Shown here: one piece after another, positions 1 to 64,000 of the stretch | Layout: each line of letters begins with the position of its first letter | How positions within the stretch are numbered: position 1 is the stretch's first letter | Sequence record: PZ452578.1 | Direction: 5' to 3' (one strand) | Source: a phage | Length of the DNA stretch: 64,000 bases | Translations under genes and position numbers: made by a program | Notes under the pieces: generated by a model | Database searches by the model: none | The model's input: the letters and a program-made list of their open reading frames with translations, nothing else | Told to the model about the DNA's origin: nothing

Positions 1-269
1 ATATCTTTAGAATAATGACGAGCACCTGGAATAATAAGAGTTCGTCCATCTTTTAATTTAAAACGGTTGGCTGCACAAACAATTCGTCGTTGATACTTTT
101 GGTTTTCATCCCAATACGCAGTCTGCCAACAGATTTCAGGAACTTCTTTCAGAATATCTTCTTCTGTGCATTTATAACCATGCGCTTTAAATTTTTCAAC
201 AAGACTTTCTGGAGTTTCACGAGATAAAGGAACATTCAGCATTTTTAAACGATTGATAAATGGGTTCAT
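1..269 (-). CDS. hypothetical protein, N-terminal ~89 codons (CDS runs off the window start)
   Basis: Own translation of minus strand from ATG at 269 ([22 protein letters not shown]...), no stop to position 1; ATGA overlap with stop of upstream ORF. Confidence 0.5.
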
Positions 270-595
270 TTAAACCATCCTTTAATACGCTGCCACAAAG
301 TTTTCTGCTGAGCTTTGTTAACACCAATTGAACGAATAACTGGTTGAGATTCCTGGAATTCTTTATAATCAGCAAGGTAAATTTCGTAAGCTGCATCTGT
401 AAATGAACTTATCGCTGCCATAAAATTATTGCGAATACCTACTGGAGCATCTTTACTTTCACGAATAATCATGTATTTACCAGTCTTAATCTTTACAATA
501 GTTCCAAGATAAGCTCCATGATACCAGATGTCCCAACCCTCTTGAGTAGGTTCTGCACAACGACGAAGTTCATTGATAATTTCTAACTTGTTCAT
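266..595 (-). CDS. hypothetical protein (109 aa)
   Basis: ORF track; minus-strand operon context downstream of motA. Confidence 0.6.
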
Positions 596-605
596 TATTT
601 ATTCC

Positions 606-1241
606 TCACAGTTCAGATGCTACAGTGATTACTGCTTCAATGTTTTCTGCCGAGCGTTTAATGTCAAGATACACATTACCGTTTTTAGCGATTTTACATG
701 ACATTCCGATGTCAGTAAATTTCTGAATATGATGTTCCATCATTTTGTATCCAAAAATTCGCATATTTCCATTGTTGTTAATTTCAAAATTACGAATTCC
801 GTGAGTACGTTTTTCTAAAATAGCGAGATAGTTACTACGATAAGTTTCAACCTTTTTAAGAACAAATCCATTTTCATCTAAAAGTTTTAACATGAAGTCT
901 TTATCTTCTTCCATATCAGAAGTAATCTCACGAGCTTTACGAGTTGCTCGTTTTTTCAGTAGTTCCGGAGCATTTTCCTGTGCGTATAAAGTTGCTGCGT
1001 TTGAAATAATATCCTGAGCTTCACCAGTAATGATTAATCCATCACCAGATTTCTCCACCAGGCCTTTTTTAATCAATACCCCAATATTACTATTAACTAC
1101 TGCGTTACCTAAATCTGGATGCACCTCACGAACTTCTGCAGCTGTAATGAAATCTTTCTTAGCAATGGTAATTAAAATCGCAGCAGTTTTTTCATTCAGA
1201 ACATCGTTAGAAGCTTTGATGATGTAAGTTACTTTAGACAT
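606..1241 (-). CDS. motA: MotA, activator of middle transcription
   Basis: ORF track 211 aa; N-terminus MSKVTYIIKASNDVLNEK and length match T4 MotA as recalled. Confidence 0.9.
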   Translation of the reverse strand: MSKVTYIIKASNDVLNEKTAAILITIAKKDFITAAEVREVHPDLGNAVVNSNIGVLIKKGLVEKSGDGLIITGEAQDIISNAATLYAQENAPELLKKRATRKAREITSDMEEDKDFMLKLLDENGFVLKKVETYRSNYLAILEKRTHGIRNFEINNNGNMRIFGYKMMEHHIQKFTDIGMSCKIAKNGNVYLDIKRSAENIEAVITVASEL

Positions 1242-1282
1242 TTTCTAATCTCCGTAATTCTGTATCAGCAGTTGATAGTTGT

Positions 1283-1325
1283 ATAGTACCACAGTATGCT
1301 TTGGTTGTAAACCGTTTTGTGAAAA
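1283..1325 (-). promoter_or_regulatory. T4-type early promoter (GTTTAC -35, 17-bp spacer, TGgTACTAT -10, A/T-rich UP region) with conserved leader, upstream of motA
   Basis: Plus strand shows atagta at 1283-1288 and gtaaac at 1307-1312 (reverse complement of -10/-35); member of repeated promoter-leader family. Confidence 0.7.
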
Positions 1326-1335
1326 AAAATTTTTG

Positions 1336-1366
1336 AAATAAAAAAGGGAGAGCCTCGGCTCTCCCT
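1336..1366 (-). terminator. Intrinsic terminator (GC-rich hairpin GGGAGAGC-loop-GCTCTCCC followed by U-run on minus-strand RNA)
   Basis: Inverted repeat 1346-1365 with A-run 1336-1345 on plus strand. Confidence 0.7.
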
Positions 1367-1370
1367 AAAA

Positions 1371-1520
1371 TTACTGCATGACTGTGATAACTGTCATGAT
1401 AACACGTTGAATTCCGAACGCAAGAAGACCTCCTGCTACGGCTGGAACAACGCCTAAACCCGCTAGTAAAATGCTACCAGATACTAATGCAGCGCTTGTA
1501 ATACCTATGAATGGACTCAT
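1371..1520 (-). CDS. small hydrophobic protein (49 aa)
   Basis: Own translation MSPFIGITSAALVSGSILLAGLGVVPAVAGG...; start overlaps gp52 stop (ATGA); below ORF-track size cutoff. Confidence 0.45.
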   Translation of the reverse strand: MSPFIGITSAALVSGSILLAGLGVVPAVAGGLLAFGIQRVIMTVITVMQ

Positions 1521-2845
1521 TTGATTTCCTCTAAATCTTTGGTGTATTCTGTAACTACATCAGTAGTTTTCCAATATTCGTTTTCTTCTTTTTTGGCTTT
1601 AGCTTCTTCAGCAAGTTTCTTCGCTTCATCGGAAGTCATATGAAAAATATTCATTCCAACTAGTTTATCAACATAAGAAGAATACATATCGATTTTCGAA
1701 AGTTCTTCGGTCAGTTCTTTACGAGTTTTACCCTGTACAACGATTTCACCTGAAATTACTTTCTTAATGAAATGTGCCTTGGCAAAGGCTAAACGAAAAG
1801 CTGATTCAGTTTCTTTAATTTTGTTATCAATTCGTTTTTGGACATAAGTTTTACGAACTTCAACAAAGTCTTTAATTAAATCAACTACGTTATCGTAAAC
1901 TTGTAGTTTTCCTTTCTCATTAATAACCGTAATATTCTGAGAACGACGTTCAATCAATCCGAAGTCTTTCATAATTTTTGCATGGCGTTCTTCTTCGTTA
2001 TCGCTCAAAGAGTATTCTTTGCGGAATTTAACTTTGAAGCCAAAACCATGCTCACCACAAGCATCATCCCATGTAATGAAGCCTTTATCTTCAAGCGGGT
2101 CTAAGATTTTACTCACATAAGTTTCACGATCATACTTATACGGAATCTCAGTGATATGCATTTGAGTTCGTGAAGTAAACTTATATGTTCCACGAATTTC
2201 ATATTGACCGTCAATCTCAACGACTTCACCACGAAATTCTGGGAATTCTACCTTTGGTTTAGTTACTTTCTTTCCTTGAAGAGCTTGTAATACAGCTTTC
2301 TTGACAGAAGAAACACTATGAGGAAGAATGTAAGTTGCATAACCAGTTGCAATACCGGAAACGCCATTAAGAAGAACAGTAGGAATAATAGGCAAATAGA
2401 AAGCAGGCGGAATATGTTCTTTATCTTGATGTACCGGAGCATATTCAGTATCTTTATATACGTTATAGAAATTTTTACTTACACGAGCAAAAATATAACG
2501 ACTTGCCGCTGCCTTTTGGACAGTACGAGAACCAAAGTTTCCTTGACCGTCTAACAAAGGAAAGTTATTATTCCAAGTATTAGCCATCAAAGCCCCCGCA
2601 TCTTGTGCAGAGTTTTCACCATGATGATATCCAAGGTCCGCTACACCGCCTGCGATAGAAGCGAGTTTGTGAAACTTATCTTTATTTCCTCGTGCCAAAT
2701 CAAGAGCTCGAGCAATAACAAATCGTTGAACTGGCTTAAATCCGTCAATCATATTTGGGATAGCACGATTTTCAACCGTGTACATAGCATAAGCCAGTGC
2801 TTCATTATCAATGATACTTTTTAAATCGCGATTATTCAGTTGCAT
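1517..2845 (-). CDS. 52: DNA topoisomerase II medium subunit gp52 (GyrA-like)
   Basis: ORF track 442 aa; matches T4 gp52 length and N-terminus as recalled. Confidence 0.9.
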   Translation of the reverse strand: MQLNNRDLKSIIDNEALAYAMYTVENRAIPNMIDGFKPVQRFVIARALDLARGNKDKFHKLASIAGGVADLGYHHGENSAQDAGALMANTWNNNFPLLDGQGNFGSRTVQKAAASRYIFARVSKNFYNVYKDTEYAPVHQDKEHIPPAFYLPIIPTVLLNGVSGIATGYATYILPHSVSSVKKAVLQALQGKKVTKPKVEFPEFRGEVVEIDGQYEIRGTYKFTSRTQMHITEIPYKYDRETYVSKILDPLEDKGFITWDDACGEHGFGFKVKFRKEYSLSDNEEERHAKIMKDFGLIERRSQNITVINEKGKLQVYDNVVDLIKDFVEVRKTYVQKRIDNKIKETESAFRLAFAKAHFIKKVISGEIVVQGKTRKELTEELSKIDMYSSYVDKLVGMNIFHMTSDEAKKLAEEAKAKKEENEYWKTTDVVTEYTKDLEEIK

Positions 2846-2982
2846 AAATTTACCATACTAGTGAATGTAGTGCCATAATAACATCAGAAATGAAAAGCAC
2901 GACTTGAATTAATCCGAACATTACTCCATAATATAGTGCTACCAATAAAGTAGCAAGGGCTAATGAATAGCCCAAGATTTTC

Positions 2983-3141
2983 TTAATCATTAGTAGATAA
3001 CAACACAAATGTTAAATATGCACACATACCCTGGGCTAAAGCTTGTGAAAACACACTGCTAGCATCGATACAGATAGTTAAAACACATGCTACTATCCAA
3101 CAAATAAATGAAATAACTCCTAATAATTTTGCGATATTCAT
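2983..3141 (-). CDS. small membrane protein (52 aa; internal ATG with GGAG RBS)
   Basis: ORF track 62 aa ORF; GGAG 8 nt upstream of internal ATG at 3141; hydrophobic. Confidence 0.5.
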   Translation of the reverse strand: MNIAKLLGVISFICWIVACVLTICIDASSVFSQALAQGMCAYLTFVLLSTND

Positions 3142-3151
3142 AATATTCTCC

Positions 3152-3307
3152 TCAACTATTTTTAGAACCAATGTACGCGAATAATGATAAAATCGCTAAT
3201 ACGCCCTGAGCTGATGCTTGCAAAAATACTGAAGTTTCTCCAGTTATTACTGTTCCGATGCATAAAAAGAACCAACAGAAAAAGGCTATACCGTGAACAA
3301 ATTTCAT
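3152..3307 (-). CDS. small membrane protein (51 aa), paralog of the 2983..3141 product
   Basis: Own translation MKFVHGIAFFCWFFLCIGTVITGETSVFLQASAQG...; AGGA RBS; similar to neighbour. Confidence 0.45.
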   Translation of the reverse strand: MKFVHGIAFFCWFFLCIGTVITGETSVFLQASAQGVLAILSLFAYIGSKNS

Positions 3308-3319
3308 ATTTTCCTCACT

Positions 3320-3335
3320 GGCGTCCGAAGACGCC
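3320..3335 (-). other. Stable RNA hairpin with UUCG tetraloop directly upstream of an RBS (no U-tract)
   Basis: Inverted repeat ggcgtc-cgaa-gacgcc on plus strand. Confidence 0.5.
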
Positions 3336-3394
3336 TTTGGTTTTAAGATTGTTACGATAGAACTGCATCACATGTTCGTTATGGAAATTACTCA

Positions 3395-3853
3395 TTAATA
3401 TGCCTGCAAAACAAATTTAAAGTTATCAGCCAACATACGGTTCATTTCTTCAAGTGTTTGATACTCAGAATGATGATTACGAGTAAACGCCAAAGCTAAC
3501 TGACCTTTTCCAAATCCCGTCGTCAGAGGTTTCATCTTAGAAGCAGGCAGATAAAATACTGTGTATGGAACATTGTTATTTGCAATAGTACGTGCAAGCT
3601 GAGACCGACGTTGACGAATATGACTTAGAACTGCACTGAATCCTTGCTTAGAACGCTGATTACCTACATAAAATCGTGCTGACACACATGGATTACTAAA
3701 TGGACGACCATCTAATTTACTTACTAAAAAGTAAAATCCAGGTTTAGATAAAATATCTTTATGCGGAGTTCCCAAAAACCACTCACCACCCTTGATTGTA
3801 CCAATAACAGTAGCGCCTGCGTTGTTCAGATCAGTAACAGTCATGTATTTCAT
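3395..3853 (-). CDS. ndd: Ndd nucleoid disruption protein
   Basis: ORF track ORF; internal start [18 protein letters not shown] gives ~152 aa matching T4 Ndd as recalled. Confidence 0.8.
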
Positions 3854-3911
3854 ATTAATTTCCTCTAAATTATTTTCTACTCCATGGCCGCATGAATACG
3901 CGGCCATTAAA

Positions 3912-4127
3912 TTAATCGTCGCAGTCGACGCTCAATTCCCAAAACTCTTCTACAGTATAAGTTTCAGTATCATTTTCAATACAGAAACGTTCATTACTGT
4001 TATTTGCTAAAGTAGCATTAACTGTCGGTTTCTCGCTAGTGCTCTTAAGAGGTGAAATACGAATTAACTGATCACCGTTATCTAAACAGAAAATTTCACC
4101 AACTTTTACATCTTTAAAACTTTTCAT
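3912..4127 (-). CDS. hypothetical protein (71 aa)
   Basis: ORF track. Confidence 0.55.
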
Positions 4128-4242
4128 AATTCACCTCAAGGAGTATAAAATCCGAATGCAGTTGTTGACCATCCCATCCAATATGGAAAATTTGCACCAA
4201 TGTAAAACATAAGAATATAAAACCAACCGCTCAGCAAATTCA

Positions 4243-4461
4243 TCATTTTACACCGTTCCAAATTGTTTCAACCACAGATTTTAAACCATTTTGATGAATA
4301 TCCATTCCGACTACCGCCATCAAATAAATTCCAACTACAACTGAACCTAAGGCAAAAATCAGCATGAAAATGAATAAAGCCGGAAAAATATTATCGAAAA
4401 ACCATTCAATAAATGTAAAAGCACTGCGTTTACGCTTCATATTTTCCTCACATAAATCCAA
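4243..4461 (-). CDS. hypothetical membrane protein (72 aa)
   Basis: ORF track; hydrophobic core. Confidence 0.55.
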   Translation of the reverse strand: MDLCEENMKRKRSAFTFIEWFFDNIFPALFIFMLIFALGSVVVGIYLMAVVGMDIHQNGLKSVVETIWNGVK

Positions 4462-4561
4462 AGTAAACGTTTAATACATCAATCATTAAAACGATTGGGA
4501 ATATACTCAAAACTACTAGTATTATAACTACATTCCATATAGCTTTAACAATCTTTTTCAT
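4448..4561 (-). CDS. small membrane protein (37 aa)
   Basis: Internal ATG at 4561 preceded by GGAGG; track ORF N-terminal extension is read-through of the promoter/leader. Confidence 0.5.
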   Translation of the reverse strand: MKKIVKAIWNVVIILVVLSIFPIVLMIDVLNVYFGFM

Positions 4562-4589
4562 TTTCTGTTCCTCCGTAGTTGATAGTTGT

Positions 4590-4635
4590 ATAGTACCACA
4601 GAGGAACAGTCTTGTAAACAACTTTTTAAAAATAT
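4590..4635 (-). promoter_or_regulatory. T4-type early promoter with conserved leader (near-identical twin at 58298..58335)
   Basis: Plus atagta 4590-4595, gtaaac 4614-4619; 17-bp spacer; TGg extended -10. Confidence 0.7.
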
Positions 4636-4835
4636 TCGTAATAAATGTGAATACCAACTACTACCGCTGAAACCTGTGCAACCCACCACGCACAAGCAAT
4701 AAGTACAGAATTCAAAATTTTCATAATAACCTCATCACAAAAGTAAATGTTAAACAAATTAATGGAATACTAATTAACCAAACAAAACACCACCATAATG
4801 AACTCATAGTTCAATCTCAACGATTTTCATTTTAC

Positions 4836-5042
4836 TCAATAATCCGCTAAAAGATCGACGATTGTATCACGAAGACACTTATTCGCAATACGTTTAAGAG
4901 CAATTTCAGTTTCTGGAGCATTTTGAATAATCATTGAATTCAATTCAGCCTCAGCAAACTGAAGTTCTTTAACTAATTCAGCTTTATATTTTCCTTGCCC
5001 TTTCTTAGCTTTTGCTCGTTTTAATTCAGCTGTAGTAAACAT
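4836..5042 (-). CDS. hypothetical protein (68 aa)
   Basis: Internal ATG at 5042 with GGAG RBS; upstream part of track ORF is promoter/leader read-through. Confidence 0.6.
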   Translation of the reverse strand: MFTTAELKRAKAKKGQGKYKAELVKELQFAEAELNSMIIQNAPETEIALKRIANKCLRDTIVDLLADY

Positions 5043-5076
5043 TTTATTCTCCAAATCCGTATCAGTTGATAATTGT

Positions 5077-5125
5077 ATATTACCACAGTCCTTGTGGTAT
5101 GTAAACCGTTTTGTGAAAAAATTTT
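5077..5125 (-). promoter_or_regulatory. T4-type early promoter with conserved leader
   Basis: Plus atatta 5077-5082, gtaaac 5101-5106; dyad ccaca-N5-tgtgg in spacer. Confidence 0.7.
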
Positions 5126-5683
5126 TTAAATGGAAAGATACCATCCATTGTAGTTGCTTTTTCTTACAACCTTACGAAGGTCTTCTCTATCACCGATGAA
5201 TTTCGGAGTGTACTGGATGACACCTGGATGAATTTCTTTAGTGTTGAATATAATTATACAGTCAGCGACTTGATGATTTAGAATGGGCCCTAGATTTATT
5301 CCAGAACCATATGGATATTCTCCGCTGCATCCGGTTGTTACCGAAATCCATCGTGAGTCAGTTTGATGTGTTTTGACTTCTACACGAAGCCCACAGTATT
5401 TTGGATGCGCCAATACATCCCATGCATATGTGTACGGATCATCGACATCTTCTTGACCTTTATTAACATACCCGCTTAACCAATCTGCTACAAAAAACTC
5501 TGCGTACACAGCGATACGACATCTTTCGATAACTTCTGCCTTATCCTGGTTCGGGTTTTGTTTTAAAGAGTATCTTGCTGTATCAGCAATTTTGACTTTC
5601 ATTTCACTAGTCAAGTCACTGTTCGATAGGGTAAATGTCGGAATCTGAAATAGTCTCTGTAGCCCCGGATTCGTTTTCTGCAT
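5126..5683 (-). CDS. denB: DenB endonuclease IV
   Basis: ORF track 185 aa; position between ndd and rIIB and length match T4 denB. Confidence 0.8.
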   Translation of the reverse strand: MQKTNPGLQRLFQIPTFTLSNSDLTSEMKVKIADTARYSLKQNPNQDKAEVIERCRIAVYAEFFVADWLSGYVNKGQEDVDDPYTYAWDVLAHPKYCGLRVEVKTHQTDSRWISVTTGCSGEYPYGSGINLGPILNHQVADCIIIFNTKEIHPGVIQYTPKFIGDREDLRKVVRKSNYNGWYLSI

Positions 5684-5739
5684 TTAAACTTTCCTTTATG
5701 TCGGAATCACTGATATTCATATAAATCATAATTTCTCTT

Positions 5740-5765
5740 AAAACAAAAGGGCCGAAGCCCTTATT
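5740..5765 (-). terminator. Intrinsic terminator, CUUCGG hairpin followed by U-rich tract
   Basis: aagggc-cgaa-gccctt inverted repeat 5747-5762. Confidence 0.6.
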
Positions 5766-5960
5766 TTATTTGAATTGCGCAATTCTTTTCTCTAGACATT
5801 CAGCATAAGATTTCATTGAGATGAACTGTGAAAGCAGCAGTTCTTGCTCAACTGCACTAACTGTTAGAAACTTTGCGCTTTCTAAAAATTTACTCAGTGC
5901 ATTAATTTTGAGCATTAATTGATCGTATTCTTCTTTTACTCGTGCTTGATAACCTAACAT
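5766..5960 (-). CDS. hypothetical protein (64 aa)
   Basis: ORF track; RBS AAGGAAA. Confidence 0.6.
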   Translation of the reverse strand: MLGYQARVKEEYDQLMLKINALSKFLESAKFLTVSAVEQELLLSQFISMKSYAECLEKRIAQFK

Positions 5961-5974
5961 AATTTTCCTTAGTT

Positions 5975-5990
5975 AAGGGCCGAAGCCCTT
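5975..5990 (-). other. CUUCGG RNA hairpin at rIIB 3' end
   Basis: aagggccgaagccctt inverted repeat. Confidence 0.5.
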
Positions 5991-6927
5991 ATTTAAATTG
6001 TTCAGTAACGTCTTCAACTACTTCGTATTGGCAGGTACGCATTTTAGCATCGTTGTAATCAATCGGAATTGATACTACATCACGCGGATGTACTTTAACT
6101 TTTACAACTCGGCTAGTTGAACTGCCAAAGTGACGAATATAAGATTTAGAACACACGTGCAGACCACGAGAACAAGTTTGTGTATCATCGTCATTCACAC
6201 GAGTACGTGGCATTTTAACTACTTTACCAGGACTGTTATCAAAGGTATTTGAGTGGCAGTCAAAGTAATTGCTGCGAACTACTTTCCAAGCATAGAAGTA
6301 ACCATCTTCTGTAATTTCAATATCATTTGCTACCAAGAAATCAAAGAGTCGAGATACCGCTTTTTGGCTTGGGTTTTCCAACAGATTTTCCAAGAACGGA
6401 AAATAAAATTCAAAGTTTTCACCTTTTTCCATCGAGTCAAGAATACGATCAACCAAACCAGACCGCAATTCAATATTTTGATAGAACAAGCTTCCACCTT
6501 CAATTCGAACATCGCCGGAAATATATTTTTCAACAGCGCGACGAACATTAATTTTTTGTGCCGCTTCTTCCAACTTATCTGCTACGAGCAGATTAAGAAT
6601 TTCCTGGAAGTTTGAATGAGTATTAGGAGTTGCGTTATAAGTTACGCCATCAACAGTAATTGAAATGAATTTTTTAGATGCATTCCAAATAATGTCAGAT
6701 TTAGCAACTGGAGCAATAACTGCATCGCTATTAACTTTAACTGTAATATCACCGCTAATAGTAACTTTAGGGTGTTTAGCTTCTTCAGCATTTTTCAAAA
6801 CACGACGGATTGTGTCAACCGATACACCTTGCCAATCAGCCAATTCCTGTTGGGTGTAATTACCACTTGAATACAGTTTAACAATTTCAGCTTGTTCGTT
6901 TTTGGTCAGGCATTTAATATTGTACAT
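5989..6927 (-). CDS. rIIB: rIIB protein
   Basis: ORF track 312 aa; matches T4 rIIB length and N-terminus MYNIKCLTKNEQAEIVK. Confidence 0.9.
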   Translation of the reverse strand: MYNIKCLTKNEQAEIVKLYSSGNYTQQELADWQGVSVDTIRRVLKNAEEAKHPKVTISGDITVKVNSDAVIAPVAKSDIIWNASKKFISITVDGVTYNATPNTHSNFQEILNLLVADKLEEAAQKINVRRAVEKYISGDVRIEGGSLFYQNIELRSGLVDRILDSMEKGENFEFYFPFLENLLENPSQKAVSRLFDFLVANDIEITEDGYFYAWKVVRSNYFDCHSNTFDNSPGKVVKMPRTRVNDDDTQTCSRGLHVCSKSYIRHFGSSTSRVVKVKVHPRDVVSIPIDYNDAKMRTCQYEVVEDVTEQFK

Positions 6928-6938
6928 AATTTTCCTTA

Positions 6939-9116
6939 TTAGGCCGCAAGGGCCTTCATAGTTTTAGCGATTTGGGAAACTTCATCATCACTTAAAGAGT
7001 TGCGATAACTGATGAAGTCGGAAACAATACGGAATTTCTTGGTAAACTCAGCAACCATTTTATCACTGTTTTTTGAAGCATTATTTGATAATACATCAAA
7101 AAGATTAGTTACTGTCCAGATGTCATGACCGATGGTATCTTTTCCACCATTAAAATATACACCCTGTAATGAACTAACCATATTAGCGAGTCGTGTATAT
7201 TCTTCAGAAACTTCATCTACACTGAAGTACTTCATCATAAAATCTAACTCAGGATACTTGATAATTTTATCAATATATCGTTTAGCTGAACTTGAATAAC
7301 CTACATACTTATCATAATCTACATCATCAAAAGCATCTACATATAAATCACGCAGAGTTTCAAAAATACATTGGCACTGACCAAGTTCTTTTACCTTTTT
7401 CTGTAAAAGCGGACGAATAACATAAAATTCATTAATGCCAATAAGATTAGCCATACGAATCAAAATATTCATAGATGGATGACAAAGAGATGTAGTACCA
7501 TCCATAGAGAAAATATCAGAACGATGCATATACGCTACATAACCAGTAATTTCATCTGCTTCTGATGTGAGCGTAAATAATTCCTCTTTTTCCCAGCGCC
7601 CGTCTTTAATTTCAAACTTAAATGCTGTAGCAGCTTTAGGACGAGGAGCTTTACTTTTAACTACCTTTGGAATATAGCTTTTAACTAAAGCTTCGATTTC
7701 TGACAAATAATGAATGTTAACTTCATCACTTTCAAACATTGCCATAATATCAGGAAGCAAATCAATCTGCGATTCTACTTCCGGATTAATAAACAGAAGA
7801 CGCTCATTGTGATGAATATTCAAAGTGTTATTAAATTCACTATCATCTAACGCGTGTGCTAATCCACGGACAATATTAACACGATTTTTAATATTATCAA
7901 TAACGATATTAATTTTTGTTGTATTAATACCAAACAGACGATAACTTGATGCAACGGCTGAAGTTTCATGACTTTGCTTAATGCGTTTCAGTCGAGGGTC
8001 AAGATTTACTTCATACACCACGCCTGCATTACATAACTTACTGTCAGGTTCAAACATGCTCTGCATCTTTTTATATGACAGATTTTTAGTCGTGAATTTG
8101 ACTGAATTACTAATCATATAATCTCGAGCAGAATACCCCATCTTCATCAATTCACGATATGTGTGACGGGGAGATGTAGATTCTTTAAATCGTTTTACAT
8201 CTTCATTAAATGCTTTCTCACTAAGCTCTTTAACTCGTTCAATAATATTTTTACGAGTACGATCATCCAATGAAAGAGCTTCACGTGATGGAGCAATATC
8301 AAGTGAACCCATTGGAAACTTAATGTAATTCACTTCATTGCGAATGCTTAGCCAGTTACGGTCTCTAATAACACCATCGATAGGATAAACAATACCGCCA
8401 TAGATAGCATATAATCCACCACGATCAGGCCAGTATCTTTCTGGATTTACACCATAATAATCATCAAAATCAGGAAAATAATCAATTTCGCGGTCAAGAC
8501 CATTAATGATAGCCAAATCTTTGAACGGTCGCATGATATAAGAAACTTCATAAGCAAAGTTTCTAAAGTCTTTTTCTTCAACTGGAACTACGATTTCAAT
8601 ACCAGTTTTATCATCTGGACCCATTTCTTTTACGAATGTAGGTTTAATCTGTGGACCATCACCATCCATATAAGCTACATAACCACGAATTTCACCTTTA
8701 TGATACGAAGTAATACTAAACGTATCAGTATAACTAAACGGAGATTTAGAACCTAAACCAAATCCGCCAATGAAATCGTTAGATTCAGCCTTAGATGAAC
8801 TGAAGTATGAATTATACAAACCAGGAGAATTATCATCACCCTGAATATCAAAATCACTCATACCCGGACCAAAATCTCGGCAAACAAATCGTGGATCTAA
8901 ACGTCCAGGAACTTGAATGATAAATTTTTCAGGATTTCCATTGAGAGCATGGGCATCAATCATGTTGGTAATCAATTCACGGACTACTGCGCGAATTTTG
9001 TTTGTATACAAATCAGATGACAGAATTTTAAATACTTTAGGAGATGCTGTGATGCTAAATGCTTTTGATTTAGAACCATTACCAAGAATTGTTTCTTTTT
9101 CAGTGGTGATAATCAT
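6939..9116 (-). CDS. rIIA: rIIA protein
   Basis: ORF track 725 aa; N-terminus [20 protein letters not shown] and length match T4 rIIA. Confidence 0.95.
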
Positions 9117-9126
9117 AATTTCCTCA

Positions 9127-9330
9127 TTAATTCATATTACGCTTAATAACTTCAGCAACTTCTAGTAGTTCATCTTTAGTTGCGGTGTCGGATTGAATTT
9201 TATCTCTAATATCTTTAAAGCGGTTTTTAAATTCTTCGGCTTCTCCCATATCGAAAAAGCGTTGAATGATTCTATATTCTCGATAAACTGCTTTATCAAA
9301 AAGTTCTAAATTTACTCTATATGATTTCAT
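9127..9330 (-). CDS. rIIA.1-position hypothetical protein (67 aa)
   Basis: ORF track; downstream of early promoter. Confidence 0.7.
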
Positions 9331-9355
9331 TTCAATATCCTCATTTGCCCAATTA

Positions 9356-9390
9356 ATTATACCACATCCTTGTGGTAAAGTAAACTACTG
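9356..9390 (-). promoter_or_regulatory. T4-type early promoter (GTTTAC / TGgTATAAT) upstream of rIIA.1-rIIA
   Basis: Plus attata 9356-9361, gtaaac 9380-9385; dyad ccaca-tcct-tgtgg in spacer. Confidence 0.7.
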
Positions 9391-11202
9391 GCTCATCCAT
9401 TCTTTACGAAGGTCAGCATTATCTCCCATGAGCATTTCAAAAAGCTCTTTCCAGTTCTCAGGAAGTTTAACAACATCATATACTGGATTTTGAATCATCT
9501 CACGATATTCAGATTTTTCCAAAGAGCCAAGTCCCTTAATATAACGGATACTATGTTTAGGTAGAGCATCTTTAGCACTCTCATATTCAGCGACTGTATA
9601 AAACCATTCTTGTTTTTTACCGACCTGAGCGATGATTACAGGAGTTTTGACAAAGCGAATTCGTCCTTGCTCAAACAATTCTGGCCAATTACTAAAAAAT
9701 CCGAGCAGAGAAGGATAAATGCTTCCTAAACCATCATGGTCAGCATCAGTCATAATAGCAATATTATGATAATTCAAGTTTTCAGCTTTTTCACCTAGAA
9801 CTAAACCCGTGATTGCGCAAATATCAAACAGTTCTTTGTTTTTAAGCATATCAGCATATGACATACCCCAACTGTTGAGAACTTTACCACGCAATGGATA
9901 ACCACCATGAAGTTCTTTATCACGAACATCAATAAGATATCCGATAGCAGAATCACCCTCAGTCAAGAAAAGAGTAGTGTCAGCATCTTTACCACAAAGA
10001 TTCGCTTTAATATGTTTATGAACCTTAGCTTTAGAAGCCTTTTTAGCTGCTTTAGTTTCTGCTGCTTTTTCTGCTGCCAATTTACGAGCTAATGCTGCTT
10101 CAATAATTGGCATCAAAATTGCTTCATTATTTAGAATAGCGCGTGAAATCTTTTTAGCATCAAGTTGAATATGACTACGGATTTCACCAAATGGAGAAGT
10201 CAAACGCTCTTTAGTTTGAGAATCAAATCGCATGTTTTTCATATCACGAACAAACATAACGATAGTCAAACATTCTTTGACACGTGCTTTAGTTACATCA
10301 ATTTTGAACTTACGTTTGATTTGTGGAATAAGGTCTTCACAAATATCATCCATAACACAGTCAATGTGATGGCCACCATTCTTAGTGTGAATGTTATTCA
10401 CATAAGTTAATTGACGAAATCCATCCGGTGAACGACCAACCGCAATAGAACAATTTTCTTGTTCTTGAACAATAGCATGTTCATCATACTGTCGTGCATA
10501 TTTCTTAAAATTGCCCTGAACCTTTTTACCATTAAAGGTAAATTGAATATCAGGATAAACAACAGCAAGTGTCTGGAGACGATCCAGTGTAATGTCAAGA
10601 TAAACTTGGGACAGCTCATTAGTTTCAAATGACATAAAATCAGGAATGAAAGTAACACGAGTTCCTTTCCATTTTCCAGGAATATCTTCCCATGATTTAT
10701 TTTCCATGCCATTTGAACAACGAACTACAATATTATTTTGACCATCACCAGTTTCACCGACAAACATCACAGAAAAAATGTTTGTCAAACTAGAACCAAC
10801 ACCATTCATACCACCGGTGACGCGTTCTTTATCATCACCGAAGTTACCACCTGCTTTTGGAATAGTCCACGCAGCAACAGGACCAGGAATTTCTTCACCT
10901 GTAGGTGTTTTAACCATCGCCTGTGGAATACCGCGACCGTTATCTTCAACTGTTACCTGATTATTTTTAATAGTAACATTAATTTTATTTGCGAATTTAA
11001 ACTTAGTACGAATACCTTCATCTACTGAGTTATCAATAATTTCATCAATAAGCTTAACAAGACCAGGTACATACTGAACACTTTCCCATTTACCAAACAG
11101 AAAGCGCTCATGCATTTCATTAGCAGAAGAGCCAATATACATGCCGCTACGCTTTTTGATATGTTCAATATCGCTCAGAATTTTAATTTCATTCTTAATC
11201 AT
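9385..11202 (-). CDS. 39: DNA topoisomerase II large subunit gp39 (GyrB-like), uninterrupted 39/60 fusion form
   Basis: ORF track; ATG at 11202 gives 605 aa; GHKL ATPase N-terminus MIKNEIKILSDIEHIKKRSGMYIGSS. Confidence 0.95.
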   Translation of the reverse strand: MIKNEIKILSDIEHIKKRSGMYIGSSANEMHERFLFGKWESVQYVPGLVKLIDEIIDNSVDEGIRTKFKFANKINVTIKNNQVTVEDNGRGIPQAMVKTPTGEEIPGPVAAWTIPKAGGNFGDDKERVTGGMNGVGSSLTNIFSVMFVGETGDGQNNIVVRCSNGMENKSWEDIPGKWKGTRVTFIPDFMSFETNELSQVYLDITLDRLQTLAVVYPDIQFTFNGKKVQGNFKKYARQYDEHAIVQEQENCSIAVGRSPDGFRQLTYVNNIHTKNGGHHIDCVMDDICEDLIPQIKRKFKIDVTKARVKECLTIVMFVRDMKNMRFDSQTKERLTSPFGEIRSHIQLDAKKISRAILNNEAILMPIIEAALARKLAAEKAAETKAAKKASKAKVHKHIKANLCGKDADTTLFLTEGDSAIGYLIDVRDKELHGGYPLRGKVLNSWGMSYADMLKNKELFDICAITGLVLGEKAENLNYHNIAIMTDADHDGLGSIYPSLLGFFSNWPELFEQGRIRFVKTPVIIAQVGKKQEWFYTVAEYESAKDALPKHSIRYIKGLGSLEKSEYREMIQNPVYDVVKLPENWKELFEMLMGDNADLRKEWMSQ

Positions 11203-11229
11203 CACTTATCCTCGTTTGGTTTCGGGAAT

Positions 11230-11255
11230 ATTATACTCCGGTAATCATAAAGCTA
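11230..11255 (-). promoter_or_regulatory. Candidate MotA-dependent middle promoter (aGCTTTA box, 12-bp gap, TATAAT) upstream of gene 39
   Basis: Reverse complement reads TAGCTTTATgattaccggagTATAAT. Confidence 0.45.
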
Positions 11256-11273
11256 AAGGCCCGAAGGCCTTTT
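11256..11273 (-). other. CUUCGG RNA hairpin (possible terminator/processing site)
   Basis: aaaggcc-cgaa-ggccttt inverted repeat. Confidence 0.5.
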
Positions 11274-11541
11274 ATTTAAAACGAATAGTTGAATCCTTAA
11301 AGAACAGCCCAGAACATACTGTTCCTTCTACTTTCTGCCCGGTAGGTCCAATAGCACGAAATCCAGTATGCTGGAAATCATTTTCAGAGCAACCGAACCA
11401 ATTATATCCAGTGATTTCAATATTAGTAAAACCACTTGAAGACAAAACTTTAGTTGCATTATCAGCATCAGTACATCCTACTAAAGACACTGCTAATACT
11501 AATGCTGCGATAGAACGATTAATATATTTCATAATTTTCAC
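11272..11541 (-). CDS. putative lipoprotein (89 aa; signal peptide with LVGC lipobox)
   Basis: ORF track; N-terminal hydrophobic segment then Cys. Confidence 0.65.
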   Translation of the reverse strand: MKIMKYINRSIAALVLAVSLVGCTDADNATKVLSSSGFTNIEITGYNWFGCSENDFQHTGFRAIGPTGQKVEGTVCSGLFFKDSTIRFK

Positions 11542-11909
11542 TTAAATTTAATGGCTTGAAGAAGACTAATAACTCTCAAGCGACTTCTTTCATCTTTAAC
11601 TGTAAAGGAAAGAGGGTCACCAGATTTCATAGTGATAGTACATGCAAAATCAAAATCTTCTGTGACTTCTTCGAAGAAGTCAAATTCTTCATCATAAATT
11701 AGAACACTACTTTGCAGACTGTGAAGAGTTTTTCCAGCATTTCCAGATGCTGTACCAATCATTGTAACATTATGACCTTTCATATCTTCAACGATAAATT
11801 CACTAGTCAATATTACAGCATTAATAGAACTATTCCTATTACTAGCAGAAAGTAGAAATTTCTGTTCTTCACCTTCGCGAATACGATATTTCTTACCCAT
11901 TTTAAACAT
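11538..11909 (-). CDS. hypothetical protein (123 aa)
   Basis: ORF track; start overlaps upstream stop. Confidence 0.6.
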   Translation of the reverse strand: MFKMGKKYRIREGEEQKFLLSASNRNSSINAVILTSEFIVEDMKGHNVTMIGTASGNAGKTLHSLQSSVLIYDEEFDFFEEVTEDFDFACTITMKSGDPLSFTVKDERSRLRVISLLQAIKFK

Positions 11910-11911
11910 AA

Positions 11912-12088
11912 TTATCCCTTAAGTAAGTCGTAAAATCCGCCATTCACATGCTTAGGAGCAGAAGCCCGACGAGTAGACAAACGATGACATTTAGGGCAAA
12001 CATCATTTTCTCGTTCAGAAATCTTTTTAATTTTTTCATATTCATGCCCGCAATCTTCAGATTGGCATTTATAATCATACATTGGCAT
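11912..12088 (-). CDS. FmdB-like zinc-ribbon protein (58 aa, two CxxC pairs)
   Basis: Own translation MPMYDYKCQSEDCGHEYEKIKKISERENDVCPKCHRL...; below ORF-track cutoff. Confidence 0.5.
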   Translation of the reverse strand: MPMYDYKCQSEDCGHEYEKIKKISERENDVCPKCHRLSTRRASAPKHVNGGFYDLLKG

Positions 12089-12090
12089 AA

Positions 12091-12510
12091 TTATTCCTTA
12101 AAATGTGCTTTCAACATCTGATACAAGGACCATGCCTGTTCATTATTTTCAATAGTAACTTTCATTACCGGGAATTCTGTGAAATCTTCTATTTGTTCTT
12201 GCTCTTCCTGCTCTTGTTCTTTAGCATCCTGATATGGATTTTCAACTTCATCAAAGAACCCAGCTTCGTTAGTAGAAAGCCAGATAAAGTTTTCGTCAAG
12301 GATATCACCATGTGTTGCATATCCAACTGTGCCAGTAGATGTCACAATTTTAGTAGGACGACCAAGATAGTCAACATCTAAAATTTTAAAAGGATGCATA
12401 CCTAAACGGCGTGCATAGATTCCGTTATCAGTATGGTCTTTAATAAAATTTTCTTGAGCCTGTTTATTTTTAAATTGATACCATTTATTAACTTCAAATT
12501 TAATAGCCAT
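12091..12510 (-). CDS. hypothetical protein (139 aa)
   Basis: ORF track. Confidence 0.65.
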
Positions 12511-12725
12511 TAATAAATTTCCTTCCAGTAAGTTGTGCCATCTTCAGTAATTTCACGAAATACACCGTAAATTGGTTGTTTATCACCAACCTTTTCATAC
12601 ACATAAACCGAAGTCAAGTGAGTAAACTTGATGGTGTGTTCCTTTTGAACTACTACCAAATCTGGATCGAATAATACATCTTCAAATTCGTCATTAGTGC
12701 AGTTCTGAACAATTTTACGTTTCAT
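12510..12725 (-). CDS. hypothetical protein (71 aa)
   Basis: ORF track. Confidence 0.6.
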
Positions 12726-12738
12726 TACAATTTCCTCA

Positions 12739-13008
12739 TTAATTGAACAGTGGAGCGATACGTTTCAGAAGAGTAGCAGCACCTTTAGCGAATTTTACAT
12801 CATGAAAAACAGTTTCTTCTTCTGTAACAACTCGAACTTTAATATTTTCGCAATCCCAATTTTTGCGAACAATCTTCAAAAGCTGCAGTAAATCTTTACA
12901 TTCAGCAATATCGATAACACATCCACGAGAATCTTCCATTATCGCACGATAACCGTAAGCTATACCATAATCGTTGAAAGATTGCTCGATGATGATTAAG
13001 TTTTCCAT
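12739..13008 (-). CDS. hypothetical protein (89 aa)
   Basis: ATG at 13008 preceded by GGAG; track start is a TTG inside the leader. Confidence 0.6.
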   Translation of the reverse strand: MENLIIIEQSFNDYGIAYGYRAIMEDSRGCVIDIAECKDLLQLLKIVRKNWDCENIKVRVVTEEETVFHDVKFAKGAATLLKRIAPLFN

Positions 13009-13051
13009 TTTATTCTCCAAGTTGTTTTCTATATCAGTAGTTGATATTGAT

Positions 13052-13100
13052 ATAGTACCATAATCAACTACTGATGTATATAGTTTTATGAAAAAATTTT
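13052..13100 (-). promoter_or_regulatory. Degenerate copy of the early promoter-leader cassette (good -10 TGgTACTAT, poor -35)
   Basis: Leader caatatcaactactgata and -10 conserved; -35 region diverged. Confidence 0.4.
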
Positions 13101-13105
13101 AAACT

Positions 13106-13594
13106 TTATGCATAGAGAGCATTGCTATAGTGTTTAATCCAACTTTCAGGAATGACTTTGTATGTTCCTAAAAATACCACGTTGTACAACTTAACGCCAT
13201 CTTCTACCCATTGATCGGTAATGTATCCACACATAGCGCGAGTATAAACAGCCTTTCCATCATCTTTGATAAATTTAAATTCACAAGGAGCAATGAACTT
13301 AATAGCTTGACCGAGTTTCCACTTAAAGTCTACACCTACATGCGAAGTATCAATCGTTTCAATTCCTTTAGCGGGAACAGCTTTCAAAAACGCAGATTCA
13401 AGAAATTTCGCACGAACATAGCCAAACTGAGGTTTAGACTTTCCATCTTTAGGAATGATACGCACTTTTACTTCAGAATCTTCATCTTTAACACCATGTT
13501 TAAGCTGAATGCTTACAATTTCGACCAATTTTCCTGCTGCTTTAGAACGGGATTTATCAGATACACGAGCAATTTCACCAATATTAATAATCAT
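13106..13594 (-). CDS. MotB-position protein (162 aa)
   Basis: ORF track; length matches T4 MotB; C-terminus similar to next gene. Confidence 0.55.
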   Translation of the reverse strand: MIINIGEIARVSDKSRSKAAGKLVEIVSIQLKHGVKDEDSEVKVRIIPKDGKSKPQFGYVRAKFLESAFLKAVPAKGIETIDTSHVGVDFKWKLGQAIKFIAPCEFKFIKDDGKAVYTRAMCGYITDQWVEDGVKLYNVVFLGTYKVIPESWIKHYSNALYA

Positions 13595-13638
13595 AGTTAT
13601 CTCTCACTTGTTAAAAAGATTTTATACTCCACAGGACC

Positions 13639-13675
13639 ATTATACTCTGGCCCCAAGAGTTTGTAAACTATTAAT
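13639..13675 (-). promoter_or_regulatory. T4-type early promoter (GTTTAC / TATAAT)
   Basis: Plus attata 13639-13644, gtaaac 13663-13668. Confidence 0.6.
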
Positions 13676-14210
13676 TCAAAATAGCTACCACTGCACTACG
13701 AGGTACTACACTAAAATCGCCTGCATGAACAACATTCAGAAGTTCAACGCCATCTTCAATCCATTGGTCTGTTACCCAACCACAGACCGAAATAAATGGA
13801 GTCTTGATAGCTACCGCATGAGTTAGAAGGTCAGTAGGATCAACTTCTTTGAAGAGGATAAGCTCTGCTTCAAAAACTATAGTTTTAATTACTTCATCAT
13901 TATCTAAACGTTGTACTCGAATCACGTAAGCTTTATTCTTATCATACCAGTTACTTTTTGAAAAGCTTTTAACCACAAACTCGCCTTCACCAAAAGCATT
14001 AGTCAATGCTTTATAACCCAAATTTAGTTCAGTAGTTTTAATTTCAGTTTCAACCAGTTTGTAGGTTTTGCCGATTTCAATAGCGGTAGTCATAGTAGGT
14101 TCCTTAATTTCCAGTGGTTTAACAGGGCATACATAAGTGCTTACAACATCAAAATCAATCAGTTTAGCTACCGGATTTGGTATGTATTCAGGATTATAAT
14201 TAAATTTCAT
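13671..14210 (-). CDS. hypothetical protein (179 aa), paralog of the 13106..13594 product
   Basis: ORF track; shared C-terminal motif TDQW[IV]EDGV.L.NVV. Confidence 0.6.
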   Translation of the reverse strand: MKFNYNPEYIPNPVAKLIDFDVVSTYVCPVKPLEIKEPTMTTAIEIGKTYKLVETEIKTTELNLGYKALTNAFGEGEFVVKSFSKSNWYDKNKAYVIRVQRLDNDEVIKTIVFEAELILFKEVDPTDLLTHAVAIKTPFISVCGWVTDQWIEDGVELLNVVHAGDFSVVPRSAVVAILN

Positions 14211-14212
14211 AA

Positions 14213-14713
14213 TTATCTCATTTCAATAAAATCTACGAGTTCAGCATGCGATTTGCGGAACATTACTTGATGCCCACCAATGATAACTTCATCTTCAGGA
14301 ACTTCGTATACAGCGAGATAAAATCCTTTAGAAGATAATTCTTCCCGCTCTTCTCGTGTGAACCATCTCATCATATCATATTCGCTAGCGAAACCAAAAT
14401 GATAAAGAGCTATAAACCATCCTGGAATATGATATTCTACTCCAACATAATCTTTCTTGAACTTAGTATTAATTACTATATTAGCGTTTTTAACTAATAG
14501 TTTATCTTCGTGTGGTAAAGGAATTCTTTTATTATTATCGCTATGATGCATAAAATTAGGTCTGTCATAACCTACGTGTAATAGCCACTCTTCGCTCCAT
14601 GAATCTATTATACTTCTATACGGCGTTATTTGAACACAAAGATTTCGACGTATTGTTATAGCATCTTCATAATTAAGAATACTAAACGATGATTCAACAC
14701 GATAAATTTTCAT
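14213..14713 (-). CDS. hypothetical protein (166 aa)
   Basis: ORF track. Confidence 0.6.
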   Translation of the reverse strand: MKIYRVESSFSILNYEDAITIRRNLCVQITPYRSIIDSWSEEWLLHVGYDRPNFMHHSDNNKRIPLPHEDKLLVKNANIVINTKFKKDYVGVEYHIPGWFIALYHFGFASEYDMMRWFTREEREELSSKGFYLAVYEVPEDEVIIGGHQVMFRKSHAELVDFIEMR

Positions 14714-14742
14714 TTTTATTATCCTCAGTAGCTATGGTGTTA

Positions 14743-14780
14743 TAATACCATAACTAACCGAGGAAGTAAACAACTTTTTA
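14743..14780 (-). promoter_or_regulatory. T4-type early promoter (GTTTAC / TGgTATTAT)
   Basis: Plus ataata 14743-14748, gtaaac 14767-14772. Confidence 0.65.
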
Positions 14781-15461
14781 TCGTTTTGTTGGAAGAGATA
14801 GAGGATCGCATTCTTCCTCTGATGGAGCGTCTTCTAGACCCATAGCATAGCGCAAAGCATACTTCATCATCAGGATGTCTTTTGCACAGTCATGAATGGA
14901 ATCATGCGCAACAAATCCATCTAAAGTTCCCTTTGGAAGTGGGCAAGTGGTCATATCACGAACAAGGAGAAGTGCTTCAATTCTAGTACGAATATCACGC
15001 TGATTCCAGAATTTACATGGTTCTAACTTAAACGTATCAAGCTCATTCTCAGAAACACCATTAAGGCGTTGAATATCACGAATGAGATCGACTAAAATTG
15101 GAAAATCAAACGACATTCCACGGCACCAGCCTTGAGATTTCCAAGGATCGATATTATGTGCATTGATGTAATCATTAAATTTTGCAATACCGTCAATAGT
15201 GCTTACATCTTCATCTGATGGTGCAATATTTTTTCTAGCTTCAGGTGATTGATTTTTCCACCATTCAATAGTGCTTTTAGTAAAAAGACGATGTCCTTTT
15301 TGGCTTTTTAAATCAAATTTGATTTTAATGCCACGTGAAACTAATTCATCAAATGTTTCAACAACTTCTGGGTTAGGGTCAAAGGCAATAACAGCCAAAT
15401 CAATAACCGCTGCTTTTTCACCGCTTCCCATTGTTTCAAAATCTATAATAAAATCAAACAT
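14778..15461 (-). CDS. dexA: DexA exonuclease A
   Basis: ORF track 227 aa matches T4 DexA length; position upstream of dda. Confidence 0.85.
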   Translation of the reverse strand: MFDFIIDFETMGSGEKAAVIDLAVIAFDPNPEVVETFDELVSRGIKIKFDLKSQKGHRLFTKSTIEWWKNQSPEARKNIAPSDEDVSTIDGIAKFNDYINAHNIDPWKSQGWCRGMSFDFPILVDLIRDIQRLNGVSENELDTFKLEPCKFWNQRDIRTRIEALLLVRDMTTCPLPKGTLDGFVAHDSIHDCAKDILMMKYALRYAMGLEDAPSEEECDPLSLPTKR

Positions 15462-15718
15462 TAAATTTTCCTTGCTAAATCGCGAATTTGACCTACAGTA
15501 TAGTCTTGAATATAAACTTTATTAATAGGTTCATCAATAAATTTTGCCATAGATTCAATATCTTTTTGCATCTCTTCAAGACTGTATACTATCTTTAAAG
15601 CTTTTTCGCGAATAGTAATATTTTCAGGACCCTGATTTTCTTCAATGACAGCTTTAACATTTGTCATAAGAGATTTAAATTGGTACCAACTTAATTCAAT
15701 CATTAATAATCGCCTCAT
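15461..15718 (-). CDS. hypothetical protein (85 aa)
   Basis: ORF track; paralog of next ORF. Confidence 0.6.
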   Translation of the reverse strand: MRRLLMIELSWYQFKSLMTNVKAVIEENQGPENITIREKALKIVYSLEEMQKDIESMAKFIDEPINKVYIQDYTVGQIRDLARKI

Positions 15719-15956
15719 AAAGATAGCTAATTTCGCCTAAAACATAATCATTAATTGTAACAGTTTTCACTTCACCGCAAAAGAATTCTAACGCAATTAA
15801 ATCTCGTTCAATTTCTTCTAATTGAAGCATCAACTTACTAGATTCAATTTTTACAGTTTCACGATTTTTACCATGAGCAATTTCATAAATTTCGCTAACT
15901 TTATCCTGAAGAAGATAAAACTGATCTTTAGTTATTTCCACGAATAGCTTCCTCAA
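15696..15956 (-). CDS. hypothetical protein (86 aa)
   Basis: ORF track; shares N-terminal MR[RK]L and DY[TV][VL]G motifs with the 15461 ORF. Confidence 0.6.
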   Translation of the reverse strand: MRKLFVEITKDQFYLLQDKVSEIYEIAHGKNRETVKIESSKLMLQLEEIERDLIALEFFCGEVKTVTINDYVLGEISYLYEAIIND

Positions 15957-16188
15957 ATTTAATTAGTAATTTACAGACACTTTCATCTAGTGTAATTACC
16001 GTATCTGTATTACTGTGATATGATTGTTTTTCAATTCGTTTAATTGCTAATATAGTATCACTTATAAGATAAAGCTTATGAAGGAGCTCAGCTCCTGTTA
16101 CCATAACATTAAGATTATCTTGCTTATTAGTATGCTTCCTTATACCATCTATTAGACGATTTAAATATTTTGAATTGATGTTAATCAT
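15928..16188 (-). CDS. hypothetical protein (86 aa)
   Basis: ORF track. Confidence 0.6.
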   Translation of the reverse strand: MININSKYLNRLIDGIRKHTNKQDNLNVMVTGAELLHKLYLISDTILAIKRIEKQSYHSNTDTVITLDESVCKLLIKFEEAIRGNN

Positions 16189-16194
16189 ATAGCC

Positions 16195-17514
16195 TCACAC
16201 ATAAAACACATCATAACGACCACGGGTAACACCAACATAAAGAAGTTGTTGGGCCAATTCAGCATCTGCATAATGAATACAAGGCGTATAAATGAAAGCA
16301 CGGTCTACAGACATACCCTGAGCTTTATGGAATGTTGATGCAGGAAGTGCTTTCACTTTACTAAACTGTGATTTAGCATCCCAAAAATCACTCCATGGAG
16401 CTTTTCCGCCTTTGTTCCAATTTTTATAAGTTTCTGCCGTTTTACCTAAAAATAGGTTAAACTTATATAGCTCTTCATCAGATGAAATTATTTTAATCTT
16501 TTCACGATAATATTCATCATCGCCATAAGTTTCTACTGTTAAATCCCAATGACGAATTAGATATTCTCCAGGAACACCACGAGCTTTAACAAACGTTGAT
16601 GTATACTCTGCTTCTATAATACGAACTAATTGTCCGTTATTAAAAATAATTTCTGACACAGGCTTTCCATCAATTTTATATGTTTTAATTAATGGTTCCT
16701 GCATTACAATAATTTCACCGACAATAAAATCTTTATCAGTTTCAAAAATCTTTTTACGAATAATGCTATTTAACTTGTCAACAGATTTATTCGTAAATGC
16801 CATTACGCGATTTTCAAACAAATCATCTAGAGATTTGACGATTGAAAAATAATTTACCATAAAATCGCGTAAAGCGGTATCACCAGTAAATCCACGTACT
16901 CCATGCCCGTCAACAACTTTATCATAAATCCACTTACCGTTACGAACGTCAGTAGCTACATCAATAATAGGAGCATTACTACGTTTAACTTCAGTGAGTT
17001 CACACTGATAAAAATCTTTATGTGTAAAGAATGGACTGATATAAGCAGTGTTTTCTCCTGGGTCAACAGGTCTAATTTGCTTATTATCACCTATTCCAAT
17101 TATAGTACACCACGGCGGGATAGTTGAAAGCAGAATTTTAAATAGCTTTCTATCATACATTGACACTTCGTCGCAGATTAATACCCTACATTTAGCTAAA
17201 TCTGGTACTTCCTTCTGCTCAAAGAGGACATTTTCTTCATATGTTACTGGGTTAATTTTAAGAATACTATGAATAGTACTCGCTTCTTTCCCCGACAGTT
17301 TTGAAAGAATCTTTTTAGCTGCATGTGTAGGAGCTGCTAAAATAATACCAGTTTCACCCGTAGATATTAAAGCTTCAATGATGAATTTAGTAAGAGTAGT
17401 CTTACCGGTACCAGCAGGTCCATTAATAGTTACATGATGTTTCTTTTCTTTAATAGCCTTCATAACAATGTTAAAGGCATTTTTCTGGCCTTCGGTCAAA
17501 TCATCAAATGTCAT
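16195..17514 (-). CDS. dda: Dda DNA helicase (SF1)
   Basis: ORF track 439 aa; Walker A GPAGTGKT; matches T4 Dda length. Confidence 0.9.
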   Translation of the reverse strand: MTFDDLTEGQKNAFNIVMKAIKEKKHHVTINGPAGTGKTTLTKFIIEALISTGETGIILAAPTHAAKKILSKLSGKEASTIHSILKINPVTYEENVLFEQKEVPDLAKCRVLICDEVSMYDRKLFKILLSTIPPWCTIIGIGDNKQIRPVDPGENTAYISPFFTHKDFYQCELTEVKRSNAPIIDVATDVRNGKWIYDKVVDGHGVRGFTGDTALRDFMVNYFSIVKSLDDLFENRVMAFTNKSVDKLNSIIRKKIFETDKDFIVGEIIVMQEPLIKTYKIDGKPVSEIIFNNGQLVRIIEAEYTSTFVKARGVPGEYLIRHWDLTVETYGDDEYYREKIKIISSDEELYKFNLFLGKTAETYKNWNKGGKAPWSDFWDAKSQFSKVKALPASTFHKAQGMSVDRAFIYTPCIHYADAELAQQLLYVGVTRGRYDVFYV

Positions 17515-17822
17515 CGTAAATTCCCTGCAATTGGTATACTAACAATACGCCCAGTATCTAAAATTCGCTGATATAATCTTTGTGTGTCTACGTCAGGCTT
17601 AACATGTTTAACTTCTATTTTATTAAACCAAAATTTACGTGGAGTCTCAACTAATCTTGGAATTCCCTTACCTAAAGCTAGTCGATACTGCTCTTTAAGA
17701 GTAGTAAATACTTTATCAGCAATATTCCATTCAAAAAATACAGCAGGACGATGTTCATCAAGTGGAACTGGCGCTGTAAATCCGTCTTTGTCTCGGTAAA
17801 CTATCGCATATACATAAACCAT
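17511..17822 (-). CDS. hypothetical protein (103 aa), dda.1 position
   Basis: ORF track. Confidence 0.65.
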   Translation of the reverse strand: MVYVYAIVYRDKDGFTAPVPLDEHRPAVFFEWNIADKVFTTLKEQYRLALGKGIPRLVETPRKFWFNKIEVKHVKPDVDTQRLYQRILDTGRIVSIPIAGNLR

Positions 17823-17823
17823 A

Positions 17824-18570
17824 TTATCCTCGGATAAGTTTAAAAATTGAACAATTCAGCGGATATCCTCTTTTCAGTTTAAGTTTATCAATAAAAGACA
17901 AGTTTTGATACCGCTCTACACCTTGAATAATTTTATCACACATATCATATTGCATTTCTGCTTCTGACAACTTTTTCACAGTTTTCCAATCCGAGCCTTT
18001 AAGAAGAACGTTCAATTTAACAACTTCAGCGCCTTCTGCTATACGAGAACCATCAATACGAGCTTTAAGTGCTATAATTCTTAGCTTAATGTCAGAGGTC
18101 TGTTTTGATTTAGAAAGCTGAGAAATGTGTTCAATTCGGTTTTCACGTTTTTTCTGTATAGCTTTAATTTGATTATAAGTCTTTTTGATTTTAGCCCATT
18201 TCTTTTCATCTAAATTTAGTTTATGAACTTTTTTCGCAGATGAACGACCAATTCGCAAAGCAAACAAATCACGTTTTTCAATTAACTCCTCTAAAGTATA
18301 ATCAGAACGAAATGTATTATACTTTTTCTTTACTGCAATAACATTCCCTTTAATGTATCCAACGTTATTATCAAAACGTTCTAATGATAATTTCTCTCCT
18401 TCAATACGATTATCAAAAGGTTCTCCCGAGTAAGCACAAACTTTCTGATCTAAAATGTTCTTAATGTAATTGAAGTCTAAGTTAAAATCTTTAGAACGTC
18501 TTTTTGCAGATGCCTGAGTATGCTCTAAACGACGTTTAATTTTACGAATTTGGTTATTAGACAGCTTCAT
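17824..18570 (-). CDS. srd: Srd-position protein (248 aa), putative sigma-70-related decoy
   Basis: ORF track; assignment by position between dda and modA and size only. Confidence 0.55.
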   Translation of the reverse strand: MKLSNNQIRKIKRRLEHTQASAKRRSKDFNLDFNYIKNILDQKVCAYSGEPFDNRIEGEKLSLERFDNNVGYIKGNVIAVKKKYNTFRSDYTLEELIEKRDLFALRIGRSSAKKVHKLNLDEKKWAKIKKTYNQIKAIQKKRENRIEHISQLSKSKQTSDIKLRIIALKARIDGSRIAEGAEVVKLNVLLKGSDWKTVKKLSEAEMQYDMCDKIIQGVERYQNLSFIDKLKLKRGYPLNCSIFKLIRG

Positions 18571-18606
18571 ATTTTTCTCACATCTTACGGACGGTTAACT
18601 ACTTAT

Positions 18607-18645
18607 ACTATAACATTTTTACTTTAACTTGTAAACAACTTTATG
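18607..18645 (-). promoter_or_regulatory. T4-type early promoter (GTTTAC / TGtTATAGT)
   Basis: Plus actata 18607-18612, gtaaac 18631-18636. Confidence 0.6.
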
Positions 18646-18651
18646 TAAAAA

Positions 18652-18676
18652 TGCTTTAAAAATTTCATGGTATAAT
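18652..18676 (+). promoter_or_regulatory. Plus-strand MotA-box (TGCTTTA) + 12 bp + extended -10 (TGgTATAAT), antisense to modA
   Basis: Plus strand aaTGCTTTAaaaatttcaTGgTATAATg; no plus-strand ORF downstream. Confidence 0.3.
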
Positions 18677-18693
18677 GAATCTAAGTCCTTCCA

Positions 18694-19296
18694 TTATAGA
18701 TTAAATCCTTCAAAATCAAGAGTATAGATAGTGTATGTTGAATACTTTTTGTACTCATATCTATCTGCAATTCTAAATACACTTCCAGCTGGTATCATTA
18801 CTTCTTGTTCATCTGAAACTAATTCCATATTACGATAACGATGGCTATCCGGAAACTTAAAGTTTGGATTGTATTCTTTACAGCGTAGAGCTTTTATAGC
18901 ATACTCCTGGAAATTGAATACCATAGGAGCTTTGAATTCAAAAATAACTTGTGTGTTATACTCTAAACCGGAAGCAAAATGTAGAGCTATATTTTTATCA
19001 TATGAAGCTGATACTACTTTATCAAATGTAATAATATCAATTCCTTGATTTAATATTTGTTTAGTCTCAACTGGAACACCTCTCCAAAGAGGTTTATCGT
19101 TTGGAACCAAACGAGATTTGATTATTTCATTTAACCAAGTATGGTCATCTGGTTTGTTGGTAATACAATGAATTAAAAGTTCAATTTCAGATAAATTAAA
19201 CCCTTCAGAAAGTAATTCTTCACGAATAGAAGCACGCACCGATGCATCCATTGATTTTATTTTAAAATCTTTTAGTTGCATTACTGAGTATTTCAT
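18694..19296 (-). CDS. modA: ModA ADP-ribosyltransferase
   Basis: ORF track 200 aa; matches T4 ModA length and position. Confidence 0.8.
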   Translation of the reverse strand: MKYSVMQLKDFKIKSMDASVRASIREELLSEGFNLSEIELLIHCITNKPDDHTWLNEIIKSRLVPNDKPLWRGVPVETKQILNQGIDIITFDKVVSASYDKNIALHFASGLEYNTQVIFEFKAPMVFNFQEYAIKALRCKEYNPNFKFPDSHRYRNMELVSDEQEVMIPAGSVFRIADRYEYKKYSTYTIYTLDFEGFNL

Positions 19297-19916
19297 TCAA
19301 CTACCTCAATATCATAAACTTTAAATGTTCCAAATGAATCGTGTAATTTTTCTTTTGAAATAGAAGTTATTTTATACTTTCCAATTGGAATCATCCATTC
19401 TTGTTCATGCACAATCATCATTAAGTTATCAGTACGCTCTGAATCTAATCCATCAGTATCTTCATACGTGTACTTAAACTCAGTATTAGGAGAAGAAAGT
19501 ATAATATCGCTGATATGGTCAGAGTAATTAAAAGCTTTATCAGTTTTTAAACGAAATATTGTTTCAGTGAAATATTCAGCATAAGAAAAAGAACACGCTG
19601 TATGCAAACTAGTAGTAAATGAATCTACCCTGTTCGTTGAAAACACTTCTCCAACCTGTAAATCTTTAATAAGTTCTTTTGTCGATTTTGATATACCACG
19701 ATATAACTGATATGGCGATTTAGTTAAATGCTTTTTAATGATTTCATTTAAATGCTTATGAAGAGCTTCATTCTTTTTAGCTTCCATACATTGCCAAAGA
19801 ACAGACTGTTCAAAGTCAGTAAATTTTTCACAGACCTTTTTATACATATCATATTGAAAATCAACGCTTTCAGCTTTTATAGATAACTGTTCAACATCTG
19901 CAGGATTAATAATCAT
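19293..19916 (-). CDS. modB: ModB ADP-ribosyltransferase
   Basis: ORF track 207 aa; matches T4 ModB length; overlaps modA start. Confidence 0.8.
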   Translation of the reverse strand: MIINPADVEQLSIKAESVDFQYDMYKKVCEKFTDFEQSVLWQCMEAKKNEALHKHLNEIIKKHLTKSPYQLYRGISKSTKELIKDLQVGEVFSTNRVDSFTTSLHTACSFSYAEYFTETIFRLKTDKAFNYSDHISDIILSSPNTEFKYTYEDTDGLDSERTDNLMMIVHEQEWMIPIGKYKITSISKEKLHDSFGTFKVYDIEVVE

Positions 19917-19942
19917 GATAGCCTCCGTATACTTCAGAAGCT

Positions 19943-19980
19943 ATCATATCATCGTTAGAAAGGAAAGTAAACAACTTTTT
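19943..19980 (-). promoter_or_regulatory. T4-type early promoter (GTTTAC / TGaTATGAT) for modB-modA
   Basis: Plus atcata 19943-19948, gtaaac 19967-19972. Confidence 0.65.
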
Positions 19981-19983
19981 GAA

Positions 19984-20166
19984 TTATTTTGCCCAGGGAG
20001 CCCAAGGCGGAGGGTCAAGATGGTATGAAGCTAGTTCTTCTAGAAGAGCATCTGGGGCTTCAATTCCATAATTCTGTAATACTATACGGTACTCTTTCTT
20101 ATAATCACTAGAATCATTCTGGATATTCGTAGAATGATTATCTTCTAACATCTCAAATAAATCCAT
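19984..20166 (-). CDS. hypothetical protein (60 aa)
   Basis: ORF track. Confidence 0.5.
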   Translation of the reverse strand: MDLFEMLEDNHSTNIQNDSSDYKKEYRIVLQNYGIEAPDALLEELASYHLDPPPWAPWAK

Positions 20167-20174
20167 ATTAATTC

Positions 20175-20645
20175 CTAGCGATAAAAACCAAAGTGACGAT
20201 TAGCTTCAACAATCTTTCTTTCTTCTTCAGACATTCTCCAGCGTAGTCCAACATCAAAATGAGCCCAGACCATCCTAACAAATGCATTTATATCTTTAAT
20301 ATCTTCAATAATGAATGTTTTACTTTTAGAAGGTTGACTCGCTAATTTAACTTTATCGTCTTCAAATAGGTCAAAAAGACCATATTCATGAGCTCTTTTA
20401 TAGCCTTTAATAGTTAAAGCTTCAGAAGAAGAAAATGGTGAATCTGTATTCTGCAAAATATCTTCAGTATGCTTTATAATTAGAATAATATTTTCTGGAT
20501 ATTTTCTTTCTTTTATATCTTTAATTAAAATATCAGGATTTTCTGCTAAAGGAATAATTAACGAGCAATTTTTATCAAGTGTATTTACTGATTTACCTTC
20601 TTTAGACATAAATCCTATTGAATACAGTTTTGCTACTTCAATCAT
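20175..20645 (-). CDS. hypothetical protein (156 aa)
   Basis: ORF track. Confidence 0.6.
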
Positions 20646-20802
20646 GTGATTTCCTCTTGCCTACTAATGGACCATCAGGAATTTTGTTTTCCTGAATGTA
20701 TTTCTCATTTTCTTCCATCATTTTACTACCGATTTTAAGAAGCAAATCTAAGGCTTCATTTGCTTTAGCTTTAGCCTCTTCTAACGTCATGTTCTTGTTC
20801 AT
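20638..20802 (-). CDS. hypothetical protein (54 aa)
   Basis: Own translation [32 protein letters not shown]...; ATGA coupling at both ends. Confidence 0.4.
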
Positions 20803-21002
20803 GATTTATCCCCATAGATGTCTCTCATCAATTTGAGCGCTGAGCGTTCTAATTTCTTTTCTTTCTCAGCACTAATCATTGATTTCATCCATTCTTCCGA
20901 TTCGTTCTGCATTTCTTTATTTGCTTGTTCAACCCAACCATCATCAATGTACATTGAGTTTGGTCTATTGAACCATTCAAGAATCTTCTTGAGAGCTTTC
21001 AT
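20799..21002 (-). CDS. hypothetical protein (67 aa)
   Basis: ORF track. Confidence 0.5.
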
Positions 21003-21474
21003 TTATTTTACCTAAAACAATAGTAGGAGCATCGTCAAATTCATGAATTTTTAGCAATTTTGGATTTAAATTATTCCATACATAATAAATAAAGTATGAT
21101 AAAGCATCTTCACTCGCAATTATAAATTTATTTCCTTCATTTATTTTCCAATCATATACTGAATCATACGAATAAAAAGATAAAGGATTACCATTATATT
21201 GTTCTGCGCTAACATTAATGTATTCGGATTTAGTAAATGCTTCAATTGCTCTAAACGGACTATTTGGCACAGTTTCAATAATTCCGATCTTTTTAAGTTT
21301 TATTTTAACATCTTCTGGAACTGGCATTGAAACGAAATTTTCTACGAGATACATAGGGTTACAATAACCCTTATCAATCACTACGGCTACAGTAATTGGA
21401 ACATCTTTAGCAAACGACATGCTATTACTGCTAATATACATTTCAAACAAAATTGCTTCCATAATTTTCCTCAA
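20977..21474 (-). CDS. hypothetical protein (165 aa)
   Basis: ORF track. Confidence 0.55.
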
Positions 21475-21803
21475 TCACAAGATGTAGATGAACAGCTAGA
21501 ATCACAAGAACTTCCGCATGAATCACCTGCCCATACATGAACAGGGACATTTGTATCATATGAAGAATTAGAACTTTTAACTTCGTTAGAAGATGTAGGT
21601 GTTGACCAGCGCCAGGGATTTTTATAATATTCCTGGGCTTCTTCATAAGTCATAGTAACTGCTTCTACTGTTCCATCTCCCATATAAACATACTCAACTA
21701 CAGTTAAAGGAAGGTAGTCATTTGAAATAGGAACTACACCTTCTCCAGGAGTCGTAGAGAAAAAATCTGTAAAGAAACTTTTAAACCAATTAAAGATAAA
21801 CAT
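21471..21803 (-). CDS. hypothetical protein (110 aa) with Cys/Ser-rich C-terminal tail
   Basis: ORF track; C-terminus [18 protein letters not shown]. Confidence 0.55.
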
Positions 21804-22009
21804 TACAAAAAGCCTCTCTTAAATTCGACTTGCTTCTCGCCATAATCATATCGAATCTCTGCATTAAATTCGACAGAACCATCTGCGTACATCATAAATG
21901 AATGCACAACAACTTCTGTAGACCATGGCTGTAGTTCATATTTCTTCATTACATGTCGTGAAATGATAATATCTAAATCTTCATTTGGTTTAATCCAGCG
22001 ATTTAACAT
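21803..22009 (-). CDS. hypothetical protein (68 aa)
   Basis: ORF track. Confidence 0.55.
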   Translation of the reverse strand: MLNRWIKPNEDLDIIISRHVMKKYELQPWSTEVVVHSFMMYADGSVEFNAEIRYDYGEKQVEFKRGFL

Positions 22010-22035
22010 AGTGCTCTCCTCTATAAGATAATTCT

Positions 22036-22070
22036 ATTATACCATACTCATTTTGGAAAGTAAACCATTT
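22036..22070 (-). promoter_or_regulatory. T4-type early promoter (GTTTAC / TGgTATAAT) immediately after the soc terminator
   Basis: Plus attata 22036-22041, gtaaac 22060-22065. Confidence 0.65.
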
Positions 22071-22071
22071 A

Positions 22072-22102
22072 AATGAAAAAAGGACTCCCGAAGGAGTCCT
22101 TG
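22072..22102 (-). terminator. Intrinsic terminator after soc (CUUCGG hairpin + U-run)
   Basis: aaggactcc-cgaa-ggagtcctt 22080-22101 with A-run 22075-22080 on plus. Confidence 0.7.
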
Positions 22103-22105
22103 AAT

Positions 22106-22351
22106 TTATTCACCAGTTACTTTCCACAAATCTTCATTTGCAGCAATCCATTCAGTACGTTGATTTTCTTCATATACTGTAGAATATGCTGCTTTTTCTG
22201 AAGGGAATGTCTGATAATGAGCACCAGAAATTTTGTGAACGTCAGAATAAAGAGGGAAAGCTACAGAAATTTCCTTTCCTTCAATTTTCTTATTTCCATC
22301 TAATTTCTGCTCAAATGTTTTGATATTAACATAACCGCGAGTACTAGCCAT
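22106..22351 (-). CDS. soc: Soc small outer capsid protein
   Basis: ORF track 81 aa; MASTRGYVNIKTFEQKLDGNKKIEGKEISVAFP matches T4 Soc. Confidence 0.9.
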   Translation of the reverse strand: MASTRGYVNIKTFEQKLDGNKKIEGKEISVAFPLYSDVHKISGAHYQTFPSEKAAYSTVYEENQRTEWIAANEDLWKVTGE

Positions 22352-22367
22352 GTAATTCTCCTTTTAT

Positions 22368-22577
22368 TTAAATTACATGATTATTTATAATAAATTCTCG
22401 CGGAACGTTAAAATACCCAATTTTAGTTAATATAACAATATCGCCGTTAATAATTACCGGAGAATAATCGGCTGGAGCATTAAATTTCCAATGGGCTCTA
22501 ATATTATATCCATCAGAACCAAATGCTCGACTAGCCGGTCTCCCGGCTTTTTGCCATGCATAAAAATCAAATTTCAT
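22368..22577 (-). CDS. hypothetical protein (69 aa)
   Basis: ORF track. Confidence 0.5.
   Translation of the reverse strand: MKFDFYAWQKAGRPASRAFGSDGYNIRAHWKFNAPADYSPVIINGDIVILTKIGYFNVPREFIINNHVI
22382..22389 (-). promoter_or_regulatory. T4 late promoter TATAAATA about 30 nt upstream of soc
   Basis: Reverse complement of 22382-22389 is TATAAATA; soc is a late gene. Confidence 0.55.
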
Positions 22578-22777
22578 TTTGAATGCTCTATAATTAATTT
22601 TAAGGCTTCTTCACGCACCAACTTGTCTAATGGTATATGCCCAGTTTTAATTGTGTAAGCTTTGTGGAGCTGATTAGATAAGAGCTCGTATGTGAGCTCT
22701 TTGTCATAATCTTTAAATAGCTGGTCAATACGTTTCTTGCGGGCTTTCTTAAGCTGGCGTTTATTTAAACGAGCCAT
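22574..22777 (-). CDS. hypothetical protein (67 aa)
   Basis: ORF track. Confidence 0.55.
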   Translation of the reverse strand: MARLNKRQLKKARKKRIDQLFKDYDKELTYELLSNQLHKAYTIKTGHIPLDKLVREEALKLIIEHSK

Positions 22778-23295
22778 TAATATCCTCTGTCTTGACGAGC
22801 GAAGTTTTCAGCATTTTTCAGATAATAAAGTTTAAATATTTCTTCAGCTGACATTCCAAGAGCAATGAATTTATTCATGAAAAAGTGAAATTGATCAATC
22901 AGTTCAAATTTAATTTCAAGTTGATCTTCAGGAGATAAATCTTGAATTTTCTTGGATTGCATTTCAGAATAACGTTTCTTCCAAGGTTTCCATACAGCAG
23001 AAGCTTCTTTTTCACCATTACTCATACCACCAAGAGAAGTATATAGCTCGCGAGTTTCGTCTGCGATATAATCGTCTTGGTTTCGCAACCAAGCAAGAAC
23101 TTCTCCTGCAGTTTCAAGTGAATCGGGATGACGATTTGTTTCTGGTTTATCATTAGCCAAACGAATCTGTAAATGCCGCTGCATGTCAAGCATAACCTGC
23201 AGTGGGTCAATATTGTGCATAATATTCTCAGCATATGCACGATTTGCTTTATCAACACCTTCGATCAAATGAGCGCATTCATTAAAGTAAGCCAT
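22777..23295 (-). CDS. 56: gp56 dCTPase/dUTPase
   Basis: ORF track ORF; internal start MAYFNECAHLIEGVD gives ~172 aa; C-terminus KLYYLKNAENFARQDRGY recalled from T4 gp56. Confidence 0.8.
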   Translation of the reverse strand: MAYFNECAHLIEGVDKANRAYAENIMHNIDPLQVMLDMQRHLQIRLANDKPETNRHPDSLETAGEVLAWLRNQDDYIADETRELYTSLGGMSNGEKEASAVWKPWKKRYSEMQSKKIQDLSPEDQLEIKFELIDQFHFFMNKFIALGMSAEEIFKLYYLKNAENFARQDRGY

Positions 23296-23366
23296 TATTT
23301 TTCCTTTCAATTCGTGGGTTAGTAGATTAATTATACAATAAATATATAAAGCAATAAGGAGGACAT

Positions 23367-23567
23367 ATGGTACAAAAATTAATGGCACTTGTTAATGCCA
23401 TCAAAGGTAATAAAAAACGTATAGCTTTTACTATTTCTGCTATGGTAGGAATTTTACTCTGGAACTTTATTTTATCACCTGTTGCAATTGCACATGGTAT
23501 TAATATTCCAGTAGTTACTCTTGATACATTTGTAGATTTAGCATTTGCTTTAGTTGGGTTAATTTAA
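23367..23567 (+). CDS. small membrane protein (66 aa), plus strand
   Basis: ORF track; AAGGAGG 4 nt upstream of ATG; two hydrophobic segments. Confidence 0.5.
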   Translation: MVQKLMALVNAIKGNKKRIAFTISAMVGILLWNFILSPVAIAHGINIPVVTLDTFVDLAFALVGLI

Positions 23568-24592
23568 ATCTTAGCATATTTAGATAGCCGCATTTTAGCC
23601 ATCAACCCCTGTGCAATATTATTTTTCATATATTCCATAATTTGTTCAGGGGTTGCACCTTCCTTTCTAATCATATCATTAACATCTTTTGATTTCCAGG
23701 GAGATTTATCCCAAAACATAACCCTTTCTCCTGCATCAACTAATTTAGTCATTCGTTTGATAGTGTCAGGGTGACGAGGTTCATTATCTAAAACCCACAC
23801 TCGTCTATCTTTAAATGGAACAACTTCTAAGTCTAATTGACCACCCGTAATAGCTATACCATTTTCAATAAAAAGTGAATCTATAGGTCCTTCTAGAACA
23901 TATACATCACCATCTTTAACCCGTTCGACACCATAGATTTTTGTTGCTTCAGGATAAGCTTTGATAGTGATATATTTTTGGGGAGCATCTTTCTTTAATG
24001 CACGTCCTTGAAAAGACTCGGCTTTTCCATTAGCATTATAAATTGGAATAACAAGACGAGGCTCAGGTATTTCCTTTTTATATGTTCCCGGTGCTATGCT
24101 ATTAACCAATTTAGGCCATTCGGTTGTAAACCAAAGATATTTCCATTTATCCTTTGGAATACAACGAGCTTTTACATATTTTATAATTGGATGGTCTTCC
24201 GCCAGTTTATCTAATCGAACACATGACGGAAGAGATTTAATTATTTTCTTCTCAGGTTGTTTAGGAAGTTCTTTAGGTTTTTCTACTGGACGACTTTTAC
24301 CTTTTTCTTTTCTTATTTCAAAGATATACTCACGATATAAATCAGGTTCAAACTCCTTTAAATATATTCCGATTGGTGCATGATAGTTACAGTTATAACA
24401 ATGAATATTTCCTTCATTATTATCACCATAATACCATCCACGAGCTTTATTCTGGTCGGTTTTTGAATCTCCACAAACAGGGCATCTAAACCGCAATTTA
24501 AAAGTTGAACTATTATTTACTTGTGTGAATTTAGGTAAATGAGCTAATGCACGATACGCAAACTCATTATCAATCCAAGGTATTGATGACAT
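23564..24592 (-). CDS. 61: gp61 DNA primase
   Basis: ORF track 342 aa; zinc-ribbon CPVCGDSKTD...CYNC; matches T4 gp61 length. Confidence 0.9.
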   Translation of the reverse strand: MSSIPWIDNEFAYRALAHLPKFTQVNNSSTFKLRFRCPVCGDSKTDQNKARGWYYGDNNEGNIHCYNCNYHAPIGIYLKEFEPDLYREYIFEIRKEKGKSRPVEKPKELPKQPEKKIIKSLPSCVRLDKLAEDHPIIKYVKARCIPKDKWKYLWFTTEWPKLVNSIAPGTYKKEIPEPRLVIPIYNANGKAESFQGRALKKDAPQKYITIKAYPEATKIYGVERVKDGDVYVLEGPIDSLFIENGIAITGGQLDLEVVPFKDRRVWVLDNEPRHPDTIKRMTKLVDAGERVMFWDKSPWKSKDVNDMIRKEGATPEQIMEYMKNNIAQGLMAKMRLSKYAKI

Positions 24593-24594
24593 TT

Positions 24595-24759
24595 TTAATC
24601 TTCTTTTTCTTTAGATTCCTCTTTTTTCTTTTTAGGAATCTGTTCAGGACCTTTATTTACTACAGCGCCTGACGTTGTTCCAGTAGAGATATTTTCAGGA
24701 TTACCACCTGAATCTCCAGCGACCATATCTTCTTTAATAAATTCTTTATATGTTTTCAT
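24595..24759 (-). CDS. hypothetical protein (54 aa, Lys/Glu-rich)
   Basis: Own translation MKTYKEFIKEDMVAGDSGGNPENISTGTTSG...; start lies at end of repeat copy A. Confidence 0.4.
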   Translation of the reverse strand: MKTYKEFIKEDMVAGDSGGNPENISTGTTSGAVVNKGPEQIPKKKKEESKEKED

Positions 24760-24805
24760 ATTAACCTCTATTCATAAAAGCATTAAAAATTTGGTCATCA
24801 ATAGA
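24757..24805. repeat. Direct repeat copy A (~49 bp) spanning a gene 3' end, RBS and next start codon
   Basis: catattaacctctattcataaaagcattaaaaatttggtcatcaataga; 2 differences from copy B. Confidence 0.8.
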
Positions 24806-25117
24806 TGGAATAGCAACCTTTTCGGCATCATTTAGCAAATCATTAATTTCATCGGATAGCATAACACATGTACCTTTATTTCCTGTAATTGTTACTGCGC
24901 AATTACGAACGTTTTCTTTATTAAATTTTAGGTTAATATTTTCGTAATGAAAATCCTTTAATGCTGAATATATTTTTAAAATAAAATTGTCTTTTACTAC
25001 AATAAACCCAACCTCACTATTAAAACGCGGTTCATGGAAACTGTAATAAACCTTTTCATCTATAAAATCGTATGAAATTTTTTCCATTTTTAAATATGAA
25101 AATTCAGAACTATACAT
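24761..25117 (-). CDS. hypothetical protein (118 aa)
   Basis: ORF track; similar to C-terminal half of next ORF. Confidence 0.6.
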   Translation of the reverse strand: MYSSEFSYLKMEKISYDFIDEKVYYSFHEPRFNSEVGFIVVKDNFILKIYSALKDFHYENINLKFNKENVRNCAVTITGNKGTCVMLSDEINDLLNDAEKVAIPSIDDQIFNAFMNRG

Positions 25118-25162
25118 ATTAACCTTTATTCATAAAAGCATTAAAATTTGGTCATCAATAGA
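25115..25162. repeat. Direct repeat copy B (~48 bp)
   Basis: catattaacctttattcataaaagcattaaaatttggtcatcaataga. Confidence 0.8.
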
Positions 25163-25744
25163 AACATTTACTTTAGACTGTTTTTCTGATGGTAATTCAT
25201 ATCCACATATTACAATTTTGTGATCAATATCAAAATACACAGAAGCAATATGATTAATGATATTTTCAGTGAAGTCTAAATCAACATCAATATCTTTTTG
25301 ACCAAAGCCCAAAGGATAAATAATGCGAGTAATTCGATTATCTTTAACAAAGATTCCACCGACATACTCTGTACTGCGTTTAAAGTCTACACGCCGACGA
25401 AATGAAAAATATTCAGGCTCTTTATGAGCTCGGCTCATAGGACACAACGAGTAACTAGAATAAGAGATGTCAAATCCTACGCCTTCGATATGAGCCAAAG
25501 TGTCATGATTAAACCAATTATAATCGTACGCCAAATCCATTAGATTATAATATGTAAAAGGCACCGGATTAACATCATTAGTCACAAGCATGTAATTAGC
25601 AACTGCTATAATTTCATTGTTTTTAACGAATACAAACCGTGATTGATGCGAATGACCTGGACCCGCGTTTTCACGATTAATGATATAACACTGGGCACCT
25701 TTATATTTGTATGTATCTTTGCACTTGTGCATTTGATAGAGCAT
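25130..25744 (-). CDS. hypothetical protein (204 aa)
   Basis: ORF track. Confidence 0.6.
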   Translation of the reverse strand: MLYQMHKCKDTYKYKGAQCYIINRENAGPGHSHQSRFVFVKNNEIIAVANYMLVTNDVNPVPFTYYNLMDLAYDYNWFNHDTLAHIEGVGFDISYSSYSLCPMSRAHKEPEYFSFRRRVDFKRSTEYVGGIFVKDNRITRIIYPLGFGQKDIDVDLDFTENIINHIASVYFDIDHKIVICGYELPSEKQSKVNVSIDDQILMLL

Positions 25745-26037
25745 TATTCACCTACCACTTCAGCGATGATATTTTTGTTATTAAAGTTTTTATCGCAATA
25801 CAGAACATAATTATACTGCATTACACCACCAGACTTAAGCTGTTTTTGCACTTCAGCTTTCATTTCAGGACGATCGCGCTCAACGATATTCATAATATCT
25901 GCTTCAATTTGAGTTTCAACCTCAGTCTGATCCGCAGTCATAGACCATTCGCACAAATCTTTATCATAACCTGCCACAGCAGGCTGAGCAGCACAAGAAG
26001 CTAAAGCAAAAATTGTGGCAAAGATAAATTTTTTCAT
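25744..26037 (-). CDS. sp: Spackle periplasmic protein
   Basis: ORF track 97 aa with signal peptide; matches T4 Sp size and position. Confidence 0.8.
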   Translation of the reverse strand: MKKFIFATIFALASCAAQPAVAGYDKDLCEWSMTADQTEVETQIEADIMNIVERDRPEMKAEVQKQLKSGGVMQYNYVLYCDKNFNNKNIIAEVVGE

Positions 26038-26097
26038 GATAATCTCCTCAGTAGTTTATGTTTATATAGTATCTCAATTTCCAACAAAAGTAAACAG

Positions 26098-26397
26098 TTA
26101 TTTTAAAACTTCTGCGTAATCACATGTTACAAACTGTTTCTCTAGCTTGACGATTTTACGAAAGTATCTTTTGCATTGGCGAATCTGCCGCTTCGTAGGG
26201 CGAACAGCAAACTTAATAAATTCCACTCGACCAAATGGAGGGCTTTCTTCTGCTGGAATATCTAACACCAATTCCCACGTATCTGCAATAAGTGCTTTGA
26301 ATTGCGTATTTTTCCTGACGTTATACGGAGTAGGTTTAAATAAAACAATATGCATATTATCCTCGGCAATCCACTTCACATACTTTCTTGTCATCAA
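26098..26397 (-). CDS. hypothetical protein (99 aa) at the 61.4 position
   Basis: ORF track; basic protein between sp and dmd. Confidence 0.6.
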   Translation of the reverse strand: MMTRKYVKWIAEDNMHIVLFKPTPYNVRKNTQFKALIADTWELVLDIPAEESPPFGRVEFIKFAVRPTKRQIRQCKRYFRKIVKLEKQFVTCDYAEVLK

Positions 26398-26539
26398 TGA
26401 AAGCTTTAACTAATGCTTTATTAACTTCAGCATACTGAGTAGTAGCCCATTGAACGTCATCTTTCATCATTGTGGTTTCTTTAGTAAACATGCTTTCATT
26501 CTTAAACCACCCCATAAAAACTACCTTTACCAATTCCAT
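26357..26539 (-). CDS. dmd: Dmd antitoxin (discriminator of mRNA degradation)
   Basis: ORF track 60 aa; position directly upstream of gene 41; sequence MELVKVVFMGWFK as recalled. Confidence 0.75.
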   Translation of the reverse strand: MELVKVVFMGWFKNESMFTKETTMMKDDVQWATTQYAEVNKALVKAFIDDKKVCEVDCRG

Positions 26540-26568
26540 AACAATCTCCTCATTTAACCAACAAGACT

Positions 26569-26605
26569 ACTATACCATAGTCTCGTCAGCTTGTAAACTA
26601 AAATT
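26569..26605 (-). promoter_or_regulatory. T4-type early promoter (GTTTAC / TGgTATAGT) overlapping gene 41 3' end
   Basis: Plus actata 26569-26574, gtaaac 26593-26598. Confidence 0.6.
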
Positions 26606-28025
26606 TTAATTCATTCGCCAAAGCATCTAACTGAGCTCGAGTGGATTCATTTCTTTGATAGCGATTCTGTTCAGCCTGAATCTGCTGTGAACCTGCTACT
26701 TCACTCACTTCAGTTGGAGTAGAATCTTGTTCAATTTCTACCCATTTCTGATTTCCCTTTTGAACACCCATCAAAAACTTATTCCATTTGTTCTTATCGC
26801 CATATCGTGATTTGATTTGCTTAATGAGTTGTTGTTCAGCAGCTGCTAGCTCCTCGGTTTCAATGACCGCAAGCATAAAATCAGCTGTTGCTGGAAGACC
26901 GGCAGATTCTGCGATATCACTCATGTTAACATCAGAAGAATCCCAAGCTTGTTTACCAACCTGTGCTGCAGTCCAAAGAACAGTTTCGGTTTCAACAGCC
27001 AGAGCACGCAATTCCTCTGCAATAGCTTTAACAGTTGTGTAACTATTTTCTGAATAAACTCTAATGCGGCAAGATTTACAAATACCTAGATAATCGACAA
27101 TAATGATTGTTGGAACAAAATTCTTCTTGAGCTTCAATTCGTTTAAAAGTGATCGAAATGTATTAGCATCTGCTCCACCAGTAGGATACTGTTTAACGAT
27201 TAAACGACCAAGAGTAGATTTCTCACGCCATTTTTCCATTTTTCCTTTATACTCAGCGTAAGAAATATGCCCATCATCAATGTCATCAAGAGAAACATCG
27301 AGCATATTAGCGTCAATACGTTTAGCACAGACTTCTTCTGCCATTTCCATGGAGATATAAAGAACGTTATGTCCGAGCTGTAAATAATCTGCTGCTAATG
27401 AACAAAGTCCTAATGATTTACCAACGTTAACGCCAGCCATTAAAACGTTCAGTGTTCCAGTCTCAGCTCCGCCTTTAGTAATTTTGTTTAGAATTCTGAG
27501 TTTAAATGGAACCTTACGAGCTTTATTCATATAAGATAGCCAACGTGCTTCATAGTCATCCATCCAATCATGGCCAACGTAGCTATCAAATGAAATTGAT
27601 AATGCTTGGCGCATGATGTCAGGAATAGCACCTACATCTGGCATTTTCTTATTTCGTTTTTCTGGAGGAAGCTCAGCATTAGTTTGAATTTCGATTATTT
27701 TAGACGTAGCATTAAACATCGCCCTTTGCTGAACATATTTTTCTGTTTCTTTTACTAACCAGCTGTGGTCTTCTGGAGAATCAGCCAGTTTTGAAATAAG
27801 TGTTTTTACACCAGAATATTCTGTTTCAGTAAATGAACTATTTTCTAATGCAACATTTAACGCATTAATAGATGGAACGCTATGATACTCATTGACATGA
27901 GATTTAATTAATTTGAATGTATTTTTAGCTGGACCACTTTCAAAATATTCTGAATCCATATATGGCCAAACTTTTGAAAAATAAGCTTGATCAAATATGA
28001 GATGAGAAAGAATAATTTCTACCAC
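26598..28025 (-). CDS. 41: gp41 replicative DNA helicase (DnaB-like)
   Basis: ORF track 475 aa; Walker A GVNVGKS; matches T4 gp41 length. Confidence 0.95.
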   Translation of the reverse strand: MVEIILSHLIFDQAYFSKVWPYMDSEYFESGPAKNTFKLIKSHVNEYHSVPSINALNVALENSSFTETEYSGVKTLISKLADSPEDHSWLVKETEKYVQQRAMFNATSKIIEIQTNAELPPEKRNKKMPDVGAIPDIMRQALSISFDSYVGHDWMDDYEARWLSYMNKARKVPFKLRILNKITKGGAETGTLNVLMAGVNVGKSLGLCSLAADYLQLGHNVLYISMEMAEEVCAKRIDANMLDVSLDDIDDGHISYAEYKGKMEKWREKSTLGRLIVKQYPTGGADANTFRSLLNELKLKKNFVPTIIIVDYLGICKSCRIRVYSENSYTTVKAIAEELRALAVETETVLWTAAQVGKQAWDSSDVNMSDIAESAGLPATADFMLAVIETEELAAAEQQLIKQIKSRYGDKNKWNKFLMGVQKGNQKWVEIEQDSTPTEVSEVAGSQQIQAEQNRYQRNESTRAQLDALANELKF

Positions 28026-28034
28026 ACTTACTCC

Positions 28035-28379
28035 TTAAAAGAATTTAAATTTTTTCTTTGACCTTTTATTAAATGCATCTTGTAGTTGCATTGTAATACA
28101 TTTTTCTACATGAGGAGCTAACTCAGCTTTTCTTTCTTGGTCAAGAACAGCAAAGTCCATTACAACCTTTCCATCAACCCAATCTAATTTTGTCACATAC
28201 ACTATATGTGTAGAACCATCTTCTAGTTTAATGATAATCTCCTGGATAACATTTTCCATAGCGGATTTAATTATCTTAAGAGATTCATTAAAAAGACGTT
28301 CTTTTCTTTCTTCTTCCCCCTCCGAAGAGGGGGATTCATCGATAATTTCTAGGTCTAAATCTAAATCATCTTTATTCAT
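28035..28379 (-). CDS. 40: gp40-position protein (~114 aa from internal ATG)
   Basis: ORF track; position between 41 and uvsX. Confidence 0.6.
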   Translation of the reverse strand: MNKDDLDLDLEIIDESPSSEGEEERKERLFNESLKIIKSAMENVIQEIIIKLEDGSTHIVYVTKLDWVDGKVVMDFAVLDQERKAELAPHVEKCITMQLQDAFNKRSKKKFKFF

Positions 28380-29553
28380 TAAATTCTTCCATATCACTTA
28401 ACTGTTCTAGGTCAGTTTCTAAATCAGCAGCTGATTTACTTTTACTTTCTGGAGATTTAAATTTTTCAACCTTTGAGTTAATTAATTCATCGACTTCAGC
28501 TTCAACAATTTCATTACTATCAATAGCACCTAACTGATAAGCACGTTTAATAGCATCTCGGAATGGTTGATGCTTAAATAAAGGACCCCAGAATGTAGTG
28601 CAGTTGGTATCTTTTGCACGCCAAGATTTTTCTTCGCGAATCATCTCGCCGGTTTCTTCATCAAGAAATTCACGAGCATACCAGCCATTTTTAGGTTTTA
28701 CAACAAATCCTAATTCTAGAGCCATATCTAACAATCCAGAATAAGGATCGATACCACCGTCAAATTTAACATCAATAAAGAATTTACTTTTTTCTTTAAC
28801 GGTACGAGATTTTTCTACATTTAGAACAAATTGATACCCCTGAAGATCAGAACCATCTTTAATCTGGCGTTTACCGATAATGAATACAGTATCAGCCGAA
28901 TACATTACGCCTGTACCACCTGTCATCACGGTTTTACTAAACATTTCAATTGTTTCAATTGTATGGTTAACCGCAACACATGGAATATTTTTAATGCTAA
29001 AATAAGGAGTAACAATACGGAATAATGACTTCAGTGATTTAGCACGAGTCATATCTGCCACAGATTTTTCATTCAAGGCATCTTCCGTTTCTTTCTTAGA
29101 AGCCATATTACCGATTGAGTCGATGAATACAATAACCTTTTCACCACGCTCAATAGCTTCAAGCTGGTTCACCATATCAATTTTCAGCTGTTCAACTGAC
29201 TGGATTGGCGTATGAATTACACGTTCCGGGTCAACTCCCATGGATCGCAAATAAGCTGGAGTAATACCAAATTCGCTATCATAGAATAGACAAACCGCGT
29301 CAGGATATTTGTTTAAATATGCCGCAACCATAGTCAAAGACATATTTGATTTAAAGTGTTTAGAAGGCCCTGCGAAAATAGTTAAACCAGACTGCATGCC
29401 GCCATCAATCGCACCAGAAATAGCAATATTAAGCATTGGGATTTTTGTACGGATTACATCCTTTTCATTAAAGAATTTAGATGTAGTCAGTTCAGCAGTC
29501 ATTTTAGAAGTGGAAGCTTTAATCAAACGGGATTTTAAATCTGCAATAGACAT
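28372..29553 (-). CDS. uvsX: UvsX recombinase (RecA-like)
   Basis: ORF track 393 aa; matches T4 UvsX sequence as recalled. Confidence 0.95.
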   Translation of the reverse strand: MSIADLKSRLIKASTSKMTAELTTSKFFNEKDVIRTKIPMLNIAISGAIDGGMQSGLTIFAGPSKHFKSNMSLTMVAAYLNKYPDAVCLFYDSEFGITPAYLRSMGVDPERVIHTPIQSVEQLKIDMVNQLEAIERGEKVIVFIDSIGNMASKKETEDALNEKSVADMTRAKSLKSLFRIVTPYFSIKNIPCVAVNHTIETIEMFSKTVMTGGTGVMYSADTVFIIGKRQIKDGSDLQGYQFVLNVEKSRTVKEKSKFFIDVKFDGGIDPYSGLLDMALELGFVVKPKNGWYAREFLDEETGEMIREEKSWRAKDTNCTTFWGPLFKHQPFRDAIKRAYQLGAIDSNEIVEAEVDELINSKVEKFKSPESKSKSAADLETDLEQLSDMEEFNE

Positions 29554-29630
29554 TCATTTTTTCCATAGGCATCATTATATTTTCCTCACTGGTTAAAGAT
29601 AGAGTAATTATAACACAATAAATTTAGGCA

Positions 29631-30472
29631 TTAATCAACTGCTATCGGATGAATAGCATTAAACTTATGAAATGCTTCTGATTTTTCTTTGCGCGAAACA
29701 CACATGCGAAGAACCTTTAATGGCTCGTCTTCTTCACCCAACGATTTTCGTTTTTCAATATTAGAAGTTTTCCAACGAGCTTGCTCTGGAAACTCTCTAT
29801 TGATTTGCTCAAGCGCTCTATTATGTTTAGAATTACTACGAATTGAACTGCACCCGCCAGGAGCTTGTGCTTTTCCAGATACAACCAGATATTTGAACAA
29901 GGCCAAATGCGGATAACCTTGATTAATTAAATTGAGAAATGCATACATATCTTCGCACAAATCAATTTTTCCATACCCAATTTGTTCTGTCGTAAGTTTT
30001 CCAAGGTCATACCATGTATTCGTGAATCCATATGAATTTTCACGATAATTACCCCAAGATGAAGTAATTTTAAAAATTGGTAGACGAGCATGACCGTGAT
30101 AATACCCACAATCCATGGCATCCTCAACATATTGAATCAATTCATAGAACTGTTCACGAGTCAATTGATTGACTTTATCTACGCAACGACGATCATCTCT
30201 TTTTCGCATTGAACTCATACGAATAGTAGTATCATCGTCAATCATCCAGATTCGTTGACCTGCATACATATCAGTAATTGCTTTACGAGTACCGGCAATT
30301 CCGTTTACATCATCAGGAATAGTTACAATTTTAGCTCTAGACCCATAGGCATCATAATAAGCTTTTTCTTCGTGTTCACGCACTACAATATGGGTTCATA
30401 ATCAGTCGGAAACATATCAAGGGCAGAAACTGCCCCAACACGCTGATAACTTGGAATTACGAATTGAATCAT
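29631..30472 (-). CDS. GT-A-type glycosyltransferase at the beta-gt locus (not T4 beta-gt); split by an apparent 1-nt frameshift near 30383-30395
   Basis: 29-codon ORF 30383..30472 (MIQFVIPSYQRVGAV..., ATGA-coupled to gene 42 stop) continues in another frame as the 250-aa track ORF; DXD motif WMIDDDT. Confidence 0.6.
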
Positions 30473-31209
30473 TTCCACTCACCTTTATAGTCTTTTTTCA
30501 CAATATGAGTTTCGCCCGTATTCCACCAATGATCAACCAAGTAAAAATGACGAGAATATACATGAAGACTTCCAACATTCCATATAATAGAACCTGCTTT
30601 ATACTGACGAGTTGAATCGCCTGCATTCAAATCAGATACTAATTTATCTAATACGTATTTTTGCCATGCATAATCATTACGGAATCCGAAGACCACGTCA
30701 TTTGAGCGCATGCTTACTACTGCATTGACTTTCTTGTCACGAATCAGATACTGTACGGTATTCGTACACATGAAATCTGACATACCGTCTTTATTATAGT
30801 CAAACTGCATAGATGGACGAGTATAAATCATGATACCACGTCGAGAATCAGGATTTTGACCAAGTTCAGCTAAACACATATCATACTGGGCATAGTTATC
30901 TTCTGACCAGATAGCCCAACCATAATTCGAGTTAATTTCACCTTTAGAAGATGCTACTTGTTGCCAAATCTTCGGTGTTTCACCCGGAATATCTTTAACG
31001 AACAAGCTCTTAGATTTATACCATTCAAGTTCACGCTGAATGTATTCATCATTAAGAGCGCCAAAAATAAACGGTTCATCTGCTACAAATGATGCGCCAA
31101 TAATTTCAATAGTTTTAACACCAGTTTTATCAACTACGAAATCTTTTTCCTTTAATGCAGTTCCCAAATAAAAACGGATTTCTTCAACTGTCATAGAGTC
31201 ATTAATCAT
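30469..31209 (-). CDS. 42: gp42 dCMP hydroxymethylase
   Basis: ORF track 246 aa; near-identical to recalled T4 gp42. Confidence 0.95.
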   Translation of the reverse strand: MINDSMTVEEIRFYLGTALKEKDFVVDKTGVKTIEIIGASFVADEPFIFGALNDEYIQRELEWYKSKSLFVKDIPGETPKIWQQVASSKGEINSNYGWAIWSEDNYAQYDMCLAELGQNPDSRRGIMIYTRPSMQFDYNKDGMSDFMCTNTVQYLIRDKKVNAVVSMRSNDVVFGFRNDYAWQKYVLDKLVSDLNAGDSTRQYKAGSIIWNVGSLHVYSRHFYLVDHWWNTGETHIVKKDYKGEWK

Positions 31210-31362
31210 TTAAACCTCAATTGATGCATTCATATTTAAATTGTAACAGTAATAAACCCCACCCTATGATAAGAGTTGGAATCATAGCAGGAACTGTTAC
31301 GCTATAGTATATACTTATTATAACCATCAAGATTAAAAGCAACACTGCTATAATTTTGCTTT

Positions 31363-31614
31363 TCATTCTTTCTCTCTGATGATAATTACCTGATTTGGCT
31401 GTACAGACTTTTTAGTTTCACCTGCAATTGACCAAATAAATGTAATAAACCAACCAATAATTGACCAGTTAAACAGTAAAGACGTGAAAAAGATTCCTAC
31501 TGTCGATTTTGACCCACGCATCAAGGCGATAAACCATGGAAGCATGTATATAATAATAGCCAACACGCCTGAAACTAAAACCATAAAAATTGAACCTGCT
31601 ACTAAAGTTTCCAT
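31363..31614 (-). CDS. imm: Imm superinfection immunity membrane protein
   Basis: ORF track 83 aa; hydrophobic; matches T4 Imm size and position. Confidence 0.8.
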   Translation of the reverse strand: METLVAGSIFMVLVSGVLAIIIYMLPWFIALMRGSKSTVGIFFTSLLFNWSIIGWFITFIWSIAGETKKSVQPNQVIIIREKE

Positions 31615-31621
31615 GTTTTCC

Positions 31622-32002
31622 TCACTTAGTCAAATTTTTTACACATGAATTATAAGAATTCACTACATACTCCATCGGAGCATTTTTACCAGTACGCCAT
31701 TGGTAATTATTAGCCCAATTAGCCCAAATTTCGGCGCAGTAGTTTTCAATTTTTTCTTCGCGTGTAATTACATCAGAATTACGATATGCTTGAGCAGATT
31801 CATCTGGACGAATAGCCTCGTCAAAATTCGCCTGCATTTGTTCTACTGTCTGTTTTGGAGCTTCTTTATAACACTTGACATTAGGATTATAAAACTTGCT
31901 TGAACAGTTTACAATTTTTCCTACATCAGACTGATTTACTACCGGTCCTTGAGCTACACAACCAGTAAGACCTAATGCAATAACTAAAATAGCGATTTTC
32001 AT
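31622..32002 (-). CDS. putative lipoprotein (126 aa; LTGC lipobox)
   Basis: ATG at 32002 with GGAG RBS; track start is a TTG in the leader. Confidence 0.65.
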   Translation of the reverse strand: MKIAILVIALGLTGCVAQGPVVNQSDVGKIVNCSSKFYNPNVKCYKEAPKQTVEQMQANFDEAIRPDESAQAYRNSDVITREEKIENYCAEIWANWANNYQWRTGKNAPMEYVVNSYNSCVKNLTK

Positions 32003-32036
32003 TTCATTCTCCAAATCCGTATTAGTTGATAGTTGT

Positions 32037-32085
32037 ATAGTACCATGGAAGAACAGTCTTGTAAACAGTTTTGTGAAAAATTTTT
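32037..32085 (-). promoter_or_regulatory. T4-type early promoter with conserved leader
   Basis: Plus atagta 32037-32042, gtaaac 32061-32066. Confidence 0.7.
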
Positions 32086-32144
32086 AGGGAATCCAAAGGG
32101 TCCAGAATCATCTGTTTTTCATAAGTATAGATTTATATTACTTG

Positions 32145-32171
32145 TATGAAAAAGGGACCCGGAGGTCCCTA
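32145..32171 (-). terminator. Intrinsic terminator after gene 43
   Basis: agggacc-cgga-ggtccct hairpin with U-run on minus-strand RNA. Confidence 0.7.
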
Positions 32172-32182
32172 GATTTATTCTA

Positions 32183-34879
32183 TCAGCCAAACAGGAAGTC
32201 TAACGAAGCTTTTTCTTCATAGTCCATACCAGCCGATTCACACATGCCTGCAAGCGGTTTAACAAACGATTTTTGGAACAAAGTTGAGTAGTCAATCCAA
32301 GACAGTACGTCAGAACGAATTTCTTTTGGAAGTTCTGTGCCCGACGGCCAAGCAATGCACTTGTCACCAAATGGATTTCCTTCACGCAATGGAAGAACCA
32401 TTACTTTATTTCCATCCAAAATTGGAGCTACACCCAGACCACTAACAGCTCGACGATAAGTTAGCACACCGCGAATATGGAACGGACATTTAAATCCTGG
32501 CCAACCTTTATCATCATATTTCGCTATATCGTTCGCAGTTTTTACTTCAGCAATAACTTTATAGTCAAGTTGACGATATTCTTTCTCAAAGTTCTTATAA
32601 TATTCTTGAACAGACTCTTCGCCTTCTTGAAGAATACGACGGATACTTTCTTCAAGAGCTTCTTGGACCGCTTTAGGCGTTGAACTCTGCTGAGTTTCCA
32701 TACCCATGATTTTTAGATGCGGTTCAGCAAATCGCTTATCTTCCATATCATAAACGTTCAGAGCATAACGTTTTTTCGCTTTCCAAAATCCACCAACACC
32801 CTTTGAACCAAGCGGAGGGCAAGAAATAGCTTCACGGTCCATATGCATCAGATGCTCGCGGTTATTCATATAATCACATAACTCACGATATGCAACATCA
32901 ATCATAGGTTCCATCTTTTTCTTACCGAACTGATTCATGAATTCAACTAAATCGTTCTGCTCTTTGAATCGGTCAAGACCAACTTTTTCAATAACTTTAT
33001 CTACACAAACATATACCGAATCAGTATCACCTGCTGCGATGAAATCTTCGCCATTAGTTCCGCATACTTTATTCAGATATTCATTAATTTTACGAGCAAT
33101 CCACTGAATACCAACTTGGCCGAAAATTGTGATAGCAGTAGCATTTCGCAAATCATAGTAACGAAAATGAATATTACCAAGAGCACCGTAAAGACTGTTA
33201 ATAAGAATTTTACGGTTCAGCTGATTTGTGTTAGCAAGTGTAGCTGCTTTTTCACATTCTTCAATCAAACTATTGAGAACAGATTCGGTGTAATTCGATA
33301 GTTCATTTAAGAAATCATCACTGAACTTAACATATCGTTCAACTTCAGGTTTAGTTGAACAAGACCCTGCGCCTTTCATAATAATCTTTTTAATAGCTTC
33401 GGCATTCATTTCTTCAGCGAACATTTTCTTTTTCCAATCTTTACGCTGGAAAAATACTTTAGCGATTTCCTTTGGAATGATACCTTCTTGATGCTTATCA
33501 TACATCCATCCATTCGGAGAACAAGAATATTCATCACTCGGTTTAGGAGCTGTTCCTGCGATATATTCATGAATTGGATGAACTTTAAATTGTCCACGAA
33601 TAGTCTCAGGACTAATGTTAACCTGGCGAATAATACTCGGATACAGAGACGTCAAGTCAAAACTCATAATGTATCGACGAGCAATTGGCTTAGGTTCAAA
33701 TACAAATGCACCCGGAAAACTCTGTTTAACATGCGAACCTTGTTGAGGAATAACCTTATGTTCACCTTTCAATGAGTTAAAAATAATAGCATCCCAAGTT
33801 TTAATAGGACTCATTACACCAGAAAAAGGCATTTTAGCGTAATAAGACATACTTAAAACTAGATCGATAAACCCGCGAATTTTATCAATTGCTTGAACTG
33901 ATTCTACGTCAATGATGTTATAACTAATGTATCGTTGATGATTAGTCTCACGAAGTTTATTAATAGGACCATCATACGGTAATTTACCTTTTTTGGTTTC
34001 ATGCTGAGCAACTGATTCCAAAGAGAATGACGGCAAATTAGTAAATGCGAATTTCTTATACAAATCTAAATAATCAAGAATAGATACGCCATCAATAGAA
34101 TAAATTTCTTTGCTACCGTACATATTTTGAATTAGTTTAGATTTTACTCGACCAATTGGAGAGAAGCGTTTCATACTACGTTCACCGAGAACCATTTTAA
34201 CGCGATTCATGATATACGGAACGTCAAATCCCTCAATATTCCAACCAGTAAAAATAGCAGGTCGTTTCTGTTCCCAAAGATTGATATATTCCATGAGCAT
34301 ATCACGCTCATTATCGAATGGCATATAAATTACTCGGTCAAGAATTTCTTGAGGAACTTCATCACCACCTTCACAGTCAAGCTTAGCAGCTAACTTTGCA
34401 TCCCATTTTGATACTGAACCGTACATTGAATTCAAAAGGTCGAAAACATAAAAACGATCATCAATTGAATCGTAATGAGTGATAGCATCAATTTCATATT
34501 CAGCTTTCATTGGGTCAGGAAATTTATCACCAGTAACCTCAATGTCACAGTTAGCTACACGAACAAATTTTCGGTCATAAACAATTTCTGAACCGTATGT
34601 ATCACTGATATAAGCGAGTTTAAAATCGTTCATACCGAGAGCTTCGAGACCGATGTCTTCCATTCGTTTCATCCAATCTCGAGCATCTTTCATTGATGGA
34701 AATTTTTGAGGAGCGCAGTTTTTACCATAAATGTCTTTGTACTTTGACTCTTCCTTACAATGCCTAAACATAGTTGGAAGATATTCTACTTCACGAGTAC
34801 GTTCCTTTCCGTTTTCATCAATATAACGTTCAACAATGTTATTTCCGACTGTTTCAATAGAGATATAAAATTCTTTCAT
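32183..34879 (-). CDS. 43: gp43 DNA polymerase (family B)
   Basis: ORF track 898 aa; matches T4 gp43 length and N-terminus MKEFYISIETVGNNI. Confidence 0.95.
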   Translation of the reverse strand: MKEFYISIETVGNNIVERYIDENGKERTREVEYLPTMFRHCKEESKYKDIYGKNCAPQKFPSMKDARDWMKRMEDIGLEALGMNDFKLAYISDTYGSEIVYDRKFVRVANCDIEVTGDKFPDPMKAEYEIDAITHYDSIDDRFYVFDLLNSMYGSVSKWDAKLAAKLDCEGGDEVPQEILDRVIYMPFDNERDMLMEYINLWEQKRPAIFTGWNIEGFDVPYIMNRVKMVLGERSMKRFSPIGRVKSKLIQNMYGSKEIYSIDGVSILDYLDLYKKFAFTNLPSFSLESVAQHETKKGKLPYDGPINKLRETNHQRYISYNIIDVESVQAIDKIRGFIDLVLSMSYYAKMPFSGVMSPIKTWDAIIFNSLKGEHKVIPQQGSHVKQSFPGAFVFEPKPIARRYIMSFDLTSLYPSIIRQVNISPETIRGQFKVHPIHEYIAGTAPKPSDEYSCSPNGWMYDKHQEGIIPKEIAKVFFQRKDWKKKMFAEEMNAEAIKKIIMKGAGSCSTKPEVERYVKFSDDFLNELSNYTESVLNSLIEECEKAATLANTNQLNRKILINSLYGALGNIHFRYYDLRNATAITIFGQVGIQWIARKINEYLNKVCGTNGEDFIAAGDTDSVYVCVDKVIEKVGLDRFKEQNDLVEFMNQFGKKKMEPMIDVAYRELCDYMNNREHLMHMDREAISCPPLGSKGVGGFWKAKKRYALNVYDMEDKRFAEPHLKIMGMETQQSSTPKAVQEALEESIRRILQEGEESVQEYYKNFEKEYRQLDYKVIAEVKTANDIAKYDDKGWPGFKCPFHIRGVLTYRRAVSGLGVAPILDGNKVMVLPLREGNPFGDKCIAWPSGTELPKEIRSDVLSWIDYSTLFQKSFVKPLAGMCESAGMDYEEKASLDFLFG

Positions 34880-34892
34880 AGATATTCCTTAG

Positions 34893-34914
34893 TTTATAGC
34901 CCGAGTTATTAGGC
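34893..34914 (-). promoter_or_regulatory. gp43 translational operator hairpin (5-bp stem, loop AAUAACUC) upstream of the gene 43 RBS
   Basis: Minus-strand RNA reads GAGCCUAAUAACUCGGGCUAUAAACUAAGGAAUAUCUAUG. Confidence 0.7.
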
Positions 34915-34938
34915 TCTTGATATATTATACTCCAAATA

Positions 34939-34955
34939 AGGGGCCGAAGCCCCTT
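34939..34955 (-). other. CUUCGG RNA hairpin
   Basis: aaggggc-cgaa-gcccctt inverted repeat. Confidence 0.5.
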
Positions 34956-34957
34956 GC

Positions 34958-35179
34958 TTAAATTAGTACTATTTGCCGGGTGAAAATTGTCAATCCATCT
35001 GCATTAATTGACTTAACGACTGCAGTAAAATGTTTTTGTTCTGGGTGAACTAATTTTTGAAATTCTACCTGAAATTTTAATTGGAGGTTTTCTGGTAAAT
35101 CAAAAAGTGTTTCTGTTGCAGAAAGATTATATTTTTCTTTAAGAGACGCCATGTATTCTTGCGGAGTTATAGCAGTCAT
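34958..35179 (-). CDS. hypothetical protein (73 aa)
   Basis: ATG directly after regA stop; track ORF extends into regA. Confidence 0.5.
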   Translation of the reverse strand: MTAITPQEYMASLKEKYNLSATETLFDLPENLQLKFQVEFQKLVHPEQKHFTAVVKSINADGLTIFTRQIVLI

Positions 35180-35180
35180 A

Positions 35181-35549
35181 TTAATTACCAATCGTATATT
35201 TAGGAACGAGTTTCCATTCATGTTTTTGTTTAAAAGAAATAACTCGGAAGTTATTAGTTAAATCTTTCATAAAAGTTCTTTGACCAGGAACGATTTCAAT
35301 CAGTCCCCAATCTTCTAACAGCCATGCAATCGAATCACGACGAACTTCATCTTCTTCTGTCATTTCAACTTGACGGCCATCCATACGAAGCATTTCTTTA
35401 AAATGAACGATATAGTATAGTCCTTTTTTCTGAAGAATATGACAGGACTGATACAGAACTTTATCTTTATTATTAGCAATTCCCATACGAGTCAAAGTTT
35501 CTTTTACTTTCAGAAAATCTTCAGGTTTTTTAAGAGTAATTTCAATCAT
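35181..35549 (-). CDS. regA: RegA translational repressor
   Basis: ORF track 122 aa; matches T4 RegA. Confidence 0.9.
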   Translation of the reverse strand: MIEITLKKPEDFLKVKETLTRMGIANNKDKVLYQSCHILQKKGLYYIVHFKEMLRMDGRQVEMTEEDEVRRDSIAWLLEDWGLIEIVPGQRTFMKDLTNNFRVISFKQKHEWKLVPKYTIGN

Positions 35550-35550
35550 T

Positions 35551-36114
35551 TTACCATTCCAATGCTAGTTTTTTGAGTTGTTTCTGTTCTTTTACGTTCT
35601 TAGTCACTTCTTTCAAAAAATCATCCGTGACTAAACCTTTTAGTTCTTTTAATACTAAAGGAAGTTTTCCATTTTTAGTAAGAATTGATTTATAGTTAAT
35701 TGCATCATTTGTGTTAACTTGATACCGCTTAGCAAGTAACTTAATAATCAATACTTCGGTGGAATCTTCAACCAGTTTTGCCCATTTACCATATCTTTTA
35801 CCACGAGGAACTGCAGCCATTAGATAATTAAAATGAGCTTCATCACTTAAACCTGATCCAATTAAATTCATAGCATATACAGCTGGCATGCACTCTGGAA
35901 ATTGTGATAATGCATTTTCAACCATGAATTTTGAATAATCTTTTTGAGCAATAGAGCATTTAGTTTTATTATTAATAGCTCCAATTATTTCAAAAAACTC
36001 ATTTTCAGCTTTTTCTTTAAAAGAATCAGCAGCGGATTGGACAGCTGTCCAATCTTTTGAATACCAAGCAACTTGATGCTCGTTTAATTGAATATCATCT
36101 TCAAATAAGCTCAT
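35551..36114 (-). CDS. 62: gp62 clamp-loader subunit
   Basis: Internal [17 protein letters not shown] gives 187 aa as in T4. Confidence 0.9.
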
Positions 36115-36115
36115 A

Positions 36116-37075
36116 TCACTTCCACTGCATTTCACATGCTAACTGAATGAAAAGATAAGCTAGATGCAATTCAGTATTAGCTGCAATACCATGATACTGA
36201 TTATTTTCGCCGACAATTTCGTACATACGAATAATACTCTGTGGAGTTACACGTGAATAAATTTCTTCGGCAAGTTTACCCACGAACCACGAATAATCGG
36301 CTGCATATTTTGGTGCTAAAGCTCTGAGTTGTTTAACATCTTTATTTTTGAGAGACTCAAGAACATCATCAATAGCACCACGATCGTTAGTAACCAGTGA
36401 TAAAATACCAGCATCCAAAACACCTTTAGATGAATAACTATCGAGCTCGCCAATAGTTTTACGAAAATCAGGAAAATTCTTTTTAACCAAAGCTGCTACA
36501 ACTTTCATATCAGCTATAGCAATTCCTTCATGCTTACAGATTTCAGTCAACCGACGAATCATCTGCTTCATCATTTCAATTTTATCTTCATCGGTCGGTT
36601 GACCGAATGTAATAACTCGGCAGCGTGACTGAAGCGGTTTAATAATACCATCAATATTGTTAGCAGTAATAATAATACTACAGTTTGAACTATAAGCTTC
36701 CATAAAGGAACGAAGATGTCGCTGAGACTCTGCTAGCCCTGAACGGTCAAATTCATCAATAACGATTACTTTTTGACGACCATCAAATGAAGCTGCACTG
36801 GCAAAATTAGTCAAAGGACCACGAACGAAATCAATTTTACAATCTGATCCATTCACAAACATCATATCAGCATTTACATCATGACACAATGCTTTTGCTA
36901 CAGTTGTTTTACCTGTTCCTGGAGAAGGAGAATGAAGAATAATATGTGGAATCTTACCTTTACTTGTAATAGATTTAAAGGTTTCTTTATCAAAGGCGGG
37001 AAGAATACATTCATCGATAGTAGATGGACGATATTTCTGTTCAAGAATGTGTTCTTTTTCATTTACGGTAATCAT
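36116..37075 (-). CDS. 44: gp44 clamp-loader ATPase (AAA+)
   Basis: Internal [20 protein letters not shown] gives 319 aa as in T4; Walker A GTGKTT. Confidence 0.9.
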
Positions 37076-37107
37076 AATTTCCTCATTCAAGTTTTAGTGT
37101 AAATTAT

Positions 37108-37126
37108 AAAGGGCCGAAGCCCTTTA
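37108..37126 (-). other. CUUCGG RNA hairpin between genes 45 and 44
   Basis: aaagggc-cgaa-gcccttt inverted repeat. Confidence 0.5.
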
Positions 37127-37813
37127 TTAAAAATCGTGGGTAGAATCAGCTTCAAGAGCTACTACATAATTCGCATGTTCACCTTCAAATTTAGCAGCGC
37201 CTTGTTTACCTTTTGCCCAGAGCAGAAGTTTATAATTTCCTGGTTGCATTTTCATATTTGCCATATTGATAATGAAATTAAATGTATTTTCACCATCATA
37301 ATCACCAAGAGTCAAAGAATATTTAACACGGGTCAGAGCAGAATCTTCTACTTTATTAAAACCGTTAATTACGATTTTACCTTCTTTTACCGTGATAGCA
37401 ATTGTATCAATTTGCAGACCACGAGATACACGCAACAGTTGTTGAAGGTCTTCAGCTTTAATTTCAGTAACAACAGATGCTACCGGGAATGGAATTGGTT
37501 TATTAGGAGCAACTACTGTACTCGGATCGGCTGCTGGCCAAAAAATTGTTGAGCGGGCATCAGCAATTTTAATATTTCCATCTTCTGACTGGGAAATTTC
37601 TGCATCATCATTAACTAGAGACAGAATACCGAGAAAACCGTTCAAATCGTAAATTGCTACATCAAAATCAATAACGTCAGAAATATTTGCTTCCGCATAA
37701 GTTGTACCATTAACTGCGCGAGTCATAATAAATTGACCGGATTTAAGCATAATACCAGAGTTAATAGTAGCGAAATTTTTAAGCAGAGCAGTAGTATCTT
37801 TAGACAGTTTCAT
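37127..37813 (-). CDS. 45: gp45 sliding clamp
   Basis: ORF track 228 aa; matches T4 gp45. Confidence 0.95.
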   Translation of the reverse strand: MKLSKDTTALLKNFATINSGIMLKSGQFIMTRAVNGTTYAEANISDVIDFDVAIYDLNGFLGILSLVNDDAEISQSEDGNIKIADARSTIFWPAADPSTVVAPNKPIPFPVASVVTEIKAEDLQQLLRVSRGLQIDTIAITVKEGKIVINGFNKVEDSALTRVKYSLTLGDYDGENTFNFIINMANMKMQPGNYKLLLWAKGKQGAAKFEGEHANYVVALEADSTHDF

Positions 37814-37868
37814 GTAATTTCCTTCAATTCAAATGAGATTTAATTTTATAACTAATTTAATAAAGCAA

Positions 37869-38258
37869 TTAACGATTAAAATCAGCCGCAATTGTTTCGG
37901 CAACAATTTGAGCAGCAACAATCAGACGTTCATCTGCATTGCCGCAATATTCATCTTCAAGGCGTTCACCACATGAAGTCATAATAAATTTAGCACCAGC
38001 GTTTAGGGATTCTGTAGTATGTTTGCGCATTAGTTCAATCCATTTATTACTTACTTCACGATCGATAGCTTCATAATACGCATGACGAGCAGGTGCAGAT
38101 TTAATTTTGTTCTGAATAACTTCCATTGCGTTATCAGAAAGAGACAAAACCCATGCTCGACGAATTTTATTTTGGTTTTGTGGATTTGATTCAGAACGCA
38201 CGTGTTTTGGCTGAATATCTTTTACGTCAACAGTATAATTCACAGTAATTTTAGTCAT
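37869..38258 (-). CDS. rpbA: RpbA RNA polymerase-binding protein
   Basis: ORF track 129 aa; size and position as in T4. Confidence 0.75.
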
Positions 38259-38267
38259 AATACACCT

Positions 38268-38459
38268 TTAGTCATAATAATCAGTAACAGTCCAAGCTTC
38301 ATTTCTATTGGACATTATTTTTGTATATTCTGCTTTAAATGCATTCCTAAGCATAGATTCAGTAACTATATGCTCTTCATTAGAAAAATTATTTCTCAGA
38401 ATATATCGTTTTATTTCAGGAATAGTTAATAGATGCTGTCCAGTTGAATATTCTGCCAC
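38268..38459 (-). CDS. hypothetical protein (63 aa), 45.2 position
   Basis: ORF track. Confidence 0.55.
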   Translation of the reverse strand: MAEYSTGQHLLTIPEIKRYILRNNFSNEEHIVTESMLRNAFKAEYTKIMSNRNEAWTVTDYYD

Positions 38460-38510
38460 AGTTCCTCCGTATAAATATGTTTATCACTCGCTGTATCAAA
38501 AGGATATGTT

Positions 38511-39227
38511 ATGAATTATAAACTAATTTATGAAAAGTTAATCTCTAATGCTAAATCTCGAAAACTTGATTGCTATACTGAATCTCATCACATTATACCG
38601 CGCTGTTTAAATGGAAGTGATGATGCTTCAAACTTAGTAGATTTAACACCAGAAGAGCACTATGTAGCTCATCAACTTTTAGTAAAAATTTATCCTTCTG
38701 AACCAAAATTAGTCTATGCTGCTAACATGATGACAGTTTCTACGAAATACGCTAAACGCAACAATAAAACTTTCGGTTGGATTCGTCGTAAACTCTGGGA
38801 AATAGAAAAGAACAAAGAATTCTCCCAGGAGACACGAAAGAAAATGTCTGATGCAGTAGCTAATAAAGCAAGACTAACTTGTCCTCATTGCGGTAAGTCT
38901 GGATTAAGCGGGAATATGAATCGTTGGCATTTTGATAACTGCCCAAATCACCCTAATCCTAAAGTTAGACCACCAATGTCTAAAGAACACAGAAATAATA
39001 TCTCAAACGGGCTTAAAGCAATCGTTCTTGAAGAAACATCCTGCGAATTCTGCGGAATGATAGGCAAGAAATGCGTTATCGCAGCGCATAGAAATTTCTG
39101 CAAGAAAAATCCAAATGGACGCAAGAAAACTGAAAAGACTGGTACTTGCGTCCATTGCGGTAAAGTTACCACTTTCGGAAATTTATCAAGGTGGCATAAT
39201 GATAACTGTAAATATAAACCTAGCTAA
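38511..39227 (+). CDS. HNH homing endonuclease (mob-like) with Cys-rich C-terminal DNA-binding repeats
   Basis: ORF track 238 aa on plus strand; HNH motif ESHHIIPRCLNGSDDASNLVDLTPEEHYVAH; absent from this position in T4. Confidence 0.8.
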   Translation: MNYKLIYEKLISNAKSRKLDCYTESHHIIPRCLNGSDDASNLVDLTPEEHYVAHQLLVKIYPSEPKLVYAANMMTVSTKYAKRNNKTFGWIRRKLWEIEKNKEFSQETRKKMSDAVANKARLTCPHCGKSGLSGNMNRWHFDNCPNHPNPKVRPPMSKEHRNNISNGLKAIVLEETSCEFCGMIGKKCVIAAHRNFCKKNPNGRKKTEKTGTCVHCGKVTTFGNLSRWHNDNCKYKPS

Positions 39228-40908
39228 TCTTAGCTAAACTAAATCTACCAACTTTTTCCATCTGAATATGCTGACCATATTCTTGTGGGTCATGGTCTTT
39301 ATGCGAAATTATGAAGAAGTTGGTATCCTTCAAACCATCTAAAATTTTAGCTACATTTTTAATGCCTTCAGCATCAAATGCACCATCATACACTTCATCA
39401 AGAAATAAACAACTTATTTTAACACCTGAAACTTTTTCAGCAATATCACGCCAAGTAAATAAAAGAGCAATATCAATTCGTGCTTTTTCACCTTGACTGA
39501 ATGAAGCATAACTAAAATCTTCACGACCACGGGATTTAATTGTCTCATTAAATTCTTCATCTAATGTAAACACATAATCCGCTTCCATTATTTTAAGATA
39601 ATGGTTAATCTGCTTATTAAATAATGGAATGTACTTTTTAATAATAGCACCTTTAATACCAGAATCTTTGAGCATATCAGTCAAAATTCCTCGGTGGTAT
39701 TTTTCCATTACTAAATTAGTTTTTGTCTTAACAATTTTATCAAGTTCTTCTTGAAGCAGTGCTATTTCATCAGCATGGTCAATAAACTCAGAAGATGCTT
39801 TTTCTATAGCCGCTTTAACTTTTTTAGCTTTATCTACCGTCGTGATTAGAGATTGCTTTTTATTGCGAATATCATTTGCCAACGACTGTTGGGTTTTAAT
39901 ATTATCTCGGTATTCATCAACAAGAACTTTTAAATTATCACGGTGTGTTGAAAGCTGTTCAAATGAATGCGTACATTCAGAAACTTTATCTTTAATTTTA
40001 GAAACAACTTTATCACCGGAACTTAATTGTGACAAACAGGTTGGACATAATCCACCTTCGTGATACATATTAATGACTTTATTATACGAGTCAATTTTTG
40101 ATTTAATTAAAAATGCTTCTTGACCGATTTTATTAAATGCATCAGTCGGGTCTTCATCTAAAACAATATTAACTAATCTTTCATTAGCTTCTTCTATTTC
40201 TGATTTTAGCGTTCTAGCTTCTTTTGCCAAATCATCATACATATTTTGTAGACGAGTAAGGTTGTCACCCGTTAATTTTTTCTGGCGTTCAACGTTATCA
40301 TTATATATTTTAATTTGTTGGATAATACTATCTTTTTTAACATCAAGCACTTGGTTTTGTGAATTTAATTCACGTATTAGTGCTTTATTAAGCTTATCCA
40401 TTTCAGCTAATGTTCCTACCTCAAGCAGGTCTTCCACAAGCTTTCTTCGTGCAGGGGTCGACAAACCCATGAAAGGGATATACCCTGCTGTACCAAGGAC
40501 AACAATCTGCTTGAAACTGGCATATGACATTCCGATAAGCTGTTCAAATTCTGCTTGGAAATCTTTACTGCTGGCAGATTCATTAAGACGTGTACCGTTA
40601 ACGGTGATTTCGAAAACGTTTGGTTTTTGTCCTCTTTTGATATAGTACTTTTTCTCATCATATTCCATCCACAGTTCAACTAAAAGTTCTTTCTTATTTG
40701 TGCTGTTTATTAATTGACCTTTCTTTACATCACGAAATGGCTTGCCAAAAAGCCCAAATGTGATGGCTTCTAGCATAGTAGACTTACCACCGCCATTTCG
40801 TCCAGTAATAAGAGTTTTTTGAACCTTATCTAATTGAATGTCAATAGGATTTCCACCTACTGACATTATATTTTGATACCTAACTCGGTTTAGTTTAAAA
40901 TTCTTCAC
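39220..40908 (-). CDS. 46: gp46 recombination nuclease subunit (Rad50/SbcC-like)
   Basis: ORF track 562 aa; Walker A GRNGGGKST. Confidence 0.9.
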   Translation of the reverse strand: MKNFKLNRVRYQNIMSVGGNPIDIQLDKVQKTLITGRNGGGKSTMLEAITFGLFGKPFRDVKKGQLINSTNKKELLVELWMEYDEKKYYIKRGQKPNVFEITVNGTRLNESASSKDFQAEFEQLIGMSYASFKQIVVLGTAGYIPFMGLSTPARRKLVEDLLEVGTLAEMDKLNKALIRELNSQNQVLDVKKDSIIQQIKIYNDNVERQKKLTGDNLTRLQNMYDDLAKEARTLKSEIEEANERLVNIVLDEDPTDAFNKIGQEAFLIKSKIDSYNKVINMYHEGGLCPTCLSQLSSGDKVVSKIKDKVSECTHSFEQLSTHRDNLKVLVDEYRDNIKTQQSLANDIRNKKQSLITTVDKAKKVKAAIEKASSEFIDHADEIALLQEELDKIVKTKTNLVMEKYHRGILTDMLKDSGIKGAIIKKYIPLFNKQINHYLKIMEADYVFTLDEEFNETIKSRGREDFSYASFSQGEKARIDIALLFTWRDIAEKVSGVKISCLFLDEVYDGAFDAEGIKNVAKILDGLKDTNFFIISHKDHDPQEYGQHIQMEKVGRFSLAKIS

Positions 40909-41168
40909 AAAAGATTCCTTTTAATGTATCTTTTAGACCATTCTATCATATCATCATAATCTAAAAAGTATTCATCAAATTCAGCCATGCAAACAACACC
41001 TTGTGCTGTTTTTGATGTGATATAAATTATTCCAACATATCTAGAATCTTCTTCGGTGTAATCAATATTTGCTATGAATTCATCGTTAATGTCAAATGTC
41101 GAAAACTTCACAGTATGCATCCTTAATACAAGATACAGCCATATCTTGTAATGATTTAGGTGTGTCAT
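40905..41168 (-). CDS. hypothetical protein (87 aa or shorter from internal ATG)
   Basis: ORF track. Confidence 0.5.
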   Translation of the reverse strand: MTHLNHYKIWLYLVLRMHTVKFSTFDINDEFIANIDYTEEDSRYVGIIYITSKTAQGVVCMAEFDEYFLDYDDMIEWSKRYIKRNLL

Positions 41169-41355
41169 TATCTAAAATGTTGAAGTTAAAAGATACGGCC
41201 CAATCAGTGCAGACCGTAACCTTTTTAATACAATTATCTTCAACCTCTAGTGGTTCAAACCAATATTCAATAATTTCTTTATGCCCAATATCATCTTTTA
41301 CTTCACATTCAAAATGCTGACTCATCATAACATTTTTAAATTCATCAAAAGTCAT
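41092..41355 (-). CDS. hypothetical protein (87 aa)
   Basis: ORF track. Confidence 0.55.
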   Translation of the reverse strand: MTFDEFKNVMMSQHFECEVKDDIGHKEIIEYWFEPLEVEDNCIKKVTVCTDWAVSFNFNILDNDTPKSLQDMAVSCIKDAYCEVFDI

Positions 41356-42371
41356 TGTGTTGCCTCTACATATAACTGATTTGCATATTGAATAAGTGCT
41401 TCGCGATCAGAATCAGTGATGTCTGGAATTGCATTAATGTATTCTTCCATCAATGTCTGAAGAGATTGAACTTCAACTTCTTCACTGTCATCTGACTCGA
41501 CAGAGTTATCAATCTTTGACACAACTCGTAATGAATGCACAACTTTTTCTAGTTCAGATTCGAACTTCGTTAGATTTTTGTCTACTTCAGTTACTATAAC
41601 ACGTACTGATAGATTTGTAAAATCTTTATAGTCAATTTTTCCTTTAAATGGATAATGAATTCTACGATGCCAGGTAGTATTGTTTGGAATAAATTCCATT
41701 CGTTCTGTTTCTGTATCAAACATCCAGAACCCGCGAGGGTCATTCTCGTCACCTGCTGTTAGTGTCCATGGTGTCCCAATATATCTGACGTTTGCAGCCT
41801 CAGAAATAGTATGGAAGTGACCAGACCACACTTCTTTATAAGTCTTAAGGAAATCAGGTTCAAGACCGTGAGATTTCATTCCTTTATAAAAATAAAATCC
41901 ATTCAGTTCCCAGTGACCAACACAAAAAGAAGCAGATGAAGTTTTGATGTGTTCAAGAATTTCACCAGTATTTTCTTCACACATCCAAGGAATTAAATCA
42001 ATCAAACATCCGTCAAAATCTACTGTAGTAGGCTTATCATATACTTTAACATTAGGATATTTAGCCAAAAGCTCAGTAGAAGCATTTGGATGCATTACAT
42101 TTTTATAGTGGAGATCGTGATTTCCTACAATAGTATGTAATGTGATTCCAGCGTCGTCAAGCATTTGAACTATTTCACGGGCAAACTCCATAGTTTTATG
42201 CGTGATCGCTTTTCGTACATCAAAAATATCACCATATTGAATCCATACAGTAATTCCATTTTTCTTAGAATATTCTATCGCTTGCTTAATTCCATCAATT
42301 TGAATACCGCGAATCCACTCATCATCGGCTTTAACGCCTAAATGCCAATCACCCAAGTTTAGTATTTTCAT
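41352..42371 (-). CDS. 47: gp47 recombination nuclease subunit (Mre11/SbcD-like)
   Basis: ORF track 339 aa; phosphoesterase motifs GDWHLG, GNHD. Confidence 0.9.
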   Translation of the reverse strand: MKILNLGDWHLGVKADDEWIRGIQIDGIKQAIEYSKKNGITVWIQYGDIFDVRKAITHKTMEFAREIVQMLDDAGITLHTIVGNHDLHYKNVMHPNASTELLAKYPNVKVYDKPTTVDFDGCLIDLIPWMCEENTGEILEHIKTSSASFCVGHWELNGFYFYKGMKSHGLEPDFLKTYKEVWSGHFHTISEAANVRYIGTPWTLTAGDENDPRGFWMFDTETERMEFIPNNTTWHRRIHYPFKGKIDYKDFTNLSVRVIVTEVDKNLTKFESELEKVVHSLRVVSKIDNSVESDDSEEVEVQSLQTLMEEYINAIPDITDSDREALIQYANQLYVEATQ

Positions 42372-42972
42372 GGTGTCTTTTCCATCCTAATTTAGCTGCT
42401 TTTGAAACTAGTTCTTTAATTTTTCCTTTTGTCCATTCAGGACCAGGAGGTTCATGACATAACATTTGCTTAACTCCGTTATTATACCATTTTTTACCTT
42501 TATTATGTGATGAAGCTTTAAATTTATTTGACCTTCCTTTTACATAACCTTCTGGAATATACGGTAAAAAGGCAGATTTTCCTGTTAATGGGTCATGTGA
42601 ATGTATGTTTCCTTTACAATTATGAGAACCATATAATGGATGATTTTGTCCTTTAATATCTCTTCCAAATGAACCTTTTGGAGCAGCATATGACATATTA
42701 AAGAATAATGGATTTTTAACCGCATCATGCAAACGTTGATAATATAGCTCGCATTTAATAGCTTCTTCGCGCGTATCAAATTCATCTAAAATGCATGAAT
42801 CAAATAAATGTGGGTTATCTGAAAGTTCTTCATTATAAATTTTCTTATACTTTTTAGATAAAACTGATCCATGATATCCGGCTAAATGCCTATCTAAAGA
42901 TGTAGATCCAATATAAAAAGGAGGAAGTTTATCTCCACTATATATTGTTAAATAAGTTATATATTTTTTCAT
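42349..42972 (-). CDS. GIY-YIG homing endonuclease (seg-like)
   Basis: ORF track 207 aa; N-terminal YITYLTIYSGD...FYIGSTS motif; 3' end overlaps gene 47 start. Confidence 0.7.
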   Translation of the reverse strand: MKKYITYLTIYSGDKLPPFYIGSTSLDRHLAGYHGSVLSKKYKKIYNEELSDNPHLFDSCILDEFDTREEAIKCELYYQRLHDAVKNPLFFNMSYAAPKGSFGRDIKGQNHPLYGSHNCKGNIHSHDPLTGKSAFLPYIPEGYVKGRSNKFKASSHNKGKKWYNNGVKQMLCHEPPGPEWTKGKIKELVSKAAKLGWKRHHENTKLG

Positions 42973-43109
42973 ATATCAAGAACCGTCATTGAAATGCAAA
43001 ATAAAATTATTGAAATAAATCCATCTGGAGTGCTAAAGAACCCAATCCAACATGCTCTAGTGAATAGATAAAATGCAAGAAAAAGTATCACATATCCAAG
43101 AAATATCAT
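42969..43109 (-). CDS. possible small hydrophobic peptide (46 aa)
   Basis: Own translation MIFLGYVILFLAFYLFTRACWIGFF...; GGAG RBS; stop overlaps endonuclease start. Confidence 0.3.
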   Translation of the reverse strand: MIFLGYVILFLAFYLFTRACWIGFFSTPDGFISIILFCISMTVLDI

Positions 43110-43133
43110 TATATCAAACTCCGTATAAAGCTA
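43108..43133 (-). promoter_or_regulatory. Candidate MotA-dependent middle promoter (aGCTTTA, 12 bp, TATAAT) directly after a CUUCGG hairpin
   Basis: Reverse complement reads AGCTTTATacggagtttgaTATAAT. Confidence 0.45.
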
Positions 43134-43150
43134 AAGGGCCGAAGCCCTTT
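43133..43150 (-). other. CUUCGG RNA hairpin at alpha-gt 3' end
   Basis: aaagggc-cgaa-gcccttt inverted repeat. Confidence 0.5.
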
Positions 43151-44351
43151 ATTTTGTAATAATGTCAAACTGTTCTTTAAAGCAGAAGCTTGAATCTTGA
43201 TGCTGATACAAAAATTCATAAGCTTTTTCGCGTTCACGGTCATAAAGAGTTCGGTTAGATGACAGTTCTTTAATACGTTCAAATGTTGATTCCATGTCAT
43301 TTTCATCAAACCAAATGATACCGCTATCATGCGAAGTCAAAGGAGTATTATCAACACGGAATTTTAAATTTTCGCCCGTAGATTTCCAAAATACCGGAAT
43401 TGTTCCACATGCACCAAGCTCGAGATGAGTATATTCTAAAGAACGTTGTAGATATTTTTTGTCCAACTTACTCAGCTGATAACCAAAACCGGATTTACTC
43501 ATACGTTCAAGCATTTCGCTATTTACATAACGGTCAAGAATTTGCGTTGGCAAATTAGGAGCAATTTTAATTTGGTCTACTTGATGAAGACGATAATACT
43601 CGTATGGAATTCCTTTTTCTTTAATAGGAATGAACGCTGGAGAACGTTCCAGACCTTCCATAATAGTACTTAGTCCTGCAGGTTTAAGATATTTTTCATG
43701 AAAATCAAACATCTGATAAAAACCTTTCCATGTAGTCGTACGACCAATCCAACGGTTGATATTCATGTTAATTTCAGAAACATCTTTCCAGTAGGTTGAC
43801 CGAACCTTCGCAATATCCATAGGAGGCTGAAAGTTATATACGGTCGGTGCTTCTTCAATATCATCAAACAGAGAAACTGTTTCAGGATACCATTCTTTCA
43901 TCAGAACTTTATTAAAATCGCCATTATCAGAATGACTAAAAATAACATCAGCTCGACGAACAGTTTCTTCTAATCCCAAATTTCGACGCAAAGAAAGAGA
44001 AGAATGGTCATGTTGATAAACTACAACACGAACAGAAGGTTTAATATTATCAATAATTTTTTTATAGTTATTAATGGTGTCTTCTTCTACTGAAGTAGCA
44101 GGAACTGAATTGATAATTAGAATATCACAATCATTTACCAGCTTAAGTGTTTTATCGTATTCTTTTGCCAATAAAACTGGAATTGAAAATGACTTATAAT
44201 CATGCGCGCAATTACGAGTAAATGATTTATCTTTAGCATAAACCAAAATTACTTCATGACCATTTTTAATAAACCAATCACGTTGCTCGAGTGAGAATTT
44301 TGTTACACCACAACCTTCAAGACCTCGAGCCATAAAAATACATACTTTCAT
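43149..44351 (-). CDS. a-gt: alpha-glucosyltransferase (HMC-DNA)
   Basis: ORF track 400 aa; N-terminus MKVCIFMARGLEGCGVTKFSLEQ matches T4 a-gt. Confidence 0.9.
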   Translation of the reverse strand: MKVCIFMARGLEGCGVTKFSLEQRDWFIKNGHEVILVYAKDKSFTRNCAHDYKSFSIPVLLAKEYDKTLKLVNDCDILIINSVPATSVEEDTINNYKKIIDNIKPSVRVVVYQHDHSSLSLRRNLGLEETVRRADVIFSHSDNGDFNKVLMKEWYPETVSLFDDIEEAPTVYNFQPPMDIAKVRSTYWKDVSEINMNINRWIGRTTTWKGFYQMFDFHEKYLKPAGLSTIMEGLERSPAFIPIKEKGIPYEYYRLHQVDQIKIAPNLPTQILDRYVNSEMLERMSKSGFGYQLSKLDKKYLQRSLEYTHLELGACGTIPVFWKSTGENLKFRVDNTPLTSHDSGIIWFDENDMESTFERIKELSSNRTLYDREREKAYEFLYQHQDSSFCFKEQFDIITK

Positions 44352-44401
44352 TTAATATCCTCATTGTTTTGGTTTATTTTACCAAAAATTTATAAAGCAA
44401 T

Positions 44402-44419
44402 ATAGGAGCCGAAGCTCCT
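44402..44419 (-). other. CUUCGG RNA hairpin
   Basis: taggagc-cgaa-gctccta inverted repeat. Confidence 0.45.
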
Positions 44420-44591
44420 ATCCGCATAATACACCGTATAGAGGCTCATTAGAGCTTCTAAATTTTATACGCTTATATGTTATAGTTCCTTCTGCTTTAG
44501 CTTTATCATGAGACTCTTTAAAGCGTCTCATCATTTCTACTTTAGAGGAACGAATTTTATTATCTACTTCAAAAGTCTGGATGTTCATCTT

Positions 44592-44798
44592 TCATAGTTG
44601 CCACCATTTTTTGACTTGATAAGAATCAACCCACACTTTCATATTAGGGTCTGCTCTTACAATAGGAGGATTAACTTCTTTAATTGAACTATCATGGTAT
44701 TCTTTTTCAGAAATTTTCACACAAAGATGACCATTCAAAGATTCAGTAAATCCTGCATTAATTTTAAGACGCTTGAATTTTACGTGTGTAAGCATCAA
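44592..44798 (-). CDS. hypothetical protein (68 aa)
   Basis: ORF track. Confidence 0.5.
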   Translation of the reverse strand: MMLTHVKFKRLKINAGFTESLNGHLCVKISEKEYHDSSIKEVNPPIVRADPNMKVWVDSYQVKKWWQL

Positions 44799-45081
44799 TC
44801 ATATCCTCAATCTGCGATCTAGTAGTCTTCCAAAGAATACTGATGAGTTCATCGTTATATGGCTGTTTTAGAATATCCCGACTTTTCTTGATAGCATATT
44901 CGTATTGAGCAAAATTATTATTTTCAGCTGCGATCTGAGCGTGCTTATAAAGACGATTCAGTTCGCGTTTGTTTTTAGACAATAACTTATTTGCTTTTCT
45001 TTCTGCTTCAAGACGGTTCTTTTCTTCAATAGAAGAAATAAGCTTTTCCACTTCATCATTAATTTCGGGTTTATCAGTCAT
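44764..45081 (-). CDS. hypothetical protein (105 aa)
   Basis: ORF track. Confidence 0.6.
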   Translation of the reverse strand: MTDKPEINDEVEKLISSIEEKNRLEAERKANKLLSKNKRELNRLYKHAQIAAENNNFAQYEYAIKKSRDILKQPYNDELISILWKTTRSQIEDMIDAYTRKIQAS

Positions 45082-45082
45082 A

Positions 45083-45301
45083 TTATTTCTCTAATATAAA
45101 ATAAAAATCATCATCTGTTAAATGATACCGATAGTTTAATTCTACACCATTAGATTTAAAAGCGGTATCATACGGATTTTCTGGATCAATATCAATGTCA
45201 AGAGCTAAAACTTCCCTGAGATACATTTTAAGTAAATAGGGAATAGCTTCAACTTCAGGTATTTCTTCCAAGAATCCGGAGAGGTTAATCGTTAGCCTCA
45301 T
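45083..45301 (-). CDS. hypothetical protein (72 aa)
   Basis: ORF track. Confidence 0.55.
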
Positions 45302-45842
45302 ATAAAAAATCCAAACTAGGAGAATCGTCTACAACACTTTTCTTTTCAGCCCCCGGTGTTCTATAGGTTGATTCTTCGTAATGCGTCATTTTATCGTAGA
45401 TGTCTTGAATAAAAGTTTCATCTACTAACGCAACCATATCGTCGTCACGACTGTCATAGACATTGTGAACGAAGTAACTATATTTCTTTGCAACTTCCTT
45501 ACGTTCTTTTTTAATACGTTGGACGAATGCATTAAAACAAGCTTGAGTTATATATGCATGTGGGTTTTTATATTTCGTTTCATCAAAATTGTGAAGTCCC
45601 TTAATAGAAGCTTCTATACCATCTGCAATCATTTCTTGTTTCCAGGACTGGGTGTATCCTGAAAAGTTGAAACGTTTAGATAAGCCTTCTGCAATAAGCA
45701 TAATGGCTAATCCGATAGTATCATTCTGACGAACTACTTTATTTGGGTCTTTATTATTTGCTAATTCTGTTTTCCAATCAATAATAGCTTGTAAAAGCTC
45801 TTTATTGTTTACGTAATTATATTTAGGCTTAGTTTCTGACAT
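45285..45842 (-). CDS. 55: gp55 late-transcription sigma factor
   Basis: ATG at 45842 gives 185 aa starting [18 protein letters not shown] as in T4. Confidence 0.9.
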
Positions 45843-45920
45843 TTTCACCTCTTAGCTCAATTCATAGATCTATTATATCATAATATTTGAAGATCTATCT
45901 TAAAGCATAGAGGATATCAG

Positions 45921-46190
45921 TTATCTAAGTAAGCAGTATGCTTGGAACACTTTCTCCATCATCTTTTTAAATTCATGAATATCTATGTAATGATCATTAA
46001 TATCAGCGCGATATAAAAAGTCTAAAAACTTTTTATGGGTATTAGAATATTTACTTCCAGTTAATTCAGAAACATGGCTTTCCCAATATCCAACACCAGT
46101 TTTATTTGGGAAAAATGAAATTTTCATGTATTGGTCAACATAGAAAATACCAAAATTTTCAATAGCAATAGAAATATTAATTAATTTCAT
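45921..46190 (-). CDS. hypothetical protein (89 aa)
   Basis: ORF track. Confidence 0.55.
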   Translation of the reverse strand: MKLINISIAIENFGIFYVDQYMKISFFPNKTGVGYWESHVSELTGSKYSNTHKKFLDFLYRADINDHYIDIHEFKKMMEKVFQAYCLLR

Positions 46191-46402
46191 ACATTCATCA
46201 ACTTAGCCGCTTCAAGAGCTGCATCTAGTGAATCAAATTGGTCAACATATTCAATCAATTCGCCATAATTGGCATATAACCACCATTGGCTAAATTCATA
46301 CTCAAGGATGAATCCATTTCCTTCAATTTGAGTTAAACCATTGCCGTTTGTATTTACTTCATATCCGGCAAGACGCAAATCGTTAATAAGAGCTTCGTTC
46401 AT
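46187..46402 (-). CDS. hypothetical protein (71 aa)
   Basis: ORF track. Confidence 0.55.
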   Translation of the reverse strand: MNEALINDLRLAGYEVNTNGNGLTQIEGNGFILEYEFSQWWLYANYGELIEYVDQFDSLDAALEAAKLMNV

Positions 46403-46404
46403 AA

Positions 46405-46731
46405 TTATACCTTAGTAATTTTCAGGTCTGCAAATTTTTTCTTGCGTTGATTTTTCATGCGACGAATAGTTTTATCGGAAATTTCATGCTTTTGATAAGC
46501 TTTAGATTCTACACCAAAAGCTTTAACATCAAATTCTGACAAGATATATTGAACCAACAATTCACGGACAGTATTGCGTCCAATTTTCTGATCATTCTGT
46601 TTCATCGTCTGATGAAGCTCTTTTTCCCATTTATCCAAAATTTGAGGAGTTACAATATCGCCTTTTTCTAGCAAAGAAACTACTTTATCATATGCGTAAG
46701 AATTGATGGCGTTTTTAATTTGAATAGTCAT
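46405..46731 (-). CDS. hypothetical protein (108 aa)
   Basis: ORF track. Confidence 0.6.
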   Translation of the reverse strand: MTIQIKNAINSYAYDKVVSLLEKGDIVTPQILDKWEKELHQTMKQNDQKIGRNTVRELLVQYILSEFDVKAFGVESKAYQKHEISDKTIRRMKNQRKKKFADLKITKV

Positions 46732-46761
46732 ACATTATCCTCAATTGCGTTAAAATTTTAT

Positions 46762-46786
46762 TATCCAAAAAGGGCCGAAGCCCTTA
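46762..46786 (-). terminator. Intrinsic terminator (CUUCGG hairpin + UUUUU)
   Basis: aaagggc-cgaa-gccctt with A-run 46767-46771 on plus. Confidence 0.65.
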
Positions 46787-46984
46787 GCTAAACTTTTTGG
46801 CACCCTTCCAGCCTTCGTACATCATTGCGGCTGATATTAATATTGCTCCTGAGCAACTTGAATATTTGTGATTCCAAAACCAGTTTAGAAAAACTTCGTC
46901 ATCAATACCTTGGGCTATCATATTTTCAAAGAACTGACGACGAGCTTCGGCAATTCGCTGCGATAATTTAGATTCAGGATTCAT
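46784..46984 (-). CDS. hypothetical protein (66 aa)
   Basis: ORF track. Confidence 0.55.
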   Translation of the reverse strand: MNPESKLSQRIAEARRQFFENMIAQGIDDEVFLNWFWNHKYSSCSGAILISAAMMYEGWKGAKKFS

Positions 46985-47123
46985 TTAAATTTTCCAGTTA
47001 CCGTTTTCATCAATAAATTTAATCCAGTCATTTACTGACCACTTAGTTGTATCGCCTTTTGGAGTAACATTTAAAGTATATAGCCCTTGCTTAAAAAGCA
47101 TTCGTTTGATATTCATATTTTCC

Positions 47124-47417
47124 TCAGCTGTAACGATAGCACTCGTTTGATTTACGCTTAGCAACTAGTTGAGAAGTATTATAATCAAAATCATCGTCAA
47201 TGTAAACAGATTTTTTCAACTTTCTTACTTCACCACGCAGTTGACGATTCAATTCATTCTTAACCTCTGAATCAACACCTCGCATACGTCGCCATTTATC
47301 TGAACGAAAAATGTTTTCAACCATATCTTTATGACTTACACCATCAGGAGCTTTACGCTTTCCGAAATAGTCATAATCACACACTTTTAAGTCTTTACGA
47401 CGATACGTTTTACCCAT
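47124..47417 (-). CDS. basic (Arg/Lys-rich) hypothetical protein (~97 aa)
   Basis: Internal ATG MGKTYRRKDLK overlapping upstream stop; track ORF longer. Confidence 0.55.
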   Translation of the reverse strand: MGKTYRRKDLKVCDYDYFGKRKAPDGVSHKDMVENIFRSDKWRRMRGVDSEVKNELNRQLRGEVRKLKKSVYIDDDFDYNTSQLVAKRKSNECYRYS

Positions 47418-47592
47418 GGAGTTTAATTTCCTTAGCAACTGAACTAAATACAGCACGGTCACAAATCATGTGTTTATGTAACTTAAGTATAAGATAATAA
47501 ACATCATAACCATTTACGTAAGTAACGCGAACAGCATTACCATTAATAAAATAATACTGTCCCTTTTTAATTTCTTTATCAATCATAACCAT
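47410..47592 (-). CDS. hypothetical protein (60 aa)
   Basis: ORF track; downstream of early promoter. Confidence 0.5.
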   Translation of the reverse strand: MVMIDKEIKKGQYYFINGNAVRVTYVNGYDVYYLILKLHKHMICDRAVFSSVAKEIKLHG

Positions 47593-47622
47593 ATCAATTC
47601 CTCAAAGGCAATTCATGTGTTA

Positions 47623-47665
47623 ATAATACCACAGTTTGAGCTCGTTGTAAACAACTTTGTGAAAA
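47623..47665 (-). promoter_or_regulatory. T4-type early promoter (GTTTAC / TGgTATTAT)
   Basis: Plus ataata 47623-47628, gtaaac 47647-47652. Confidence 0.6.
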
Positions 47666-47721
47666 TTATTTTAAGGAATGATAAGAAGTGAACGATAGCT
47701 TAGAATGGTAATATACAGAAT

Positions 47722-47748
47722 GTGAGAAAGAAAGGCCCAGAGGGCCCG
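47722..47748 (-). terminator. Intrinsic terminator after nrdH
   Basis: ggccc-aga-gggcc hairpin followed by U-rich tract on minus-strand RNA. Confidence 0.6.
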
Positions 47749-47750
47749 TC

Positions 47751-48059
47751 TTAGTCTTCTATGATATCTCTATCATATCCAAGTGAAATGAGAGTTTCTT
47801 TGAAGTGTTTAATGTTCTTTTGTCTAGAATCATTAATGAAAATGACTGGATAACGAATGTTAAGAGATGTGAATCCAGCGCGTTTAGCAAGAGATACAAT
47901 CAGCGGACGATCATACTCAATCTTACCGTTATTTGTAAGAACTTTATAGAAAGTAAAAGGAGCATTGAGCTCCTTTAGAAGTTTTGTAACTGATTGACAT
48001 CCAGGACAACGACCAACTTCATCTGGAATTCCATAGACTTCAATCTTATTTTGTTTCAC
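47751..48059 (-). CDS. nrdH: NrdH glutaredoxin-like protein
   Basis: ORF track 102 aa; CPGC redox motif. Confidence 0.8.
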   Translation of the reverse strand: MKQNKIEVYGIPDEVGRCPGCQSVTKLLKELNAPFTFYKVLTNNGKIEYDRPLIVSLAKRAGFTSLNIRYPVIFINDSRQKNIKHFKETLISLGYDRDIIED

Positions 48060-48061
48060 AA

Positions 48062-48274
48062 CTATTCCTTACTGAGAGCAGCATTCAGCTTGTTAGTAAT
48101 TTTATCCAGACGCTCATTGAACTCGCTAGAAGATAGTCCTTTTTCTGGAGAAATCAAACTAATCACGAAAAATATAGCAATAAAAGGAATAAGGAAAATA
48201 GCTCCAACTGCCATAAACAGAAAGAATGTTACAGTTGTAAGAAAATCAGCCAAACCTTTACGAAATTTATACAT
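48062..48274 (-). CDS. hypothetical membrane protein (70 aa)
   Basis: ORF track; hydrophobic. Confidence 0.55.
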   Translation of the reverse strand: MYKFRKGLADFLTTVTFFLFMAVGAIFLIPFIAIFFVISLISPEKGLSSSEFNERLDKITNKLNAALSKE

Positions 48275-48389
48275 ATTTTACCCTTAATTGATTAACCAAG
48301 CATTGATAAGCACTAAACTATACTGTGAATAAAATTCTGGACCAAAATGAAAAATCATATCATTTATAGTATCCATAATGTAATTCAAT

Positions 48390-48860
48390 TTAATCATGTT
48401 TCCACACCCCATCGGTATTTGACCAAAGTCGCTGATTATCTGATCCTCGCCACAGCTTTTTGGTCGGAAGATTTTTCTCATACTTCCCATCAATAATAAC
48501 ATCAACATATTTAAGCATTTCTAGTTGTTTAATATCTTCAAACTTGTACCCTGTCCACAACCAAATGCTTTTATTTGGATAAAGATTTTTTACTGTTTGA
48601 ACAATGCAATGAACAACATCTCGGTTATCAGGATAAAGAGGGTCACCTCCGGTTATAGTTAATCCTTCTATATAATCATTATTCAAACATTCAATTAATT
48701 GTTCTAGTGTTTCACCGGTGAATGGAATACCATTTCTAGCATTCCATGTTGATTTATTATAACACCCTTCGCATTTATGCAAACAACCTGTAACGAAAAG
48801 AACGACCCTGCAACCAGGGCCATTCACAAAATCGCAAGGATAAAATCTATCATAATTCAT
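48390..48860 (-). CDS. nrdG: NrdG anaerobic ribonucleotide reductase activase (radical SAM)
   Basis: ORF track 156 aa; Cys cluster CDFVNGPGCR...CEGC. Confidence 0.9.
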   Translation of the reverse strand: MNYDRFYPCDFVNGPGCRVVLFVTGCLHKCEGCYNKSTWNARNGIPFTGETLEQLIECLNNDYIEGLTITGGDPLYPDNRDVVHCIVQTVKNLYPNKSIWLWTGYKFEDIKQLEMLKYVDVIIDGKYEKNLPTKKLWRGSDNQRLWSNTDGVWKHD

Positions 48861-50674
48861 TGGTGTTTAACCCTATGCATGATTTCTTTATTTTTGCCAA
48901 GATTAAATCCGCGCTCGTTCGGATTTCCCAAATAGCCGCATGTTCTTCTTATGGTGTTCATCTTTTTAGGATCAGTTTCTCCACAAATAGAACAAACAAA
49001 TCCGTTTTCAGTAGGAGTCATTTCATGGGTACTTCCGCATGTAAAACATTTATCTACTGGCATATTAACACCAAAATAATCTAAATGTTGTGCAGCATAA
49101 TCCCATACGGCCTCAAGGCCTTTTAAGTTATTTTTCATATCAGGAAGTTCAACATAAGAAATGTGACCACCTGTCGCAATGAAATGATATGGCGCTTCAC
49201 GAGAAATCTTTTCAAACGGAGTAATATTTTCTTCTACTGAAACATGGAAACTGTTAGTGTACCAACCTTTATCGGTAACATCTTTTACGCTTCCATATTT
49301 TTCTGTATCGAGTTTACAGAAGCGATAACAAAGGTTTTCAGCAGGAGTCGAATATAAACTAAAAGCAAATCCAGTTCTTTCAGTCCACTGTTTAAGATGA
49401 GCATTCATTTTAGTTAAAATTTCCTGTCCAATATCACGACCGACAAGAATATTCAATTCATGAATACCAATGTATCCTAGGGACACTGAACTTCTACCGT
49501 TTTTAAATAACTCAATTATGTCGTCATCAGGTTTAAGACGAACCCCGAATGCACCTTCTTGGTAAAGAATAGGAGCAACAGTAGCTTTAACTCCTTTTAA
49601 GGAACTAATTCTACACATCAAAGCTTCAAAACACAAATCCATACGTTCATTGAATAATTCAACAAATTTCTGTTCGTTAAATTGTGTTCCAATATAAGAA
49701 TCTAATGCAATGCGAGGAAGATTCAGTGTTACAACACCAAGATTATTACGTCCATCAAGAATTTCATTACCAGTCGAATCTTTCCATACGCTCAAGAAAC
49801 TACGGCATCCCATCGGAGAAACAGGAATAGATGAACCAGTGATAGCTTTATTGTTCTTAGCTGAAATAATATCAGGATACATCCTTTTGCTTGCACACTC
49901 TAAAGCAAGCTGCTTAATATCATAGTTCGGATCGTCTTTATAAAGATTAACACCTTCTTCAACAAACATAACAAGCTTAGGGAAAATAGGAGTTATCCCA
50001 TCACGACCAAGACCTTTAATACGATTTTTCAGAATTGCTTTCTGAATCATTCGTTCAGTCCAGTCAGTTCCCGTACCAAATGTAATTGTTACAAAAGGCG
50101 TTTGTCCGTTTGAACTAAAGAGAGTATTTACTTCATATTCATAAGCTTGAAATGCATCGTATACGTCTTTTTCTGTTTTAGATTGAGCATAATTCAACGC
50201 ATCGGCGATTTGCCATTTTTCTGCATCCTCAATATGTTTTGCATAGGTGCGTTTAACATAAGGAGAAAGTACTTTATCTACATTCGCAAAAGTCGTTCCG
50301 CCGTATTGGTGAGAAGCAACTTGCGCAGTAATTTGTGCCATAATTGCAGTAGCAACTCCAATTGATTTAGGAGTTTCAATCTGTGCATTACCTAGCTTAA
50401 ATCCGTTTTCAAGCATTCCTTTTAAATCTACTAAACAACAATTAGTAAATGGAAGAGCAGGGGAATAATCAATATCATGGAAATGAATAATTCCGCTTTC
50501 ATGCGCTTTCATAATAAAAGACGGGACCATATTTTTGGCAATGTGTTTAGACACAATACCAGCCATAAGGTCCCGTTGAGTTGGAAAAACACGAGAATCT
50601 TTATTAGCATTCTCGTTTAAAAGGTCTTTATTAGTTTTATGAATCAATCCTTCAATTTCTTTTTCAATTGTCAT
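48857..50674 (-). CDS. nrdD: NrdD anaerobic ribonucleoside-triphosphate reductase, intronless
   Basis: ORF track 605 aa continuous; C-terminal glycyl-radical region and CxxC zinc site. Confidence 0.95.
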   Translation of the reverse strand: MTIEKEIEGLIHKTNKDLLNENANKDSRVFPTQRDLMAGIVSKHIAKNMVPSFIMKAHESGIIHFHDIDYSPALPFTNCCLVDLKGMLENGFKLGNAQIETPKSIGVATAIMAQITAQVASHQYGGTTFANVDKVLSPYVKRTYAKHIEDAEKWQIADALNYAQSKTEKDVYDAFQAYEYEVNTLFSSNGQTPFVTITFGTGTDWTERMIQKAILKNRIKGLGRDGITPIFPKLVMFVEEGVNLYKDDPNYDIKQLALECASKRMYPDIISAKNNKAITGSSIPVSPMGCRSFLSVWKDSTGNEILDGRNNLGVVTLNLPRIALDSYIGTQFNEQKFVELFNERMDLCFEALMCRISSLKGVKATVAPILYQEGAFGVRLKPDDDIIELFKNGRSSVSLGYIGIHELNILVGRDIGQEILTKMNAHLKQWTERTGFAFSLYSTPAENLCYRFCKLDTEKYGSVKDVTDKGWYTNSFHVSVEENITPFEKISREAPYHFIATGGHISYVELPDMKNNLKGLEAVWDYAAQHLDYFGVNMPVDKCFTCGSTHEMTPTENGFVCSICGETDPKKMNTIRRTCGYLGNPNERGFNLGKNKEIMHRVKHQ

Positions 50675-51144
50675 TTTAAACTCTTTCTAAGCTGCTTCTT
50701 AAATGAAGCTATTAACTGTGTTTTGGTGTCAGATTCATTATATTCAAATCCTCTTTGAAGCATCTCGGCCATCATTTCCTCTTTTCCTAAACGAGAAAAT
50801 TCCTTTGATTTATCTCCAACAAAGTTAGGGTGAATATTATTTTGGGTGTAATCGGATTTTAAATAAGTAAGTAAATTTTCTAACCATTCAAGATAATCAA
50901 CCCCTTGTCCCTTTAAGCCAGAACGATTAAATTTGTGCTTCATTTGACCTTCTGCGGCATTGCAGAGATTACAAAGCAATCCACGCACCTTTCCTGCTTT
51001 TGGTCCATTTAATTCATGGTCATGGTCGAGGTGATTAGCTTGAACATCAGGATTTAGTTCTCGTTGGCAAATTAAGCATTTACCGTTTTGTGCATTATAA
51101 AATTTCTGTTTTTCTTCTTTGTATAATTTGCCAGTCAATAACAT
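50671..51144 (-). CDS. 49: gp49 endonuclease VII (Holliday junction resolvase)
   Basis: ORF track 157 aa; HLDHDHELNGPKAGKVRGLLC motif as in T4 endo VII. Confidence 0.85.
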   Translation of the reverse strand: MLLTGKLYKEEKQKFYNAQNGKCLICQRELNPDVQANHLDHDHELNGPKAGKVRGLLCNLCNAAEGQMKHKFNRSGLKGQGVDYLEWLENLLTYLKSDYTQNNIHPNFVGDKSKEFSRLGKEEMMAEMLQRGFEYNESDTKTQLIASFKKQLRKSLK

Positions 51145-51185
51145 AATAAACCCTTACCTTAAATAGATAAGGGTATTTATTATTT

Positions 51186-51671
51186 TCAAGTATTATAAAA
51201 CATTTGATGCAATCGCTTATATTGCTGAATCATTCGATCAGAAAAAGAAATTTGAGTTTCAAGCCATTCAATGTACTCTGCGGCAGCTTGCATCAGGTTA
51301 CCTTCATAGCCATCGTTATTTTCTTGTGCAGCTAATTTAGCTAATGCGTATGAAATACGTTCACCTTGAAAATCGGCTTTAGGCTTCTGAACAACTTGAT
51401 TAGTTCGCTCTACAACTTCTTCAATTTCGCCATTTTCTACTGATTCAGTATTCCACAAGCACCAATACGTAATTGGCTTATCGTAGATGTTAATAATCTT
51501 TCCATCAGAAAGTTCAATTTCAATAATTCCAGTATCAGGTTCTATATCATCTTCACATTCTTTTGCAAGTTCACGAACTTTAAAGACAGTACCTGCACTA
51601 AGTTCCGGCCAGTAATTACACAACCCTGTATCAGCACGATTAATTCTAAACCACTTATCTACTGTAATCAT
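51186..51671 (-). CDS. Pin-position protein (~161 aa from internal ATG)
   Basis: ORF track; assignment by position and size only. Confidence 0.45.
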   Translation of the reverse strand: MITVDKWFRINRADTGLCNYWPELSAGTVFKVRELAKECEDDIEPDTGIIEIELSDGKIINIYDKPITYWCLWNTESVENGEIEEVVERTNQVVQKPKADFQGERISYALAKLAAQENNDGYEGNLMQAAAEYIEWLETQISFSDRMIQQYKRLHQMFYNT

Positions 51672-51794
51672 GTCCCATCTCCATATCAATTAAGTCATTT
51701 ATCGTTGGTTCATTATATACTGTTTCTTCATCAGTATAAACCGGTTCTTCCGGCTCTGGCTCTACAGTTTCCCATCTAGCCGCCCACCAGGGTT

Positions 51795-52115
51795 TTATAG
51801 CGTAATCCATTCTCGTACTGTCTGAGTTACTACACGTTCTCGAGGTTCGACTAGTTCAACAGTCGGAACTGCATAATACCAGTCAGAATGATAAGAACCT
51901 GAACGGCATTCATTTACGGAAACATGTACATTATGTTTTGGACTAAAATAAACACACTGACGATATTGGCATTTACCATCTTGCACCCAGTCTTCTATTT
52001 CGATAGGTTTAAGATAGTCAGAAAAATCGAAATCATAGTTTTCCGAAAATGCATCATGGTCTTCGATGATTTCACTCAGAACTGCATCAACATCTAATTT
52101 ATTTTCAGTATTCAT
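51795..52115 (-). CDS. hypothetical protein (106 aa)
   Basis: ORF track. Confidence 0.55.
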   Translation of the reverse strand: MNTENKLDVDAVLSEIIEDHDAFSENYDFDFSDYLKPIEIEDWVQDGKCQYRQCVYFSPKHNVHVSVNECRSGSYHSDWYYAVPTVELVEPRERVVTQTVREWITL

Positions 52116-52125
52116 TTTTCACCAA

Positions 52126-52335
52126 TTAATTTCGCAATTTATCAAGTTCTTCATAATCAATCCAGGATTCTAATCCTGATGGCAAATCAGATTCAATTTC
52201 CCAAAGAAGTTCTTCAATTTTATGAAGACGATCTAATTCTTCAGCTGGAATAGTAACCATTGATGGAGTTCTTGATACACTAATATCGTAAATCATATTT
52301 ACCCCAGTTTGACCATACAATCGCCGTATTTCCAC
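52126..52335 (-). CDS. hypothetical protein (69 aa)
   Basis: ORF track. Confidence 0.5.
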   Translation of the reverse strand: MEIRRLYGQTGVNMIYDISVSRTPSMVTIPAEELDRLHKIEELLWEIESDLPSGLESWIDYEELDKLRN

Positions 52336-52514
52336 TTAGAAATAGACTTTTCGCCATTAGAATAATAAACTTCAAGTTTAGCACGGTTATTTTTAATTTG
52401 AATAACCTTTGCTGTCATCAAAGTTCCATACCCATAATAAACTGCAACTTCATCACCTACATATACCGCGCTTCCGCGGTAGTCATGGATATAATCAGTT
52501 CCTTCAAGCATCAT
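52299..52514 (-). CDS. hypothetical protein (71 aa)
   Basis: ORF track. Confidence 0.5.
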   Translation of the reverse strand: MMLEGTDYIHDYRGSAVYVGDEVAVYYGYGTLMTAKVIQIKNNRAKLEVYYSNGEKSISKWKYGDCMVKLG

Positions 52515-52774
52515 TTAAAGTATTCCCGCAATTGGTCAAATCCACCAATATGACTTCCATCAGGAGCAAATACCTGAGGCATTGTCAAGCCGATTTGAGT
52601 ATCACGACCTAGTTTAGTCAGAAGCTCAGCGATTTTCTCATCATCAAAAACACCTTTTTCCGGCATAATGTTGATAAATTCAAACGGCTGTTTCTTCACG
52701 GTCAAAAGACGTTTTGCATTATCACAATACACGCATTTATGAATGTTGCTATCATAACCATATACTTTAAACAT
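52511..52774 (-). CDS. nrdC: NrdC thioredoxin/glutaredoxin
   Basis: ORF track 87 aa; CVYC active site; matches T4 NrdC. Confidence 0.85.
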   Translation of the reverse strand: MFKVYGYDSNIHKCVYCDNAKRLLTVKKQPFEFINIMPEKGVFDDEKIAELLTKLGRDTQIGLTMPQVFAPDGSHIGGFDQLREYFK

Positions 52775-52775
52775 A

Positions 52776-53033
52776 TTATTCCTTAATTCCTAGTACTTGT
52801 TTAAAAGTCTCGTCGTAATCAAGACTTTGGCCCGTTTGTTCTTTATATTTGTATATAATATCACTTACTTCTGATAGCATATTTTTATATGAACGAGTTA
52901 AAGCTGATTTAAGCACGCTGTATCTATCAGGAAATTTACCATGTTCATTATAATACGCTATTGCTAATTCACGGACTGCCTTTTCAGCAGTCTCCATATA
53001 TTCTTTACGCTTGGTCATTTTCTTCTCGGTCAA
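52776..53033 (-). CDS. hypothetical protein (85 aa)
   Basis: ORF track. Confidence 0.55.
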
Positions 53034-53319
53034 ATCGGTGTTTACAATGGCGACATTTATAACGAAGATTATTAGTCTGCCAATGGACTAATTGCACCTG
53101 TTCAGTTCCACACTCAGGGCAATTAGGAACGTTTTTAGAAGCCCTTTCGCGACGTTCAACCATGACCATTACAGAATCCCAATTAATAGGGCTGCTATAA
53201 TCATCACAACCATAAATCTTTCCACGCATTTCCAGATCGTCTTCTTCACCAGCCATAATAATTTTAATTAGACTAGAATTACTTGAAGCTGCAATATCTT
53301 CTAATAAACGCTTTTTCAT
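53005..53319 (-). CDS. zinc-ribbon protein (104 aa; CPECG...CRHC)
   Basis: ORF track; C4 motif. Confidence 0.55.
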
Positions 53320-54245
53320 TTCAGTACCTCAATAGCATTACGTAAACCATTTGCTTTTGCATTAAGAGCTTTTAACAATTTGGTGTGTTCTGCAATTTGG
53401 GCTTCAACTTCAATCAAACGAGCATTGAGATATTCGCGTTCTTCGCTCAAGTTATCAACCTTTTCTACTTTAGGCTCTTTTACAACTGTCTTATATGTAT
53501 TAGGGTTCTTCAGTTTAATTAGAATGCGTGAACTGTATAACATTGAACCATTATCTTCGGTTTCGTCATACATTTCTACTACGTCCATAATTTCTAACAT
53601 CACGCGAAGTTTATAAGACAACGAACGAATAGTTTTGTTGTGCTTATTAATTTCTTTAGCTGTCATGGTGCCGAGATTACGTGAGTAATAATAAGGAACC
53701 TGGATATTAATTAATACTGATGAACCACCTGGCTTGTGTGTTACTTCATCAGCAATAACCCAGTCCTTAACGTGAACTGTATTTGTACGGTCATCGCCCG
53801 CGGTAAATAGTTTGCGAGCATGCTTAAAAAGCATATTCACTTGGTCATTGAATTGACAAGCAAATTTATCAGCAAATTTGGTTTCAGGAATGGTAGAAAA
53901 CCAATTAGCCAAATGAGTCTTTTTAACATCATTAACAATAGTAAATTCAACCAAATCGGTTATAGATGTCTCAGATTTAATGAAGCTCGGCTTCATAAAG
54001 TTTTTAATGTTCTCATGAGCTACAGTAGAAGATAACATACGAGAACGTTTAAACCATTCAAGCAAATTGCCTAACGAATGAGAATAAGCGTTTTGAGTAT
54101 CTTTACAGATATGATTTTCCTGGCCAACATATTGAAGGAAATCACGAAGAATATTATTGATTACTGCTCTGTGTCCTATCTGATAATTACGATGTTTAGT
54201 AATAAGACTATCAAAATAATCAATATAATGTTTACGAGTTTTCAT
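53316..54245 (-). CDS. paralog family member 1 (309 aa) with C-terminal coiled coil
   Basis: ORF track; shared motifs with the next three ORFs. Confidence 0.65.
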   Translation of the reverse strand: MKTRKHYIDYFDSLITKHRNYQIGHRAVINNILRDFLQYVGQENHICKDTQNAYSHSLGNLLEWFKRSRMLSSTVAHENIKNFMKPSFIKSETSITDLVEFTIVNDVKKTHLANWFSTIPETKFADKFACQFNDQVNMLFKHARKLFTAGDDRTNTVHVKDWVIADEVTHKPGGSSVLINIQVPYYYSRNLGTMTAKEINKHNKTIRSLSYKLRVMLEIMDVVEMYDETEDNGSMLYSSRILIKLKNPNTYKTVVKEPKVEKVDNLSEEREYLNARLIEVEAQIAEHTKLLKALNAKANGLRNAIEVLK

Positions 54246-54299
54246 GTTCTTCTCACTTGGTTAATGATTTATGCTCCGAGCCATCCTTGGCTTTAAATT

Positions 54300-55301
54300 T
54301 TACTTAATTAACTGTAAAGCTTGTTCTAGACGATCAAGACGATTAACAGATTCTTCCCAAATCCTTTTAGCCTGCTCATATTCTTTGTGCGCTTTATTAG
54401 AAATTTCTAGAACTTCTTTATAAGCTTTTTCTAGTGCAATAACTTCTGGACGAATTTCTATCGGTTCAGGTGAATCGTCAAGACATTCCATTAGTTCCTC
54501 AAGGGTAGTTTCTTCTTTAGGAGTATTCACAATTTCATCACATTTTTGTTGATAAATTTCTTTATCAGTAGGTGAGTACGCGCACTTTACTTCACGAAGA
54601 CTAATTACAATTTTATATCCTTCCCAGCCGCATATATTCTTAAAAGGATATGTATGAATATTTTCTACTGTTTCCATACAAAGTAATGCGGTCTCTAATT
54701 GACGAGTTATAGTGCTAGCAATTGAGAAAAATTTATTAATATTCTTTTGGTTAGTTTCTGGTGTAAAAAATCTGTAATTAATAAAAATAGCTACTTTGTT
54801 TTTATCAAGCTCATATTCTTCTGCTATAATCATATCATCAGCTAAGGGATGAATTTGACGATAATCGCCATAACATAATTTAGAAGCTGATTTTAGAATT
54901 TGCTTCGTAAAACTCCTAAATTCACTAACCCAACGACGAGTAAAAATATTCTCAGGGTCTTCTTTAGTATTAAGATGATAAGTATTAACATCACCGAACC
55001 AATTGTATCCTACTACATCTTTGGTTCGTTTAATTTCTTTCCCAAATTTACCAAGAATATCTTGATTAACTAAATATGAAAGAAGACGAGACCCTTTAAA
55101 GGTTTCCTTAATATCATCTTTATCTGCACGACTAGAAATTTTATGAACTTCATGAATAAATTTGCTGGAAGAAACAATACTTGCATCAGTATTATTGAGC
55201 CATTGATTGATAATGGAAATAACGCTATTCTGACTAGACATAGGTTTAACTTTATCATCAATAACGCTATTGAATGATTTGATATATTCGTTACGAGTCA
55301 T
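54300..55301 (-). CDS. paralog family member 2 (333 aa)
   Basis: ATG at 55301 with GAGGAG RBS; track start lies inside the upstream promoter. Confidence 0.65.
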   Translation of the reverse strand: MTRNEYIKSFNSVIDDKVKPMSSQNSVISIINQWLNNTDASIVSSSKFIHEVHKISSRADKDDIKETFKGSRLLSYLVNQDILGKFGKEIKRTKDVVGYNWFGDVNTYHLNTKEDPENIFTRRWVSEFRSFTKQILKSASKLCYGDYRQIHPLADDMIIAEEYELDKNKVAIFINYRFFTPETNQKNINKFFSIASTITRQLETALLCMETVENIHTYPFKNICGWEGYKIVISLREVKCAYSPTDKEIYQQKCDEIVNTPKEETTLEELMECLDDSPEPIEIRPEVIALEKAYKEVLEISNKAHKEYEQAKRIWEESVNRLDRLEQALQLIK

Positions 55302-55329
55302 ATTAATCTCCTCAGTAGAAAGTAAGAAC

Positions 55330-55365
55330 ATTATACCACATCCTTGTGGCGAAGTAAACTAGTTT
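55330..55365 (-). promoter_or_regulatory. T4-type early promoter (GTTTAC / TGgTATAAT), near-identical to the one at 9356..9390
   Basis: Plus attataccacatccttgtggcgaagtaaact. Confidence 0.65.
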
Positions 55366-56378
55366 AGTGCATTTAGTGCATTGTTCAGTTTAGAACGTTG
55401 CTTCGTGAGATTTTTGACTTTTTCTTGAGCTTTTTCTAGCATCTTTTCAGCTTCTAGCACTTCATTAGTTGCTTTGACGAGTTCATCATCTACTGCCTTG
55501 ATAGACTTCTCAATCGCATCCGCGTGCCATTTTTCAACAGGTTTAAGACTCGGATTTTCAACAGGAAGAAAATTCACTTTATTGAATTTCCATGCATCTT
55601 TATTACCTGAACTATACATCCAAAATTTAGGATCGTTTGATGAGTAATTAGATAAATTTAAGTTATCTTGCACTTCTTGCTTTTTCTCTTGCGGGACTTC
55701 GTCCTTTCTCAAAAAATCGTATTTAAATGAAACGATCATATCAAGTTCATATGTTGTTGTATGTTCCCAATTTCGCTCAAAACGAGGTAAAATCTTAGAA
55801 TGAACTGCAGCAACAACATCCATATACTTAAATGCTTCTGTCAACTGCGATTTAAGGCATTCGCAAATTGAAAGAGAATTTTTTGTATTAGGTTTAAAGC
55901 TAATTCGTGCAGTTCTATTATTTTCTTTTAATGGTCTTACTTCCATCTGAAGAGTATAACCATCAAATTTCAAGTTCTTTAAGTTAATGTCAGAACCTTT
56001 TAATCGACTAGCCGTCGACAAAATTTGCTTTAATTGTTTACGGAATAGAGCAATAAATCTCCATTCAATACGATAATGATTTGGATTGAAAAATCCAGAT
56101 GATAAATCGACCTTACTCTGACCAACACCTTGAACAAATAGAGGATTTTTATAATCAATAGTTTTACAGAAATCGGTGAGCTGCTCACGAGCAGTCATTT
56201 GTGTAATATACCCCGCTTTACTAAAATGACGTAATAATTCACTGCTATTTAGATATTTAAAGTGAATAGCACGATTAACTTTATCAGGGTCTAAATTATT
56301 TTCACACAAAAATGTCATAACATTACGAGTATCGCTGCCAGTACGAACCATATCTTCAATTTGAGAACGAGTTTTCAT
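55359..56378 (-). CDS. paralog family member 3 (339 aa)
   Basis: ORF track. Confidence 0.65.
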   Translation of the reverse strand: MKTRSQIEDMVRTGSDTRNVMTFLCENNLDPDKVNRAIHFKYLNSSELLRHFSKAGYITQMTAREQLTDFCKTIDYKNPLFVQGVGQSKVDLSSGFFNPNHYRIEWRFIALFRKQLKQILSTASRLKGSDINLKNLKFDGYTLQMEVRPLKENNRTARISFKPNTKNSLSICECLKSQLTEAFKYMDVVAAVHSKILPRFERNWEHTTTYELDMIVSFKYDFLRKDEVPQEKKQEVQDNLNLSNYSSNDPKFWMYSSGNKDAWKFNKVNFLPVENPSLKPVEKWHADAIEKSIKAVDDELVKATNEVLEAEKMLEKAQEKVKNLTKQRSKLNNALNALN

Positions 56379-56386
56379 GGTGTTCC

Positions 56387-57301
56387 TTAAGATTTAAGTA
56401 AATCAACAATTTTAATTAACTTTTCACGCTCAGATTTAGCTTTACTACTCAGTCCAGATAGTCTGAAAATTTCATCATCATATTGTTGAATAGAAATATT
56501 CAGCTCTTCAATCTGTTTATTAAAATAATCAATTTGTTCAGAATGTTTTTCGTTACTACGAAATGGTACAGGTTTTGTAGGCAATTTAGTTGAATTGGAT
56601 TCATCCGGGCGATAAATTAAAATACAACTTGAACCAATCGGACATTTAGCACCAGATGAATATTCTAACGTTCCAGCTTCTTTTAAAACTTCAAAAGCTA
56701 AACAGAGATGATGCCCCATATTGACATAATCTGTAGAGTGAGCTCTGACATAATAATCATCTCCACGAGTACTAAATTTAAAGCATTTAAGGTCTTCTGT
56801 ATTATTAGTTTTAAAAATCATTTGTTTATCTAGACCTTTAGCTAATCGAGCGCCTAATGCTAATAATCGTCGTTGATTTTCCCACAAATCCGCAATCATT
56901 TGGTCAAATGATAATTTTGGCATTAGTCGACCATAAAGGTCATATCCTTTATTATAATTACGAAGGATTTCACTCGCGTTAATACGAGACAACGCTCCAA
57001 TTTTATTAAGGGCTTTCATAATACGATTAGATAAACTCATTCCAGACCCGTTTGTTCGCCGTAAATGTTTTTCTAATCCAAATCCAATATCAACTTTAAA
57101 TTTATCTAAAATTTCAGCATGAACATCTCTGTCAATAACATTCAAATCCAAAGTTGGGTTAAATCTATGAAAAAATTTATCTGGCTCTCCACGACGAAGT
57201 ACAGTCCATTCATTCATCATTTTTTTATTAACTAAAGATTTAATTACTGCATTGACATTATTAATTGCTACTGACATATTTTCCTCACTCAATTTTACCA
57301 A
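56387..57301 (-). CDS. paralog family member 4 (304 aa)
   Basis: ORF track. Confidence 0.65.
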   Translation of the reverse strand: MVKLSEENMSVAINNVNAVIKSLVNKKMMNEWTVLRRGEPDKFFHRFNPTLDLNVIDRDVHAEILDKFKVDIGFGLEKHLRRTNGSGMSLSNRIMKALNKIGALSRINASEILRNYNKGYDLYGRLMPKLSFDQMIADLWENQRRLLALGARLAKGLDKQMIFKTNNTEDLKCFKFSTRGDDYYVRAHSTDYVNMGHHLCLAFEVLKEAGTLEYSSGAKCPIGSSCILIYRPDESNSTKLPTKPVPFRSNEKHSEQIDYFNKQIEELNISIQQYDDEIFRLSGLSSKAKSEREKLIKIVDLLKS

Positions 57302-57686
57302 TTACGCGGAATAAGATTGAACAGACTATATAAGTACCACATATAGATTGAACTAATGCCATTCCAAAGAACCAAACAATATTATCAAACAGTGTCTGTT
57401 TTACGTCGAAAGGACGTAAACTTACAATAATATTATCACCTTTTTCTATTGAAGAATACATCTCTGGGGAAATATATTCACTAAATCTATAACCGTCTTT
57501 GAGTTCATATACGGCAATAAACGATAAACTAGACCCCTTTCCTTGTGTTCCTGTAATAGTATTAACTACAGTAACATCATAATCTTTATAATGCATATAA
57601 TCATTAATTGCGTAATAACCATATGCAACTACTACACATAAACAGCATATCAATAAATTCAATCTTTTAATTATCAACTGTTTCAT
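57285..57686 (-). CDS. membrane protein (133 aa)
   Basis: ORF track; N- and C-terminal hydrophobic segments. Confidence 0.6.
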   Translation of the reverse strand: MKQLIIKRLNLLICCLCVVVAYGYYAINDYMHYKDYDVTVVNTITGTQGKGSSLSFIAVYELKDGYRFSEYISPEMYSSIEKGDNIIVSLRPFDVKQTLFDNIVWFFGMALVQSICGTYIVCSILFRVIGKIE

Positions 57687-57715
57687 AATAATCTCAATTA
57701 AAAGGGCTTAGAACC

Positions 57716-57738
57716 ATTATACCATCCTTGGTATAAAG
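57716..57738 (-). promoter_or_regulatory. Candidate MotA-dependent middle promoter (cGCTTTA, 12 bp, TATAAT)
   Basis: Reverse complement reads CGCTTTAtaccaaggatggTATAAT. Confidence 0.4.
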
Positions 57739-57741
57739 CGG

Positions 57742-58269
57742 TTATGCGAGTACCGTCTTTAACCGTTCTTCAAACTTCCGAAGAGTATTCTGGCGTTCAG
57801 CTCTTTGCTTTTTGTAAGTTTCAATACGCTCTGAAATGAGAGTGTATCGTTCATTTACTGATTCTTTCATAAAATCAGGAATTTCACGAGAAGCTTTAAT
57901 CTCGTCAAATTTATCAATAACAGCTTGCTCTTCAGCAATTAAGTTATCATACATCAAAATATCTTTCTTGATGAACTCAATATCTTCTTGAGTTACACGA
58001 GATAACTTAGATGCTTTATCCTTTTTGTACTGTTCGTTAGTATCACGAGACCAGTGTAATGCACGATTTTTATTCGTATTTTTGTAAATTTCTACAATAC
58101 CAATCTCATCAATAATAACGATCCAATTCCAACGGGATTTGTAAATCTGCCCTCCATCAACCGTAATTTCACCTCCGATTGAGATGTCATTAAAGAACTT
58201 GCTTTGTGCTTCTGATTTAAATTTACCATCGTTGTAATTTACCAGGTTGAAAATATCTTTAGCGTTCAT
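57742..58269 (-). CDS. hypothetical protein (175 aa)
   Basis: ATG at 58269 with GGAGG RBS; track extension is promoter read-through. Confidence 0.65.
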   Translation of the reverse strand: MNAKDIFNLVNYNDGKFKSEAQSKFFNDISIGGEITVDGGQIYKSRWNWIVIIDEIGIVEIYKNTNKNRALHWSRDTNEQYKKDKASKLSRVTQEDIEFIKKDILMYDNLIAEEQAVIDKFDEIKASREIPDFMKESVNERYTLISERIETYKKQRAERQNTLRKFEERLKTVLA

Positions 58270-58297
58270 TTTGTGTTCCTCCGTAGTTGATAGTTGT

Positions 58298-58335
58298 ATA
58301 GTACCACAGAGGAACGGTCTTGTAAACAACTAAAA
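58298..58335 (-). promoter_or_regulatory. T4-type early promoter with conserved leader (twin of 4590..4635)
   Basis: Plus atagta 58298-58303, gtaaac 58322-58327. Confidence 0.7.
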
Positions 58336-58644
58336 GAAACTTCTTTCACAATTTTTTCCACTGAACCAAGCGCTCACTGCTTTCTTAGTCTCAGGAGCAG
58401 TGTTATCCATAAACCATTCAAAGGCAGCCTTTTTATGATTCTGGAGGGCTTCTCGGGCTTTAATCTGCTCACGGTCTATTAACACTAACATATGAGCCTT
58501 TCTTGTCACCATGGGCTTCTTATGATTTTTTGAATACTCCCAATCATTTGTCCATCGCATCGTTGTTGCGAATTGAAGTACAGCTTCTTTAATTTTAGTT
58601 TCGTAAATTTCACGAGCCTTTGAGTATAACATCATTACCTCCAT
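58330..58644 (-). CDS. hypothetical protein (104 aa)
   Basis: ORF track. Confidence 0.6.
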   Translation of the reverse strand: MEVMMLYSKAREIYETKIKEAVLQFATTMRWTNDWEYSKNHKKPMVTRKAHMLVLIDREQIKAREALQNHKKAAFEWFMDNTAPETKKAVSAWFSGKNCERSFF

Positions 58645-58714
58645 TTACCAGTTTAATTCTAGTCATCTTTTTAATGGCAGTCCATATAATCTATTTCTGA
58701 ACTGCCTTTTTGTC

Positions 58715-59434
58715 TTACGATTCTTCTAAATGTCTTTTCTGAAAAGTTGATACCATACTACGATAAGGTTCATTTGGATACCCGTGTTTTATAGCTTCCT
58801 TTGTAAATTTTCTCCATCCGTATTTAGTTTCTTTCCAAAGCTCGAATAATTCATCTTCATACTGCCATATAGTTAAATGAGAACGCTTTGCAGCTTTAAT
58901 TCCATTAATGTGCTTTTCTTTTACTGTAGGATTGCTTAGTGTCTTTTTAATAATATTACTAACTTTTCTAACAAAAGCTGGGTCCTTATATCGTTGTGAA
59001 GTTTTTATTGAAGTGTTTAATTTAGCTTCCGGCGTGGATGTGACCTCTTTCATCTTTTTCTTCATATGCTCTATATGATTAGGATTTTTCCATAAATTTA
59101 TAGAATGCTTTTTACATTTTATCCTAGTTTCATCTGCAACCTTTCCTCCTTCACCCCCATATGACAGGTTAACGCAGTTTTTTCCATATTTCAATTTACC
59201 TGCCATGATATATAATATTTCGGCTTGTACCATTTTATCATAATTATCAAAAACTTCTAAAACCGTTTTTGATAATATATGGTCATTTGACACTTTTACA
59301 CGTTCTATATAATTTCCACTACCAACATACGAATCATTGATGTTATTAGTTATATGTCGACCATAATAGTATTTCTTAATACCTGTCTTTAAATTTAATA
59401 TTTCAGTTTTATAGATAGTAAAATATTTTTTCAT
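58715..59434 (-). CDS. putative GIY-YIG-family homing endonuclease (239 aa)
   Basis: ORF track; N-terminal TIYK...KYYYG pattern and Lys-rich C-terminal repeats; weaker match than the 42349 gene. Confidence 0.5.
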   Translation of the reverse strand: MKKYFTIYKTEILNLKTGIKKYYYGRHITNNINDSYVGSGNYIERVKVSNDHILSKTVLEVFDNYDKMVQAEILYIMAGKLKYGKNCVNLSYGGEGGKVADETRIKCKKHSINLWKNPNHIEHMKKKMKEVTSTPEAKLNTSIKTSQRYKDPAFVRKVSNIIKKTLSNPTVKEKHINGIKAAKRSHLTIWQYEDELFELWKETKYGWRKFTKEAIKHGYPNEPYRSMVSTFQKRHLEES

Positions 59435-60399
59435 TTTAATAATACCGTTTCAGCGATTTCTTCCCAACCGTTTTTGTCGGTCATAATAAAGTCAGCAAGA
59501 TAAAGAGCAGTACGCAGTGAAACATTACGTAAACGATTAACATTGACTTTCATCCATGATAATGCTTTATAAGTTTCTTCATCAGAAAGACCGCGTTTTT
59601 GCATCATGTCAGTTGAAAGAATAACATCTTCAACCCTGACCATAATTTCTTCATTAGTGTGAACACCCAAATCTAAATAAACTGAGCGGGACACTAATGC
59701 TTGTAAATGTGGAGCAAGTTTAGTACCACGGTCTAATTCACGGTCAATGTCAACGTTTGTGATAAAAACAATTGTTCCTTTAAATTCAAACTCACGGTCA
59801 ATGCCTTTTTCTTCTAAGTAAGAAGATGCAGTGCTCCAGCAGACTTTACGGGTCTCTCCAGTGTCCAGAGCAGCTTTCAGAAGATTAAGAATGTCCATAT
59901 CAGAGAAAACATCCACATCATCAATCAAAAGGACAGAATTCTCTTCACGATTATTCCAAAGCTGTTCATAAAGACCGATACCAGAGATTTTACCATTAAT
60001 GCTTTTATACTCAATGTATCCAATATCATTTGCTTTATTTAAAGCTTTATCTAAAGAATACGTTTTACCAATGCCTGCCGCACCAGAGATAATTAATGAA
60101 CGAATGTTTCCGTTAATAATACCATTCGTCATCATTCCCATAACATTAAATCTTTTATTAATGCGGGTTTTCATATCTTCATATGATTCTTTAACTTCTT
60201 CAACTTTTACACCATCATATGAAATGTCTGATTTGTAAACCCAAACACCGCGACGCTTACCGTCAATTTCAACAAAAACTTTACCATCTCCTTGTGCATC
60301 TACCGGAGCATTATCAGGGAACCACTCACCTAAGAGTTCAAAAGTTCCAGAGATTTCTTTACCGAAGTAGATACCCTTATTGATAGTTACAGTTTTCAT
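59431..60399 (-). CDS. P-loop NTPase (AAA+-like), 323 aa
   Basis: ATG at 60399 with GGAG RBS; Walker A GAAGIGKT, Walker B VLLIDDVD. Confidence 0.7.
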   Translation of the reverse strand: MKTVTINKGIYFGKEISGTFELLGEWFPDNAPVDAQGDGKVFVEIDGKRRGVWVYKSDISYDGVKVEEVKESYEDMKTRINKRFNVMGMMTNGIINGNIRSLIISGAAGIGKTYSLDKALNKANDIGYIEYKSINGKISGIGLYEQLWNNREENSVLLIDDVDVFSDMDILNLLKAALDTGETRKVCWSTASSYLEEKGIDREFEFKGTIVFITNVDIDRELDRGTKLAPHLQALVSRSVYLDLGVHTNEEIMVRVEDVILSTDMMQKRGLSDEETYKALSWMKVNVNRLRNVSLRTALYLADFIMTDKNGWEEIAETVLLK

Positions 60400-60436
60400 T
60401 TTATTCTCCAAATCTGTATCAGTAGTTGATAGTTGT

Positions 60437-60480
60437 ATAGTACCATAAAGCTTTATGCTTGTAAACAGTTTTGTGAAAAA
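60437..60480 (-). promoter_or_regulatory. T4-type early promoter with conserved leader
   Basis: Plus atagta 60437-60442, gtaaac 60461-60466. Confidence 0.7.
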
Positions 60481-60484
60481 ATTT

Positions 60485-60514
60485 TGAAATAAAAAGGGAG
60501 CCCGAAGGCTCCCT
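60485..60514 (-). terminator. Intrinsic terminator (GGGAGCC-UUCG-GGCUCCC + U-run)
   Basis: Inverted repeat 60496-60513 with A-run 60491-60495 on plus. Confidence 0.7.
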
Positions 60515-60515
60515 A

Positions 60516-61529
60516 TCATTTATAATAACTTCGGTGGTTTTCAAGATAGACCTTCTCAAGGAAGTCATCCCAGAAACTCATGTCTACTTTTTGCTGCATA
60601 CCGTTCTTAGAAGCTTCAGTAGATGCTGCTTCTACTTGATCGACCACATCTTCCAAAAACTCTTGAACCGTTTTAAATGGATGTTTACCCAACTTCACGT
60701 CGAGAATAAATGGAGCATCTTGGAGTGGATAAACCAAGTCACCAGTTTTGTAAATTTCCAACAGTTGGAGTCCACCACGGCAAGCATGACTCAGAGCTTT
60801 CCAGTCAATACCTTCATTGGCTTCGGCCTTACGAGCACGTTCACCATATTCAGCATCTAATTTGTTCAGTGACTGCTTAAGCTCAATAAGAGAAAGCGTT
60901 GTCTGATATTTACGACCCAACACTGTATAAAACGTTTGTGGGCCGGTTTTCTCATGATTATGGAACACCCATTCACAGAATTCATTCTTTGGAAGACGAT
61001 GCTTAATATCTTCAACTTTAGTACGACGCTGCTTAATAGAACCATCTTCTTGGTAATCAACCCATTGCTCAGGGATTTGATTAACTACTTTCAATACATC
61101 ACGTAATGCAGCCAAACGAGAACCTTTGACACCGTATTTAGAAGCTTGCTTGCGGACATATCCTAAATATGATTTCATATTAGTCGTATAAAAACGAGAA
61201 CGGTTGTCTTGAATAAACTTCCACACATCAGGTAAATCAGATTTAACCACTAGTTCAGGTGGAGTATGAAGCATATCTAATGCTACAGTTTCACCATCTG
61301 CTGCTAATTTAAAGAAATATTTAAGACTGTATAGTTCATGGTCAATATCATCTTTAGTGTTTTTAGATGATGTGTTGTTAGTGTTTTTACTCATGTGCTC
61401 TTTAACATTTCCAATAAGAATATCACGAGCAGGAGGAACAAAGATTTCTTTAAAATCTACATCAGATTCTGGAGTAGAAGTTCCATAAAGATGACTACCA
61501 AAATAGCTTTTCATTACTGTTTTCATCAT
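60516..61529 (-). CDS. Pol-beta-superfamily nucleotidyltransferase (337 aa)
   Basis: ORF track; N-terminal motif YFGSHLYGTSTPESDVDF (GS-x9-DxD). Confidence 0.7.
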   Translation of the reverse strand: MMKTVMKSYFGSHLYGTSTPESDVDFKEIFVPPARDILIGNVKEHMSKNTNNTSSKNTKDDIDHELYSLKYFFKLAADGETVALDMLHTPPELVVKSDLPDVWKFIQDNRSRFYTTNMKSYLGYVRKQASKYGVKGSRLAALRDVLKVVNQIPEQWVDYQEDGSIKQRRTKVEDIKHRLPKNEFCEWVFHNHEKTGPQTFYTVLGRKYQTTLSLIELKQSLNKLDAEYGERARKAEANEGIDWKALSHACRGGLQLLEIYKTGDLVYPLQDAPFILDVKLGKHPFKTVQEFLEDVVDQVEAASTEASKNGMQQKVDMSFWDDFLEKVYLENHRSYYK

Positions 61530-61987
61530 TCAGCCTTATATTCAATAACAGGACATACTTTAGCTTTACGAGCTTTTAAAAATTCAACGATAACCGATTT
61601 CTTGGGTTGAATAGGAGGTAAACCTTTATACGCCCTATCAATATTTTCTACGTGTAAAGCATAATCCTTTTTCCATTTATAATCTTTATATTTTTCACGC
61701 AAATGTGCAGGAATAACAAATGAACCGATAATAAGTAAAACAACCAAAAGCGCAAGTATAAATGCTGATGGAAGCAAAGTCCATAAACTACCAAAAATAA
61801 TCCAACGCTGTAGGCTTTCTGCACAAATAATTGTTAGCCCTACGAGTATAGCACATCCAAAAATAGAAACGAAAAATGTAGGAATGGCAATAGACCAAAA
61901 ATATGCGCATAGTGTCTTAGGTCGTTGCCATTCATCGTTAAACAATTTGAATAATTTATAGTGCCAAGAGTTTTCATTAATAATCAT
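61526..61987 (-). CDS. membrane protein (153 aa)
   Basis: ORF track; two or three hydrophobic helices. Confidence 0.6.
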   Translation of the reverse strand: MIINENSWHYKLFKLFNDEWQRPKTLCAYFWSIAIPTFFVSIFGCAILVGLTIICAESLQRWIIFGSLWTLLPSAFILALLVVLLIIGSFVIPAHLREKYKDYKWKKDYALHVENIDRAYKGLPPIQPKKSVIVEFLKARKAKVCPVIEYKAE

Positions 61988-61989
61988 AA

Positions 61990-62511
61990 TTATCCTTTCA
62001 TTGAAAGCGTAACGGTTGTTAAATACTTAATCATAGCTTCAGCTTCTGATTTTGACAATGAAATTTCTCCATTGTTTTGACGAATAGAAATAAAATCCGG
62101 ATGACGGTCACCGCCAGCTTTTAAAACACACATATAAGTATCAACTTCGCCTTCAATATTTGAAATGATTGAAGCAGTTCCACATGAATGCGGTTTTTGA
62201 TAAATCAATACAGCTTTTCTTCCGCCATTTGACTGCTCATAGGCTTTTAATACATCAAACAAATCACTTCTTTTATCAATAGCTAAAATGTTATTTTCAT
62301 CTTCAATGTTAAATCCTTCGGATACTTCATAAAGTGTCACCCATAAATCGCCAATATCAATAACAGCGTTCACTTTTCCATGACTTTCAAGAGCATGACA
62401 AATTTTCTTGATTTCGTCATAACTCATTTTAATAATATCATCTCCTTGAATAAGAAAGATGTCATTTTTAAATTCAACACGAATTAAACCACTTCCACTT
62501 GAAATAAACAT
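61990..62511 (-). CDS. hypothetical protein (173 aa)
   Basis: ORF track; C-terminus similar to next ORF. Confidence 0.6.
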   Translation of the reverse strand: MFISSGSGLIRVEFKNDIFLIQGDDIIKMSYDEIKKICHALESHGKVNAVIDIGDLWVTLYEVSEGFNIEDENNILAIDKRSDLFDVLKAYEQSNGGRKAVLIYQKPHSCGTASIISNIEGEVDTYMCVLKAGGDRHPDFISIRQNNGEISLSKSEAEAMIKYLTTVTLSMKG

Positions 62512-62517
62512 ATTTCC

Positions 62518-63075
62518 TCACTTTGAAATCATAGTTGGAATGACAGAATCAAGATAAGTCTTTAGTGCAATAGCTTCGTCTTTGGTAAATGTGACAATAT
62601 GTGATCGAAAATCGTCGATTTGGCGAATAGTTAAGACATCTCCCTCTTCATAACATTTTGATACATTTAAAAGAGTTTCATCATTCTGATTGCAAGCGTT
62701 AGTAATAATAGCATTGCAATTTTTGAGCCATTTTAAACTATGTTTTCTTTCATTAGAATAATAAAAATATTTAATCTTAGCTATAAAACTATCCCAATGG
62801 ATAACTGATAAACACATTGACTCACTTTTAATATTAAATCCTGGGCATGAAGAATAAAAATGAATTTTGTGCTCATCATTGATGCTTACTATTTTATCAG
62901 TATAAGGATATTCAATTTGGGTTAAATGAATGATTTCACTAGGCGTAAAATATAGCATATCGTCTTCTTGCGTCAAACGATACATGTTATTTACTTTTTC
63001 TATAGCCAATTCACCAAAAAGCGGACTAACTTCTAATACTAATCGTTTCATATTGATTCTCTTCGACTCACTCAC
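62518..63075 (-). CDS. hypothetical protein (185 aa), paralog of the 61990 ORF
   Basis: ORF track; shared C-terminal motif [ST]K.EA.A.[IL]K.YL..V. Confidence 0.6.
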   Translation of the reverse strand: MSESKRINMKRLVLEVSPLFGELAIEKVNNMYRLTQEDDMLYFTPSEIIHLTQIEYPYTDKIVSINDEHKIHFYSSCPGFNIKSESMCLSVIHWDSFIAKIKYFYYSNERKHSLKWLKNCNAIITNACNQNDETLLNVSKCYEEGDVLTIRQIDDFRSHIVTFTKDEAIALKTYLDSVIPTMISK

Positions 63076-63210
63076 AATTACATACTCCTTTGAATAATAT
63101 CAATAATGTTGTTCACCAGATTATAAGTAAACATTGGGTAATTATATTGAATCATTACATACACAACAAACAAAACTTTCATTCTCTTCTCCTTGACAGT
63201 TGACAAGATT

Positions 63211-63245
63211 ACTATACCATAACCTTGCCAACTTGTAAACCGTTA
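63211..63245 (-). promoter_or_regulatory. T4-type early promoter (GTTTAC / TGgTATAGT)
   Basis: Plus actata 63211-63216, gtaaac 63235-63240. Confidence 0.6.
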
Positions 63246-63416
63246 AATGTTGTTTTCAATAAAATTTTGAAGCTTTGTGTGAGCATCAACCATGATTTTC
63301 ATTTCTTCTTTGGCGAAAGCTGTACCTCTTTCCCGAGCAGAATACTCATAGTCAGAAACTGCATTAGCATATTCTTCAATTAGCTTCATTAAAAACATCT
63401 GCTTTTCAGTTTTCAT
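63243..63416 (-). CDS. hypothetical protein (57 aa)
   Basis: Own translation MKTEKQMFLMKLIEEYANAVSDYEYSARERG...; AGGTGG RBS. Confidence 0.4.
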   Translation of the reverse strand: MKTEKQMFLMKLIEEYANAVSDYEYSARERGTAFAKEEMKIMVDAHTKLQNFIENNI

Positions 63417-63600
63417 TATTCCACCTAATCATTTCAAGATATTGAACTAACTTAGCTTTAGATTTATCCAAATCCCTTTTAGCTGATTCTATACCATCGT
63501 ATGAATATCCTTCACAATGCTCAACTGCTAATTGGTATGAATCTATTTCAATATCATGCGCTAATTTAATGATTTTTTCAAACTGTTCGCGTGTTAGCAT
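63406..63600 (-). CDS. hypothetical protein (64 aa)
   Basis: ORF track. Confidence 0.5.
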   Translation of the reverse strand: MLTREQFEKIIKLAHDIEIDSYQLAVEHCEGYSYDGIESAKRDLDKSKAKLVQYLEMIRWNNEN

Positions 63601-63602
63601 AA

Positions 63603-63842
63603 TTAAACTCTCGTATTATGATCGATAATTTCATCAAGAAACATATCTAACGCTTCTAAAGCATTATCAACTTTAGCTTCAAGTTCATCAATGCCTTTAT
63701 TTGCAATGCCTGACGAAAACCAAGCAAAGTCACTAAGTTCCTCGTCTGCTTTACGAATTAAAGCTACCAATTCCTTAATTTTATCCGCTTGTTCGATACT
63801 AATCATTATTCCACCACATATGAAAGAGAGAATATTGCACAC
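63603..63842 (-). CDS. hypothetical protein (79 aa)
   Basis: ORF track. Confidence 0.55.
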
Positions 63843-63994
63843 GCCATGTGAGTTGCAACTTCATCACACATATTATAACGTTTCTTAAGAAGTTCTACAA
63901 GTTCTTCACTAGTAACTTCATCCATGTTGACGAAAAAATCACCATTAATGATGACGTAGATATTTCCTTCTTGATTAAGTGCTTCAATTTTCAT
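63806..63994 (-). CDS. hypothetical protein (62 aa)
   Basis: ORF track; close to window end. Confidence 0.45.
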
Positions 63995-64000
63995 GATGTT

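Follow-up and report, generated by a model that had tools for sequence, protein, structure and literature searches.

Two diverged Ac-type membrane peptides in tandem at the ac locus of a T4-type phage, adjacent to a CUUCGG hairpin at the 3' end of stp

Gene organization of the locus

The window analysed here is a 64,000-nt stretch of a phage genome (record PZ452578.1), in which positions 2,983 to 3,335 hold two adjacent ORFs for small hydrophobic peptides and a UUCG hairpin. The locus is of the Tequatrovirus type: a 651-nt stretch shows 100% nucleotide identity to Escherichia phages ECML-134 and ADUt, and the same stretch matches 565 records, mostly from Tequatrovirus. In several of the matching records, both small ORFs are labelled "acridine resistance". 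Every gene between positions 600 and 9100 of the window lies on the minus strand, and the features of the region, from upstream to downstream in the direction of transcription, are as follows.

9116-6939, minus strand: rIIA, from the ORF list
6927-5989, minus strand: rIIB, from the ORF list
between rIIB and ndd, minus strand: denB.1 and denB, then a series of tiny hydrophobic ORFs
3395..3853, minus strand: ndd, encoding the nucleoid disruption protein (ORF upstream of stp; Ndd annotation in ADUt and T4)
3315..3395, minus strand: stp, 26 aa, the product of which inhibits type Ic restriction and activates PrrC; its codons 21-26 hold the hairpin (Pfam PF08133 Nuclease_act, E=2e-21; phrog_6763; T4 annotation)
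3320..3335, minus strand: CUUCGG-type hairpin GGCGUC-UUCG-GACGCC with six pairs, inside the 3' end of stp (folding)
3313..3316, minus strand: Shine-Dalgarno (SD) site GAGG of copy 1, overlapping the stp UGA, 5 nt from the AUG (sequence)
3152..3307, minus strand: copy 1, a B-type Ac paralogue of 51 aa (ORF, phrog_2501, AlphaFold2 model)
3148..3153, minus strand: SD site GAGGAG of copy 2, containing GGAG and overlapping the stop codon of copy 1, 6 nt from the AUG (sequence)
2983..3141, minus strand: copy 2, an A-type Ac of 52 aa counted from the ATG (T4 ac orthologue; phrog_2501)
2850..2990, minus strand: gene 52.1, a 46-aa hydrophobic protein with a DUF7396 domain (Pfam PF24129, E=3.5e-23; T4 annotation; translation)
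1517..2845, minus strand: gene 52, topoisomerase II medium subunit, 442 aa, downstream of the peptide cluster (ORF, annotations)
after gene 52, minus strand: motA.1 and motA

The order of transcription is thus ndd, stp, copy 1, copy 2, 52.1 and 52. The initial annotation gave the coordinates and sequences of the two peptides correctly, and both ORFs are present on the minus strand. It placed them downstream of gene 52, however, whereas they lie upstream of it in the direction of transcription, with 52.1 (2990-2850) in between; the last 8 nt of copy 2 are also the first 8 nt of 52.1. No MotA box was found within 3.7 kb upstream of the peptides, suggesting that they are presumably expressed from upstream early promoters as part of a polycistronic RNA. 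A generic promoter scan at the locus gave no enrichment over shuffled sequences, and no Rfam family was detected over positions 2700-4100.

Identity of the two peptides

Copy 1 begins with MKFVHGIAFFCWFF (3307-3152, minus strand) and copy 2 with MNIAKLLGVISFICW (3141-2983, minus strand). Both peptides are strongly hydrophobic (GRAVY 1.15 and 1.42), and in a single BLASTP comparison they are 43% identical over 40 aa (E=6e-10). In addition, both match phrog_2501 over its full length, copy 1 with E=4.9e-26 (residues 1-50 of 50) and copy 2 with E=3.7e-25 (residues 1-51), and this is the sole PHROGs family matched by the peptides. These results agree with the initial description of a pair of adjacent, paralogous small membrane peptides in a T4-like phage, each with its own ribosome-binding site, and the SD sites of both copies are strong.

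In T4, the interval from stp to 52.1 holds one ac gene, of 51 aa. In the alignment with the T4 locus, copy 2 is distinguished from T4 Ac only by one inserted Thr codon near the C-terminus, and it shares with T4 ac both the position between stp and 52.1 and the 8-nt overlap with 52.1. The variant with this inserted Thr is reported to behave like the wild type in PP01 (10.1101/2025.06.30.662393). Judged by this alignment, copy 2 is the orthologue of T4 ac, the gene for acridine (acriflavine) sensitivity, which is known as pr in T2. The initial annotation overlooked this classical locus, although copy 2 is, residue for residue, T4 Ac save for a one-residue indel.

Relative to T4, which has one ac copy where two are found here, copy 1 and a 10-nt spacer constitute an extra module of 166 nt. 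Copy 1 resembles T4 Ac in family profile, length, predicted two-helix fold and SVFxQAxAQG core, but is only 43% identical to it, with saturated synonymous divergence. Similarly, copies 1 and 2 share 54% nucleotide identity with a dS of ~3, and this saturation of synonymous sites indicates an old divergence rather than a recent duplication. On these sequence comparisons, copy 1 is a second, anciently diverged Ac lineage, here called B-type, with the lineage of T4 Ac as A-type. Both peptides also have the attributes of phrog_2501 in sequence and, for copy 1, in model, namely a hydrophobic two-helix peptide of ~50 aa with the SVFxQAxAQG core, encoded on the early strand between stp (or ndd) and 52.1/52 in the order found in T4, RB51, RB33, Mosigvirus and Jiaodavirus. 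The locus is the ac locus of a T4-type phage.

Family, conserved core and predicted fold

When 1.84 billion representatives were searched exhaustively with a profile, only six small proteins were returned, and a word-index search gave only 7 clusters. The Ac family is confined to Tevenvirinae, with the Mosigvirus and Jiaodavirus members at the same genomic position. Neither peptide had a match above noise in Pfam, NCBIfam or PDB sequences. A precomputed label, PF26944, is attached to two related clusters; it was not reproduced by the Pfam search.

The core common to family members is TGE(T/S)SVFxQAxAQG. Residues S26, V27, F28, Q30, A33, Q34 and G35 (copy 1 numbering) are invariant in the alignment, and Q30, Q34 and G35 are unchanged across genera. 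Both copies carry the Gly of the AQG motif, which corresponds to G38 of T4 Ac. The AlphaFold2 model of copy 1 comprises a helix over residues 2-22, a GETS turn and a second helix over residues 27-50, with a mean pLDDT of 78 obtained from a small alignment, and it agrees with the two-helix ESMFold model reported for T4 Ac (10.1101/2025.06.30.662393). Copy 1 is therefore predicted to be a membrane hairpin of ~50 aa with a helix-turn-helix layout. In this model, S26, Q30 and Q34 are spaced at i, i+4 and i+8 and would line one face of helix 2; together with the Gly, these residues of SVFxQAxAQG would make up its conserved polar face, with S or T at the first position. Basic residues at both termini and an acidic residue in the turn suggest, by the positive-inside rule, a hairpin with the N-terminus and the C-terminus both inside.

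Distribution of the two lineages and origin of the tandem

The A-type, which is nearly invariant, is found in 463 phage records, mostly at an identity of at least 95%. The B-type, represented by copy 1, occurs at an identity of at least 95% in 48 records and at 60-90% in ~47 more. T4 lacks this type. RB51, RB33 and wV7 have no other ac gene, and their alleles (annotated 'ac' by homology) are 71-78% identical to copy 1. As in our phage, the B-type genes of RB51, RB33 and wV7 have the stp hairpin and an identical SD site directly in front of them. However, their sole ac ends in KND and overlaps 52.1, whereas copy 1 has KNS as its last residues and is separated from the A-type gene by a 10-nt spacer that brings a new SD site. 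Public labels for the second Ac lineage are inconsistent, reading either "hypothetical" or "acridine resistance".

A query restricted to the junction between copy 1 and copy 2 was fully covered in 51 records, and the whole locus was likewise covered in 51, indicating that the B-A tandem occurs in ~9% of sequenced relatives (51 of ~565). The doubt raised initially, that the second ORF might lack conservation or a ribosome-binding site in relatives, is answered by these 51 tandem records, in which both ORFs and both SD sites are conserved. T4_ev151 also carries a tandem, with a B copy that is 88% identical to copy 1 at the amino-acid level and still open, and with the SD site and spacer of copy 2 conserved. 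The 10 nucleotide differences of this B copy all fall within codons 3-19, which points to a recombination mosaic; REP4 carries another mosaic ac allele. The spacer before copy 2 resembles the stp-ac junction of single-copy genes, AG(T)TGAGGA(A/G)AATAT (shuffle p=0.015), suggesting that the ribosome-binding site was part of the unit that underwent duplication or joining. A match in vB_EcoM-101117BS1 that was 166 nt longer was considered as a third Ac copy and rejected, because the extra DNA lies between ndd and stp and encodes an unrelated hydrophobic peptide of 57 aa.

No discussion of a paralogue or duplication of ac was found in the literature searched. A recent preprint on ac used BLASTN, reporting matches of 93-100% identity only, and mentions neither a paralogue nor a duplication (10.1101/2025.06.30.662393). 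What appears modestly new is the B-type lineage described here from sequence, together with its pairing with the A-type as a heterotypic tandem in ~9% of relatives and the cassette-like variation in the content of its slot.

Variability of the slot between stp and 52.1

The gene content directly after stp differs among related phages, as follows.

Ac-A alone: 15 loci
Ac-B then Ac-A: 7 loci
Ac-B alone: 3 loci
an unrelated 53-aa hydrophobic ORF alone: 2 loci
the 53-aa ORF plus Ac-B (REP4): 1 locus
a 54-aa ORF related to the 53-aa ORF (L047): 1 locus

The same hairpin and SD site precede every one of these cassettes. With an unchanged hairpin and SD site in front of differing cassettes, the interval from stp to 52.1 behaves as a cassette site, variable in content between borders that are conserved. 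A further-reaching possibility, which we regard as doubtful, is that this slot is a dedicated cassette-exchange site, bordered by the stp hairpin and SD site on one side and by the start of 52.1 on the other, that swaps and stacks tiny membrane peptides, and that the two Ac lineages either hit different inner-membrane targets (for example, efflux pumps or their variants across Enterobacteriaceae) or form a heterodimer. If this were true, the tandem would broaden the range over which the phage manipulates its hosts and would not be redundant.

Modular shuffling in T4-type phages is known to be mediated by PeSL (promoter-early stem-loop) cassettes (PMC2839356, PMC4122927). The present slot resembles these in that small accessory ORFs are exchanged, gained or lost among close relatives at a site flanked by a conserved stem-loop and a neighbouring expression signal. 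However, PeSL elements contain an early sigma-70-type promoter, whereas here the stem-loop is followed by 12 nt with an SD site, and no promoter-like site was found in these 12 nt between the hairpin and the AUG of copy 1. Because the stem-loop lacks such an early promoter, it is not a PeSL by definition.

Proposed function of the Ac peptides

In T4, ac is non-essential, and its loss or a G38R substitution makes the phage acriflavine-resistant, while E. coli expressing Ac is sensitised to acriflavine and ampicillin (10.1101/2025.06.30.662393). From these phenotypes the authors of that study propose that Ac blocks AcrAB-TolC efflux; older work, as summarised there, regarded increased uptake as the cause of the Ac effect (10.1101/2025.06.30.662393). 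A 2026 PNAS paper restates the efflux interpretation as an assumption. The experimental phenotype of Ac is limited to acridine sensitivity and drug accumulation, and the effect on acridine sensitivity has been demonstrated for the A-type of T4 and T2 only (10.1101/2025.06.30.662393).

By analogy with this work on T4, the Ac peptides encoded here would insert into the inner membrane early in infection, where the conserved Q/Q/G face of helix 2 may act on a host membrane component. This action would cause acridines and similar cationic drugs to accumulate in the cell, the proposed route being a block of AcrAB-TolC efflux. The tandem would then provide two diverged versions of one drug-accumulation activity. 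A host counterpart of similar size is AcrZ, a 49-aa inner-membrane protein of E. coli with a single transmembrane helix, which binds AcrB and tunes substrate export. Ac is comparable to AcrZ as a very small inner-membrane protein with a proposed role as a modulator of AcrAB-TolC. However, AcrZ is a host protein with one helix, whereas Ac is a two-helix phage peptide for which a block of export is proposed, and we know of no sequence relationship between the two.

An alternative scenario is that the Ac peptides form pores or leaks, as viroporin-like oligomers in which the paralogues may co-assemble, and thereby raise the permeability of the envelope to cationic dyes with no inhibition of a pump. 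The classical work tied ac to dye uptake after an early, energy-dependent membrane change (summarised in 10.1101/2025.06.30.662393), the polar stripe S26, Q30 and Q34 on a hydrophobic helix would suit such a role, and sensitisation to ampicillin is compatible with general leakiness. However, viral titres and host growth are reported to be unaffected by Ac when no drug is present, and the preprint authors prefer pump blockage (10.1101/2025.06.30.662393), so that we consider pore formation possible but on the unlikely side. The peptides might also serve in superinfection exclusion, as the initial annotation proposed, or in some other envelope function, with acridine sensitivity as a mere side effect. 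Acridine sensitivity is a cost to the phage and therefore cannot be the selected function, and the region from ndd to 52 is full of tiny hydrophobic ORFs that are gained and lost, as is typical of host-interaction accessory genes. However, the peptides match phrog_2501 only, with no similarity to other families, and no exclusion phenotype for ac was found in the literature consulted. The phenotypes tied to Ac by experiment are acridine sensitivity and drug accumulation (10.1101/2025.06.30.662393), and exclusion, for which we found no evidence, seems improbable as the primary role.

Copy 1 might instead be a functionless, redundant duplicate on its way to loss, in which case the pair would be a transient product of unequal recombination between differing ac alleles. 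One copy suffices for most relatives (~460 records with the A-type), the spacer looks as if copied from the stp-ac junction, consistent with unequal crossing-over, and the mosaic alleles of T4_ev151 and REP4 point to frequent recombination within the gene. However, the ORF and SD site of copy 1 are intact in 51 of 51 tandem records, the B copy of T4_ev151 has diverged to 88% amino-acid identity yet remains open, several phages, including RB51, RB33 and wV7, have the B-type as their sole ac, and dN/dS is below 1 (0.18-0.68 among B-type alleles, from small counts). From this pattern of conservation, copy 1 is probably functional, and decay of a redundant duplicate appears very unlikely. Ac-type action at the inner membrane by both peptides is the reading we prefer.

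Natural phages with the A-type only, with the B-type only, with both, or with neither (the 53-aa ORF in the slot) form a ready allelic series. This series could be used to test the AcrAB-TolC block and to ask why phages retain a drug-sensitising gene, which has some relevance to the pairing of phages with antibiotics that are efflux substrates.

Structure and class of the stp hairpin

The hairpin covers stp codons 21-26, which specify the residues G V F G R Q at the C-terminus of the 26-aa product. Its stability amounts to -10 to -11.5 kcal/mol, with z=-4.3 for the isolated 16-mer, and in a 37-nt context it accounts for 94% of the ensemble. Its 3' end is separated by 2 nt from the stp UGA, by 3 nt from the SD site and by 12 nt from the AUG of copy 1. 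The initial description of a very stable hairpin immediately before the first ribosome-binding site therefore holds, but the element lies within stp codons and is not a non-coding leader of the peptide genes. Its supposed connection with the peptide pair does not hold either, as the hairpin belongs to the 3' end of stp, is kept whatever cassette follows, and is one of 12 such elements in the window.

In the window, UUCG-loop hairpins with stems of at least 6 bp number 12, against 1.3 expected, and are found exclusively on the minus strand (12 versus 0 on the plus strand). For ten of the 12 CUUCGG hairpins, the start is no more than 4 nt from a stop codon upstream, and the one at 5991-5974 has the same layout as the stp element, with a stem followed by an SD site and an AUG. 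The CUUCGG hairpin class was first found in T4 mRNA (PMC4371310, summarising Tuerk et al. 1988). The stp hairpin has the attributes of this class, including a UUCG loop closed by a C:G pair, exceptional stability, a location on the transcribed (mRNA) strand at a cistron boundary, and over-representation, with many copies per genome. It differs from the T4 hairpins in lying inside a coding sequence, at the end of stp, whereas the usual site is just past a stop codon, and in its GGCGUC stem, the common type being AAGGGC.

A role of the hairpin as a terminator or attenuator, or as a translational mask, controlling the peptide pair is conceivable, given that a G+C-rich stem stands directly 5' of the ribosome-binding site and that the plus-strand reading is flagged as terminator-like owing to a T-rich tail. 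However, on the minus strand, which is the transcribed one, the sequence after the stem is AGUGAGGAAAAUAUG, which lacks a U-tract and has 1 T in 10 nt. In the scan for intrinsic terminators, the minus-strand tail (AGUGAGGAAA, 1 T in 10 nt) did not qualify and only the plus-strand reading passed; its terminator-like appearance arises because Lys-Thr-Lys codons give a T-rich tail. Since all genes lie on the minus strand, a plus-strand terminator would have no obvious transcript to stop. The SD site and AUG of copy 1 are unpaired in the minimum-free-energy and centroid structures and in 94% of the ensemble, which argues against masking. Control of the peptide pair by either route is thus highly improbable.

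The locus is largely explained, because the peptides are T4 Ac and a diverged copy of it and the hairpin is an ordinary T4 CUUCGG hairpin in stp. We consider the explanation as a whole, combining the identity as the ac locus, an Ac-type action at the membrane and a hairpin that is a separate boundary element, to be probable. For T4 biology, the outcome is mainly a tidier annotation, with one peptide assigned to Ac and the other to a second Ac lineage.

Conservation of the hairpin and a possible RNA-level role

The conservation of the hairpin was assessed in stp loci sampled with a degenerate pattern of the Stp N-terminus, independent of the hairpin, which gave 43 loci including the earlier ones; in IMG/VR, a profile-based scan yielded 5 loci and the degenerate stp pattern 28 more. 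The hairpin is kept in 32 of 33 stp loci of the Tequatrovirus type. Within this lineage (32 loci, 15 distinct stp sequences), the stem codons are GGC GTC TTC GGA CGC with one exception, FriedrichZschokke, in which an R25S change introduces a mismatch and halves the stability (-5.7 kcal/mol). The 5 third-codon positions of the stem are all invariant, compared with 8 of 18 that vary elsewhere in stp (hypergeometric p ~0.09). A frequent change from CAG to UAA at the end of the stem retains a G-U pair, with a stability of -9.3 kcal/mol. In a second stp lineage (10 loci), the residues G-V-F-G are kept with the codons GGA/GGG GTG TTT GGA and no hairpin is formed, and stp shares an ATGA overlap with an unrelated gene downstream. 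Between the two lineages, fixed synonymous differences affect 3 of 4 stem codons and 4 of 18 codons elsewhere (p ~0.08); as 3 of 4 rather than the expected 4 of 4 stem codons differ, this test is only suggestive.

The activity of Stp maps to its N-proximal 18 residues, and deletion of the last 8 codons causes only a moderate reduction (PMC3014915). Evidence for selection on the RNA structure itself is only suggestive. Together with the enrichment of the hairpin class and the partly dispensable tail of Stp, however, the codon tests make an RNA-level role likely, though not proven. We favour a role in RNA stability or processing, in which the hairpin would mark the boundary between the ndd-stp message and the small-peptide cassette that follows, and would do so from C-terminal codons of minor importance to Stp activity. 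The hairpin would then be a clear case of a micro-gene that carries an RNA element in its dispensable tail. On the other hand, ribosomes must melt the hairpin in each pass of stp translation, which counts against a role for it.

The hairpin may alternatively be a coding by-product with no RNA-level role, arising from the codons that specify G-V-F-G-R in the conserved Stp tail. This is in line with the conservation of GVFG in the hairpin-less lineage, with tests of extra constraint that reach only p ~0.08-0.09, and with the natural mismatch variant in FriedrichZschokke. It would leave unaccounted for, however, a class of hairpins that is enriched about nine-fold, strictly strand-specific in the window and located at cistron ends, as well as the dispensability of much of the Stp tail for protein function (PMC3014915). 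We therefore hold a by-product to be the less likely reading, albeit a serious one, and a boundary role of the hairpin in the RNA to be the better candidate. The latter is also consistent with the G-U pairing kept when CAG changes to UAA at the stem end, and with the hairpin of L047, which persists despite changed flanking codons.

Translational signals within the tandem

The Shine-Dalgarno (SD) sequence of the A-type Ac gene, copy 2, is GAGGAG (3148-3153, minus strand) and includes GGAG, the motif of the RegB endoribonuclease, whereas the SD behind the stp hairpin reads GAGGAA (3313-3316, minus strand), a difference through which copy 1 and copy 2 could be shut off differently. Downstream, the start of 52.1 lies within the end of copy 2 (8-nt overlap, 2983-2990, minus strand) and has no SD, while gene 52 begins 4 nt after the 52.1 stop (2846-2849, minus strand) with no obvious SD. 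This arrangement suggests translational coupling to the upstream peptide genes for 52.1 and perhaps also for gene 52.

CUUCGG-type hairpins in the window

Besides the stp hairpin, the minus strand of the window carries 11 hairpins of the CUUCGG type; their stems measure 6-9 bp, and most have the form AAGGGC-UUCG-GCCCUU.

CUUCGG-type hairpins other than that of stp
60514-60495, minus, hairpin
46785-46770, minus, hairpin
44421-44402, minus, hairpin
43151-43132, minus, hairpin
37127-37106, minus, hairpin
34955-34938, minus, hairpin
28334-28315, minus, hairpin within a 114-aa ORF
22101-22080, minus, hairpin
11272-11255, minus, hairpin
5991-5974, minus, hairpin from the rIIB end to denB.1, SD directly after
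5762-5747, minus, hairpin

Nearly all start at most 4 nt from the upstream stop codon; some are terminator-like, with a U-tract, and others have an SD directly after the stem, as at 5991-5974. One hairpin, ATAGGAGC-UUCG-GCUCCUAU, is followed at once by a MotA-box match, ATTGCTTTA (44421-44393, minus strand), and this layout of stem-loop plus putative middle promoter recalls the promoter-early stem-loop (PeSL) modules of T4-type phages.

On the plus strand (3320-3345), the terminator scan picks up the stp hairpin, which in this orientation has TTTGGTTTTA directly downstream. Although it could stop antisense transcription, the terminator-like appearance is probably a coincidence of the Lys-Thr-Lys codons of Stp, because there is no plus-strand gene near 3320-3345.

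Variation of the locus among relatives

Among the stp/ac loci sampled from related phages and metagenome contigs (L numbers, own coordinates), small ORFs around stp are optional. vB_EcoM-101117BS1 (L017, 356-529) encodes a 57-aa hydrophobic ORF (MKALFVMGYLLVLALF...) between ndd and stp, present in this one Tequatrovirus, absent from the window and T4, and homologous to an ORF at the stp position in Klebsiella Jiaodaviruses (L008 and L009, 737-910). The ac slot can hold a hydrophobic ORF of 53/54 aa that is unrelated to Ac, carries a GVW.P motif (MIILIFIELIMAIVCSVCFF...) and is preceded by the same stp hairpin and SD as Ac; it replaces Ac in L020, L022 and L047 (89-253) and is followed by B-type Ac in REP4 (L007, 510-671).

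The stp gene itself also varies. In a divergent lineage (L026-L030, L033, L035, L036, L039 and L045), Stp ends in KTKGVFGK or GVFGG, G-V-F-G being encoded by different codons without the hairpin, and stp has an ATGA overlap with a different downstream gene (MKITDIEA...). FriedrichZschokke (Bas41; L002, 1056-1136) carries the Stp changes H5Y and R25S, the latter with loss of one hairpin pair. H5Y falls within the residue 4-14 cluster in which suppressor mutations abolish PrrC activation (PMC3014915), and this stp may be a natural non-activating allele. In the 1.1-kb metagenome contig L034, the 3' part of stp is replaced, both the hairpin and the normal stop are missing, and the stp ORF, 59 aa long, reads across a variant of A-type Ac (MNITKIIGIISMICW...). 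In front of this variant lies the GAGGAGAATATT spacer, found elsewhere only between tandem copies.

Start codon of ndd

An in-frame ATG 18 codons upstream of ndd (3854-3907, minus strand) gives a 170-aa ORF in the window, compared with 152 aa as annotated in ADUt and 151 aa in T4. The annotated ndd start varies between records, RB5 and RB33 having the 170-aa form.

Follow-up and report, generated by a model that had tools for sequence, protein, structure and literature searches.

Two near-identical immediate-early promoter cassettes 54 kb apart in a T4-like phage, probably kept alike by gene conversion

The DNA analyzed here, a stretch of 64 kb from sequence record PZ452578.1 (hereafter the window), comes from a Tequatrovirus, i.e., a T4-like phage, and shares about 97% identity with Escherichia phage BF15, the RB3 group, T2, T6, and others. 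Two of its intergenic spaces, 54 kb apart, hold copies of one short cassette on the minus strand (Table 1). Judged by annotated relatives, copy A separates ndd.5 from ndd.4, and copy B separates nrdC.9 from nrdC.8. The proteins encoded downstream, ndd.4 and nrdC.8, are unrelated to each other. Each copy fills the intergenic space between the upstream stop codon and the downstream ATG: copy A starts 3 nt past the TAA of ndd.5 (4628-4626), and copy B starts within the TAG of nrdC.9 (58332-58330), the last 2 nt of which it overlaps. A seg-like gene is inserted near copy B.

Table 1. Coordinates of the two cassettes, their predicted parts, the flanking genes, and related cassettes in the window
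Feature	Position	Strand	Description
Cassette A	4557..4623	-	67-nt block in common with B; ends at ATGAA of ndd.4
Cassette B	58265..58331	-	67-nt block in common with A; ends at ATGAA of nrdC.8
Promoter A (predicted)	4590..4618	-	-35 TTTACA 4618-4613; 17-nt spacer; TGG 4598-4596; -10 TACTAT 4595-4590
Promoter B (predicted)	58298..58326	-	-35 TTTACA 58326-58321; 17-nt spacer; TGG; -10 TACTAT 58303-58298
RNA hairpin A (predicted)	4565..4609	-	5' arm CUGUUCCUCUGUGGU 4609-4595; 15-nt loop; 3' arm ACUACGGAGGAACAG 4579-4565
RNA hairpin B (predicted)	58275..58315	-	Same stem, 13 pairs; SD GGAGG 58282-58278
ndd.5	4626..4724	-	32 aa; upstream of cassette A
ndd.4	4448..4561	-	37-aa predicted membrane peptide, function unknown; phrog_3098; downstream of cassette A
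nrdC.9 (DUF7203)	58330..58644	-	3' end of the gene is the region upstream of cassette B
nrdC.8	57742..58269	-	175 aa, function unknown; phrog_2274; downstream of cassette B
Locus C, imm.1 promoter cassette	32000..32072	-	-35, related spacer agactgttcttccatgg, -10, and leader ACAACTATCAACTA in common with A and B
Family member	5040..5127	-	Precedes ORF269-like gene; UP module AAAATTTTTTCACAAAAC; SD module GGAGAATAAAATG
Family member	60397..60487	-	Downstream of UUCG-loop terminator
Family member	1250..1333	-	-10 box and leader same as in A and B

Read on the minus strand, the sequence common to both copies is AGTTGTTTACAAGAC[T/C]GTTCCTCTGTGGTACTATACAACTATCAACTACGGAGGAACA[G/C]AAAATGAA, with 65 of 67 bases identical between A (4623..4557) and B (58331..58265). 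The edges of the block are sharp, since identity in the flanks is at the random level (28% over the 75 bases upstream and 29% over the 76 bases downstream). A 39-mer taken from the common core has exactly two occurrences in the window, against none in 100 dinucleotide-preserving shuffles. The identity extends over the -35 element, the full 17-nt spacer, TGn, the -10 element, the discriminator, the leader, the SD, and the ATG. The pair of near-identical promoter-leader-ribosome-site cassettes reported by the first-pass annotation is thus confirmed, although its coordinates, a few bases off, and the strand had to be corrected. Alignment of the two loci also bears out its claim that the identity reaches beyond the promoter elements; it is not limited to consensus -35 and -10 positions.

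Both copies have the organization GTTTACA-N17-(TGG)TACTAT, followed by a short leader, GGAGG, and, after 8 nt, ATG. By prediction from sequence, they are sigma-70-type T4 early promoters, each followed by its leader, SD, and start codon. Transcription is predicted to start near the A at 4583 in copy A and near 58291 in copy B. The bases ACAACT, which the "leader" had been taken to include, probably sit upstream of +1, and would therefore belong to the discriminator rather than to the transcript. T4 early promoters are very strong "uber" promoters with UP, -35, TGn, and -10 elements plus extra consensus (Hinton 2010, PMC2988021). The two copies resemble this class in GTTTACA, the 17-nt spacer, TGn, a TAnnAT -10 element, and AT-rich upstream sequence (ATTACGAATATTTTTAAAAAG in A and GAAAAAATTGTGAAAGAAGTTTCTTTTAG in B). 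Their UP regions, however, are not alike (28%) and lie inside the upstream coding sequences. Identity of the full spacer and leader is a trait of this pair, not of the T4 early-promoter class.

The two copies belong to a larger family, which the first-pass annotation did not mention. A motif scan for a GTTTAC-type -35 element, a 17-nt spacer, and a TAnnnT -10 element located about 17 early-promoter cassettes on the minus strand of the window, in each of which an SD and ATG follow within 25-45 nt. Six of these, which agree in -10 element and leader and have their -35 elements at 60465, 58326, 32065, 5105, 4618, and 1311, have TGGTACTATACAACTATCAACT in common (in one of them as TGGTAATATACAATTATCAACT); the upstream module AAAATTTTTTCACAAAAC is common to four cassettes, and the SD module GGATTTGGAGAATrAAATG to three. 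Within the family, A and B form the closest pair (97%), the next copy being 75% identical to A. The imm.1 cassette at locus C shares several elements with both, but its SD module, GGAGAATGAAATG, differs, and folding of its sequence (32000..32072) gave no hairpin. Gain and loss of ORF268/269, in the ndd-denB region, adjoins the cassette with its -35 element at 5105.

Elements of this kind have been described before. The PeSL was defined in phages RB49 and phi1 as an upstream stop codon, an AT-rich region, a sigma-70 promoter, a stem-loop, an SD, and an ATG; the stem-loop is located mostly between the -35 and -10 elements or overlaps the latter, and G-T pairs are allowed (PMC2839356). Promoter and attenuator activities of PeSLs, as well as recombination between copies, were demonstrated (Arbiol et al. 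2010, PMC2839356). The class was later extended to T4 and PST, with the consensus TTTACW-N17-TAYWAT and with ndd.4/.5 as an example of exchange (Comeau et al. 2014, PMC4122927). Promoters A and B fit this consensus, and the remaining parts of a PeSL are present as well: the upstream stop codon, the AT-rich stretch, the SD with start codon, and a predicted stem of 13-15 bp (about -23 kcal/mol, z about -5) that overlaps the -10 element and includes G.U pairs. Like PeSLs, which are repeated in hyperplastic regions and recombine with other copies, the cassettes are numerous and lie near indels, with 17 of them in 64 kb. The two copies differ from the published elements in that the 3' arm of their stem is the SD itself, and the stem-loops of PST PeSLs were described as lying just upstream of the promoter (PMC4122927). 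Neither translation nor gene conversion is discussed in the PeSL papers (PMC2839356, PMC4122927).

Copies A and B are instances of this described element, the PeSL class and the ndd.4/.5 locus having both been published. Because the PeSL model is in print, our main result is a confirmation rather than a discovery. It offers a worked example of how small portable expression units give accessory genes a promoter and ribosome site of their own, while doubling, as in the published PeSL model, as homology patches for gene shuffling. A network of conversion linking A, B, and imm.1, and the use of a spacer as an anti-SD sequence at early promoters, were not found in the PeSL papers or in the T4 reviews consulted; the hairpin between spacer and SD is the one new lead.

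We propose that A and B are PeSL-class T4 immediate-early cassettes whose near-identity is kept by gene conversion, and we assign this reading a probability of roughly 0.75. Each cassette would supply a strong promoter of the host sigma-70 type, a leader of about 24 nt, GGAGG with an A-rich stretch, and a start codon, copy A serving ndd.4 and copy B serving nrdC.8, at loci that are old and fixed in position. Ectopic homologous exchange, of which T4 recombination is capable on patches of about 50 bp, would homogenize the cassettes. The same process would give rise to chimeric cassettes and underlie the published modular shuffling. Given the 54 kb between A and B, such exchange must proceed without crossover, and excision of a mini-circle cannot apply.

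This proposal is based on comparison of the A and B cassettes from T4, PST, PP01, RB32, UAB_60, five IMG/VR genomes, and several metagenome contigs. When 96 nt of copy A served as a probe, 505 phage records gave matches, in most cases at two or three sites each. Copy B of T4 is identical to that of the window from the -35 element through the ATG. Within T4, A and B differ at 9 of 63 positions, clustered in the spacer (cttcc vs cctct), in the discriminator (taccc vs acaac), and beside the SD; in the flanks of the cassettes, T4 and the window still share about 97% identity. Among the 11 genomes on which the inference of conversion rests, the difference between A and B within one genome ranges from 1 to 9 of 63. 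The alleles cctct/cttcc/cctcc, TACTAT/TATTAT, acaac/taccc, and G/C before AAAATG segregate at A and B alike, and two complete 63-nt haplotypes sit at A in one set of genomes and at B in another. A tract of the B type is present at locus A in the window phage, UAB_60, a G8-like genome, and OBRH01000009, and the A cassette of MAVG01000001 is a mosaic of both types. The imm.1 spacer of T4 and of the window is related to, but different from, the A/B spacer. In UAB_60, the imm.1 promoter has the exact sequence of A between the -35 element and ATCAACTA and then continues with the GGAGAATGAAATG module, i.e., it is a chimera. Because alleles and haplotypes are common to both loci, the distance between A and B varies, and imm.1 has a chimeric form, the sequences point to recurrent exchange of short tracts among the cassettes in both directions. 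Gene conversion is thus the best supported of the three options that the first-pass annotation had offered, the other two being recent duplication and mobility.

Those two options could be combined in a recently duplicated or actively mobile element inserted twice, or in integration of a PeSL mini-circle. The sharp block edges at a stop codon and an ATG, the mini-circles detected in RB49 and phi1, and the gain and loss of genes beside cassettes in the ndd-denB region all speak for such an origin, which we nevertheless regard as improbable. Every Tequatrovirus genome that was examined, T4 and PST among them, has the cassette at both loci, and neither copy is therefore a recent insertion. An orthologous promoter cassette also precedes nrdC.8 in Mosigvirus, Dhakavirus, and Gaprivervirus. 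Nor does the cassette appear to move freely: scans of IMG/VR with the exact 41-mer, the SD half TATCAACTAYGGAGGAACA, and the promoter half found no new junctions, and in IMG/VR and metagenome contigs the SD half occurs in T4-like DNA only at ndd.5>ndd.4 and nrdC.9>nrdC.8, the remaining metagenome matches being unrelated chance hits. Moreover, the cassette is accompanied by no gene, and the genes that flank the two copies are unrelated. The identity of A and B might instead be due to purifying selection that converged on one optimal sequence for promoter, hairpin, and ribosome site, with no exchange between the loci. This would be in keeping with the consensus of T4 early promoters beyond the -35, TGn, and -10 elements (PMC2988021), with the SD and A-rich region being a RegB/S1 target, and with the 30 of 67 bases that are constrained by the stem. 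Selection of this kind is, however, a very improbable explanation, as T4 tolerates nine differences between A and B, the multi-base loop allele acaac/taccc and the TACTAT/TATTAT variant recur at the two loci in different genomes, both loci share two whole haplotypes, and a chimeric third copy exists.

The second result concerns the spacer and the leader, both of which the first-pass annotation had placed outside the functional promoter elements. The premise that the two are non-functional is doubtful, since they form the arms of a strong predicted RNA hairpin at both loci. The 5' arm consists of the spacer, TGG, and the first T of the -10 element; the 15-nt loop contains the rest of the -10 element, the discriminator, and the predicted +1; and the 3' arm is made up of the leader and the SD, with the GGAGG of copy A at 4574-4570. 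The stem is 15 bp long in A and 13 bp in B because both differences between the copies hit the two basal pairs. The folding energies are -23.2 kcal/mol for A (z -5.0 against shuffles) and -23.9 kcal/mol for B (z -5.3). The T4 and PST versions of A, despite 3 or 4 substitutions, fold alike (-20.9 and -22.7 kcal/mol). Folding of the antisense strand is weak, at -11 to -16 kcal/mol (-15.6 kcal/mol and z -2.0 for hairpin A), with z scores of -0.1 to -2.0 vs -3.6 to -5.3 for the sense strand. Since the pairing needs G.U pairs and is lost on the antisense strand, the structure should exist at the RNA level, on the mRNA strand. A search of Rfam gave no match at gathering score in the window, only chance-level hits around A (E 0.3-0.7).

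The inner 13 pairs are kept in all 11 distinct haplotypes, and 4 vary, each by a wobble-compatible transition; in PST, for example, an A-to-G change lies opposite U and pairing is kept. No compensatory double-sided changes occur in the stem among these 11 haplotypes of close relatives. As the haplotypes gave only one-sided wobble changes, covariation is uninformative beyond the fact that pairing is kept.

The position of the predicted stem implies that accessibility of the SD may depend on where the transcript starts. The predicted probability of the SD being unpaired is 0.00 in read-through RNA vs 0.76-0.80 in RNA that starts at the predicted own +1. Terminator prediction finds nothing between the next promoters upstream (with -35 elements at 5105 and 60465) and copies A and B, and for this reason read-through RNA into both is expected; the cassette at 60397..60487 is the likely source of such transcripts entering B. 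RNA arriving from an upstream promoter would fold the 13-15 bp hairpin and bury the SD, so that ndd.4 and nrdC.8 would go untranslated on it. RNA from the own promoter would have no 5' arm and thus a free SD; these short-leadered, open transcripts would be translated and later inactivated by RegB. Translation of ndd.4 and nrdC.8 would in this way be tied to their own early promoters, because only RNA started there escapes the hairpin. That transcription starts where predicted, that read-through RNA exists, and that translation is silenced are all inferred from sequence, and we hold this translational reading of the hairpin tentatively, at somewhat short of even odds. If it is correct, the hairpin between spacer and SD would explain why spacer and leader are conserved and why they move together in gene conversion.

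Hairpins of comparable logic are known in T-even phages. Hairpins that bury the ribosome site, with an internal promoter, have been described for I-TevI, I-TevII, I-TevIII, segB, mobE, soc, e, 49 (printed as "39"), 25, and 26 (PMC2988022). In genes of the I-TevI/e/soc type, long upstream transcripts hide the SD, and the transcript of the internal promoter, lacking the 5' arm, is translatable. By prediction, A and B behave in the same manner: the SD is buried only in long RNA, and the -10 element and +1 are in the loop. They differ from the known cases in several respects. The known genes are "all late genes", and the homing-endonuclease cases that the review details rely on promoters of the late or middle class (Edgell et al. 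2010, PMC2988022), whereas the late promoter sequence TATAAATA is absent from A and B, whose internal promoter is of the sigma-70 immediate-early type. In addition, the 5' arm of A and B is the promoter's own spacer, and their hairpin is predicted. If the translational reading holds, the logic of a promoter inside a ribosome-site hairpin would be extended from late to early genes.

The SDs of the two copies also resemble sites of the RegB nuclease, which cuts GGAG in early SDs before an A-rich stretch, with the consensus GGAGAAUAAAA (Durand et al. 2006, PMC1702504), and which is hindered by secondary structure (PMC3014915). The GGAG of T4 nrdC.8, which has the same sequence as the site in copy B, is moderately cleaved by RegB in vivo (PMC1702504). 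The RegB-like sites of the window are GGAGGAACAGA in A and GGAGGAACACA in B. Their 3' context, GAACA[G/C]A, is A-rich but contains C, as opposed to the 7-nt A-rich and nearly C-free stretch of the consensus. In the cassettes at 5105 and 60465, the SD module GGAGAATAAAATG matches the RegB consensus exactly, and the module at 32065 (GGAGAATGAAATG) has one mismatch.

The main competitor of the translational reading is that the stem-loop works at the level of transcription or RNA stability, attenuating read-through or protecting the 3' end of the upstream mRNA, and that its overlap with the SD is incidental. The PeSL authors took their stem-loops for transcription attenuators or terminators on the basis of reporter evidence from RB49 (PMC2839356), where the stem-loop of a PeSL lowered lacZ as much as a strong terminator did. 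At nrdC.8 in four genera, moreover, it is the stem around the -10 element that is conserved, and the SD is not always included; two further cassettes of the window, with -35 elements at 63239 and 26597, likewise have 15-bp stems around the -10 element that leave the SD free. An intrinsic terminator can be rejected for A and B, as the stem is followed by AAAAUGAA, which has no U-tract, and a terminator scan makes no call. The loop, of 15 nt, also counts against action on transcription or stability, as does the exact coincidence of the 3' arm with the SD in both Tequatrovirus and Dhakavirus, where the partner sequences differ. On balance, we think action on transcription or stability, with an incidental overlap, less likely than not, if well worth considering. 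Finally, an inverted repeat with 13-15 bp arms symmetric around the -10 element and +1 could be the DNA operator of a dimeric protein from phage or host, for example one involved in the shut-off of early promoters, the mechanism of which is incompletely understood (PMC3014915). This is the least probable of the alternatives, hardly to be expected in view of the pairing in the stem, which depends on 2-4 G.U pairs, is lost on the antisense strand, and points to an RNA structure rather than a DNA palindrome, and of arm sequences that are wholly different between genera and between loci.

How general the translational arrangement may be can be judged from the other cassettes. An anti-SD arrangement is predicted in only 4 of the 17 cassettes of the window, namely those of ndd.4, nrdC.8, modB, and a 166-aa ORF at 14213-14713. 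In two of these the arm that buries the SD is again upstream of the predicted start: it lies in the spacer of the cassette at 14770, and in the cassette at 19971, before modB, it takes in the last part of the spacer together with the -10 element. Both are unrelated in sequence to A and B. Several of the other cassettes have small stems inside the spacer only, and some have none. Promoter halves pair better with their own SD regions than with those of others (p = 0.0003, or 0.002 with paralogues removed), a signal that is driven by the few anti-SD cassettes. In the chimeric imm.1 cassette of UAB_60, the A/B spacer is present and no hairpin forms. Outside Tequatrovirus, modB orthologues are about 33% identical and confounded with modA.

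At the nrdC.8 position of Dhakavirus, an 11-bp stem (UCUCCAGUAG/CUACUGGAGG) hides the SD by means of another spacer sequence. At the same position of Mosigvirus (11 bp) and Gaprivervirus (13 bp), the stem encloses the -10 element and leaves the SD free, and SD burial is for this reason not universally conserved. The trait kept across the four genera at nrdC.8 is thus a predicted stem with its 5' arm in the spacer, enclosing the -10 element, i.e., the PeSL stem-loop; capture of the SD by the stem is a frequent variant, not the rule. It is possible, though we would bet against it by a little, that in a subset of T-even immediate-early promoters the promoter's own spacer serves as the anti-SD arm and only RNA started there is translated. 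Transcripts produced by read-through or by middle-mode extension would then be silent. T4 early genes would thereby be translationally insulated from upstream transcription, and the "non-conserved" spacer would acquire a function.

The cassettes also matter for annotation, because ORF callers run through them and produce false N-terminal extensions. Two TTG-start ORFs, 4448..4657 and 57742..58329, run through copies A and B, and both yield the peptide CGTIQLSTTEE. We reject this peptide as a real N-terminal extension, since the TTG-start ORFs overlap the promoter, the start at GGAGG-N8-ATG is the annotated one in PP01, RB32, and PST, and in both cases the peptide is just the cassette translated; the first-pass annotation was right to call it spurious. 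PHROG 28140 is an 80-aa profile whose final 37 positions match ndd.4, which suggests that databases already contain extended calls of this gene. In T4, the annotated start of ndd.4 apparently lies on an ATG made by a single base change within the ribosome site.

Burial of the SD in a stem is predicted for two further early-promoter cassettes, those before the 166-aa ORF and before modB, neither of which has any sequence kinship to A and B (the near-identical cassettes before ndd.4 and nrdC.8). In the former, the 5' arm of the stem lies in the promoter spacer; in the latter it spans the end of the spacer and the -10 box. In each cassette this 5' arm is upstream of the predicted start site. The predicted folding energies are -23.7 and -20.8 kcal/mol, respectively, and in both cassettes the predicted probability that the SD is unpaired is 0.00 in the long, read-through RNA versus ~0.65 in the short RNA, which begins at the predicted +1. 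Two other early promoters have stems that surround the -10 box without covering the SD; these are the classic PeSL stem-loop overlapping the -10.

The nrdC.8 cassettes of Tequatrovirus, Mosigvirus and Dhakavirus (L020, L024 and L055-L057) have (C)TATCAACTAC as a conserved initial transcribed sequence, and six promoters within the window share it. The hairpin between the spacer and the SD region accounts for only the last five bases of this sequence; the remainder is not explained by the hairpin. One SD module is common to three window cassettes. Two of the three copies contain an exact match to GGAGAAUAAAA, the optimal RegB/S1 target (PMC1702504), and the third differs from it by one mismatch; these matches suggest that the module is kept as a RegB site.

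Features discussed in this section (window coordinates)
Feature	Position	Strand	Remark
TTG-start ORFs reading across cassettes	4448-4657, 57742-58329	minus	
9-codon remnant ORF (MKIVEIEL)	4804-4830	minus	sole leftover of PST ORF268
SD module GGATTTGGAGAATrAAATG	5040-5076, 32000-32036, 60397-60433	minus	common to three cassettes
Cassette before 166-aa ORF	14213-14770	minus	SD buried in predicted stem
Cassette before modB	19293-19971	minus	SD buried in predicted stem
Early promoters with 15-bp stems	63200-63240, 26560-26598	minus	-10 box enclosed, SD free
239-aa gene between nrdC.9 and nrdC.10	58715-59434	minus	
Recurrent GC-rich hairpins	5747-5762, 5975-5990, 34940-34955, 37109-37124, 43134-43149, 46770-46785, 60495-60514		form AAGGGCCGAAGCCCTT on plus strand

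The ndd.4 match to PHROG 28140, an 80-aa profile, is confined to positions 44-80, which suggests that N-terminal extensions derived from the promoter are now in protein family databases. The ndd.4 start in T4 (annotated at L008 3763-3765) is likely mis-annotated, judging from the SD region, where T4 reads ACTATGGAGG and other phages ACTACGGAGG. This C-to-T change creates a new ATG within the SD region, which is the start annotated in the T4 record (product of 42 aa); the PP01 and PST annotations instead use the ATG further downstream, which is conserved, and give a product of 37 aa.

PST ORF268 (L054 2113-2376) was compared with its remnant in the window and with T4 (L008 about 4000-4026). In the window, the ATGAAA of the ORF268 start is fused to an ATGAAA internal to the ORF. 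T4 has neither ORF269 nor ORF268, and the ATG of its cassette is fused to the same internal site. Both events are microhomology deletions adjoining the cassette's start codon.

The RB32 counterpart of the 239-aa gene is annotated as a seg-like site-specific DNA endonuclease; T4 has no counterpart, and a Pfam search with the product gave zero matches at E <= 0.01. The AAGGGCCGAAGCCCTT hairpins, whose loop reads as a UUCG tetraloop from the minus strand and which are followed by T-runs, look like typical T4 intrinsic terminators, and part of the set appears to be bidirectional.

Follow-up and report, generated by a model that had tools for sequence, protein, structure and literature searches.

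Putative transcription-unit junctions at P39 and P47 of a T4-like phage, with a CUUCGG hairpin set directly against the MotA box

At two places in the phage DNA analysed here (sequence record PZ452578.1, a stretch of 64,000 nt, hereafter the window), a CUUCGG hairpin runs directly into a promoter-like string that ends in TATAAT. Site 1 lies upstream of gene 39, and site 2 lies between a-gt and 47.1. The initial annotation took the two for copies of a terminator/middle-promoter cassette, which raises the question of what these elements do and why they look so much alike. The arrangement of hairpin, box and TATAAT was confirmed at both sites, on the minus strand and with the hairpin overlapping the upstream stop codon (Table 1). 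The assignment of site 1 to the region upstream of gene 39 was right; the GIY-YIG gene named for site 2 is not immediately downstream of it, since 47.1 comes first and is followed by the endonuclease-like ORF.

Promoter identity of the two sites

The window comes from a T4-like Tequatrovirus, with ~ 98–99% identity to phages VEc74 and RB3 around site 1 and similar matches for site 2. It represents another Tequatrovirus isolate, which differs from T4 in that P47 is followed also by an endonuclease-like ORF that is absent from T4. The published consensus for middle promoters is (a/t)(a/t)(a/t)TGCTTtA, a spacer of 12 ± 1 bp and TAtaaT, and single-base deviations from the MotA-box consensus are tolerated (PMC2988021). 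At both sites the box TTTAGCTTTA agrees with the consensus in 9 of 10 positions, having A for T at position 4, before GCTT, as in T4. TATAAT follows exactly 12 bp past the box, which is the canonical spacing.

The T4 GenBank record, AF158101, contains no promoter or terminator features, and the T4 promoter positions were taken from the published start-site table (PMC2988021). There, the P39 start is given as 5349 (Table 1, attributed to Guild et al. 1988) and the P47 start as 36576 (Guild et al. 1988, Hsu & Karam 1990). Both fall exactly 7 nt past the last T of the respective TATAAT, which puts the window starts at 11223 and 43101. From hairpin to start codon, the sequences at T4 P39 and P47 are identical to those at the two window sites, including the MotA box, the 12-bp spacer and TATAAT. 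The gene 39 ATG is 21 nt from the inferred P39 start in the window, and in the T4 record the ATGs of gene 39 and 47.1 are at 5328 and 36584, respectively. The gene for the activator that reads MotA boxes, motA, is present in the window, and asiA is expected just beyond the window edge by synteny with T4.

Judged by sequence identity, sites 1 and 2 are the T4 middle promoters P39 and P47. The middle-promoter part of the initial annotation is thus well founded, as the sites match listed MotA-dependent promoters of T4 and motA is in the window. Because the sites are identical to mapped P39 and P47, the promoter half of the finding is a rediscovery; these promoters have been known since 1988–1990, and the finding is real but ordinary. 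It does settle the annotation of three middle promoters in this unannotated T4-like genome (P39, P47 and the one of a-gt), shows where the P43 hairpin lies, and indicates that real regulatory junctions are recognisable from raw sequence alone.

Table 1. Features at and around the hairpin-promoter junctions (window coordinates)
Feature	Position	Strand	Details or basis
Site 1 (P39)			
39.1-like ORF stop codon TAA	11274-11272	minus (= coding strand)	
CUUCGG hairpin AAAGGCC-UUCG-GGCCUUU (DNA: TTCG)	11255..11272	minus	sequence, fold, identity in T4
MotA box TTTAGCTTTA, -34 to -25	11248..11257	minus	9/10 consensus positions
Spacer, 12 nt, box to -10	11247-11236	minus	
Sigma-70 -10 element TATAAT, 12 bp past MotA box	11230..11235	minus	
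Inferred P39 transcription start (G)	11223	minus	7 nt past -10; T4 identity and T4 start
Gene 39, topoisomerase II large subunit, fused 39+60 form, predicted to be driven by P39	9385..11202	minus	ORF list and relatives' annotation
Site 2 (P47)			
a-gt stop codon TAA	43151-43149	minus	
Hairpin, RNA UAAAGGGC-UUCG-GCCCUUUA, DNA TAAAGGGC-TTCG-GCCCTTTA	43132..43151	minus	
MotA box TTTAGCTTTA	43126..43135	minus	4-nt overlap with hairpin 3' arm
Spacer, 12 nt	43125-43114	minus	
-10 element TATAAT	43108..43113	minus	
Inferred P47 transcription start	43101	minus	8 nt within annotated 47.1 ORF; T4 identity
47.1, first ORF downstream of site 2	42969-43109	minus	
Homing-endonuclease-like ORF, after 47.1	42349-42972	minus	Pfam and PHROG matches
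Gene 47	41352-42371	minus	
Genes downstream of P47 (47.1, endonuclease-like ORF, gene 47)	41352..43109	minus	ORFs, relatives' annotation, Pfam/PHROG
Other loci			
Third abutting copy, upstream of a-gt (T4 PmobB/P-alpha-gt.1)	44376..44421	minus	
Third-copy hairpin, RNA AUAGGAGC-UUCG-GCUCCUAU, DNA ATAGGAGC-TTCG-GCTCCTAT	44421-44402	minus	
Third-copy MotA box TATTGCTTTA	44402-44393	minus	followed by 11-nt spacer
Third-copy -10 TAAAAT	44381-44376	minus	
CUUCGG hairpin within -30 region of T4 P43 middle promoter	34938..34955	minus	T4 P43 start 29933
motA, activator reading MotA boxes	606..1241	minus	Pfam MotA_activ E = 4.7e-61, MotCF E = 9.2e-67

The genes around the two sites show some features of their own. 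Gene 39 encodes ~ 605 aa, without the mobA insertion of T4. It also lacks the bypass hairpin of gene 60, another of the CUUCGG hairpins in T4 (T4 2834–2857). The 39.1-like ORF (11272–11541) has 89 aa here and 86 aa in phages MN04 and VR20, compared to only 65 aa in the T4 annotation, and its PHROG family match covers residues 3–89. A sigma-70 promoter-like match at 11430–11401 was dropped, as it is at chance level and inside this conserved 89-aa ORF. The homing-endonuclease-like ORF (207 aa) lies between 47.1 and gene 47, the start of which it overlaps by 23 nt, and is absent in T4 and T6. Its family labels conflict: the Pfam GIY-YIG match is below threshold (E = 8e-4), and the PHROG family is named "HNH endonuclease".

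At site 2 the 47.1 ATG (43109–43107) begins with the last two bases of TATAAT, such that the annotated start codon overlaps the P47 -10 element (TATAATG; window 43101–43113, T4 36576–36588). Since the mapped T4 P47 start is 8 nt inside 47.1, full-length 47.1 should be translatable from read-through RNAs only. The 47.1 homologue of the Dhakavirus MX01 has its own Shine-Dalgarno sequence and a start ~ 25 nt past the promoter.

Hairpins and their U-rich tails

CUUCGG hairpins are textbook features of T4. The window has 13 such hairpins with at least 4 stem pairs, every one on the coding strand, and 20 of 23 in T4 are on the minus strand. Those at sites 1 and 2 have the UUCG loop, the C-G closing pair and a short, GC-rich Watson-Crick stem, and are intergenic and on the transcribed strand. 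Tuerk et al. 1988 were the first to describe how abundant CUUCGG hairpins are in T4 mRNA (cited in PMC8948821; PMC4371310), and the two hairpins here are simply two members of that C(UUCG)G set, with no difference. Fold energies were -10.7 kcal/mol for site 1 and -11.8 for site 2, compared to -16 for the copy upstream of a-gt and -15.3 for the P43 hairpin. An Rfam scan of the whole window at the gathering threshold gave no match. Five hairpins in the window have an identical 16-mer, AAGGGCTTCGGCCCTT, in common (5747–5762, 5974–5991, 37106–37127, 43132–43151 and 46770–46785).

Alignment of both loci runs gap-free from the stop codon through AGCTTTAT, with ~ 31 nt near-identical, and the stems differ by a single compensated pair (C-G versus G-C). 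The outer flanks and the 12-nt spacers are unrelated. The common sequence therefore does reach past the hairpin, as was originally noticed, and takes in TATAAT as well; TTTAGCTTTAT-N11-TATAAT is exact at both sites. The 12-nt gap first assigned to AGCTTTAT is actually 11 nt, the figure of 12 being counted from the 7-nt core AGCTTTA.

In both cases the 5' arm of the hairpin takes in the TAA of the preceding gene, overlapping the stop codon of the 39.1-like ORF at site 1 and containing that of a-gt at site 2. At the other end, the final three bases of the 3' arm at site 1 are the opening three T of TTTAGCTTTA. The tail after both hairpins is the MotA box itself, which is U-rich but interrupted, UUUAGCUUUAU. 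A simple consensus terminator scan of the coding strand called neither site. A d'Aubenton-Carafa-type score, used for ranking sites only, was negative where the hairpin abuts a MotA box (-13, -14 and -20 at the three sites) and came to +33 and +42 for the hairpins preceding early promoters at 22080 and 60495. Terminators have been called at these positions by the software of other groups, in the annotations of the phages SA20RB, G2469 and DalCa. For example, a rho-independent terminator is annotated at the site 1 hairpin position in DalCa and a terminator upstream of gene 39 also in G2469; in the GenBank record of SA20RB, a close relative, a terminator and a T4-type middle promoter are annotated, overlapping, at each flank of a-gt.

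Because the tail is interrupted in T4-type phages, termination is probably partial there, and from their sequence the site 1 and site 2 hairpins look weak as terminators in these phages. Sequence, fold, identity to the mapped T4 promoters and conservation across genera are observed; that the hairpins terminate transcription, and how efficiently, is inferred. The promoter half of the arrangement is supported and the terminator half is plausible.

Further copies and conservation across genera

A search of the window for extra copies, as the initial annotation had proposed for the genome, turned up a third abutting copy (44376–44421) and a hairpin embedded in a promoter (34938–34955). Had there been just two copies, neither with a MotA-dependent transcript, the initial annotation would have been refuted; there is instead a third abutting copy, T4 PmobB, with its start at 38682 (PMC2988021). 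The hairpin abuts the box in all three, PmobB differing from P39 and P47 by its canonical TGCTTTA box and its GGAGC stem. Because mobB is absent here, the third-copy promoter would drive a-gt directly. The spacer of this a-gt promoter (44382–44392) is 11 nt, compared to 12 nt in T4, with one T fewer in a T-run.

The embedded hairpin belongs to P43, a mapped T4 middle promoter with a related but non-identical arrangement. Its sole GCTT is in the hairpin loop, and TATAAT is 15 nt away after the 6-nt core GCTTCG, compared to the usual 11–13. The gp43 translational-operator hairpin (loop AAUAACUC) is found just downstream of the 34938–34955 hairpin.

All 58 listed T4 middle promoters were placed on the T4 genome. 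Only three of these, P39, P47 and PmobB, have a CUUCGG hairpin directly against the MotA box; at P43 one is found within the -30 region, and at P24.3 one lies ~ 55 nt upstream. A search of T4 for any hairpin abutting a MotA-like box gave no further convincing case. In the window, positions 16052–16098 hold a hairpin AGGAGC-TGA-GCTCCT followed by ATAAGCTTTA-N12-TACTAT, inside an 86-aa ORF (15928–16188). The hairpin-plus-MotA-box scan of T4 returned no equivalent of this arrangement, which may be a middle promoter inside the ORF or a chance match.

The layout upstream of gene 39 (GC hairpin, box, 12 nt, -10) is kept in four other genera of the Tevenvirinae, namely in the Dhakavirus MN04, the Gaprivervirus VR20, the Mosigvirus G2469 and the Kanagawavirus PEi20, where the box directly after the hairpin is TTTTGCTTT(A/T) or TTATGCTTTA. 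The Jiaodavirus JD18 has the box and the -10 element upstream of gene 39, without the hairpin. Upstream of gene 47/47.1, the layout is kept in Dhakavirus (MX01, Bp7), in Karamvirus (CW742) and in one unclassified Klebsiella phage. The stems vary across genera (GGCC, GGGC, GGAGC, GGGCC), and so do the loops (UUCG, UACG, UUAG); the stems were tabulated directly, as a MAFFT alignment of 11 sites put those of unequal length out of register. What is constant is the abutment of hairpin and box and the spacing of 11–12 nt. All the other genera have TGCTTTA; AGCTTTA is found in Tequatroviruses only, at both sites. The orthologous hairpins in the other genera are followed by UUUUUGCUUUA, a good U-tract.

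Since the layout is kept with differing stems and loops, it points to a conserved regulatory architecture and not to a duplicated mobile cassette. On this comparison each junction appears to be an old, orthologously conserved arrangement, of conserved or convergent regulatory design. The likeness of P39 and P47 within T4-type phages would reflect shared constraints, or possibly local concerted change.

These data bear on three other explanations. A duplicated or mobile terminator-plus-promoter cassette, of which the two sites would be copies, spread for example with the neighbouring homing endonuclease gene, would fit their near identity over ~ 31 nt, including the unusual A in AGCTTTA, and site 2 does adjoin the homing-endonuclease-like ORF; as other genera have TGCTTTA at both positions, the common A could also reflect gene conversion. 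However, the flanks and the 12-nt spacers are without similarity, T4 and T6 have an identical site 2 without the endonuclease ORF, and each site has an orthologue, with another stem, at the corresponding junction in distant genera. Each of the 3 viral-contig genomes carrying both junctions has two copies of the exact 20-mer common to sites 1 and 2 (the shorter viral contigs have one), which makes exactly two copies per genome, and function accounts for every common base (stop codon, GC stem, UUCG loop, MotA box, -10). We therefore rejected the mobile or duplicated cassette as very improbable, given the lack of flank homology, the fixed orthologous positions and the two copies per genome; of the cassette first proposed, the promoter stands and the word itself is too strong, with unrelated flanks and spacers and differing orthologous stems. 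A chance meeting of a common hairpin with an A/T-rich promoter-like string, devoid of function, might be suggested by the 33 loose matches to a MotA-box-like string with a -10 in the window, many of them within genes, and by the promoter half alone, for which a 3-mismatch search found 4 where 1.73 were expected. The combined pattern CTTCGG-N7-GCTTNA-N10-14-TANNNT, however, matches sites 1 and 2 only in the window and was found in none of 100 dinucleotide shuffles. Together with the experimentally mapped T4 starts and an architecture kept across genera, this refutes chance juxtaposition, to which we give practically no credence.

The main rival concerns the hairpin alone. The hairpins may be RNA stability elements that block 3' exonucleases and set a stable 3' end after processing, with the promoter merely in the same gap. 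The 3' ends mapped in T4 are thought to mark stable RNA ends and not termination sites (PMC6024815), CUUCGG hairpins combine exceptional stability with a variety of roles in T4 (PMC4371310; PMC8948821 citing Tuerk 1988), and several of those in the window have no U-tract at all, e.g. 3320–3335 and 28315–28334. The weak U-tract at sites 1 and 2 fits this as well. Against it, the same hairpins in other genera have the good U-tract noted above, and poly(U) after a GC-rich stem with a 4-nt loop is how T4 terminators have been described (PMC2988022). Stability and terminator roles are also compatible, and we hold a pure stability role to be possible at well under even odds.

The proposed junction and its counterparts in T4

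We favor, with a probability of roughly 0.85, the reading that the two sites are compact junctions, each joining two transcription units and comprising a MotA/AsiA-dependent middle promoter and an upstream hairpin that acts as a leaky terminator and/or a stable 3' end. At both sites TTTAGCTTTA-N12-TATAAT would be the MotA/AsiA-dependent middle promoter, with the AsiA-remodelled sigma-70 host RNA polymerase on the -10 element and MotA on the box at -30, and transcription would begin 7 nt past TATAAT. P39 would drive topoisomerase gene 39, and P47 would drive 47.1, the endonuclease-like ORF, gene 47 and gene 46. The P39 hairpin spans -49 to -32 relative to the start and should therefore be missing from the middle transcript. 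Being upstream of the start site, such a hairpin would be present solely in RNAs arriving from upstream promoters, forming at the stop codon of the preceding gene. In these RNAs the U-rich stretch after the hairpin would be the transcript of the MotA box, which gives the whole an intrinsic-terminator form, and terminated upstream RNAs would end in a AGCUUUAU tract. The hairpin would then serve as a leaky intrinsic terminator and/or as the stable 3' end of the upstream message, and downstream expression would combine read-through transcripts with MotA-dependent re-initiation.

Published T4 RNA-seq data (PMC6024815 Table S1) can be compared with this scheme. Across the site 1 junction, from goF to gene 39, read density goes from ~ 41 to 32 reads/nt in the wild type and from ~ 101 to 47 in motA-amber, i.e. 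a drop of ~ 22% and ~ 53%, respectively, over an interval that also includes 39.2 and 39.1, such that the drop is not localised to the site 1 hairpin. Across the PmobB junction, from a-gt.2 to mobB, it goes from ~ 20 to 44 reads/nt in the wild type and from ~ 14 to 8 in motA-amber. These densities are steady-state counts from T4 and not from this phage, and very short ORFs (47.1, 39.1), which look under-counted, were excluded from the ratios. Both patterns can be read as partial loss at the hairpin or ahead of it, combined with MotA-dependent re-initiation, and thus lend the scheme rough support. Gene 39 RNA is not lowered in motA-amber (fold change 1.28, PMC6024815 Table S1), and therefore read-through provides much of it. 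Gene 47 RNA falls to 0.15 of wild type (PMC6024815 Table S1); since a-gt and mobB upstream fall by the same factor, P47 is not separable here from upstream MotA-dependent promoters. The text of PMC6024815 describes gp46 and gp47 as near wild-type in motA-amber, and its Table S1 lists fold changes of 0.20 and 0.15.

A putative terminator can be placed tight against a MotA box. The overlap of its tail with the box may even have been selected as a coupled device: with U-tract and box made of the same bases, a single substitution would tune read-through and re-initiation together, and the T-to-A at the same box position at P39 and P47 in Tequatroviruses does interrupt the U-run. Bound MotA/AsiA-polymerase could in addition act as a roadblock and raise termination of incoming early transcripts at middle times, giving a time-dependent switch in place of two independent signals. 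We think such a coupling unlikely. That hairpin and box are kept abutting despite turnover of the stem is a modest argument for a functional, non-accidental overlap. The literature accessible for review contained no description of a coupling between termination and MotA binding, nor any statement of the identity of tail and MotA box or of its conservation across genera. The overlap of tail and box, kept across genera, is a small refinement and not a new kind of system.

The junction role proposed here agrees with the accepted two-pathway model of T4 middle genes, in which read-through and middle promoters both contribute. A counterpart is mobE/nrdB of T4 (PMC2988022), where read-through is held down by a weak intrinsic terminator and transcription of the next essential gene is taken up again from a middle promoter shortly after it, much as we propose for P39 and P47. 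The two cases differ in layout: the mobE/nrdB terminator lies inside mobE, apart from the promoter, whereas at P39 and P47 one and the same stretch forms the putative terminator tail and the MotA box.

Follow-up and report, generated by a model that had tools for sequence, protein, structure and literature searches.

The motB and motB.1-type genes of a T4-like phage: a homologous C-terminal domain and, probably, different N-terminal barrels

The window considered here (the whole stretch of phage DNA that was analysed, 64,000 nucleotides, sequence record PZ452578.1) is Tequatrovirus DNA, with about 96-97% identity to phages ECO4, VEc74 and CM8 in the DNA comparison, and its segment around motB is matched by 566 phage records. 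The genes of the locus run in the order goF, cef, a 93-aa ORF, motB, a 179-aa ORF, motB.2 and dexA; when the ORFs of the window are set against the annotated T4 and CM8 regions, the order cef, motB, 179-aa gene, motB.2 and dexA is that of T4, and the 179-aa ORF fills the slot of T4 motB.1. Between positions 13106 and 14210 the ORF list contains two minus-strand ORFs, 13106-13594 (162 aa) and 13671-14210 (179 aa), and the features of the locus are as follows.

12091..12510, minus strand: goF, 139 aa, matching phrog_622 at 1.2e-41 and lying 1.2 kb downstream of the 179-aa gene
13106..13594, minus strand: motB CDS, 162 aa, stop codon included, the T4 MotB protein (ORF list, Pfam PF17613, phrog_1671)
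13109..13348, minus strand: C-terminal domain of MotB, residues 83-162 (AlphaFold2; phrog_2333 matches 79-152)
13130..13237, minus strand: conserved core of the domain that both proteins share, here residues 120-155 of MotB (BLASTP, hhalign, C-terminal domain alignment)
13391..13594, minus strand: N-terminal domain of MotB, a predicted five-stranded KOW/SH3-like barrel, residues 1-68 (AlphaFold2 model; HHpred KOW motif, PMC7827196)
13639..13667, minus strand: early-type promoter of motB, TTTACA-17-TATAAT, 11/12 (promoter scan)
13671..14210, minus strand: 179-aa CDS, stop codon included, MotB.1-type gene (ORF list; phrog_2333 at E 1.3e-80; synteny with T4)
13674..13865, minus strand: MotB-type C-terminal domain of the 179-aa protein, residues 116-179 (phrog_1671 at 116-177, Pfam motB at 141-174, AlphaFold2)
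13683..13790, minus strand: conserved core of the domain that both proteins share, here residues 141-176 of the 179-aa protein (BLASTP, hhalign; direct repeat)
13866..14093, minus strand: residues 40-115 of the 179-aa protein, predicted to form the N-terminal barrel domain and encoded by the hypervariable part of the gene (AlphaFold2; weak phrog_622 match; DNA divergence from T4)
14094..14210, minus strand: residues 1-39 of the 179-aa protein, an N-terminal extension that T4 MotB.1 does not have, with predicted disorder
14213..14713, minus strand: motB.2, 166 aa, upstream neighbour of the 179-aa gene and counterpart of T4 motB.2, matching phrog_1106 only
14742..14770, minus strand: T4-early-like promoter upstream of motB.2, TTTACT-17-TATTAT with an upstream TG and a preceding G (GTTTAC), in the dexA-motB.2 spacer

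The 162-aa product is, judged by homology, MotB, an identity that the initial annotation had offered as possible for one of the two products: Pfam PF17613 (curated cut-off 25 bits) matches it over its full length, residues 1-162 on profile positions 1-162, with 368 bits and an E-value of 5.8e-111, phrog_1671 matches it at E 7.7e-78, and its DNA is about 97% identical to T4 motB. In the AlphaFold2 model (mean pLDDT 81.7), N-terminal strands are predicted at residues 8-11, 23-30, 41-46, 56-61 and 65-67, followed by a low-confidence linker (69-82) and by C-terminal strands at 97-109, 115-131, 134-141, 144-149 and 153-156, the latter with pLDDT 87-95. For T4 MotB, a KOW N-terminal domain, with the motif placed at residues 6-45 by HHpred, and an OB-fold C-terminal domain, potentially DNA-binding, have been predicted (PMC7827196). 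DNA binding without sequence specificity, copurification of H-NS and StpA and a doubled burst size have been reported for the T4 protein (PMC6070864), an alteration of H-NS footprints is likewise described for it in the literature, and toxicity on overexpression stands beside DNA binding and H-NS/StpA copurification among its known properties (PMC6070864, PMC7827196). At about 98% identity, these functional properties should carry over to the 162-aa product. The MotB of the window is basic, with a pI of 9.3.

The 179-aa product matches phrog_2333 at E 1.3e-80, the same PHROG that T4 MotB.1 matches at 1.7e-46, and on profile and position it is assigned as a relative at the T4 motB.1 position, that is, as the local motB.1 allele. 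Homologues covering at least 80% of the protein occur in 384 phage records, the 179-183-aa allele being common, and the best 120 listed matches are 71-100% identical to it; ECML134_009 (P0072), a protein of 180 aa included in Table S4 of PMC7827196, is 79% identical. The AlphaFold2 model is of low confidence (mean pLDDT 57.9); it predicts an extension with pLDDT 25-32, residues 1-42 being predicted to be disordered, an N-terminal barrel at about residues 43-113 (strands 49-53, 77-85, 94-101 and 106-112 and a helix at 60-73, pLDDT 61-70), and C-terminal strands at 119-122, 132-136, 141-152, 155-162, 165-170 and 174-178. The product is acidic, with a pI of 4.9 for the whole protein and of 4.35 for its C-terminal domain, and so are all 120 of the 120 relatives examined (pI 4.6-5.5).

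The comparison with T4 divides this gene into two parts. The DNA is at least 95% identical to that of T4 in a stretch that starts at about 13770 and continues downstream over motB and cef, and only 35-48% identical across 13810-14210, the flanks being at 95% or more; given this fall in identity directly beside nearly identical DNA, the N-terminal two thirds of the 179-aa gene is interpreted as a replaced or hypervariable cassette. In BLASTP against T4 MotB.1, only residues 111-151 of the 179-aa protein align, with T4 residues 70-115.

The two products of the window had been described as sharing a C-terminal block, and both versions are present as quoted in that description: in the 162-aa protein, residues 125-143 read ITDQWVEDGVKLYNVVFLG, and in the 179-aa protein, residues 146-164 read VTDQWIEDGVELLNVVHAG. 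Pairwise alignment, which had been proposed as a check, gives 18 identities and 26 positives over 32 residues (BLASTP, MotB 120-151 against 141-172 of the 179-aa protein, E 2e-12), a similarity far beyond chance. Pfam PF17613 recognizes the same region of the 179-aa protein (residues 141-174 on profile positions 120-153, 34 bits, above the cut-off of 25), this C-terminal core being the only part that scores and a full-length match, including the KOW-type N-terminal domain, being absent from this product. When the MotB alignment (103 sequences) is compared with that of the 179-aa family (119 sequences), hhalign joins the two families with 98% probability and an E-value of 1.7e-13 over 36 columns, and the PHROG profiles match crosswise, residues 79-152 of MotB to phrog_2333 and residues 116-177 of the 179-aa protein to phrog_1671 (E 8.1e-17). 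In a Mosigvirus MotB.1-type protein, the Pfam motB match covers profile positions 77-153, the whole C-terminal domain, and with such profile matches the C-terminal similarity lengthens to about 62-77 residues. The core, with the consensus GxxTDQWxEDGVxLxNVVxxGxxxVxPxS, is encoded by a 39-nt direct DNA repeat of 77% identity (13193-13231 and 13746-13784); its MotB-type form GWVTDQWIEDGVELLNVVHAG is present in the 179-aa protein, where it differs very little from the core of resequenced T4 MotB.1. The order of the C-terminal strands in the 179-aa model mirrors that in the MotB model, and a six-frame profile scan of the 64-kb window finds exactly two copies of the domain, in motB and in the 179-aa gene.

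That two unrelated genes should have come by this resemblance through chance or through convergence on a short motif is extremely improbable, even if the strongly conserved stretch is short, at 32-36 residues, and the profile also finds phage tail-fibre repeat proteins, unrelated to the family, in which a similar short motif (SGYATEQWVEDKGY) recurs; the BLASTP E-value, the Pfam score above its curated cut-off, the hhalign probability, the 62-77 residues of the profile matches and the like order of secondary structure in both models all speak against it, all family members keep the motif at one and the same place towards the C-terminus, and the alignment statistics already refute this reading.

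The family defined by the C-terminal domain is narrow. The profile search of 1.84 billion proteins gave 35 clusters at 50% identity, in which the proteins are almost all of 100-250 aa with the domain at the C-terminus, and a C-terminal-domain-only homologue search gave just 4 proteins. The long profile hits P0251-P0253, P0255, P0258 and P0259 were excluded from the family after a check of part of them: three of four long hits scanned against Pfam (P0251, P0252 and P0253) have phage-tail domains, and the sequences of P0251 and P0253 contain a short repeated look-alike motif. MotB-family members of other genera are often acidic, and the median pI of the family is 5.8.

Copy number at the locus, the comparison of which in related phages had also been suggested, is two family genes each in the Tequatroviruses T4, CM8 and DalCa and at least three in Mosigvirus moskry, where the tandem genes encode 164, 175 and 139 aa; Gaprivervirus P479 has MotB and a 251-aa MotB.1-type protein in which the N-terminal module occurs twice. 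Although the P479 homologue has the module twice, we dropped the idea that the 179-aa protein retains, in its extension, what is left of a second such module: an internal repeat test of residues 1-42 against the remainder gave a score of 27, equalled by 15% of shuffles and therefore not significant. Some records name three genes of the motB locus 'transcriptional regulators', and motB.2 was accordingly considered as a third paralogue and dropped: it has no motB hit in Pfam and no MotB-family match among the Pfam and PHROG profiles, and its Pfam SRA hit (E 0.098) and PDB sequence hits (E 0.13 or higher) fall below any threshold. NCBIfam and PADLOC give zero hits for every protein of the locus.

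The 179-aa ORF contains an internal ATG (Met40, 14091-14093) with an AAGGA Shine-Dalgarno sequence, which corresponds to the T4 start and is better placed in this respect than the first ATG, with only a weak GAG; T4 is devoid of DNA for the first 39 codons. The annotated ORF might thus be too long, in which case translation would begin at Met40 and give, as in T4, a product of 140 aa, codons 1-39 being an untranslated leader, and further points that would fit are the predicted disorder of residues 1-42, the annotation of one cluster of relatives at 140 aa (P0108) and a promoter-like site at 14221..14193 from which a transcript would begin between both ATGs. This site is, however, no better than chance expectation, and a start at Met40 is held to be unlikely. 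Residues 16-39 lie, in frame, inside the 111-residue BLASTP alignment with the P479 homologue (53% identity overall) and inside the longer P479 ORF, positions 1-54 of the phrog_2333 profile cover the N-terminal extension, and the frame is open in 118 of 118 relatives of at least 170 aa. Codons 1-39 are 100% identical in DNA in DalCa and CM8, and counting of synonymous and non-synonymous changes is thus uninformative. Because residues 16-39 are conserved in P479 and the extension is included in the phrog_2333 profile, the long ORF is accepted as the likely product.

Each of the two genes had been credited with an early promoter of its own, which is supported for motB only. The 76-bp spacer upstream of motB contains TTTACA-17-TATAAT (11/12), a site identical in T4, and the annotation of phage DalCa places a promoter in its own motB.1-motB spacer; motB would be transcribed from this early promoter. 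The 179-aa ORF starts 2 bases past the stop codon of motB.2, without a spacer, and the nearest T4-early-like promoter, GTTTAC...TGgTATTAT at 14770..14742, lies upstream of motB.2; because of this position and of the 2-base gap, the 179-aa gene is probably co-transcribed with motB.2 from the promoter at 14742..14770. The promoter-like sites in the region number 13, against a shuffle expectation of 14.0 +/- 4.3, and internal sites of this kind therefore carry no weight.

Between the N-terminal domains of MotB and of the 179-aa protein, hhalign and the PHROG profiles detect no sequence similarity. The MotB N-terminal domain matches its own family, phrog_1671, and no other in the PHROG profiles, the GoF family included, and the N-terminal barrel of the 179-aa protein and its relatives aligns with positions 2-91 of phrog_622, the GoF family; these matches are weak, with E-values of 0.12 for the 179-aa protein, 0.0022 for the P479 homologue and 0.0013 for T4 MotB.1, and all are colinear. 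The N-terminal domain of MotB.1 has been placed in an LSm-like/SH3-like family together with GoF and Frd.2, and an RNA-related activity of MotB.1 was not found (Kim et al. 2025, PMC12152347). With both models, Foldseek against the PDB retrieves 53BP1 tandem Tudor, tandem Agenet, SAWADEE, Spt5 KOW and IF5A at weak E-values of 1e-3 to 1e-2; in the whole-model search, IF5A (of OB-fold type) is at rank 25 with E 1.6e-2, and tandem Tudor, Agenet and SAWADEE rank higher. Since the same weak matches are retrieved by both, the two proteins look, in their models, like two small SH3-like barrels in series. A PDB sequence search with the MotB family profile gave zero hits. Against BFVD, the 179-aa model retrieves MotB.1 relatives, T4 P39415 and a 163-aa 'transcriptional regulator', which we take to be MotB-type, aligned over 172 columns with E 5.8e-5; the full-length alignments have TM-scores of 0.25-0.28.

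Taken together, these data are best described by a partial duplication or a domain shuffle, a reading to which we assign a probability of about 0.85, in which motB and the motB.1 allele share the C-terminal domain and carry different N-terminal barrels. The locus would then consist of two adjacent early genes, each encoding two beta-barrel domains, with one homologous C-terminal domain common to both; MotB would have a basic KOW/SH3-like barrel at its N-terminus, and the 179-aa protein a probably disordered 39-residue extension followed by a GoF/MotB.1-type barrel, so that the N-terminal domains would be unrelated or no longer recognizably related. Of the tandem paralogy proposed in the initial annotation, homology of the C-terminal domains is thus retained, and the N-terminal domains show no detectable similarity in sequence; likewise, the supposed diverged duplicate is a relative through its C-terminal domain, and a duplicate of the whole gene is unsupported, the homology extending from 36 columns in hhalign to about 77 residues in Pfam. 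A tandem duplication of an entire two-barrel gene, in which the N-terminal barrel diverged past recognition and no GoF-like domain was swapped in, seems to us somewhat unlikely, even though several observations would agree with it: the two-domain layout is identical, both models retrieve the same tandem small-barrel folds, the 179-aa model aligns over 172 columns (E 5.8e-5, Foldseek) with the putative MotB-type protein of 163 aa, a PSI-BLAST search started from MotB reaches the close relative ECML134_009 with a query coverage of about 0.8 (PMC7827196, Table S4), and three or more tandem family members in Mosigvirus and Gaprivervirus imply that the locus does duplicate. The low TM-scores of the full-length Foldseek alignments (0.25-0.28) weaken the structural part of this argument, the hhalign match spans just 36 C-terminal columns, and the N-terminal domains go to different families, that of MotB to phrog_1671 only and that of the MotB.1-type proteins, colinearly, to phrog_622.

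The T4 reference sequence differs from other T4-type records within motB.1, reading ATGGATTGGAAG in AF158101.6 (= NC_000866.4) where the others read ATGGATTGAAG. The extra G is missing from 11 resequenced T4 records, T4T, RB55 and RB59, at least 13 other T4-type records in all, and it is the sole difference between the reference T4 and MT984581 over 560 nt. Within the conserved core, this additional base causes a frameshift and leaves a MotB.1 of 119 aa that ends in ...GGWVTDQWIGRWR followed by a stop; without it, MotB.1 has 143 aa and ends in ...EDGVELLNVVHAGEYSVVPRSAVVAILN. The 143-aa T4 MotB.1 passes Pfam PF17613, and the 119-aa form, whose conserved domain is short of its final 28 residues, has no hit to this profile. 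On these comparisons, the T4 reference annotation of motB.1 is probably wrong by one base. MotB.1 is given as 13.8 kDa in a study in which constructs were made by gene synthesis and amber constructs cite NC_000866.4 coordinates (PMC12152347), and 13.8 kDa is the mass of the 119-aa form, from which it follows that the MotB.1 expressed by Kim et al. probably lacked most of the conserved core. The probable reference error bears on experiments with the 119-aa construct.

The relationship between the two proteins is not new. For T4 MotB and MotB.1, a common conserved C-terminal domain with different N-terminal domains has been described (Patterson-West et al. 2021, PMC7827196); the same work suggests that one of motB and motB.1 may be a duplicate of the other, and it lists 40 other phage genomes with both genes and further categories with other N-terminal domains (PMC7827196). 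The window adds one more allele to this published relationship, and its value as a discovery is small, since the variability of the N-terminal domains and the differing copy number in Tevenvirinae have been published as well. The locus is, in turn, a clear small example of domain-level mosaicism in the hyperplastic early region of T4-like phages. The annotation of the 179-aa ORF should be MotB.1-type, with a MotB C-terminal and a GoF-like N-terminal domain; support is absent for the names 'adenylribosylating enzyme' and plain 'transcriptional regulator'.

Regarding function, the acidic character of the 179-aa protein (pI 4.9), against the basic character of MotB (pI 9.3), leads to the expectation that it would not coat DNA as MotB does, an inference that is weak, given how often acidic MotB homologues are met with in other genera. 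The shared C-terminal barrel could serve as a protein-contact module, for self-association, for binding to MotB or for a common host partner, and the variable N-terminal barrel of the 179-aa protein would then give a separate ligand specificity. More speculatively, and with a chance that we regard as distinctly low, the acidic MotB.1-type protein might use the shared C-terminal barrel to partner or antagonize either MotB or a host target common to both, H-NS being one example, and such an activity could have gone unnoticed in the published assays of MotB.1, since these were done with the 119-aa form. Deletion of motB.1 in T4 has no laboratory phenotype (Kim et al. 2025, PMC12152347), and a partial redundancy of full-length MotB.1 with MotB, if true, would explain mild single-mutant phenotypes.

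Among known systems, T4 MotB is the closest to the 162-aa product, which is about 97-98% identical to it, with few substitutions; the flanking genes and the upstream promoter are alike, and there is no material difference. The 179-aa protein has its counterpart in T4 MotB.1 (phrog_2333; UniProt P39415), an early protein encoded between motB.2 and motB, with which it has the slot and the PHROG in common; both proteins are acidic, and there is next to no difference in the C-terminal core or in the DNA downstream of it, whereas the N-terminal allele is different and the protein of the window alone has the 39-residue extension. [quoted passage not shown] The tandem small beta-barrel readers, namely 53BP1 tandem Tudor, plant tandem Agenet, SAWADEE and the Spt5 KOW repeats, are the best structural matches for both models, although these matches are weak (E 1e-3 to 1e-2, TM 0.2-0.5) and devoid of sequence similarity, in agreement with a resemblance in fold class only.

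The motB.1 gene of the T4 reference genome (NC_000866.4, locus L002) carries one additional G at about L002 position 2297, or position ~7297 of the record, which is absent from 11 resequenced T4 records and from T4T, RB55 and RB59 (compare L003 and L004). The extra nucleotide shortens the annotated T4 MotB.1 from 143 to 119 aa, with the break located within the conserved C-terminal core, and through it the Pfam motB match of this protein is lost; the MotB.1 of the published expression work is reported as the 13.8-kDa (119-aa) form (Kim et al. 2025, PMC12152347).

Outside Tequatrovirus, MotB-family proteins were found at two further loci:

L007 1255-2010, MotB.1-type protein of 251 aa in Escherichia phage P479 (Gaprivervirus)
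L008 1195-2645, three tandem MotB-family genes of 164, 175 and 139 aa in Escherichia phage moskry (Mosigvirus)

The P479 protein is composed of two tandem N-terminal modules followed by a MotB-type C-terminal domain, and the three moskry genes, which are placed after dexA, indicate that the copy number at the motB locus differs among genera. In Escherichia phage BYEP01, a protein of 43 aa (P0232) joins the N-terminus of MotB.2 (MKIYRVESSFSILDYED) to the C-terminus of MotB.1 (GVELLNVVHAG...), a fusion that is evidence for a deletion taking out most of motB.2 together with the N-terminal domain of MotB.1.

The motB.2 gene itself (14213-14713, minus strand) gave a weak, sub-threshold Pfam match (E 0.098) to the SRA (SET and RING associated) domain, which binds modified cytosine, and other evidence provided no further support for this domain; the match is curious in a phage whose DNA contains hydroxymethyl-cytosine. 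In the GenBank records of SH7, W143 and IsaacDaniel, the label "adenylribosylating enzyme" is attached to the 179-aa ORF or to a co-listed neighbour, a name for which the present searches gave no support. Two tail-fibre-like proteins retrieved in the representative search, P0251 and P0253, combine a phage tail tip domain with repeats SLSGYATEQWVEDKGYLTEHQSL that are similar to the MotB core SMSGYITDQWVEEGVKLYN, a likeness that is probably a short-motif coincidence.

Two features lie between motB and cef:

12739-13020, minus strand, 93-aa ORF of unknown function (phrog_3720)
13030-13078, long inverted repeat with 23-nt arms, directly downstream of motB

Folded as RNA, the inverted repeat reaches -21 kcal/mol (z-score -6.1), no U-run was found 3' of it, and it may serve as a hairpin for RNA stability or processing and not as an intrinsic terminator. 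In T4, the repeat is present in nearly the same sequence, with one mismatch across the stretch, and ~215 bp of the 93-aa ORF are deleted, so that just both of its ends remain.
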